This document shows positions 1-20,000 of a stretch of 20,000 nucleotides of DNA, in pieces (position 1 is the stretch's first letter; each line of letters opens with the position of its first letter). The notes under the pieces are model-generated. The model ran no database searches and was not told the origin of the DNA. It was given only the letters and a program-made list of their open reading frames with translations. A program made the position numbers and the translations under genes. The stretch covers positions 55,870 through 75,869 of the IMG/VR virus record IMGVR_UViG_3300025585_000041. One strand, given 5' to 3'. The DNA is from an uncultured virus (IMG/VR IMGVR_UViG_3300025585_000041) (Duplodnaviria; Heunggongvirae; Uroviricota; Caudoviricetes).

Positions 1-154
1 TAATAAAGAAGAGGCACTAAATATAGCATACTCCATTGGAATGGAAGAATGGGTGCATGAATGGCCTGAAGATAAAGAATTAGATCGATGGCAAAGCACA
101 CGAAAAAGTAAATGGGGTAAAAAAATGATAAAGGTAGTGGAAAAAAATGCATAA
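1..154 (+). CDS. 3' end of a hypothetical protein (partial, runs off window start)
   Basis: Frame 2 is open from base 2 (NKEEALNIAYSIGMEEWVHEWPEDKELDRW...VEKNA) to TAA at 152-154 and overlaps the whiB start, like the other coupled genes here. Confidence 0.7.
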   Translation, partial: NKEEALNIAYSIGMEEWVHEWPEDKELDRWQSTRKSKWGKKMIKVVEKNA

Positions 155-431
155 AATAAAATGGAAAGATAATGCCAGTTGCCTTGGATATGACACAAAT
201 ATATTTTTTGATAAATATGAAGAATCTGAGTCTTTTAGAGAAGCAATAGACAAATTATGTTTAAGTTGTCCAGTCTTAAAAACTTGTTTTTCTGTAGGTG
301 TTTCTCAAAAAGAATGGGGAGTTTGGGGTGGAGTTTATTTAGAAAATGGTGATATTTCTAAAGAATTTAATTCCCATAGATCAGAAAAAGATTGGAGCAA
401 TGTCTGGACTATCCTGACAAATGAAAAATAA
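147..431 (+). CDS. whiB: WhiB-family Fe-S transcription regulator
   Basis: Four Cys in WhiB spacing (ASC...LCLSCPVLKTC) plus the GVWGG turn motif. Confidence 0.92.
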   Translation: MHKIKWKDNASCLGYDTNIFFDKYEESESFREAIDKLCLSCPVLKTCFSVGVSQKEWGVWGGVYLENGDISKEFNSHRSEKDWSNVWTILTNEK

Positions 432-1361
432 ATGTTTGTATACGGAGATTGGAAGCAGCCAAATAAACTAGAGGGACTACATAGAATAAGTGTTCCAAAA
501 TTAGGTTATGTATGGCCAATTATGGGACAGTTAGAAGATAATGAGGAATTTTCTGAAAGACTAATTGAAAAACCTGATCTTCATTTAGTCTTATGGCAAA
601 AAAATTTTTTACATGCATTTTTTAATATGGTTCAGTACATTTTACACTATCATAGAATAAATAATGATGCTTATTTTGTCATAATGTTTGGATTAGATTA
701 TCGTGAAGAAGACAAAGAAATAAATCATGCTAAGTTTATCTTAAAACTTTTAGATGATAAAAAAATTAAATATGAATTAGTTTATTTAAAAGAAGAGTCA
801 ATTGTAGTTAAAGATGCAACATATATGTCAGTTATACCTTTTTCTTCTTTTGTTTTTAAAGAAGTGTATGACTATTGTAGTACTAAAATAAATAGAGTTA
901 AATCTCCTAATAAAGTTGCCTATTTAGCAAGATCAAAAGTTCCACCAAAAGCAGAAAATAGTATTTTTAATGGAAAAGATCAAAATTCTTTTAGAATAAA
1001 AAATGATTTAAGGATAGAAGATGAAGAGGTATTAATTGAATATTTTAAGCAAAAAGGTTTTGACATAGTTTATCCAGAAGATTTTGCAAGTTTTGAAGAA
1101 CAAATTATTTATTTTGACAGTGTAAAGGCAATGATATGTCCATCTGGTTCTGGCATGGCTAATATGATGTTTTTGCAGCCATCACAAATTGTGGTGGAAT
1201 TGCAAACCCCAGTATTAATAGGTGGAACACAACAAGTGCATCCATTTTATGAAGGTTTTGCTTGGGCAAAAAAACATAATCTTATTACTATTCCACATGA
1301 AAGAAAATCAGAGCATATAATAGAATATTTTGAAAAAAGAAAATTTTTGGAGTATTTATGA
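432..1361 (+). CDS. Glycosyltransferase family 61 (DUF563-like) protein
   Basis: C-terminal YLAR...LRIEDEEVL...GFDIVYPE..SFEEQI.YF...SGSGMANMMF pattern typical of GT61/DUF563. Confidence 0.75.
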   Translation: MFVYGDWKQPNKLEGLHRISVPKLGYVWPIMGQLEDNEEFSERLIEKPDLHLVLWQKNFLHAFFNMVQYILHYHRINNDAYFVIMFGLDYREEDKEINHAKFILKLLDDKKIKYELVYLKEESIVVKDATYMSVIPFSSFVFKEVYDYCSTKINRVKSPNKVAYLARSKVPPKAENSIFNGKDQNSFRIKNDLRIEDEEVLIEYFKQKGFDIVYPEDFASFEEQIIYFDSVKAMICPSGSGMANMMFLQPSQIVVELQTPVLIGGTQQVHPFYEGFAWAKKHNLITIPHERKSEHIIEYFEKRKFLEYL

Positions 1362-2320
1362 TAAGAATGGAACCAAGAAAGCCAATATATTATGATGGCT
1401 TATTTAAAATTGAAGATGGATTTAATGCTTCTATGCCAATTATTACTAAGATAACTCATGAAGAATTTAAGGGCTATACATTTAATCAACATAATAACGG
1501 AGATCACTTTTTAGATGATACTAATAGAAAAAGGATAGTCGTTAGATTTGAGTCAGCATTTTTTCATATATTTTTTCACGTACTTGGTCCAATTTTATAT
1601 GAATATAAACAAGATAAAAACATTGAGGTAATACTATTACATCCAAGCAAAGAAAAAGATATTTTTCATAATAGTGGATTATTTGTAATAAATGTATTAA
1701 GAAAATATGGTATTCCGTATAGCGTTGTGCAAACACATTCTATTTATCCCCCAATAGTTAGAAATTTTTATTATTACGAAGAGACAGAGTTATGTGGAGA
1801 ATTTATTCGCTGTCTTGATGAGATGGTTGAAGGATATCGAGATCTTTCTATATCTAATGACAAAAAAATATATGTTTCTAGACAAAAAAAACAAAACATG
1901 ATGGCAACACAATTACACCAAATGTCACAAGAAGAAATAGATAAATTAGAATTTAAAGATGATTTAAGAATTGATAATGAAGAATATTTAGAGAATTTAT
2001 TAAGAGCCAATGGATTTGAAATATGTACCCCAGAAATGTTTAATAGCATTGAAGATCAAATAAAATATTTTGATAAAGCAAAAATTATAGTTTCATTATC
2101 TGGATCAGGACTCACTAATTTGCTTTTTATGAGAAAAAATACAACCATTATAGAGTTAAGTACAACACAATTACTTAAACAGAATATAGAATTTCATTTT
2201 CATTTTTATCTAATATCTTCTTTATTTTCTGAAAAAATATATGTATCAGTACCAAATGTCACTAGAAAATATGATAAAATAGAAAAAGAACTTGAAAGGT
2301 TTATAAAAATATATGACTAA
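1358..2320 (+). CDS. Glycosyltransferase family 61 (DUF563-like) protein, paralog of upstream gene
   Basis: IYVSR...DLRIDNEEYL...GFEICTPE...IEDQIKYF...SGSGLTNLLF; ATGA overlap with the previous gene. Confidence 0.75.
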   Translation: MIRMEPRKPIYYDGLFKIEDGFNASMPIITKITHEEFKGYTFNQHNNGDHFLDDTNRKRIVVRFESAFFHIFFHVLGPILYEYKQDKNIEVILLHPSKEKDIFHNSGLFVINVLRKYGIPYSVVQTHSIYPPIVRNFYYYEETELCGEFIRCLDEMVEGYRDLSISNDKKIYVSRQKKQNMMATQLHQMSQEEIDKLEFKDDLRIDNEEYLENLLRANGFEICTPEMFNSIEDQIKYFDKAKIIVSLSGSGLTNLLFMRKNTTIIELSTTQLLKQNIEFHFHFYLISSLFSEKIYVSVPNVTRKYDKIEKELERFIKIYD

Positions 2321-3041
2321 TATACTTATTCCAATTGCTGGACTTGGTAGTAGGTTTCCAGTAGACATATATAAAACAACTAAGCCATTAATAAAAATAA
2401 ATGGAATTTCTATGATACAGCATGCCATAAATTCTTTATCTATAAAAGGAAAGTATAATTTTGTAGTTAGAGATAACATATTTTTTGATGAATTATATTC
2501 AACATTAAAAAACATTGAGCCAACATGTAATATTATTAAGATTGATAAATTAACAAATGGACCAGCAGAAACATGCTTGATGGCAAAAGATTTTATCAAT
2601 AATGATGAAGAACTCATAATTGCTAACTCTGATCAAATAATGTGGTGGGATTCTGATTTATTTTTACAGGTAGCACGTAATTCAAAATATGATGGAATGA
2701 TTGTAACTTATACCGCAAATACAGATAAAAATAGTTATGCTAAAATAAATAAAAATGGATTAGTTTTAGAAATAAAAGAAAAAGAAATTATAAGTGATAT
2801 ATCATTAAATGGAATACATTATTGGAAACATGGAAAAGATTTTGTTGATAGTGCAAGCAAAATGATATTAAATAACGAAAGATATAATGGAGAATTTTAT
2901 GTAGGACCTACTTATAATTCAATGATTAAAGATGGTAAAAAAATTGGAATTTATCACATACCTTCTTTTCAACATAATGCTGTTGGAGTACCTTCTGATT
3001 TAGAACTATATATGGAGAAACTATGGAAATTAGAAGAATAG
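2313..3041 (+). CDS. Sugar-phosphate nucleotidyltransferase (NTP_transferase / GT2 BcbE-like)
   Basis: N-terminal ILIPIAGLGSRF...KPLIKING signature, T.GPAET, IANSDQ, GIHYW, NGEFYVGPTYN, GVPSDL. Confidence 0.85.
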   Translation: MTNILIPIAGLGSRFPVDIYKTTKPLIKINGISMIQHAINSLSIKGKYNFVVRDNIFFDELYSTLKNIEPTCNIIKIDKLTNGPAETCLMAKDFINNDEELIIANSDQIMWWDSDLFLQVARNSKYDGMIVTYTANTDKNSYAKINKNGLVLEIKEKEIISDISLNGIHYWKHGKDFVDSASKMILNNERYNGEFYVGPTYNSMIKDGKKIGIYHIPSFQHNAVGVPSDLELYMEKLWKLEE

Positions 3042-3346
3042 AAGACTTTACCAGAGGATGGATTATAGGAAACTTTGATCCGTCTTTATTAAAAACAGAT
3101 AAATTTGAGGTTGGTTTGTTAACTCATAAGGCTGGAGAAATGTGGCCAAAACATTACCATGAGGTTGCAACAGAATATAATGTTCTTGTATCTGGTAGAA
3201 TGATAATACAAGGAAAAGAATTAAAATCTGGAGACGTTTTTGTTTTTAATCCAGGAGATATAGCAGATCCAATATTTTTAGAAGATTGTTCAGTTTTAGT
3301 AGTAAAAGTTCCATCTATTATAGGAGATAAGTATGAAGTTTTATAG
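3023..3346 (+). CDS. RmlC-like cupin domain protein
   Basis: GWIIGNF..., metal-binding KHYH...TEYN, G-D-V-F-V-F-N-P-G beta-barrel pattern; 107 aa. Confidence 0.75.
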   Translation: MEIRRIEDFTRGWIIGNFDPSLLKTDKFEVGLLTHKAGEMWPKHYHEVATEYNVLVSGRMIIQGKELKSGDVFVFNPGDIADPIFLEDCSVLVVKVPSIIGDKYEVL

Positions 3347-4538
3347 AGACTTAGACGACTCTGAAAAACAAAGATGTATAGTTGTAACATATTATATAGA
3401 AGTCAATCCTTCACATGGTAGATTAAATGATGCTGCATGGGCGCTTGCTATTGGACAAAGTGTTGGTAATCCAAAACAAAGAAATAGTTGGGAAACTGAT
3501 GATATATTTGAAATGTCATCATGTGTTATTTATGATGATGAAGAAAAATTAAAATTAGCACTAAATGGTTTTGTTAAAATTGGTTTTCCAAAAATAAATT
3601 CAGATTGGGATAACGATGGTATTTCGCATTTCTTATGTCAGATTATGGGTGGACAATTAGACATTGATGTATTTAAAGTATGTAGAGTGGTAGATGTTGA
3701 ATTTCCAGAAAGTGTAAAAAAGAGTTTTCTTGGCCCTAAGTTTGGTATGTCTGGAATAAGAGAGTTAACTGGACAAAAAAATAAGCCATTGTTAGGCGGT
3801 ATTGTAAAACCTAAAACTGGAATATCAGTTAAACAACTAGGATATATAGTTAAAGAGTTAATTGATGGTGGCGTTGATTTTATTAAAGAAGATGAAATAT
3901 TATCTAACCCAACATTTTGTAGGCTAGAAGAAAGAGTTGAGCACATTGCTAACATTATCGCAGATTCTGGAAGAAAGGTAGTTTTTGCTCATTGTATTAA
4001 TGCTGATCCACATGCTATTTTAAATAGAGTAAAAACAGTATATGAAAATGGTGGTAATGGTGTACATGTAAACTTCTGGAGCGGATTTGGAGCATATAAC
4101 TCTATACGAAAAATGGATCTTCCAATATATATGCATTTTCAAAAAAGCGGGGATAAGATATTAACAAATCCTAGTCATAATTTTAGAATTGATTGGTATG
4201 TTATTTGTAAGTTAGCAGCATTAATGGGAGTAGATACGATACATACTGGTATGTGGGGTGGGTATTTAAGTGATGACGAAGATAATTTAAAAAGATCTAT
4301 AGATTTATTAAATGATAATAATGTTGTGCCAGCGCTAAGTTGCGGAATGCATCCTGGCCTTGTAGAGGCTATAAGCAGAAGGTTTGGTATAAACTATATG
4401 GCAAACGTAGGAGGAGCCATCCACGGGCATTCTGGTGGCACTTTAGGGGGCACTATGGCCATGAGGCAGGCTATAGATAAGTCCTATGGTCCAGAATATA
4501 TTTCTGCTATAGAAAAGTGGGGAATTGTTAATGATTAA
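3333..4538 (+). CDS. RuBisCO-like protein (form IV RLP), RuBisCO large-subunit fold
   Basis: GPKFG..GIR, GGIVKPKTG (K175/K177 equivalents), GGVDFIKEDE (carbamylated Lys/metal motif), IHTG, SCGMHPG, GGAIHGH. The HRA motif and the loop-6 Lys of true RuBisCO are missing. Confidence 0.92.
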   Translation: MKFYRDLDDSEKQRCIVVTYYIEVNPSHGRLNDAAWALAIGQSVGNPKQRNSWETDDIFEMSSCVIYDDEEKLKLALNGFVKIGFPKINSDWDNDGISHFLCQIMGGQLDIDVFKVCRVVDVEFPESVKKSFLGPKFGMSGIRELTGQKNKPLLGGIVKPKTGISVKQLGYIVKELIDGGVDFIKEDEILSNPTFCRLEERVEHIANIIADSGRKVVFAHCINADPHAILNRVKTVYENGGNGVHVNFWSGFGAYNSIRKMDLPIYMHFQKSGDKILTNPSHNFRIDWYVICKLAALMGVDTIHTGMWGGYLSDDEDNLKRSIDLLNDNNVVPALSCGMHPGLVEAISRRFGINYMANVGGAIHGHSGGTLGGTMAMRQAIDKSYGPEYISAIEKWGIVND

Positions 4539-4971
4539 AATATCACATAGGGGTAATCTATATGGTAAAAATGAATCAAGAGAAAACTCCCCAGATTATA
4601 TTGCTGAGGCTATAAATGCTGGATACAATGTTGAAATAGATTTTTGGTTTGTAAATAATAAAATGTATTTAGGACATGATAAACCAACATATGAGATCGA
4701 CATATATTTTTTAAATTCTTATATTAAAAAGTTATGGATTCATTGTAAAAATTTAGAAGCCTTAGATTTAGTTTTATCAATGCCAAAATATTATAATGCG
4801 TTTTGGCACCAAGAAGATGATTTTACAATAACTACTAATCATTATATATGGACATACCCTGGTATGCCAGTTACACCAAAAAGTATTTTGGTTCATCAAG
4901 AAATGCCAACCGCAGATGTTTTAAATATGCAGATGGCTGGAATCTGTAGTGATCATATTGGAAGAGTATAA
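4531..4971 (+). CDS. PLC-like/glycerophosphodiester phosphodiesterase-family protein
   Basis: ISHRGN...ENS...A...GYNVEIDFW...LGHD...LWIHCKN. ATG at 4531, overlapping the RLP stop, is preferred to the TTG at 4525. Confidence 0.75.
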   Translation: MIKISHRGNLYGKNESRENSPDYIAEAINAGYNVEIDFWFVNNKMYLGHDKPTYEIDIYFLNSYIKKLWIHCKNLEALDLVLSMPKYYNAFWHQEDDFTITTNHYIWTYPGMPVTPKSILVHQEMPTADVLNMQMAGICSDHIGRV

Positions 4972-4973
4972 AA

Positions 4974-5180
4974 ATGAACAATAAAGAATATTTAGAATTT
5001 TTAAGACAAAAAAATAAAAAAATTATGTCTAAATGTTATTACTGTGATGGTTTTGCAATAACAATAATTGCAGATGGTTACTCAATACATCCTGTATGTA
5101 AAAATCATGATAATAGATCATTTGATATAATTGAAGATGATATAAATAAAATTTTTGAAAGTCAGAGGGATTTTGAATGA
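4974..5180 (+). CDS. Small protein with putative zinc finger
   Basis: CYYC...CKNH; coupled to neighbours (ATGA overlap at 5177-5180). Confidence 0.6.
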   Translation: MNNKEYLEFLRQKNKKIMSKCYYCDGFAITIIADGYSIHPVCKNHDNRSFDIIEDDINKIFESQRDFE

Positions 5181-5938
5181 TTATACAAATTATAGGATTA
5201 CCAGGTTCTGGTAAGACAGAGTTAGCAAAAGCATTAAAAGAACGAATTAATGCTATTCATCTTAATGCGGATGAGGTTCGTGCTACCGTAAATTCTGACC
5301 TTGGCTTTAGCCATGAAGATAGGATTGAGCAGGCAAGACGAATGGGTGAGATGGCTCGTCTTATTGCAAAACAAGGGGTTGCACCAGTAGTAGTTGATTT
5401 TGTTTGTCCTACAGAATTAACTCGTGCAGCATTTGGTAAGCCAGATATTTTAGTTTATATGGAAACAATTGAGGCTGGTAGATTTGAAGATACTAATAAA
5501 ATGTTTGAAGTGCCATCTAACTTTGATATGGCATTTATTAGTCATGAATGGGATGCCAATGAAAAAGCATCGGTAATCATTAATCAATTTAATTTACACG
5601 ATTGGTCAGCACCTACAACATTAATGCTTGGTAGATATCAGCCTTGGCATGAAGGCCATCATGCTTTGTATGAAGAGGCTGGGAAAAGAACAAAACAAGT
5701 GCTTCTTGGGGTACGCAATACATATAACACAAGTCCAAAAGATCCGCTTAAATTTGATCAAGTTAAAGAATATATTTCAAAAGATGAGTTTATGGATGGG
5801 GCAATGGTGCTACGTTTGCCAAATATTACTAACATAGTTTATGGTCGTGATGTAGGATATAAAATTGAACAGATTGAACTTGCTCCAGAAATACAGGCTA
5901 TTTCTGCGACACAAAAACGTAAGGAAATGGGAATATGA
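5177..5938 (+). CDS. Adenylylsulfate (APS) kinase-like P-loop domain fused to HxGH nucleotidyltransferase domain
   Basis: N-terminus GLPGSGKT, LNADEVR, DLGFSHEDRIEQARR (CysC-like); C-terminus LGRYQPWHEGH (cytidyltransferase-like HIGH motif). Confidence 0.82.
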   Translation: MIIQIIGLPGSGKTELAKALKERINAIHLNADEVRATVNSDLGFSHEDRIEQARRMGEMARLIAKQGVAPVVVDFVCPTELTRAAFGKPDILVYMETIEAGRFEDTNKMFEVPSNFDMAFISHEWDANEKASVIINQFNLHDWSAPTTLMLGRYQPWHEGHHALYEEAGKRTKQVLLGVRNTYNTSPKDPLKFDQVKEYISKDEFMDGAMVLRLPNITNIVYGRDVGYKIEQIELAPEIQAISATQKRKEMGI

Positions 5939-6237
5939 ATAAAATTAAATATATTTGGGAAATAGTAAAAGACCGTTGGATTAGACCATATGATGAAATT
6001 ACTGTAAGGTTTAATACAAAGGCACAACCAGAAGATCCTTTGGTATGGAGAATTTTTATTAATGGAGTTGAAAATTTAGCAAGTGGATTTGAAATTCATG
6101 GATATGTTTATGATATTGTGAATCAGCATAACGGTGAGACAAAATGGAATGTTGGATGTAAGGGAAGAGTTCGTTGGGAAGGTTCTAAGGCTATTATTAT
6201 TACAGCGCCAAAACAATCAGAAGACCTTTTGTCATAA
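5935..6237 (+). CDS. Hypothetical protein
   Basis: 100-aa ORF in the coupled run (ATGA overlap upstream, abutting downstream). Confidence 0.65.
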   Translation: MNKIKYIWEIVKDRWIRPYDEITVRFNTKAQPEDPLVWRIFINGVENLASGFEIHGYVYDIVNQHNGETKWNVGCKGRVRWEGSKAIIITAPKQSEDLLS

Positions 6238-6474
6238 ATGTATACAGATGGAATGCGTAGGGCTTTTAGGTCATTAAACCATTTTTGTCCTAAAGGTTTT
6301 AGTTTAGAACTTATAGATAATGATAATTTTATTACTGTTAAAGCATCAGAAAAATCTTTTATGTCGTTACTTGACGAAGACAAGCGTCGTGCTGTAGAAT
6401 ATATGGTAAGAGTAAAAAAAGCATTAGAAGATAATGGTGCCATTGTCTTATTAGTAAGAGAAGGCGGAAAATGA
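6238..6474 (+). CDS. Hypothetical protein
   Basis: 78-aa ORF abutting the previous stop, with an ATGA overlap to the next ORF. Confidence 0.7.
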   Translation: MYTDGMRRAFRSLNHFCPKGFSLELIDNDNFITVKASEKSFMSLLDEDKRRAVEYMVRVKKALEDNGAIVLLVREGGK

Positions 6475-6605
6475 AAAATAAATTTATTTTTGGCATTATT
6501 GGAATAATAACCTTATCAACAATATTAACATTTTGGGTTAGGCAGTTGACAAAAATTGAAGACTTTGATATATTTGGAGATATAGAAGACGAGGAAGATC
6601 TATAA
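6471..6605 (+). CDS. Small membrane-anchored protein (44 aa; not in ORF track)
   Basis: MKNKFIFGIIGIITLSTILTFWVRQLTKIEDFDIFGDIEDEEDL: one hydrophobic helix and an acidic tail. Fills the gap exactly (ATGA and TAATG overlaps). Confidence 0.7.
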   Translation: MKNKFIFGIIGIITLSTILTFWVRQLTKIEDFDIFGDIEDEEDL

Positions 6606-7102
6606 TGCAAACATTTCTACCATCATCAGATTTTAATATCTGTGCAAAAATGCTTGATTCTAAAAGATTAAATAAGCAAATATTAGAAGGCTACCAAATA
6701 CTAAATGTGCTCTCTGGAAACTCACCTACTGGTGGTTGGCGCAATCATCCTGCCGTACTTATGTGGAAAGGCAGCGAATGGATGCTTAATGAATACGTTT
6801 ATGCAATGATTAAAGAAGCAAAGTCTAGAAATATAAAAGTTGATAAAAATCAAGAAAATATGAAATTATTAAAAACAAGATTTTCTAAAATTTGGGGTAA
6901 AAATAAACCTAAATGGTTTATAGATAAAAATAAATTAATGCTTGTTATTACCACACACAAAGCAAATTTATTTAAAAAAGATCCTCTTTATTATGCAAAA
7001 TTTCAACACGCTATTTATAGCATAAATAACTCACCTTGCTGTCCAAATCGTAAAGAACCTTGTAAGTATTATTGGCCAACACACGAGGATAAATATGCTT
7101 GA
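6605..7102 (+). CDS. Pyrimidine-dimer DNA glycosylase/endonuclease V family (MSMEG_6728-like)
   Basis: MQTFLP...LDSKRLNKQILEGYQIL...GGWRNHPAVLMWKG...H..NL..KDP..Y...YYWP. Confidence 0.85.
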   Translation: MQTFLPSSDFNICAKMLDSKRLNKQILEGYQILNVLSGNSPTGGWRNHPAVLMWKGSEWMLNEYVYAMIKEAKSRNIKVDKNQENMKLLKTRFSKIWGKNKPKWFIDKNKLMLVITTHKANLFKKDPLYYAKFQHAIYSINNSPCCPNRKEPCKYYWPTHEDKYA

Positions 7103-7457
7103 TTTATTAGTTTTTATTTTAGTTGTTATAGTTATTGTTGGCGCAGTTATAGAAAACATAAGATTAAAAAATAAAAATATAGAGTTAATGTTTTTGTTAA
7201 CACAATCTGCCATAGATATAAACAGTATTAAAGAAAAAATAGAAAATAATTCAGAAAATATTGAACAAGAACATCTAATAGCATTTTTAACTGAAACAAG
7301 AGATATGGCGTATAAGTATATTGAAGATTTACAAAAAGAATTAATTACATTTGCTAAAATTTTAGATCAAGAGTCATCGTCTCCAAATGATTTATCTGTT
7401 CTTAGAATTAAAAAGGCTTTTGATAACTTAGAAAGTATGAAGCCAGATGCAAATTAA
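7095..7457 (+). CDS. Hypothetical membrane-anchored coiled-coil protein
   Basis: N-terminal hydrophobic helix (LLVFILVVIVIVGAV) followed by helical charged sequence. Confidence 0.65.
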   Translation: MLDLLVFILVVIVIVGAVIENIRLKNKNIELMFLLTQSAIDINSIKEKIENNSENIEQEHLIAFLTETRDMAYKYIEDLQKELITFAKILDQESSSPNDLSVLRIKKAFDNLESMKPDAN

Positions 7458-8991
7458 TAAAATAGTAATAGTTGGCGGGGGTTCTGCTGGATGGATGACT
7501 GCATCTGCACTAATAAAAGCATACCCAGAAAAAAATATTTCTTTAATTGAAAGCACAGATATTCCAATTATTGGTGTAGGAGAAAGTACTACATTTGAAA
7601 TAAATGGATTTTTTAATTTTTTAGATTTAGACTATTCAAGCATTATGAAATATACAAATGCTGCCTATAAAGTGGCAATAGGTTTTACTAACTTTAAAAC
7701 TAAAGATTCGCCAACATTTTATTATCCGTTTGGACACCCCAATTTAGACCCAGAAATAACACATTATGGACTTGATGATTGGCATTATAAAAAAGCATTT
7801 TATCCAAAAACAGAAGATCAAGATTATGTAAGATATTTTTTCCCGCAGGCTAAAAGCATGGAAACAAACAAACTTGTAATTGATCATATAGACTCAATGA
7901 ATCCATATCAGCCTCATAGGGATTTAGCATTGCAGATGGATGCTACTAAACTTGGTAACTGGCTTGCAGAATATTATGCTATCCCCAGGGGTGTAAATAG
8001 AATATTTGGTACAGTTACTGATATTGATGGAAATGAAAATGGTATAACATCTATACTTTTAGACAATGGCACTAAAGTTTATGCTGACTTATTTATAGAT
8101 TGTTCTGGATTTAAAAGTATCCTTTTGGGTAATTTTATGAAAGAAAAATTTATTTCTACTGCTGAATACCTTCCAAATAATAGAGCATGGACTGCACATA
8201 TTCCATATACTGATAAAGAGAAAGAATTACAAACTTTTACAAATTGTACTGCTATAAATAATGGGTGGATTTGGAATATTCCTTTATGGAATAGAATAGG
8301 CTCTGGGTACGTATACTGTAATGAATTTATTTCAGATGATGATGCATTAGAAGAATATAAAAATTATTTAGATTCAGACAAAATGGTAGTTCATGATCCA
8401 AATAGATCTAAAAATTTAACTTTTAAAAATATAAAAATTACTAATGGGTATTATGACAGATTTTGGGTTAAAAATGTAGTTGCTATTGGATTATCTGCAG
8501 GATTTTTAGAACCATTAGAAAGTACTGGATTGTTACTAACTCATCAAAATTGTTTTACTTTGGTTGATGCTCTTGAAAGAGAGCATGTAACACAATACGA
8601 TATAGATAATTTTAACTATAAGACAAAAACTAGAATTGAAAGAATGTTTGATTTTGTTGGAATGCATTATGCATTATCTCAAAGAGAAGATACGCCATAT
8701 TGGAAGCATATAACTTCAAAAAAATATCCAGAAAACTATTTTAAATCATCAGTTGAGTGGGCAAATAAAAATGTTGATACAATTAAAACTGGATTTGGCA
8801 TAAGGCCTTTCCACAAAACATATATTAGTTTATTAGAAAAAATGTCGCACTTTAATAACTCTGATATAAAAACTAAAATGGATGAATATTTTAGTAAGAG
8901 ATTAGAGGCAAAGAAAAATTGGGATAGTATTGTAGATAATTCTAAGTCGCATTTTGAAATACTAAAAGAAAAATTTTATGAAACAGAATAA
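7447..8991 (+). CDS. Flavin-dependent tryptophan halogenase (PrnA/RebH family)
   Basis: IVGGGSAGW (FAD binding), GVGEST, catalytic-Lys region AAYKVAI, FIDCSGF, GWIWNIPL (WxWxIP), GFLEPLESTG. Confidence 0.9.
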   Translation: MQINKIVIVGGGSAGWMTASALIKAYPEKNISLIESTDIPIIGVGESTTFEINGFFNFLDLDYSSIMKYTNAAYKVAIGFTNFKTKDSPTFYYPFGHPNLDPEITHYGLDDWHYKKAFYPKTEDQDYVRYFFPQAKSMETNKLVIDHIDSMNPYQPHRDLALQMDATKLGNWLAEYYAIPRGVNRIFGTVTDIDGNENGITSILLDNGTKVYADLFIDCSGFKSILLGNFMKEKFISTAEYLPNNRAWTAHIPYTDKEKELQTFTNCTAINNGWIWNIPLWNRIGSGYVYCNEFISDDDALEEYKNYLDSDKMVVHDPNRSKNLTFKNIKITNGYYDRFWVKNVVAIGLSAGFLEPLESTGLLLTHQNCFTLVDALEREHVTQYDIDNFNYKTKTRIERMFDFVGMHYALSQREDTPYWKHITSKKYPENYFKSSVEWANKNVDTIKTGFGIRPFHKTYISLLEKMSHFNNSDIKTKMDEYFSKRLEAKKNWDSIVDNSKSHFEILKEKFYETE

Positions 8992-9187
8992 ACTAGATTT
9001 AAGAGGCATTCCTTCTGCTTGTTGTCCCTTGTGTGGATCAAAAATAATAAAGGTTAAAGTTATATTTGATCCAGTTGACTATGAAGTTGGAATGTATTTC
9101 TTAGATGGAGAGTGTAGTGAGTGTGATACATTAATGACCATTCCAACACCAATGGATCATCCAAACAATATCAAAGGAGAAACATGA
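8978..9187 (+). CDS. Small zinc-ribbon protein
   Basis: CPLCGS...ECSECD CxxC pairs. Confidence 0.7.
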   Translation: MKQNKLDLRGIPSACCPLCGSKIIKVKVIFDPVDYEVGMYFLDGECSECDTLMTIPTPMDHPNNIKGET

Positions 9188-9342
9188 AAGATATACTATT
9201 ATCTATAATAACTGGTTTTGGCTGCGGAGTTATTTTTGCAGCATTTAAACTTCCAGTTCCAGCACCTCCAGTTTTTGCAGGAGTTGCTGGTATAATTGGA
9301 TTATGGCTAGGTTACGATGCCATAACTAGATTCATATCCTAG
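9184..9342 (+). CDS. XapX domain (DUF1427) small membrane protein (52 aa; not in ORF track)
   Basis: MKDILLSIITGFGCGVIFAAFKLPVPAPPVFAGVAGIIGLWLGY with the characteristic LPVPAPP..AG..GI.G...GY; AAAGGAG Shine-Dalgarno upstream. Confidence 0.8.
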   Translation: MKDILLSIITGFGCGVIFAAFKLPVPAPPVFAGVAGIIGLWLGYDAITRFIS

Positions 9343-9351
9343 GAGGAATAA

Positions 9352-9603
9352 ATGAATAAAGAAATGAAGGCAATGCTTGCATCATATGGACGTTCAGTAC
9401 TCGCTGGTGCAATTGCTTTATATATGGCTGGAGTTACAGATCCACAGACATTATTGTGGTCTCTTGTATCTGCTGTAGCACCAGTTGCATTACGTGCATT
9501 GAATCCAAACGATCCTGCATTTGGTAGATTACCAGCAGTATCTATTGTTGAAGATGTTCTTAAGAATGTAAAGCCTAAGAAGGCTCCTGCAAAAAAGAAG
9601 TAA
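9352..9603 (+). CDS. Holin-like small membrane protein
   Basis: Two hydrophobic segments, ALRALNPNDPAFG motif, highly basic C-terminus; AGGAGG Shine-Dalgarno at 9341-9346. Confidence 0.55.
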   Translation: MNKEMKAMLASYGRSVLAGAIALYMAGVTDPQTLLWSLVSAVAPVALRALNPNDPAFGRLPAVSIVEDVLKNVKPKKAPAKKK

Positions 9604-9604
9604 T

Positions 9605-9648
9605 AAAAGGGATGGGCTATTCTTTGTAGTAGCCCATCTTTACTTTTT
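9605..9648. terminator. Probable bidirectional intrinsic terminator between convergent genes
   Basis: Inverted repeat GATGGGCTA (9611-9619)/TAGCCCATC (9630-9638), with an A-run before and a T-rich run after; overlaps the stop of the minus-strand gene. Confidence 0.7.
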
Positions 9649-10501
9649 CATATAATTCATAATCTAAATTTTGTTTTTCTGTTATTAATTTTTTAAAACT
9701 ATCTGGAATTGTTTTTTTAAATTCATTATTTTTTTCACTTCCAGTATTTTGATATCCTTTAATTTTTGTTGACAAAGAAATATTAATATTTTTTTCTAAA
9801 AAATTATTTAAATTTGATAAATCATTTTGATTGTCTATAGTTTCAATATAATCTATATTTGAAAGAGCACTATCAATGTTGCTATACACCCGAACTAAAT
9901 CATTATATGATAACGAAAATTCTTTATATTGATCAAAAGTAATTTCTTTTGATGCTAATTTATCATAAAATCTTTTTAAATCAGACATATTGAGAGTACA
10001 TGTTAAATATTTATATTGCATATTATCATTTCTATTATCAAACATATGCTCTTCTAACTTCTCTAAACTAGGATTTTCATTTTTATATAAATAATTACTT
10101 ATATATCTGTCTGTTGGATTTCTAAGTATTGTATATGTAAATAATTTCTTTTCATGTTTTTTAAATAATTCTATTGGATATAACGCAAAATGACCTGATA
10201 TAAAATCACATTTTAACATTTCTTTATCATCTAAATATTGTAAAAAGTTACTATAGATTCTATGATCTTTATAGGTATGTAGCAATACTTCTTTCACAGA
10301 CATACCAGAGGTTTTTGGAATATGTAAAAAATAAAATGACTTTTCTGGAACGTTATCTTCCCATTCAATTCTATAAACTAATTCTCCACCCTTTAAAAAA
10401 AATCCAGGTTGAACAATCCATGCTGGAAATATTCCTTTTTCACACTCTATTTCATCATGTACAGAATAAACTTTGTCGTTAATTATTTTTTTTAAAGTCA
10501 T
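9617..10501 (-). CDS. Sulfotransferase family (Sulfotransfer_2-like) protein
   Basis: FLHIPKTSG (5'-PSB loop), SGHF, LRNPTDRYISNYLY (3'-PB), C-terminal QNLDYELYE. Confidence 0.8.
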   Translation of the reverse strand: MTLKKIINDKVYSVHDEIECEKGIFPAWIVQPGFFLKGGELVYRIEWEDNVPEKSFYFLHIPKTSGMSVKEVLLHTYKDHRIYSNFLQYLDDKEMLKCDFISGHFALYPIELFKKHEKKLFTYTILRNPTDRYISNYLYKNENPSLEKLEEHMFDNRNDNMQYKYLTCTLNMSDLKRFYDKLASKEITFDQYKEFSLSYNDLVRVYSNIDSALSNIDYIETIDNQNDLSNLNNFLEKNINISLSTKIKGYQNTGSEKNNEFKKTIPDSFKKLITEKQNLDYELYEKVKMGYYKE

Positions 10502-11199
10502 TATGCATTATCTGAAAATTGATATTGAAGATCAGTAGTATATGGAAATTCTATAGAAGACATCCTAGTTTGTCTTTCTTTTTCTGAAATTTCTGCAAAA
10601 AACGAAACAAGTGTATACCTTATACCAGAAGTAATGCCATGTATTTTATGCATATAACTATACGCAGACGGGAATAAAAATAGTTGTCCAGCCTTTGGTT
10701 TAATTTTAACACCAAAATGAATAAATTCTAATTCTCCTCCGTCATAGTCATCATTTGGATAATAAACTAGGGATACTGTTCTTGGCGTTCCATACGAATC
10801 GTCTGCATGTAAAGAGAAAAACTCACCTGGCTCATATCTTGATATTCTCATGGCTTCTCTACTTAATGGGGCCAAGTCCCACTGCCATAAATAAGAGTCT
10901 ACAATTTCTTGAAAATGTTCTGCAAATCTTGGATCATTCCATACCCAACATGTTTCTGCTTTTTTACCATTTAATTCATTATAATAGTCTTCACGAATCC
11001 AAGGTTTGCTACCACGATGTGAATTGTTATTCCAATATTCCTCTGTTCTTATTTCATTTATAAAATCCATAGAGTTTGGCCAAACATTATCATAAATATG
11101 AAGACCAGGGATAGGTGATGTGAAAGAAAAACGTTCACCGCTTCTACTTTCTGTTATTTTATCTATTTGGTTTTGTAATTTATTTGGATCTCCGTACAT
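10501..11199 (-). CDS. 2OG-Fe(II) oxygenase (prolyl-4-hydroxylase-like)
   Basis: RYEPGEFFSLHAD...YPNDDYDGGEL.F...LFPS...H.IHGITSGIRY: HxD...H...R. Confidence 0.88.
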   Translation of the reverse strand: MYGDPNKLQNQIDKITESRSGERFSFTSPIPGLHIYDNVWPNSMDFINEIRTEEYWNNNSHRGSKPWIREDYYNELNGKKAETCWVWNDPRFAEHFQEIVDSYLWQWDLAPLSREAMRISRYEPGEFFSLHADDSYGTPRTVSLVYYPNDDYDGGELEFIHFGVKIKPKAGQLFLFPSAYSYMHKIHGITSGIRYTLVSFFAEISEKERQTRMSSIEFPYTTDLQYQFSDNA

Positions 11200-11215
11200 T
11201 GAATTTCTCTTTCTA

Positions 11216-11467
11216 TTAAGCCATATTTGAAAAAGTATGGCACCATGTTCCGTCTGGTTTTAAAGCAAGTGCATGTCTTGAACTTTCACTTTCTGGCATT
11301 GTATAATCAAAAGCATCTATAGAATTTGCTCCAAGATCCCTTGCTTTTGCTGCTGCTTCTTTTGGATATTCAAAACATCCAACACACTCTTCATCAACAA
11401 GAAGGGGGTATTGGTTATCAGGACAACCGTAACTTCCTGACTTCTCTATTTTAAAAACTTGATTCAC
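11216..11467 (-). CDS. Small two-Cys protein, tandem paralog 1
   Basis: GSYGCPDNQYP...VGCFEYPKEAA; aligns over its full length with 11464..11694. Confidence 0.7.
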   Translation of the reverse strand: MNQVFKIEKSGSYGCPDNQYPLLVDEECVGCFEYPKEAAAKARDLGANSIDAFDYTMPESESSRHALALKPDGTWCHTFSNMA

Positions 11468-11694
11468 TTAAGAATCCATTTTCCATCTTGATATGTTATA
11501 ACAAACTTTGCGTCTGACTCTACACTATCAACATCAAAAACTGTAATTTCTGTTGCGCCATGCTCATCTTTAGCAAAATTTGCAGCGTCTTTTGGAAGGA
11601 AAAAACATCCAATGTTTTCGCCATCTTTGTATACTGGGTATTGTCTTTCACGGCAGGTCCCCGTACCAGCACGTCCGATTTCAAAATTACTCAT
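11464..11694 (-). CDS. Small two-Cys protein, tandem paralog 2
   Basis: GTGTCRERQYP...IGCFFLPKDAA; TGCTATAAT promoter 6 nt upstream of its ATG. Confidence 0.7.
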   Translation of the reverse strand: MSNFEIGRAGTGTCRERQYPVYKDGENIGCFFLPKDAANFAKDEHGATEITVFDVDSVESDAKFVITYQDGKWILK

Positions 11695-12452
11695 AATGAC
11701 ATTATAGCATATTTTTTCTGTTTAGATTTTACCCTATCATAAAGGTAATAATCTACTGGGTTTAATTCATTTATTCTTTCACTCCACGCCTTAGGGATTT
11801 CAAATTCAAGATAGTTTGGTTTTGGTGTATTGTGACCAGACCACTCATAATCACTAATTGCACTTACAATATTATATTTTTTTTCAAAAATGGTATTAAT
11901 AAATTCTATTAAATTATTTCTATTTTCAACAGTTTCAACAATATATCTATCAAGAGCATCGTCTATATCTTTCCTGTCAAGACTGTACTCTTTGAGACAC
12001 CAATTGGACTGTGTTTTATCTATAGGCTCTTCTACCCTATTCCATAAATCAATGTCAACATATCCCATTAAAAATTTTGATTGTATATTTGATGTTCCAG
12101 GATAAAAAGAATCATCATATAAAAACTTTTCCATATACGCTTGGGGTGTGCCAAGTCTAGACTCTGTTATTTTTCCATCAATTACAGTTAAACCTTGTCT
12201 ATACATAAGCCAAAACCAACTTAGCCATTGTTCTTTAGGATTTCTTACAAAAGAAAAAGAGATAACATTATCTATATATTGTTGTGGAAGTTGTCCTATA
12301 TGCCCAGCAATATATTGTTTATCTTTAAAATTTTTCGGATCTATTTTATCTGTTGGCTCAATAATATATTGTGATATATTTTTATTTTGACTAATATAGT
12401 GATTAATCACGCCACCAGATGTTCTTGGAATGTGGTTATGAAAAATAGTCAC
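11691..12452 (-). CDS. Sulfotransferase family (Sulfotransfer_2-like) protein
   Basis: HNHIPRTSGG, IAGH, FVRNPKEQWLS, C-terminal NPVDYYLYD; GTG start. Confidence 0.72.
   Translation of the reverse strand: MTIFHNHIPRTSGGVINHYISQNKNISQYIIEPTDKIDPKNFKDKQYIAGHIGQLPQQYIDNVISFSFVRNPKEQWLSWFWLMYRQGLTVIDGKITESRLGTPQAYMEKFLYDDSFYPGTSNIQSKFLMGYVDIDLWNRVEEPIDKTQSNWCLKEYSLDRKDIDDALDRYIVETVENRNNLIEFINTIFEKKYNIVSAISDYEWSGHNTPKPNYLEFEIPKAWSERINELNPVDYYLYDRVKSKQKKYAIMSL
11701..11709 (-). promoter_or_regulatory. Extended -10 promoter, leaderless transcript
   Basis: Minus strand reads TGCTATAAT-GTCATT-ATG (start at 11694). Confidence 0.65.
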
Positions 12453-12483
12453 ACTTTATTGTATCATATGCTATACTTAAATT
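12453..12483. promoter_or_regulatory. Divergent pair of extended -10 leaderless promoters
   Basis: + strand TGCTATACT-6 nt-ATG(12484); - strand TGATACAAT-5 nt-GTG(12452); no Shine-Dalgarno on either side. Confidence 0.65.
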
Positions 12484-13059
12484 ATGTATAAAATTTTAGC
12501 ACCAGGAATAGTTATTTTTGAAAATGTATTTAGTAAAAACTATATAGACTTTATTGAAAAAAACTTATCAGATTTTTTTGAATTAAAAATAAACAATAGA
12601 AATGGATCTATTGTTAGAAAATCATATGCAATTCAATTAAGTGATTATCCAGACAATATAGATGCTAGATTAATATATGATGAATTTCAAAAAGCAATTA
12701 AAGAAACAACCGAAGTATATCAATCTTTATATAATATAAATGTTATGATCCCAGATTCTTCACAAAATAATTCTTCTAATATGGCTGTTGCAACATTATT
12801 AAAATATGAAGTAGATAACAATATTATATTTCATTCTGATACCTTGAATGGTGAAGACTTTAGAATAGGCGCTGCATTGGCGTATTTAAACGATAACTAT
12901 GATGGTGGAGAGTTAGAATTTGAGCACTTTAATATAAAAATAAAACCGCCAGCAAATAGTTTAATAATTTTTCCATCTAACTGGCCTTATAGTCATAGAT
13001 CTAATTCAATAATTAATGGTAAAAAATATGCACTTCGTTGTTTTTTAACTAGTAAATAA
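12484..13059 (+). CDS. 2OG-Fe(II) oxygenase
   Basis: LLKY...FHSD...YLNDNYDGGELEF...IFPSNWPYSH.S..I..G.KY. Confidence 0.85.
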   Translation: MYKILAPGIVIFENVFSKNYIDFIEKNLSDFFELKINNRNGSIVRKSYAIQLSDYPDNIDARLIYDEFQKAIKETTEVYQSLYNINVMIPDSSQNNSSNMAVATLLKYEVDNNIIFHSDTLNGEDFRIGAALAYLNDNYDGGELEFEHFNIKIKPPANSLIIFPSNWPYSHRSNSIINGKKYALRCFLTSK

Positions 13060-13130
13060 AATTTGGTGGCTCTTTAAGTTGTTTTTTTAATTTACGAACG
13101 TAATACCACTTTTTTATTTTTCTATATAAT

Positions 13131-14015
13131 TTAGAAAACATTCCATTTCTCCTTTGCTACTTCTAAAAATCTGTCTGCATAATACATATTAATTAATGTT
13201 CCAGCATGCCCATCTCTTTTTTTCAAATCATACTCTGTTTTTTCCCATCCAGATAAATACATTTCTGCAACATATTCTGATTGGCCTTTTAAATCTAAAG
13301 GAACATAAGAATCATCAAGCATATTCAATGTTTTTAAATTTTCTAAATCATTAAAAAACCATGTAGACCATAATACATTAATGTTATTAGTTTTACAGTA
13401 ATGTAAAAAGAATTTCCAAAATACAGAAAAATTAATTAATTCTACAAAATATTCATTTTTTGATATATCACCTACATCATTAATTTTGGGTAAATCGCTT
13501 TCTGGATATCGTTGCATATAACAATAATCTCCCTTGTTATATGTATCAAATTCAAATCTTCTAGATATGTTAGGTAAAAGGATAAATAAATAATCTGGCT
13601 TTGTATATCTTTCTACGTAAACATGTAGATTGTATATTATCATTTGCCATCCCCAACCAGATCTAGCCAAATTATAAAGACTTTTATCAGCAATATTGCT
13701 TTTATTTAAAAACATTGTTGGCCATACAGTATTTAAGTTTCCTCCAATACCTTCTGTTTGAGAACATCCAGCAAACAATATATGTGGTCTTGATGGAGTT
13801 TTAGTAAATTCGCTACATCTAAAAAAGTTTTTATTATATAAATATTCAACTGTACCATCATCAATTACTCCAGTATTTATTTCTGATTTAGTAATTGTTT
13901 CACGGTATGACTGTGATTGCCTATGCCAAGATAAATCAAAATCATTATTGAATATGCTGTCCATTGCGTTATACCTTATATGCTTAGGCAATGTATACTC
14001 TTTAGAAAGACTCAA
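13131..14015 (-). CDS. SGNH/GDSL-like hydrolase-fold hypothetical protein
   Basis: ILFAGCSQTEG (block I), YNLARSG, C-terminal RDGHAG. Confidence 0.5.
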   Translation of the reverse strand: MSLSKEYTLPKHIRYNAMDSIFNNDFDLSWHRQSQSYRETITKSEINTGVIDDGTVEYLYNKNFFRCSEFTKTPSRPHILFAGCSQTEGIGGNLNTVWPTMFLNKSNIADKSLYNLARSGWGWQMIIYNLHVYVERYTKPDYLFILLPNISRRFEFDTYNKGDYCYMQRYPESDLPKINDVGDISKNEYFVELINFSVFWKFFLHYCKTNNINVLWSTWFFNDLENLKTLNMLDDSYVPLDLKGQSEYVAEMYLSGWEKTEYDLKKRDGHAGTLINMYYADRFLEVAKEKWNVF

Positions 14016-14773
14016 CTATTCCTCCTTAAATAAATATCGTAAAAGCCTAGTTTATGTAATGCTAAAGCATCCACAGACCAATTTTTATTAAAATATAAAA
14101 ATTCATTTACAGTTTGAAATGTACCATAAAAAACATTATCTATTATTCCATCATAAATTGTATAATCGTTTAGTCCAATAATACCGCCAATAGGAATTAA
14201 TTTTGATGCACAAGATAGTACTTCTCTGGTTGCTTTTCTACCATTATGGATGTCTATATAAATATAATCATAAAGTTTTCCATCCTCAATAAATTTTGGA
14301 AGTATTTCCTCTGCATCGCCCTTATATGTATTTGCATTTCCATATTGTTTAAATTTATTTTTTATAAAATTTTCTGACTCTTCAGCAGTAAAATCATAAG
14401 TATGTTTAACTGGACTACATTGACATTCACCAAACCTTCTCCATGACCAGCACTTCATGTCTTGGTCATATCTACATACTAAATCGATTAAAGATGGTTG
14501 TGCATTTTGACATACTATTTCTGAATAATATCCCCATGCAACTCCAACCTCCATATAATTTAATCCTTTTTTAAGATGCTTTGTATATTCTTCTCTAGAT
14601 ATAAAAATCTTTGCGTTGTTTAATTGTTCTTGATTTAATTGATAAGGATCTTCAATTTCATCTTCCTGCAACATTCTTATTTCATTAAATCCAAAAGGTG
14701 GAACGGTCCGTTTTGCTGTATGATTTTTTTCTTTTTCTAATATAAGTTGTTTTTGTTCTTCAGTTAATGGCAT
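14012..14773 (-). CDS. Class I SAM-dependent methyltransferase (Methyltransf_24-like)
   Basis: MEVGVAWGYYS (motif I), KGDAEEIL, YDYIYID, GGIIGLNDY. Confidence 0.8.
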   Translation of the reverse strand: MPLTEEQKQLILEKEKNHTAKRTVPPFGFNEIRMLQEDEIEDPYQLNQEQLNNAKIFISREEYTKHLKKGLNYMEVGVAWGYYSEIVCQNAQPSLIDLVCRYDQDMKCWSWRRFGECQCSPVKHTYDFTAEESENFIKNKFKQYGNANTYKGDAEEILPKFIEDGKLYDYIYIDIHNGRKATREVLSCASKLIPIGGIIGLNDYTIYDGIIDNVFYGTFQTVNEFLYFNKNWSVDALALHKLGFYDIYLRRNS

Positions 14774-14812
14774 ATTTTAATTATACACCATCATATGGTA
14801 GAATTAATTATT
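14774..14812. promoter_or_regulatory. Divergent -10 promoter pair (leaderless or near-leaderless)
   Basis: - strand TATAAT-TAAAAT-ATG(14773); + strand TGGTAGAAT-8 nt-ATG(14813). Confidence 0.55.
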
Positions 14813-15400
14813 ATGATTATAGATGATTCATTTTTAAATCAAGAAGAAATAATTAGTTTACAAAAAATGATGTATGATATACCTAATTCTAACTTTCCAT
14901 GGTATTTTTATGGTTCAACTAATAAAAAAGATAGTTCTGGTGTCATCTTAAATAATGACGATTATTTAGATTCACAACAATTTGTTCACCTTGCCTATCA
15001 TAACTCACAAAAACATTCTCAGTTTTCAGACACATTTTTATATATTTTTAACAAGTTTATAAATAAACATAATATAGTTGTAGACAATGTGTTTAGAATT
15101 AAAGCAAATCTTATTTTAAAAGATGGTACAAATAATAAAATACATTATCCTCATATTGATACAGATCATGAACATTTTGTTTTTTTATATTATGTAAATG
15201 ATTCAGATGGTGATACAATTTTATTTAATGAAAAATACCCCATGGAAAATAAAAATTTAACAATTGACAAAAAAATTAATCCAAAGGCTGGAAGGGCAAT
15301 ATTATTTAATGGACTCCAATATCACTCATCTTCTAGTCCAATAAAGAATGATATAAGATGTGTTATTAATATAGACTTTACTGGCAAGGTTAGTTTGTGA
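14813..15400 (+). CDS. 2OG-Fe(II) oxygenase-like protein
   Basis: FRIKANL...PHIDTD...LYYVNDSDGDT..F...PKAGRAILFNG..YHSSS.P....R.VINIDF. Start moved to 14813 because the track's ATG at 14795 lies inside the promoter. Confidence 0.8.
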   Translation: MIIDDSFLNQEEIISLQKMMYDIPNSNFPWYFYGSTNKKDSSGVILNNDDYLDSQQFVHLAYHNSQKHSQFSDTFLYIFNKFINKHNIVVDNVFRIKANLILKDGTNNKIHYPHIDTDHEHFVFLYYVNDSDGDTILFNEKYPMENKNLTIDKKINPKAGRAILFNGLQYHSSSSPIKNDIRCVINIDFTGKVSL

Positions 15401-15464
15401 TATAATATATATGTACCAGCCCAAAGGGGGGTACTTAATTGAACTCGCTTAATAAGGAGGAAAA
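15398..15464 (+). promoter_or_regulatory. hsp20 promoter and structured 5' UTR (ROSE-like RNA thermometer candidate)
   Basis: TGATATAAT at 15398-15406; hairpin GTACC..CCC-AAA-GGG..GGTAC (15413-15434); CTCGCTT-AAT-AAGGAG hairpin (15444-15459) pairs UCGCU with the Shine-Dalgarno. Confidence 0.6.
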
Positions 15465-15884
15465 ATGGTAAGTTCATTTGCATTGGATCTATTTAAAGAT
15501 CCATTTTTTATTGGTTTCAACAGAGAGTTGGACCGTCTTTCAAATATCCATCGTGAGGCAACTCGTCAGTCCTATCCACCGTATGACGTGGTAAAACTTG
15601 ATGAGGATACTTATAAACTATCTTTAGCCATTGCTGGTTTTAGCAAGGATGAAGTTGAGGTTTCTGTGGATAATGGAAGTTTGATTGTCAAGGGTGAGAA
15701 AACAGAAGAAGAAAATTCTAATGTTCTTCACAAGGGTATTGCAAGCAGAAAGTTCACACGCACCTTTGCTCTTGGAGAGTATATGGAGGTTGATCGTGCT
15801 GAAATGGCAGACGGTATTCTTAGCGTCTTTGTGGAAAGAAACATTCCAGAAGAAAAGAAACCAAAAGCAATTAAAATCAAATAA
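15465..15884 (+). CDS. hsp20: Small heat-shock protein Hsp20 (IbpA-like)
   Basis: SYPPYDVVK...LAIAGF...L.VKGEK...LHKGIASRKFTRTFAL...A.MADGIL...PEEKKPKAIKI; AAGGAGG Shine-Dalgarno. Confidence 0.95.
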   Translation: MVSSFALDLFKDPFFIGFNRELDRLSNIHREATRQSYPPYDVVKLDEDTYKLSLAIAGFSKDEVEVSVDNGSLIVKGEKTEEENSNVLHKGIASRKFTRTFALGEYMEVDRAEMADGILSVFVERNIPEEKKPKAIKIK

Positions 15885-15886
15885 CA

Positions 15887-15960
15887 TTATCTAAGGTAAT
15901 CCGACATATCCGCAAGGCCTATCGGTAGATAAACCACCTGAGCATGTGGTTAAACTGCTC
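15887..15960 (+). ncRNA. Candidate structured RNA: GNRA-capped hairpin followed by H-type pseudoknot
   Basis: TTATCTA/TAGATAA, CCGA/TCGG and CC-GCAA-GG nested stems; then AACCAC/GTGGTT with loop GAGCA pairing to downstream TGCTC. Confidence 0.45.
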
Positions 15961-15968
15961 TTATTTGA

Positions 15969-15977
15969 TGATATAAT
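15969..15977 (+). promoter_or_regulatory. Extended -10 promoter, leaderless transcript
   Basis: TGATATAAT-GGGTTT-ATG(15984). Confidence 0.65.
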
Positions 15978-15983
15978 GGGTTT

Positions 15984-16727
15984 ATGCCTTATAAAGTAGG
16001 TGCTAAAGGATCTCACGGATGTTCTGGTTACCCTGCAGTTAAAACCAGTACTGGAGAAGTCATGGGCTGCCATAAAACAAAAAAAGAAGCAGCAGGACAA
16101 ATTTATGCAATCAATAGATCTGAAGGAAATATAGGTAAGGCCATGGTTAAAGAGGGCGATATGGTTATGGCCCCACATGAAGAAGAAATGTATGTTGGTC
16201 GTGTAGTTCACGTAATGACAGAAGGTATGCTTGGAATGCCAGGATCTGAATATTCTATTGAAGCATCTTCAGAAGATCCTGCTATTTTAATTCAGTTATT
16301 TGAAATGGAAGATGGCGAACTTGAAGAGACAGAGTATTTTGTTGGAGCAAAAGCAAAAGATATAATGATAATGCCATCACTTGAATTAAATGAAAATATG
16401 GACAAGACTGAAGTTATAAAAGAAGATATTTCTGTAGTTGGTCAATCGTCTAATGACCCCTGTACATATGATGGTTGCGGATGTCCTACATGTAAAGATA
16501 TGAATGTGTGCTGTGATTTATGTCCAGTTTGTCAAGCCAATGAAATGAAGGGCGATTGCTGCGGGGATGTAAATAAAGCAAATCCATGCTGGGAAGGATA
16601 TGTACAAAGAGGAATGAAAGAAAAAAACGGCAAAATGGTTCCAAATTGTGTACCAGTAGAAAAAACTTTGTTTGAAGGTTTTGGAAAAATAATTTCAAAA
16701 ACAGAAAGAATAACAGAAATTTGGTGA
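15984..16727 (+). CDS. Multi-module Cys-rich hypothetical phage protein
   Basis: N-terminal GC..YP...GCH module, acidic SH3/Tudor-like middle, Cys-rich stretch, C-terminal PCWEGY...GMKEKNGKMVPNCVP. Confidence 0.75.
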   Translation: MPYKVGAKGSHGCSGYPAVKTSTGEVMGCHKTKKEAAGQIYAINRSEGNIGKAMVKEGDMVMAPHEEEMYVGRVVHVMTEGMLGMPGSEYSIEASSEDPAILIQLFEMEDGELEETEYFVGAKAKDIMIMPSLELNENMDKTEVIKEDISVVGQSSNDPCTYDGCGCPTCKDMNVCCDLCPVCQANEMKGDCCGDVNKANPCWEGYVQRGMKEKNGKMVPNCVPVEKTLFEGFGKIISKTERITEIW

Positions 16728-16730
16728 TAT

Positions 16731-16880
16731 ATGTCTAAAAAATCATCTGGTTCATACAAAAGGCACGATGGATTTAATCCCATACAAATTAAGAATGGTA
16801 ATGTTGTACGCTTAAGAAAAGACGGTACAATTAAAGCAATTCTTGGTAAATATGGAGAATATAAAAAAGATACTAAATAG
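16731..16880 (+). CDS. Small basic protein (49 aa; not in ORF track)
   Basis: MSKKSSGSYKRHDGFNPIQIKNGNVVRLRKDGTIKAILGKYGEYKKDTK; starts 3 nt after the upstream stop and fills the gap to the convergent gene. Confidence 0.65.
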   Translation: MSKKSSGSYKRHDGFNPIQIKNGNVVRLRKDGTIKAILGKYGEYKKDTK

Positions 16881-17634
16881 ATAAATTATTATTTATTCCA
16901 TCTACCACAATGCATAAATTGCCAAATATTTTATTTTGATCTATATATTGTTTTATATTTTTTAAAGTACTACGAATTACTTTTTGATGATCTGTAGTTA
17001 AATCAATACAAAAAACTGCTTTTCTTTCTTCGCCAAAAAATGTAATACATTCATTAATAAAAATATCATGATCAAAACAATTATGAAGCATGTGTATTTT
17101 ATCTTCTTTATCAATTGGTCTATGATTTGAATTATGTAATAAAAAAATCATAGGAACAGGAGACATTTTTAAAAATTCAAACTTTTTATGTCTTTCTTCA
17201 TCTACGCTGTGCATAAAGCCTTCAAATAAAAAGTTATTTAATATATTGGATAATGATGCTGCAGCAAGAGCAACAGATGGCCCTGGAGTAGTTATAATTT
17301 GTATATCATTTTTAATTGCTTCATCAACAAGTATAGTACCAGGATCTGCAAGACCAGGCATACCTTCATCAGATATTATATAAACATCCTCGCCATTTTT
17401 TAAAATTGAAATTATTCTTTCTTTTACTTCGTTTTCTCTGTTATTGTTTAACGAAAAACATATATCAATTAGTTCTGCATTATATATAAAATTATTAAAA
17501 GAACAATATTCTTTAAATCTATCTATATCTTCAACGCATATATATTTAGCGTCATTAAATGCATTTAATAACCTTTGAGATGTATCCAACATGTTGCCAA
17601 TTGGAGATCCAATTAGATGTAATTTACCAAACAC
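16873..17634 (-). CDS. RsmI-like (tetrapyrrole methylase fold) SAM-dependent methyltransferase, copy 1
   Basis: GKLHLIGSPIGNMLDTSQR, ICVED, IISDEGMPGLADPG, TPGPS, FLFEGF. Confidence 0.82.
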   Translation of the reverse strand: MFGKLHLIGSPIGNMLDTSQRLLNAFNDAKYICVEDIDRFKEYCSFNNFIYNAELIDICFSLNNNRENEVKERIISILKNGEDVYIISDEGMPGLADPGTILVDEAIKNDIQIITTPGPSVALAAASLSNILNNFLFEGFMHSVDEERHKKFEFLKMSPVPMIFLLHNSNHRPIDKEDKIHMLHNCFDHDIFINECITFFGEERKAVFCIDLTTDHQKVIRSTLKNIKQYIDQNKIFGNLCIVVDGINNNLSI

Positions 17635-17797
17635 CTTTTCTTCTTTCTATATGTTTATTACAAATATCTACTATTTCTTTTGTATATTTATCATAATCAA
17701 TATCTAATATTAAGTTACCATCTATTAATTTATGTACCTTTATATCTTTTCCAATTTGAAAAAGAACATTTTTAATTGACTCTTCTATATTGTCCAT
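17624..17797 (-). CDS. Hypothetical protein (57 aa)
   Basis: MDNIEESIKNVLFQIGKDIKVHKLIDGNLILDIDYDKY...; ATG at 17797 follows the upstream stop (17799) directly. Confidence 0.65.
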   Translation of the reverse strand: MDNIEESIKNVLFQIGKDIKVHKLIDGNLILDIDYDKYTKEIVDICNKHIERRKGVW

Positions 17798-17798
17798 A

Positions 17799-18461
17799 TT
17801 AATAAAAAGTTGTTGGGTCTGGATGCATATCGTAATATTCAGAAAAGAACTTATTTCTTTCATGTAATATTTGATCTTGACCGTCATCATAAGGTACATC
17901 ATCAACATATTCTAAATGACAAAATATCATGTCTTGATGACTTCCTGGTTTTAATTCTTTTGCTCTACGCCAATGTGGCTGTTGCGTCCCAGCAAATACT
18001 AATGCTTGATTATCTTGTAAAAAGTATTCTACATCTTCAACAACTACTCCCCATTCTTCATCAGCATGCACCTGAATATCAAAAGTAATTCTTTGTTTAT
18101 CTCTCATATCTGTATGTGGAAATAACTTTGTCATCCATCCATATTCCATACTATATCTAGCAAATGAGTGATCTTCTACTAAGCGAACATGGTCGCCTAA
18201 AGATTTTTTGACTGCCTCATTAATTTTATCTTTTATTCTTGGCCCTAAGTCTATATGCCATGCTTTCATTCCGCCCCATTTTTGTATTTGAGTTTTTTCT
18301 TCTGGAGTGTTATTAATTATTTCATATAAATGATCTATATCTTCTTTTGAAAATATGTTATCTACAATTATTGGCTCAAAATCTTGATTAGAAATAGGAG
18401 TTTGAGAGTTTTTTAATTCAATGTATTGATTATATGCTGGACCTTTTTCTGGAGTTTTCAT
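17799..18461 (-). CDS. 2OG-Fe(II) oxygenase-like protein
   Basis: FARY...LFPHTD...TFDIQ...W.V.V...ALVFAGTQQPHWR...MIFCH. Confidence 0.72.
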   Translation of the reverse strand: MKTPEKGPAYNQYIELKNSQTPISNQDFEPIIVDNIFSKEDIDHLYEIINNTPEEKTQIQKWGGMKAWHIDLGPRIKDKINEAVKKSLGDHVRLVEDHSFARYSMEYGWMTKLFPHTDMRDKQRITFDIQVHADEEWGVVVEDVEYFLQDNQALVFAGTQQPHWRRAKELKPGSHQDMIFCHLEYVDDVPYDDGQDQILHERNKFFSEYYDMHPDPTTFY

Positions 18462-18496
18462 AATATTAAAATTATACCATAGTGTATAATGAATAT
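18462..18496. promoter_or_regulatory. Divergent -10 promoter pair
   Basis: - strand TGGTATAAT-9 nt-ATG(18461); + strand TATAAT(18485-18490)-GAATAT-ATG(18497). Confidence 0.6.
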
Positions 18497-19246
18497 ATGT
18501 CGTTTGGAAAATTATATTTAGTTGGATTGCCTATTGGCAATTGGGAAGATATGTCAGTAAGAGCATTTAAATATATTCAAAATGCAAAAAATATAGTGAT
18601 AGAAAGAGAAGAGGCATTTGAAAGAATTTGGCCCGCACTTGGAATGCAAAAACCAAATGTCAATACTATATCCATTGAGTATGATTCTGATGGCGGAGAA
18701 CCTGGAGAAGCATACGAACTTCATAACATGAATAAAATAATTGATTTATTAAAAAATGGAGAAGATGTATTCTTAATTTCAGATGAAGGTATGCCAGGGG
18801 TAGCAGACCCAGGAGCAAGGATAGTTAAAAAATGTATTGCTGAAGGAATACATGTGACATCAACACCAGGACCTTCTGTTGTTATGGCTGCAGTAGCAGT
18901 TACTGGAACTATGCATAATTTTATATTTGAATCTTTTTTGCCATTTGTAAAAAATGAAAGAATTCAATTCTTAAAAGAAAGAAAAGACTACAATTATCCA
19001 ATGGTTATAATGCTTAGAAATGTAAAAAGAGGACAAGAATTTCATAATGAAATACCAGAGTTTTTAGAAGAAGCATGTGAAATACTAGGGGAAAACAGAT
19101 GGGCATCTCTTTGTTATAACTTAACTATGGATACAGAAAAAGTTATTCATAATACATTGGATAATTTAAAAGAATATTTTAATACTAATACTAGAATTAT
19201 GAGTGATCAGATTTGTATAGTAATAGAAAGTAAAAACTATAACTAA
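18497..19246 (+). CDS. RsmI-like SAM-dependent methyltransferase, copy 2
   Basis: GKLYLVGLPIGNWEDMSVRA, LISDEGMPGVADPG, TPGPS, FIFESFLP. Start set at ATG 18497 (MSFGKL), matching copy 1 (MFGKL). Confidence 0.85.
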   Translation: MSFGKLYLVGLPIGNWEDMSVRAFKYIQNAKNIVIEREEAFERIWPALGMQKPNVNTISIEYDSDGGEPGEAYELHNMNKIIDLLKNGEDVFLISDEGMPGVADPGARIVKKCIAEGIHVTSTPGPSVVMAAVAVTGTMHNFIFESFLPFVKNERIQFLKERKDYNYPMVIMLRNVKRGQEFHNEIPEFLEEACEILGENRWASLCYNLTMDTEKVIHNTLDNLKEYFNTNTRIMSDQICIVIESKNYN

Positions 19247-19464
19247 AACATTAATGAATGAGATCCATCACAAAATGGTTTATTTTTTGAAGTATTACAT
19301 ACACATAATTTTTTACGTTTTAAATTTGATTGATTCATTTTTATAATTTCTTGAGTATCACACATTTTTATTGTACACAAATCATTATCCACAGATAATA
19401 CTTCTGCAGCCTTTTTGTCATTATGATCATCACTAATAACCATTACAATTATTCCTGGTTTCAT
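19243..19464 (-). CDS. CDGSH iron-sulfur domain protein
   Basis: C-terminal CVCNTSKNKPFCDGSH; AAAAGGAG Shine-Dalgarno upstream. Confidence 0.85.
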   Translation of the reverse strand: MKPGIIVMVISDDHNDKKAAEVLSVDNDLCTIKMCDTQEIIKMNQSNLKRKKLCVCNTSKNKPFCDGSHSLMF

Positions 19465-19490
19465 ATTTTCTCCTTTTGTTTAGTATTACG

Positions 19491-19562
19491 AGCCTCCTGT
19501 AGGATTTGAACCTACGACAACTCGCTTACAAGGCGAGTACTCTACCCCTGAGTTAAGGAGGC
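19491..19562 (-). tRNA. tRNA-Thr(UGU)
   Basis: Acceptor GCCTCCT/AGGAGGC; anticodon arm CTCGC-CTTGTAA-GCGAG; T-loop GTTCAAATC; no encoded CCA. Confidence 0.93.
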
Positions 19563-19563
19563 G

Positions 19564-19636
19564 TATCTCCAACGGGATTCGAACCCGTGTTGCCACCGTG
19601 AAAGGGTGGAGTCCTAGGCCTCTAGACCATGGAGAC
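19564..19636 (-). tRNA. tRNA-Glu(UUC)
   Basis: Acceptor GTCTCCA/TGGAGAT; CCACC-CTTTCAC-GGTGG; GTTCGAATC; no encoded CCA. Confidence 0.93.
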
Positions 19637-19637
19637 T

Positions 19638-19714
19638 TGGCGATCCGTATCGGACTTGAACCGACGACCTCTACCGTGACAGGGTAGCGTTCTAACCAAC
19701 TGAACTAACGGACC
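19638..19714 (-). tRNA. tRNA-Asp(GUC)
   Basis: Acceptor GGTCCGT/ACGGATC; CTACC-CTGTCAC-GGTAG; GTTCAAGTC; ends in GCCA. Confidence 0.94.
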
Positions 19715-19715
19715 T

Positions 19716-19791
19716 TGGCTGGTCTGGCAGGTCTCGATCCTGCGACATCTCGATTAACAGTCGAGTGTTCTACCAACTGAACTACAGACCA
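19716..19791 (-). tRNA. tRNA-Asn(GUU)
   Basis: Acceptor TGGTCTG/CAGACCA; CTCGA-CTGTTAA-TCGAG; atypical T-loop ATCGAGA; ends in GCCA. Confidence 0.9.
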
Positions 19792-19805
19792 ATGTTTAAT
19801 TGTAG

Positions 19806-19877
19806 CACCCCTGAATGGATTCGAACCATCGACAAACGGATTAGAAGTCCGCTACTCTTCCACTGAGTTACAGAGGT
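19806..19877 (-). tRNA. tRNA-Arg(UCU)
   Basis: Acceptor ACCTCTG/CAGGGGT; GCGGA-CTTCTAA-TCCGT; GTTCGAATC; no encoded CCA. Confidence 0.92.
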
Positions 19878-19881
19878 TTAG

Positions 19882-19954
19882 TGCCCTTGGTTGGATTCGA
19901 ACCAACGCTTGCACGATTTTAAGTCGTGTGCCTCTGCCACTGGGCTACAAGGGC
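19882..19954 (-). tRNA. tRNA-Leu(UAA), short variable loop
   Basis: Acceptor GCCCTTG/CAAGGGC plus A73; CACGA-CTTAAAA-TCGTG; 5-nt variable region; GTTCGAATC. Confidence 0.9.
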
Positions 19955-19955
19955 G

Positions 19956-20000
19956 TAGAATATTTTGGAATTGAACCAAACTCTAAGATGCTTATAAGAC
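19956..20000 (-). tRNA. tRNA-Ile(UAU), partial (5' half beyond window end)
   Basis: Minus strand GT-CTTATAA-GCATC anticodon arm; T-arm TTTGG-TTCAATT-CCAAA; 3' acceptor strand ATATTCT plus A73. Confidence 0.72.

Follow-up and report, generated by a model that had tools for sequence, protein, structure and literature searches.

The question raised by this locus is why a phage should carry a RuBisCO-like protein (RLP) among genes for sugar activation and transfer. The window, a 20,000-nucleotide stretch of an uncultured virus (IMG/VR IMGVR_UViG_3300025585_000041), belongs to a contig bearing genes for tape measure, minor tail protein, DnaB, primase, a DnaE-like polymerase, UvsX and endolysin. 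The polymerase was 55% identical to that of Streptomyces phage BillNye, and the closest cultured relatives of the contig were ~125-kb Streptomyces siphophages. The gene order from WhiB to a 2OG oxygenase (or at least to a sulfotransferase) was also found in four viral records (L003, L004, L049 and L073) at 52–90% protein identity. On the grounds of gene set, polymerase and shared order, the contig is a genuine phage and neither cellular nor chimeric, as a preliminary description of the locus had assumed. The phage region around the locus was also rich in modification enzymes, namely 2OG-Fe(II) oxygenases, halogenases and methylases.

By ORF calling, six plus-strand genes were located at 432–4971, overlapping at each junction by 4, 8, 19, 14 and 8 nt in order; in the last of these, the RLP stop codon is overlapped by the ATG at 4531 of the sixth gene, whose alternative starts at 4525 and 4531 give 148 and 146 aa, respectively, with the end at 4971. 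The preliminary description had reported these six overlapping genes, and all its calls and named junctions held on ORF and Pfam analysis or, for the sixth gene, on motif, profile and fold. It had also taken them for one coupled unit; the overlaps are real, but the six-gene boundary is an arbitrary cut, since the full unit extends over 147–6474 and comprises eleven same-strand ORFs with gaps never exceeding 2 nt. This run opens with a WhiB-like transcription factor (147–431, + strand, PF02467 1e-11), which is context outside the cassette described below and whose stop directly abuts the start of the first glycosyltransferase gene (432). Downstream of the sixth gene follow a 68-aa ORF of unassigned function (4974–5180, +; no match in Pfam or NCBIfam; a homologue in L049 only, 78%, besides an identical copy in L002) and a 253-aa protein (5177–5938, +) combining an APS-kinase-like P-loop (PF01583 1e-15, residues 2–85) with a cytidylyltransferase-like domain (weak PF01467 match, residues 150–186). 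The latter protein also matched TIGR00455 (9.4e-17), had homologues in L003 and L049 (69%), and may have a role in sulfation or in a phosphorylation; it lies outside the conserved cassette. Two small ORFs of 100 and 78 aa (5935–6474, +), with no family match in Pfam or NCBIfam, close the gap-free run, and the first sizeable gap after it (6475–6604) contained the top promoter-like site (11/12 matches) in a scan of region 1–9700. Because junction overlaps are frequent in compact phage genomes, they are weak evidence alone, and the case made here rests on comparative evidence.

The RLP (3333–4538, +, 401 aa) matched PF00016 (2.9e-38, 132 bits against a cut-off of 30.1) and the RuBisCO_large_N domain PF02788 (23.4 against 20.7), indicating that it belongs to the RuBisCO large-subunit superfamily, and it aligned to the form III structure 8dht across residues 4–397 (E 1.4e-42). 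Residues were surveyed in 130 unique clade sequences, with RuBisCO numbering taken from form III alignments. K175, K177, K201, D203, E204, S379, G381 and G403 were kept in 129–130 of them, and the enolising core of the superfamily as a whole (the predicted K201/D203/E204 metal-carbamate triad, K175, K177 and the glycines of the P1 phosphate site) in 126–130. On the other hand, E60→G, T65→N, W66→P, N123→G, T173→I, H294→Q, K334→Y and G380→C were found in 128–130/130 sequences and R295→K in 120/130, and the window protein also has H298→D within the carboxylation-residue set. A bona fide RuBisCO of forms I–III is ruled out by the replacement of E60, T65, N123, H294, R295, H298 and K334; judged from its residues, the protein is intact, non-carboxylating and predicted to be incapable of fixing CO2.

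All NCBIfam equivalogs scored far under their cut-offs for the RLP (rubisco_III, 198 bits against 497; form II, 107 against 489; the MtnW/YkrW DK-MTP-1-P enolase models NF007095, 153 against 409, and TIGR03332, 129 against 514; OiaC/OiaX of apiose catabolism, NF042437, 147 against 700). In a midpoint-rooted tree built with FastTree only, which held neither form I or II rows nor a labelled DeepYkr sequence, the RLP fell into a clade of 37 rows (SH-like support 99) apart from form III, MtnW and OiaX-like proteins. Thus, scores and tree agree in placing it outside the methionine-salvage clade, a check that the preliminary description had proposed. The same clade holds other viral contigs and a sequence from a Beckwithbacteria MAG that is 50% identical to the window RLP, and it seems to correspond to the 'Form IV-like' phage/Beckwithbacteria clade described by Jaffe, Castelle, Dupont and Banfield (Mol Biol Evol 2018/2019, PMC6389311), as matched via this MAG relative rather than via the sequences of the paper. 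The available text of that paper gives ~80 phage RuBisCO-related sequences and leaves their function 'unclear'; phage RLPs were therefore already on record, the preliminary description having known of no characterised one.

Partners of the RLP were then compared across genomes. An RLP relative was encoded in 383/420 candidate stretches in IMG/VR and in 46/123 in GTDB genomes, and dereplication at 90% RLP identity gave 72 groups. Of these, 32 viral and 27 cellular groups had 2 kb or more of flank to each side. With partners counted within 3 kb, a nucleotidyltransferase (NT) lay near the RLP in 30 viral and 25 cellular groups, the cupin in 27 and 8, and the GDPD-like protein in 25 and 10, respectively. 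The cassette occurred in 29 distinct gene arrangements, and natural fusions joined RLP and NT in two proteins (P0123 and P0272) and RLP, NT and cupin in a third (P0273). Flanking glycan genes included GT1/2/4/11/17/25/61, WavE, DegT aminotransferases, GDP-mannose dehydratase/epimerases, methyltransferases, a Polysacc_synt flippase, Bac_transf and, in Legionella, a divergent LicD. NT–cupin–RLP–mini-GDPD (2313–4971) is accordingly one case of a widely spread four-gene cassette, and the linkage anticipated in the preliminary description has been strongly conserved, in phages as well as in glycan loci of cellular genomes. The RLP–NT linkage, the usual cupin and mini-GDPD, the fusions and the glycan-gene flanks are new here; our literature searches did not find a description of the cassette.

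The two GT61 glycosyltransferases, candidate transferases that had been counted as part of the system, behaved differently. GT61 a (432–1361, +, 309 aa; PF04577 4.3e-15, 56.6 bits against 27) had close homologues in only 5/80 kept viral loci (54–63% identity, together with the identical L002 copy) and 30% homologues in 2 SAR11 loci. Its dN/dS was 0.17–0.32, and that of GT61 b (1358–2320, +, 320 aa; PF04577 1e-17, 65.1 bits against 27) was 0.33–0.35, versus 0.07–0.10 for the NT, 0.08–0.13 for the cupin and 0.07–0.09 for the RLP. NT, cupin and RLP are under purifying selection, and the GT61 pair is a feature of this phage lineage outside the conserved cassette. As nothing within the window names the acceptor and the region abounds in the oxygenases, halogenases and methylases mentioned above, an activated unit could modify phage DNA bases or proteins of the capsid or tail instead of a cell-surface glycan. 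We regard this as highly improbable, because the flippase, the initiating transferase Bac_transf, WavE and LicD of the cellular loci are marks of envelope glycans and the adjacent genes contained no DNA glycosyltransferase family in Pfam.

Regarding the cupin (3023–3346, +, 107 aa), Cupin_2 and Cupin_7 matches were weak and below the curated cut-offs. However, H44-x-H46-x4-E51, H35 and G58 were invariant in 23 sequences, in accordance with motif 1, HxH(x)3-4E(x)6G, whereas the motif-2 His was absent from the sequence. The AF2 model (mean pLDDT 84) was closest by Foldseek to the minimal cupin phosphomannose isomerases 7zvm/7zvy (TM 0.68), with TM 0.68–0.71 to 7zvm and 3h8u; by profile, the dioxygenase YxaG was closest (E 3e-7). 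The protein is thus a member of the cupin superfamily with predicted metal binding and a candidate sugar-phosphate isomerase. The YxaG match would also suit a salvage or detoxification module, in which RLP, phosphoesterase and cupin would act as in methionine salvage (enolase/isomerase; phosphatase, of HAD type in the case of MtnX; cupin dioxygenase or methylsulfurylase) on SAM-derived 5-methylthio- or 5-deoxy-ribulose-1-phosphate. Such a substrate would be plentiful from the many SAM enzymes of the phage, and the NT would either have no part in it or activate the salvaged product. Gene pairings of this kind are described in the accessible parts of two papers: in R. palustris and R. rubrum, the gene of the DeepYkr RLP adjoins that of a cupin methylsulfurylase (PMC5893883), and B. 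subtilis pairs MtnW (RLP), MtnX (phosphatase) and MtnD (dioxygenase) (PMC3698126). Nevertheless, it is the NT, rather than cupin or esterase, that accompanies the RLP most constantly and is fused to it, glycan genes make up the flanks, with no MtnA, MtnK, MtnP or MtnB among the annotated clusters, and the RLP stands outside the MtnW group by tree and score, all of which make salvage distinctly improbable.

The NT (2313–3041, +, 242 aa), a sugar- or alcohol-phosphate nucleotidyltransferase and the core partner of the RLP, exceeded the PF00483 gathering score (23.7 bits against 21.2), and its top PDB match was 4evw (E 8e-14), to whose AGMSSRF its AGLGSRF loop aligned (expected G-x-G-(S/T)-R). 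It reached no NCBIfam equivalog cut-off; matches to RmlA, GlmU, MurU and inositol-1-P cytidylyltransferase were weak and far under cut-off, and those to MobA-like NTP transferases were also weak.

The sixth gene (4531–4971, +, 146 aa) encodes a miniature GDPD-like phosphodiesterase, an assignment below curated cut-off. The window protein had no match in Pfam, including GDPD (PF03009), to which 2/28 family members matched (E 0.033). In the motif HRGN...EN...ExD...GHD, H6, R7, N19, E35, D37, H49 and D50 were invariant and E18 nearly so (28 sequences), and these residues aligned with the N-terminal GDPD motif of 3i10 and 7e0v; the profile matched 3i10 (E 1.5e-4). The AF2 model (pLDDT 96.4) gave GDPDs as top Foldseek matches (1v8e, E 5e-4, TMq 0.61), with target-normalised TM of 0.35–0.44 for the GDPD chains among the first ten matches. 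At 146 aa, compared with ~240 aa for the full-length (beta/alpha)8 barrel, it is not a full-length GDPD.

These two proteins also bear on a variant of our preferred explanation with another type of donor and another mode of transfer: the NT would make a CDP-activated, non-anomeric phosphate ester (cf. CDP-ribitol, CDP-glycerol, CDP-inositol), and LicD-type or GDPD-like enzymes would install the unit via a phosphodiester rather than by Leloir transfer. The RLP substrates characterised so far, in keeping with this variant, carry a primary phosphate adjacent to the carbonyl; the available text of PMC5893883 covers this in part. A LicD-family gene (PF04991, 1e-42, from the scan of L121, with the one in L124 assigned via ORF clustering) is divergent from and adjoins RLP–NT in two Legionella loci, three DPANN loci have full-length GDPD genes near RLP–NT, and the frequency of the mini-GDPD in viral groups (25/32) and the NT matches to inositol-1-P cytidylyltransferase and MobA-like enzymes point the same way. 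Yet the cassette has no conserved reductase, the adjacent transferases in the window are GT61 enzymes, which are of Leloir type, and GDPD enzymes are known as hydrolases and not as transferases. We consider this variant rather unlikely.

From sequence and linkage, we estimate a probability of about 0.6 that 432–4971 (in full, 147–6474) is a phage operon for glycan-donor synthesis and transfer around the NT–cupin–RLP–mini-GDPD core. The best reading is that the cassette is biosynthetic, a phospho-ketose being isomerised and then nucleotide-activated for glycan decoration. The preliminary description had likewise seen the RLP in glycan building; that much stands as the best reading, and the specific chemistry, from a branched or rearranged sugar through dephosphorylation to GT61 transfer onto virion, host surface or DNA, is inferred only. 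The cupin would interconvert aldose and ketose phosphates, as do minimal archaeal phosphomannose isomerases. With its retained residues, the RLP would use a carbamylated Lys201/Asp203/Glu204–Mg2+ site, Lys175/Lys177 and the P1 phosphate pocket for enolising the phospho-ketose and either moving its carbonyl or epimerising the ketose, without CO2 addition. The NT, given its family, linkage and fusions, would join the phosphate ester to an NMP, yielding an NDP- or CDP-activated donor. The least certain step is that of the mini-GDPD, which may form or cleave a phosphodiester, whether to trim off a second group attached via phosphate or to assist in adding a phospho-linked unit. The GT61 pair of this phage lineage would put the unit on a glycan, most likely that of the infected host's envelope and otherwise that of the virion.

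Since no kinase or mutase that would supply an anomeric sugar-1-phosphate is part of the cassette, the NT may use something other than a classical sugar-1-P, and since many cellular RLP–NT pairs lack the cupin (present in 8/27) or the GDPD-like protein (10/27), the four-step scheme is not universal. More tentatively, with odds slightly below even, the RLP clade could be the committed enzyme of an undescribed route that yields a rearranged sugar or polyol phosphate in nucleotide-activated form. Such a route would be common in sea and lakes (SAR11, CPR, DPANN and hundreds of phages), and phages would use it to remodel the host envelope or their own particles. If true, the RuBisCO fold gains a biosynthetic role in glycan building. 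It counts against a biosynthetic reading that both characterised precedents for RLP with cupin are salvage or catabolic.

Regarding known systems, the 'Form IV-like' phage/Beckwithbacteria proteins, as far as the available text of PMC6389311 goes, are likewise phage-borne, divergent and non-carboxylating, derive from IMG/VR contigs and group with Beckwithbacteria. Some of their carriers were tied to Myoviridae, whereas the window carrier is nearest to Streptomyces siphophages, and the available main text mentions neither glycosyl- nor nucleotidyl-transferases. Pairing of an RLP with a cupin has precedent in two characterised pathways. In the MTA-isoprenoid shunt of R. rubrum and R. palustris, according to the accessible part of PMC5893883, DeepYkr is a 5-methylthioribulose-1-P 1,3-isomerase that acts on a ketose-1-phosphate by proton transfers, and an adjoining small cupin acts on its product, similarly to the window; that shunt, however, serves sulfur salvage, without NT, GDPD or adjoining glycan genes. 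Bacillus MtnW–MtnX–MtnD (PMC3698126, in the part available) also places a RuBisCO-fold enolase, a phosphoesterase and a cupin enzyme in series, but the window esterase is of GDPD fold and not of MtnX type, and the core partner in the window is the NT. OiaC/OiaX are likewise RLPs and act on a phosphorylated keto sugar acid (NF042437), but they are catabolic and form a separate, mostly well-supported tree group. Nucleotide-heptose pathways, composed of a ketose-phosphate isomerase, a kinase, a phosphatase and a nucleotidyltransferase, follow the same logic within glycan loci, in that a common ketose phosphate is isomerised, a phosphate trimmed and the product activated by an NTP_transferase-family enzyme; their isomerase is the SIS-fold GmhA and a kinase is required, whereas the window has a RuBisCO fold at this place and no conserved kinase.

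All six ORFs that the preliminary description placed at 432–4971 were recovered by ORF calling, namely a GT61 pair (432–2320), a nucleotidyltransferase (NT, 2313–3041), a cupin (3023–3346), a RuBisCO-like protein (RLP, 3333–4538) and a sixth gene, mini-GDPD (4531–4971). Pfam named five of them (two GT61, one NTP_transferase-family, a weak cupin, and a two-domain homologue of the RuBisCO large chain). From first to last, the junctions overlap by 4, 8, 19, 14 and 8 nt; the sixth gene's ATG (4531) falls within the final codons of the RLP gene. The overlaps behind the proposal of one coupled unit are thus real, but its limit of six genes was too short: eleven same-strand ORFs, from a WhiB gene (147–431, +) to 6474, each abut or overlap the next, and the first real gap (6475–6604) contains the best promoter-like site of the scanned region 1–9700. 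A downstream member of the run is an APS-kinase-like/cytidylyltransferase-like fusion (5177–5938, +; Pfam, NCBIfam); a Sulfotransfer_2 gene lies 3.7 kb from it (9617–10501, −), and the two may provide a phage-encoded glycan sulfation route.

RLP relatives were encoded on 383 of 420 candidate IMG/VR stretches and on 46 of 123 candidate GTDB stretches (one genome per species), from which 80 viral and 46 cellular loci were kept for linkage. By ORF clustering, NT was present in 75/80 viral and 39/46 cellular loci, mini-GDPD in 66/80 and 18/46, and cupin in 66/80 and 11/46, respectively. Dereplication at 90% RLP identity gave 72 groups, 59 of which were flanked by 2 kb or more on each side. When partners were counted within 3 kb in these, the linkage expected for NT, cupin, RLP and the SHRGN protein proved to be conserved in the viral groups (NT 30/32, cupin 27/32, mini-GDPD 25/32); the cellular values were 25/27, 8/27 and 10/27, and the 13 short-flank groups had NT in 9, cupin in 4 and GDPD in 3. 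The genes occurred in 29 distinct arrangements, including NT-cupin-RLP-GDPD, GDPD-NT-RLP, RLP-cupin-NT, RLP-NT and GDPD-NT-RLP-NT, indicating that the association has been maintained through many rearrangements. Natural fusions were also found, joining RLP to NT (P0123, 667 aa; P0272, 813 aa) or to NT and cupin (P0273, 817 aa). A second SAR11 cassette type, seen in six single cells (L102, L105, L107, L111–L113), has an RLP 42–45% identical, an NT paralogue on both sides of RLP, and no cupin.

The best NCBIfam match of the RLP was form III RuBisCO, at 198 bits against a cut-off of 497, and OiaX scored 147 against 700. Residues were counted in 130 unique members of its clade, with RuBisCO numbering mapped via form III alignments. 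K175, K177, K201, D203, E204, S379, G381 and G403 were kept in 129–130 of the 130, E60→G, T65→N, W66→P, N123→G, T173→I, H294→Q, K334→Y and G380→C were replaced in 128–130, and R295→K in 120. By residue pattern, the clade keeps its enolisation machinery (metal and carbamate) along with the proximal phosphate pocket and has lost the requirements for CO2 addition, and the invariance of the replacement set itself points to one conserved chemistry. On these residues, the reading as a true form III RuBisCO acting in the AMP pathway was rejected.

A FastTree phylogeny of 124 rows was built from the window protein, 14 RLPs from the loci, the RLP parts of two fusions and 107 representatives of 340–499 aa labelled by NCBIfam, with shorter and longer ones excluded; the best 150 representatives contained no form I or II sequence. 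The window RLP fell within a 37-row clade (SH-like support 99) together with viral contigs, both SAR11 types, Beckwithbacteria, Micrarchaeota, Woesearchaeota, Verrucomicrobia, Elusimicrobia, Azospirillum, Francisellaceae, Legionella and an RLP-NT fusion. In this tree the clade stood apart from the form III, MtnW and OiaX-like groups, so that the RLP does not belong to the methionine-salvage clade (153 bits against the MtnW cut-off of 409). This grouping appears to correspond to the 'Form IV-like' lineage of Jaffe et al. (PMC6389311), who described about 80 phage sequences plus Beckwithbacteria and termed their function unclear. Outside the clade, other RuBisCO-family fusions were observed, with a TIR domain (P0188, TIR + RLP, 583 aa) and with an IF-2B-like (ribose-1,5-bisphosphate-isomerase-type) domain joined to form III RuBisCO (P0155 and P0160, 726 and 742 aa), the latter two lying in the form III group.

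Pfam and NCBIfam gave no substrate-level name for NT, cupin or mini-GDPD. The best PDB match of NT is an uncharacterised Vibrio 'NDP-sugar pyrophosphorylase' (4evw, E 8e-14); NT is otherwise weakly similar to RmlA/GlmU-type enzymes, and it fell into generic NTP_transferase clusters in the ESM Atlas. In the cupin, both the HxH...E metal motif and H35 are invariant; its predicted structure appears closest to Thermococcus phosphomannose isomerases of the minimal cupin kind, and confidence is low in the model of its invariant GWxxGNFxPS loop. Mini-GDPD, at 146 aa, is far below normal GDPD length and fails the Pfam threshold; its sequence has the catalytic motif of GDPDs, a profile search links it to GDPD structures (E 1.5e-4), and it is predicted to fold as a compact barrel (pLDDT 96.4) whose best structural matches are GDPDs. 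Its ESM Atlas matches were mostly viral 'hypothetical protein' clusters.

In viruses and cells, the cassette is flanked by genes for glycosyltransferase families 1, 2, 4, 11, 17, 25 and 61, WavE, DegT aminotransferases, GDP-mannose-dehydratase-like epimerases and methyltransferases, as well as one Polysacc_synt flippase and one Bac_transf initiating transferase. The GT61 pair is lineage-specific, occurring in 5/80 viral loci and, as distant copies, in 2 SAR11 cells. Comparison of the window genes with three orthologous viral loci gave dN/dS of 0.07–0.10 for NT, 0.08–0.13 for cupin, 0.07–0.09 for RLP, 0.12–0.28 for mini-GDPD and 0.17–0.35 for the GT61 genes, values that are rough because dS was near 1. 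A conserved, putatively donor-making core beside faster-evolving transferases would fit a glycan pathway.

Taken as sequence evidence, these data support a biosynthetic cassette in which the RLP, as a RuBisCO-fold enolising isomerase, would prepare a phosphorylated keto sugar and NT would activate it, with cupin and mini-GDPD as frequent helpers. Salvage remains a rival reading, since an RLP occurs together with a cupin in two characterised pathways, the MTA-isoprenoid shunt (PMC5893883) and Bacillus methionine salvage (PMC3698126); the NT fusions to RLP, the glycan-gene flanks and the place of the RLP in the tree make this reading less likely. A second variant of the biosynthetic reading is raised by LicD and GDPD-type genes near the cassette, namely that a CDP-activated unit is installed via a phosphodiester. 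A LicD-family gene is oriented divergently from RLP-NT in two Legionella species (L121:6669–7517, −, by Pfam, PF04991 1e-42; L124:6794–7642, −, by ORF clustering only), both loci being without cupin or mini-GDPD, and a full-length GDPD lies near RLP-NT in three DPANN loci. In a separate subgroup of eight viral loci (L032:2635–5323 and seven similar ones), RLP is immediately followed by an APH/fructosamine-kinase-like gene, a dehydroquinate-synthase-like sugar-phosphate cyclase and an SDR, a set that by analogy recalls cyclitol (pseudosugar) pathways.

The window is the final 20 kb of a 75,869-base IMG/VR virus record, for which a chimeric or cellular origin was considered and rejected. Base composition is even (25–38% GC), and the gene order running from WhiB to a 2OG-oxygenase, or at least as far as the sulfotransferase gene, is found again in four further viral records (52–90% protein identity), making a chimera unlikely; an identical record of 121,867 bases carries the WhiB-onward order too. 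Phage genes elsewhere on the record include a tape measure protein of 2,662 aa (L128:5237–13222, 5.2–13.2 kb of the record), implying a very long tail, a minor tail protein, DnaB-like helicase, primase, UvsX-like recombinase, Cas4-like nuclease, RuvC, endolysin, and a DnaE-like polymerase 55% identical to those of ~125-kb Streptomyces siphophages such as BillNye. This polymerase and WhiB suggest that the host may be a low-GC aquatic actinobacterium. A tblastn search of 50,697 deposited phage genomes with the RLP gave no match, and the sole megablast match of the whole window was 56 bases to Proteus phage 10, within the tRNA-Asp gene of a six-gene tRNA array (Thr-tgt, Glu-ttc, Asp-gtc, Asn-gtt, Arg-tct, Leu-taa; 19490–19954, −). 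The genome also encodes two tryptophan-halogenase-family proteins (window 7447–8991, +, PF04820 3.4e-103; L129:5823–7328, about 24.8–26.3 kb of the record, phrog_2928 5.8e-90) and three of the tetrapyrrole methylase family (TP_methylase; window 16873–17634, −, and 18482–19246, +; L130:13558–14274). With at least five 2OG-Fe(II) oxygenases, a CDGSH iron-sulfur protein (19243–19464), Hsp20 and a carbamoyltransferase besides, this phage arm is very AMG-rich.

The presence of an RLP in a phage, for which the preliminary description knew of no characterised example, is already in print for this clade (PMC6389311). A literature search with most subscription journals outside its coverage found no publication describing the cassette, the fusions or their glycan setting; queries combining RLP with nucleotidyltransferase and cupin, glycosyltransferase and virus, or cytidylyltransferase returned nothing relevant, and 'IV-GOS' a general review alone. 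The GOS paper mentions new RuBisCO branches without their context. If true, the biosynthetic reading would answer what phage RLPs do, a point left open by Jaffe et al. in 2018. The cassette is compact and highly conserved, its carriers include very abundant organisms (SAR11; 383 viral-contig matches), and its product could be a new surface sugar relevant to phage-host recognition. What the window adds is a carrier of Streptomyces-siphophage-like lineage with a lineage-specific GT61 pair. To our knowledge, RuBisCO-like proteins have so far been linked to sulfur salvage and sugar-acid catabolism; an NT-linked clade in glycan loci would, if true, add a biosynthetic function to the family.

Follow-up and report, generated by a model that had tools for sequence, protein, structure and literature searches.

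The RuBisCO-Like Gene and Its Operon

The window, the whole 20,000-nucleotide stretch analysed here, belongs to a freshwater, siphovirus-like phage with a 2662-aa tape measure, and carries on its plus strand a gene (3333..4538) for a RuBisCO-like protein (RLP) of the 'Form IV-like' clade, with a stop-free translation of 401 aa. An AGGAG motif, read directly at 3322..3326 and 6 nt 5' of the ATG at 3333, presumably acts in ribosome binding. The product is a full-length homologue of the RuBisCO large subunit, with Pfam matches to RuBisCO_large (2.9e-38) and RuBisCO_large_N (7.6e-5) that correspond to the N-terminal alpha/beta domain and C-terminal TIM barrel of the superfamily fold. Against 50,697 phage records, megablast with the whole window returned a 56-nt tRNA match and nothing else, and tblastn with the RLP (P0001) returned no homologue; no PHROGs family matches the protein either. 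Database searching with the RLP yielded 2711 proteins at E <=0.001, a count that takes in other RuBisCO forms, and its matches carry the name 'ribulose-bisphosphate carboxylase large chain'; the RLP is present in 235 viral loci.

The RLP gene sits in an operon of plus-strand genes with overlaps of 4 to 19 nt. Directly upstream, 432-1361 and 1358-2320 encode glycosyltransferases of the GT61 family (Pfam Glyco_transf_61, 4e-15 and 1e-17); these genes overlap into the gene for a 242-aa sugar-phosphate nucleotidyltransferase (NTPt; 2313..3041), which in turn overlaps the start of a small metal-type cupin of 107 aa (3023..3346) by 19 nt, the cupin gene overlapping the start of the RLP gene by 14 nt. 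The NTPt matches Pfam NTP_transferase at 4.2e-5 (23.7 bits against a cut-off of 21.2), its profile retrieves from the PDB 4evw (4.5e-29) and then mannose-1-P, glucose-1-P and heptose-1-P nucleotidyltransferases, and it has the GxGxR loop of sugar-1-phosphate nucleotidyltransferases, with G10, G12 and R14 invariant. The cupin shows a weak Cupin_2 match, a match to phrog_24762 (3e-33), invariant H35, E39, H44, H46 and E51, and generic metal-cupin matches, among them quercetin dioxygenase (1e-4, with no single stretch passing alone) and mannose-6-P isomerase (0.028); it matches no named NCBIfam family. Downstream, a miniature GDPD-like phosphodiesterase of 148 aa (mini-GDPD; 4531..4971) has an open reading frame from a TTG at 4525 and a likely ATG at 4531 that overlaps the RLP stop codon (TAA, 4536-4538). 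It has a GDPD-type barrel with HRG, EN, ExD and HD motifs, which we take to be those of the GDPD family.

No terminator-like site was found on the plus strand between positions 1 and 6000, the one site found in all being on the minus strand, and promoter-like sites are at chance level (38 found, 38.0 expected). Transcription of the cassette is weakly indicated by RNA-library contigs that may include DNA carry-over: in one metatranscriptome, exact contigs cover parts of the NTPt gene and no other, and a second has contigs 92-97% similar over 2653-4230 and 4824-4892, no weight being given to the stretches left uncovered.

Relation to Known RuBisCO Family Members

The RLP family forms one clade, apart from form III enzymes, MtnW and OiaX-like proteins, on a branch with an SH-aLRT of 99. 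As a RuBisCO homologue devoid of several carboxylation residues, the RLP is of form IV in the broad sense, and the label 'IV-GOS' may be a lead for naming the family. Jaffe et al. (2019; PMC6389311) described some 80 'Form IV-like' RLPs from phages, divergent at key residues, and called their function unclear. The window RLP resembles them in being phage-borne and highly divergent and in retaining only part of the key residues; the phage RLPs of that study group with Beckwithbacteria sequences, and a Beckwithbacteria homologue found here (L096) has 50% identity and the same cassette. Phage-borne, with a Beckwithbacteria relative and outside the other RLP clades, the RLP matches the clade of Jaffe et al. 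by description rather than by direct sequence comparison, and its residue pattern, being described there, is not new as such. The two cases differ in that the phages of Jaffe et al. are Myoviridae, whereas the window phage is siphovirus-like, and in the gene-context link reported here, of which the passages of that paper give none. Literature searches turned up no biochemistry on members of the clade and nothing on a link between RLP, nucleotidyltransferase and cupin.

Scores against curated RuBisCO models fall far short of their cut-offs (TIGR03326, 198.4 against 497; NF003252, 183.2 against 438; NF010002, 107 against 489), and, compared with the form III enzymes of Pyrococcus horikoshii (2cwx) and Thermococcus kodakarensis (3a12/3kdo) and with 8dht, the RLP is without E60, T65, W66, N123, H294, H298 and K334. 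Membership of MtnW was rejected on scores under both curated cut-offs (TIGR03332, 129.3 against 513.6; NF007095, 153 against 409) and on hallmark residues. MtnW/YkrW proteins (2oek, 2oem and 2zvi, which we take to be 2,3-diketo-5-methylthiopentyl-1-phosphate enolases) have K at N123, V or I at K177, H294 kept, P at 295, L at 327 and S or N at 334, whereas the RLP has G, K, Q, K, H and Y, and their gene context also differs from the RLP cassette. The model for OiaX-type 3-oxo-isoapionate-4-P decarboxylases (NF042437) gives 147 against a cut-off of 700; the OiaX-like proteins form a separate clade and, unlike the RLP family, keep H294, R295 and K334. The Rhodospirillum-type RLP, a 5-methylthioribulose-1-P 1,3-isomerase paired with a cupin methylsulfurylase, resembles the present case in that an RLP stands beside a small cupin, and its isomerisation by proton transfer without C-C chemistry offers a plausible model, by analogy, for the type of reaction. 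It differs in that the constant partner here is a nucleotidyltransferase and the setting glycan synthesis. The names of the NCBIfam RLP models suggest catabolic or salvage functions only.

Active-Site Residues

Active-site positions were mapped with HMMER alignments to the solved form III enzymes 8dht, 2cwx and 3kdo, and with a MAFFT alignment of 87 sequences with seven form III-type references, four of which score above the TIGR03326 cut-off. All seven references show E, T, W, N, K, K, K, D, E, H, R, H, H, K, S, G, G and G in the mapped columns, which we take, by motif equivalence, to correspond to the spinach RuBisCO numbers used here. A first-pass annotation, aligned by eye, had listed ten retained residues, and both alignments agree with it. 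K175 and K177 lie in KPK (3807..3815) as K159 and K161; K201, D203 and E204 lie in KEDE (3885..3896, exactly where that annotation had placed it) as K185, D187 and E188, with E186 specific to the family; H327 is H304 in IHTGMWGGY (4239..4265); S379 and G381 are S336 and G338 in SCG (4338..4346); and G403 and G404 are G360 and G361 in GG (4410..4415). K201 is presumably the carbamate lysine, with D203 and E204 as metal ligands. The metal and carbamate residues of a bona fide RuBP carboxylase, with K175 and K177, are all found in the RLP, and the earlier claim of an intact Mg/carbamate set holds for its relatives as well.

The changes that the same annotation had reported at E60, N123, H294, R295 and K334 likewise recur in both alignments, as G41, G107, Q270, K271 and Y311, and the possibility that proper alignment would show H294, R295 and K334 to be conserved was checked in this way, with Q, K and Y found in the RLP instead. 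E60 falls in an AIGQSVGNP loop (3447..3473), in which T65 and W66 have also become N46 and P47, the stretch from G41 to P47 being invariant in alignment A1. N123 falls in GGQLD (3648..3662), where D110 is family-specific, and H294 and R295 in HFQK (4134..4145), whose H268 aligns to the preceding histidine of the form III motif; H298 is replaced by D274. The changes at T65, W66 and H298 are additional to those first listed. K334 is lost from a loop 6 that is shorter than in form III, and the form III C-terminal extension is absent from the alignment. Established RuBisCO enzymology ties E60, N123, H294 and K334 to the addition of CO2, to hydration and to cleavage, and these columns hold E, N, H and K in all seven form III-type references; their joint replacement in the RLP, by residues that are themselves conserved, bears out the view that the CO2-fixing residues are remodelled.

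A remodelled second phosphate site had also been proposed, and this part stands less well. The distal site of the window RLP is not clearly remodelled, the change from R295 to K being conservative and H327 and S379 being kept; a change is seen instead at the other phosphate site, through T65 to N and the loss of K334, with the proximal phosphate-site glycines unchanged. The distal site does differ between subclades, which show K, R or S at 295 and H or Q at 327: position 295 is R in six of 20 deep representatives, and S/A/Q stand at 295/298/327 in 10 of 79 viral sequences.

Conservation and Selection

Conservation of the substitutions among homologs was checked in 264 relatives, where they proved near-invariant. 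Virtually all of them have G, G, Q and Y in place of E60, N123, H294 and K334, with G41, G107, Q270 and Y311 each occurring in 120/120, 78-79/79, 45/45 and 19-20/20 members of the four sets compared, and the metal/carbamate triad, K175, K177, S379, G381, G403 and G404 are kept in 264/264, bar four at G404. A further 15 residues, including E186, H245, N247, D110 and C337, are family-specific and near-invariant; the E in KEDE, for instance, is present in 31 of 32 family rows, as against D in 17/17 rows of form III, MtnW and OiaX-like proteins. Judged from these alignments, the residue pattern is far beyond chance. The six pairs computed give dN/dS values of 0.064-0.092 for the RLP, and in a relative from an RNA library 13 of the 17 listed differences within the RLP are at third codon positions. 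The gene is not decaying, as the changes are near-invariant in the 264 relatives and dN/dS is 0.06-0.09; a decaying pseudogene was rejected on the intact frame, purifying selection and an active site that is near-invariant in viruses, bacteria and archaea.

Linked Genes and Fusions

The RLP gene recurs with the same neighbours. In viral loci, with the order NTPt-cupin-RLP-(GDPD), the RLP is found in 80, the NTPt in 76, the cupin in 67 and the GDPD in 64 of 81 sources, and 45 cellular loci, from SAR11, CPR, DPANN, Verrucomicrobia, Planctomycetes, Legionellaceae and others, hold the NTPt in 41, the GDPD in 28 and the cupin in 12 cases. The genes are also joined in single proteins: P0125 is an RLP-NTPt fusion, P0122 and P0123 are RLP-NTPt-cupin fusions in which about 5 residues separate the RLP domain from the NTPt domain, and P0166 is a GDPD-RLP fusion. 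Taken together, linkage and fusion suggest that the cassette proteins are functionally linked, a physical complex not being claimed. The cupin is not essential to the core chemistry, since it is missing from 14/81 viral and 33/45 cellular loci, and the GT61 genes are lineage-specific, being present in only 6/81 viral and 2/47 cellular loci. Surrounding genes encode glycosyltransferases, sugar epimerases and methyltransferases; in the Legionellaceae the cassette lies in glycan loci, in four of which a LicD-family gene adjoins it. The commonest extra neighbour is a DUF7796-like companion (49/81 viral and 12/47 cellular loci), for which profile searching found no PDB relative and the Atlas no informative neighbour.

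Analogous modules occur in the cultured cyanophages S-SM2, Bellamy, SynMITS9220M01 and DSL-LC03, which have a homologous NTPt (28-46% identity), a homologous mini-GDPD (32-47%) and, in two phages, a cupin homologue (45%), with GT61 (S-SM2 and Bellamy) or DUF7796-like neighbours as well. These modules contain no RLP; in its stead they have RpiB, a class II aldolase-like protein, a HAD protein or a GHMP kinase. The NTPt is fused to RpiB in SynMITS9220M01 and Bellamy and to a HAD protein in DSL-LC03, and a class II aldolase/epimerase-like protein accompanies a mini-HAD in S-SM2 and Bellamy. The chemistry of these other sugar-phosphate enzymes likewise has the enediolate of a ketose or aldose phosphate as its intermediate.

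Discussion

Replacement of the carboxylation residues, with the replacements under purifying selection, makes a function other than RuBP carboxylation, on a different substrate, the natural reading. The first-pass annotation had suggested a different and possibly new substrate; residues and gene context together support a different one, even if the pattern itself was already known. With a probability of about 0.6 for the proposal as a whole, we suggest that the RLP is a functional RuBisCO-superfamily enzyme that has an intact metal site but does not carboxylate, namely an isomerase that enolises a ketose phosphate by Mg/carbamate chemistry and so supplies the synthesis of a nucleotide-activated glycan donor. 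A carbamylated Lys185 and an Mg2+ held by Asp187 and Glu188 would, with Lys159 and Lys161, enolise a phosphorylated keto-sugar, most likely a pentulose or another ketose mono- or bisphosphate, and the enediolate would be re-protonated to an isomer or epimer, with no attack on CO2. Aided by the metal cupin and the mini-GDPD, the product would pass to the adjacent NTPt, and the nucleotide-activated unit would be used by the glycosyltransferases of the operon, here the two GT61 enzymes, to decorate a surface glycan during infection. Fold, residue pattern, purifying selection, linkage and fusions are the observed part of this picture, and the reaction, the sequence of its steps, the kind of substrate and the target glycan are inferred. 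Because the clade travels with, and is at times fused to, a sugar-activating enzyme, the RLP probably helps to build an unusual surface sugar.

Some observations weigh against parts of this scheme or constrain it. Known RLP reactions yield ketose phosphates esterified on a primary carbon, whereas the nearest solved relatives of the NTPt act on aldose-1-phosphates, which leaves a gap between RLP product and NTPt substrate. The variation of distal phosphate-site residues between subclades argues against one fixed bisphosphate substrate. Furthermore, H294 is lost here although all other aligned RLP groups keep it, which suggests that the route of proton transfer is not simply that of known RLPs.

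The order of the two steps might be the reverse, the RLP acting after the NTPt to isomerise or epimerise an NDP-linked keto-sugar whose nucleotide would occupy a cavity opened by E60G, N123G, K334Y and W66P. Four bulky active-site residues have indeed given way to invariant Gly, Pro or Tyr, the protein has a short loop 6 and no form III-type C-terminal extension in the alignment, the linker in RLP-NTPt fusions is of only about 5 residues, and the cassette includes a cupin, a fold in which NDP-sugar ketoisomerases and epimerases carry out comparable reactions. We nevertheless consider this order unlikely: the core cassette is without a conserved oxidoreductase to make the keto group on an NDP-aldose, the epimerase/dehydratase family is present in only 20/81 viral sources, the proximal phosphate-site glycines are unchanged, and we know of no RuBisCO-superfamily enzyme that binds a nucleotide-sugar. 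Distinctly unlikely, in our judgement, is C-C chemistry (decarboxylation, transcarboxylation or oxygenation) or beta-elimination of phosphate leading to a shortened, branched or deoxy-diketo sugar phosphate, in the manner of the apiose-pathway RLPs or of a 3-keto-ribitol-bisphosphate oxygenase. Beta-elimination from the enediolate is a side reaction of RuBisCO, a metal cupin could process a diketone, and the NCBIfam OiaX model shows that such enzymes exist in the superfamily, for which an oxygenase is also mentioned in a review (PMC10173188). Yet OiaX-like proteins keep the H294, R295 and K334 that the RLP family has lost, the OiaX score is 147 bits against 700, and nothing in the cassette suggests a carboxylated substrate.

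A pairing of RLP and cupin recalls salvage pathways, in which the MtnW enolase is followed by a cupin dioxygenase, or the Rhodospirillum RLP isomerase by a cupin methylsulfurylase, and the two genes could form a methylthioribose- or 5-deoxyribose-type salvage or catabolic unit merely adjoining glycan genes. Several findings make this very unlikely: the MtnW models give 129-153 bits where their cut-offs ask for 409-514, MtnW has K/P/L at N123/295/327 where the RLP has G/K/H, the invariant partner is the NTPt rather than the cupin, fusions link the RLP with the NTPt and with the GDPD, the cupin belongs to no named NCBIfam family, and the cassette holds no other salvage genes. The full-length RuBisCO fold and retained metal site would suit a genuine RuBP carboxylase/oxygenase, or else a remnant that is decaying or has no catalytic role, but neither is now credible to any appreciable degree. 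The carboxylase was rejected on its replaced carboxylation residues (E60, N123, H294 and K334) and on a TIGR03326 score of 198 bits against 497, and a remnant would not combine an intact frame and dN/dS of 0.06-0.09 with active-site residues near-invariant over 264 sequences.

RuBisCO-like proteins are a classic example of how a single active site can be turned to new chemistry, and to our knowledge all RLP functions assigned so far are catabolic or salvage. Isomerisation of a ketose phosphate for glycan synthesis would, if true, add a new reaction to the RuBisCO superfamily. It would also point to a new activated sugar that phages, as well as cells of SAR11, CPR and DPANN, use on their surfaces, and would correct the routine annotation of RLP genes as carboxylase large chains. 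The clade is large, its hosts include aquatic lineages of high abundance together with the phages of these, and its obligatory partnership with the NTPt puts the hypothesis within reach of a direct test on four small, soluble proteins. At somewhat less than even odds, the clade could serve as the entry enzyme of a new biosynthetic route, turning a central ketose phosphate or bisphosphate (e.g., a pentulose phosphate) by Mg/carbamate-driven enolisation into a rare sugar phosphate that the NTPt, often fused to the RLP, activates and that is put on cell-surface glycans. Such a route, which phages would carry between SAR11, CPR, DPANN and freshwater hosts, would give the RuBisCO fold its first anabolic, glycan-building role. 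The glycan unit of such a pathway may possibly be phosphodiester-linked, given the mini-GDPD in the cassette and the LicD-family gene in the four Legionellaceae loci.

Active-site residues of the RLP and their conservation

The reading frame at 3333–4538 (+) is open throughout, and its 401-aa product, the RuBisCO-like protein (RLP) P0001, matches both Pfam domains of the RuBisCO large subunit. The solved structures nearest to it are those of archaeal form III enzymes (8dht, 1.4e-42; 2cwx, 1.7e-39), with MtnW-type RLPs ranking next (2oek, 5e-34). Canonical positions were mapped twice, by aligning P0001 pairwise with form III structures in HMMER and through an L-INS-i alignment of 87 proteins taken from an exhaustive HMMER search and labeled by NCBIfam. 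This alignment comprised 32 members of the family around P0001 (lowest identity ~36%), seven form III-type references (four over the TIGR03326 equivalog cut-off), five MtnW proteins, five OiaX-like proteins and 38 other RuBisCO/RLP representatives. The mapped columns can be considered valid because all seven form III-type references carry the canonical residues there (E, T, W, N, K, K, K, D, E, H, R, H, H, K, S, G, G, G); the spinach numbers used for them are motif equivalences that we take to hold. At these columns, P0001 presents G41, N46, P47, G107, K159, K161, K185, D187, E188, Q270, K271, D274, H304, Y311, S336, G338, G360 and G361. This confirms every retained and changed residue listed in the first-pass annotation, as well as the coordinates of its KEDE motif (3885–3896), and adds the substitutions T65N, W66P and H298D.

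The conservation of this pattern was assessed in 120 listed database homologues, in the copies from viral (n = 79) and cellular (n = 45) loci, and in full-length 50%-cluster representatives (n = 20). Each of the four sets shows G41, G107, Q270 and Y311 (substituted) and K159, K161, K185, D187, E188, S336, G338 and G360 (retained) to be invariant or one sequence short of it. Across the sets, only three positions truly vary: that of R295 (K in 245, R in 8, S in 11), that of H298, and that of H327 (H in 226, Q in 38). Among the 32 family rows, 41 residues are kept in at least 31, of which 23 are common to form III; the 18 that are not comprise the substitutions together with, among others, E186 (the unusual E in KEDE), D110, H245, N247, S272, G273, M307 and C337. 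In six pairs with its closest relatives (84–86% protein identity), the RLP gene shows a Nei-Gojobori dN/dS of 0.064–0.092, with dS near saturation, and in a maximum-likelihood tree the family rows fall on one side of a branch (SH-aLRT 99), apart from the form III, MtnW and OiaX-like groups. The near-invariant active-site columns, the low dN/dS and the separate branch therefore identify the gene as belonging to a distinct clade and as conserved under selection, and the alternative of a decaying RuBisCO is rejected.

The clade itself has been described. Jaffe et al. report some 80 non-redundant RLP-related sequences from phages and a further two from Beckwithbacteria, define a divergent "Form IV-like" group that is an outgroup to other RLPs, note key residues unlike those of known form IV, and call the function unclear (PMC6389311). 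New groups among RuBisCO homologues had already been recognized in the GOS protein paper (PMC1821046), and a review lists, in its classification, an "IV-GOS" subgroup (PMC10173188). The unusual residue pattern pointed out in the first-pass annotation is hence confirmed but not new, and the gene is a new member of a described clade without assigned function. Full-text literature searches returned no paper connecting nucleotidyltransferases, cupins or glycan synthesis with this clade, although papers beyond the searched literature may exist.

A conserved gene cassette

The RLP is the third of four overlapping genes, preceded by a sugar-phosphate nucleotidyltransferase (NTPt, 2313–3041) and a small cupin (3023–3346), and followed by a 148-aa GDPD-like phosphodiesterase (mini-GDPD) whose conserved start (ATG 4531) lies within the RLP stop region. 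Upstream lie a WhiB-like gene and a pair of GT61 glycosyltransferase genes that overlap each other. When ORFs from 80 viral loci and the window were clustered (81 sources), 80 sources had the RLP, 76 the NTPt, 67 the cupin and 64 the small protein, usually in the order NTPt-cupin-RLP-small, with variable neighbors that include glycosyltransferases (GT2, GT11, GT25, WavE), sugar epimerase/dehydratases and methyltransferases. Scanning prokaryotes with a single genome for each species yielded 47 cellular loci, 45 of them with a callable RLP ORF, in Pelagibacterales, Patescibacteria (including Beckwithbacteria and Saccharibacteria), Verrucomicrobia, Planctomycetes, Elusimicrobia and Legionellaceae, as well as in DPANN archaea and other taxa. 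The NTPt lies within five genes of the RLP in 41 of these 45 (two of the four exceptions being contigs shorter than 4.1 kb), the small protein is found in 28 and the cupin in 12, and glycan genes again neighbor the RLP in sampled cellular loci.

Fusions connect the same proteins. The search for longer relatives returned two proteins among 3081 candidates (813 and 817 aa), both RLP-NTPt-cupin fusions in which the NTPt domain starts ~5 residues past the RLP domain. Two more fusions came from the exhaustive search: a 667-aa RLP-NTPt protein (P0125) and a 288-aa record (P0166) that joins the small protein to the N-terminal part of an RLP following it; the latter ends within the RLP and was probably cut by a contig end. 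That each of the three partners is somewhere fused to the RLP provides strong evidence that the four cassette proteins act in one pathway.

Several additional neighbors were observed. The commonest is a DUF7796-like protein of ~250 aa (e.g., L023:1991-2740), often in 2–3 copies, seen in 49/81 viral and 12/47 cellular loci and also in cyanophage modules lacking the RLP; a profile search found no solved relative, and it may be a transferase using the product. A LicD-family gene adjoins the RLP-NTPt pair in all four Legionellaceae loci (L126, L127, L129 and L130; 1e-42 in L126) and in none of the 124 other loci examined. LicD enzymes transfer phospho-alcohols from CDP-activated donors, and a phosphodiester-linked product would fit this activity. 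One viral sublineage (L034, L037, L040-L045) differs downstream of the RLP, where its genes encode a fructosamine-kinase-like protein, a dehydroquinate-synthase-like sugar-phosphate cyclase, an SDR, an unknown protein and a radical-SAM protein, a set suggestive of a side pathway of cyclitol type. Two NTPt paralogues flank the RLP in DPANN and in one SAR11 type, and a Woesearchaeota locus (L101) carries beside the RLP a 600-aa GHMP-kinase-NTPt fusion (5031–6833, −), a full-length GDPD and a second NTPt.

Proposed activity

In RuBisCO, the K201 carbamate removes the C3 proton with Mg2+ on D203/E204 and assistance from K175 and K177, while CO2 addition, hydration and cleavage are served by H294, K334, E60 and N123. 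The distal phosphate is held by R295, H327 and S379, and the proximal one by T65, K334 and the G381/G403/G404 backbone. The RLP family keeps the proton-abstraction set (K185, D187, E188, K159 and K161 in P0001) and the proximal-site glycines, and replaces the whole CO2-handling set by small or non-basic residues (G41, G107, Q270 and Y311 at the E60, N123, H294 and K334 positions). Intact Mg/carbamate enolization residues and remodeled CO2-fixing residues were thus correctly recognized in the first-pass annotation, and the replaced set argues for its main thrust, that the protein would use a different substrate and would not be a carboxylase. It was imprecise on the phosphate sites: a remodeled second phosphate site holds only for a subclade of ten viral sequences with an S/A/Q pattern, whereas the family, P0001 included, conservatively keeps the greater part of the distal site.

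On these residues, the most economical reading is that the RLP would serve as an enolase/isomerase for a phosphorylated ketose, with its pocket widened. The loss of H294 with retention of K177, unlike all other RLP groups in the 87-protein alignment, implies that its proton relay must differ from theirs; the family-specific H245 is, speculatively, a candidate replacement for H294. The gene content of cultured cyanophages bears on the same question. The NTPt and the mini-GDPD, and in some cases the cupin, have homologues in their glycan clusters, but the RLP was not found in these phages. SynMITS9220M01 and Bellamy encode an NTPt (34% identity) fused to an RpiB sugar-phosphate isomerase, followed by a cupin homologue, a DUF7796-like protein, a mini-GDPD and a GHMP kinase; S-SM2 and Bellamy encode a double NTPt, then GT61, a class II aldolase/epimerase-family protein, a mini-HAD, a mini-GDPD and a DUF7796-like protein; and the NTPt of DSL-LC03 (46% identity) is fused to a HAD domain. 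Because enzymes for rearranging or dephosphorylating sugar phosphates occupy the RLP slot elsewhere, a role of sugar-phosphate isomerase type may, by analogy, be inferred for the RLP.

The NTPt partner complicates the enolase/isomerase reading. The best structural match of its family profile is an uncharacterized NDP-sugar pyrophosphorylase (4evw, 4.5e-29), followed by mannose-1-P, glucose-1-P, GlcNAc-1-P and heptose-1-P nucleotidyltransferases. An enzyme of this aldose-1-phosphate type counts against the reading, since it leaves the route from the RLP product to the NTPt substrate unexplained. That the RLP acts instead on a nucleotide-linked sugar nevertheless seems unlikely, C-C or elimination chemistry less probable still, and a salvage role decidedly improbable. 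The cupin retains its HxH...E metal motif, and homology searches with it gave generic matches only. The function of the clade is unusually testable.

Phage genome and expression

The source record in IMG/VR is 75.9 kb long and rated 67% complete; the window makes up its final 20 kb, and an identical copy is present in a 121.9-kb record (L002). Outside the window, the source record encodes a tape measure of 2662 aa and a minor tail protein, along with a weak terminase match and an endolysin, as well as a DnaB-like helicase, a primase, a DNA polymerase, a UvsX-like recombinase and a Cas4-like nuclease; with these tape measure, tail, replication and lysis genes, the record is therefore that of a tailed phage. 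The tape measure (G000:C1:5237-13225) implies a very long tail. Near-identical DNA is contained in many freshwater metagenome runs. In one metatranscriptome run, exact contigs cover parts of the NTPt gene, and in a second, contigs 92–97% similar span the cupin plus the greater part of the RLP (3237–4230), with 13 of the 17 listed RLP differences at third codon positions; these contigs give a weak hint of transcription, DNA carry-over being possible.

The WhiB-like transcription factor gene (147–431, +; 1e-11) heads the glycan operon and may hint at an actinobacterial host. A 253-aa protein (5177–5938, +) matching phrog_10255 "kinase" combines an APS-kinase-like P-loop half (residues 2–85) with a cytidylyl/adenylyl-transferase-like half bearing an HxGH-type motif; with a Sulfotransfer_2 gene 3.7 kb downstream on the opposite strand (9617–10501, −), it could form a sulfate-activation/sulfotransfer pair for a sulfated glycan. 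The phage has two tryptophan-halogenase-family genes (7447–8991, +, and G000:C1:24823-26331; Pfam 3.4e-103, phrog_2928 5.8e-90). Downstream of the cassette, three 2OG-Fe(II) oxygenase genes, one Hsp20 gene and two TP_methylase-family genes (jointly 10501–11199, −; 12484–13059, +; 14795–15400, +; 15465–15884, +; 16873–17634, −; 18482–19246, +) form what looks like an auxiliary-gene island. A tight array of six tRNAs (Thr-TGT, Glu-TTC, Asp-GTC, Asn-GTT, Arg-TCT and Leu-TAA) occupies 19490–19954 (−), and its Asp tRNA region is the sole megablast match to a cultured phage.
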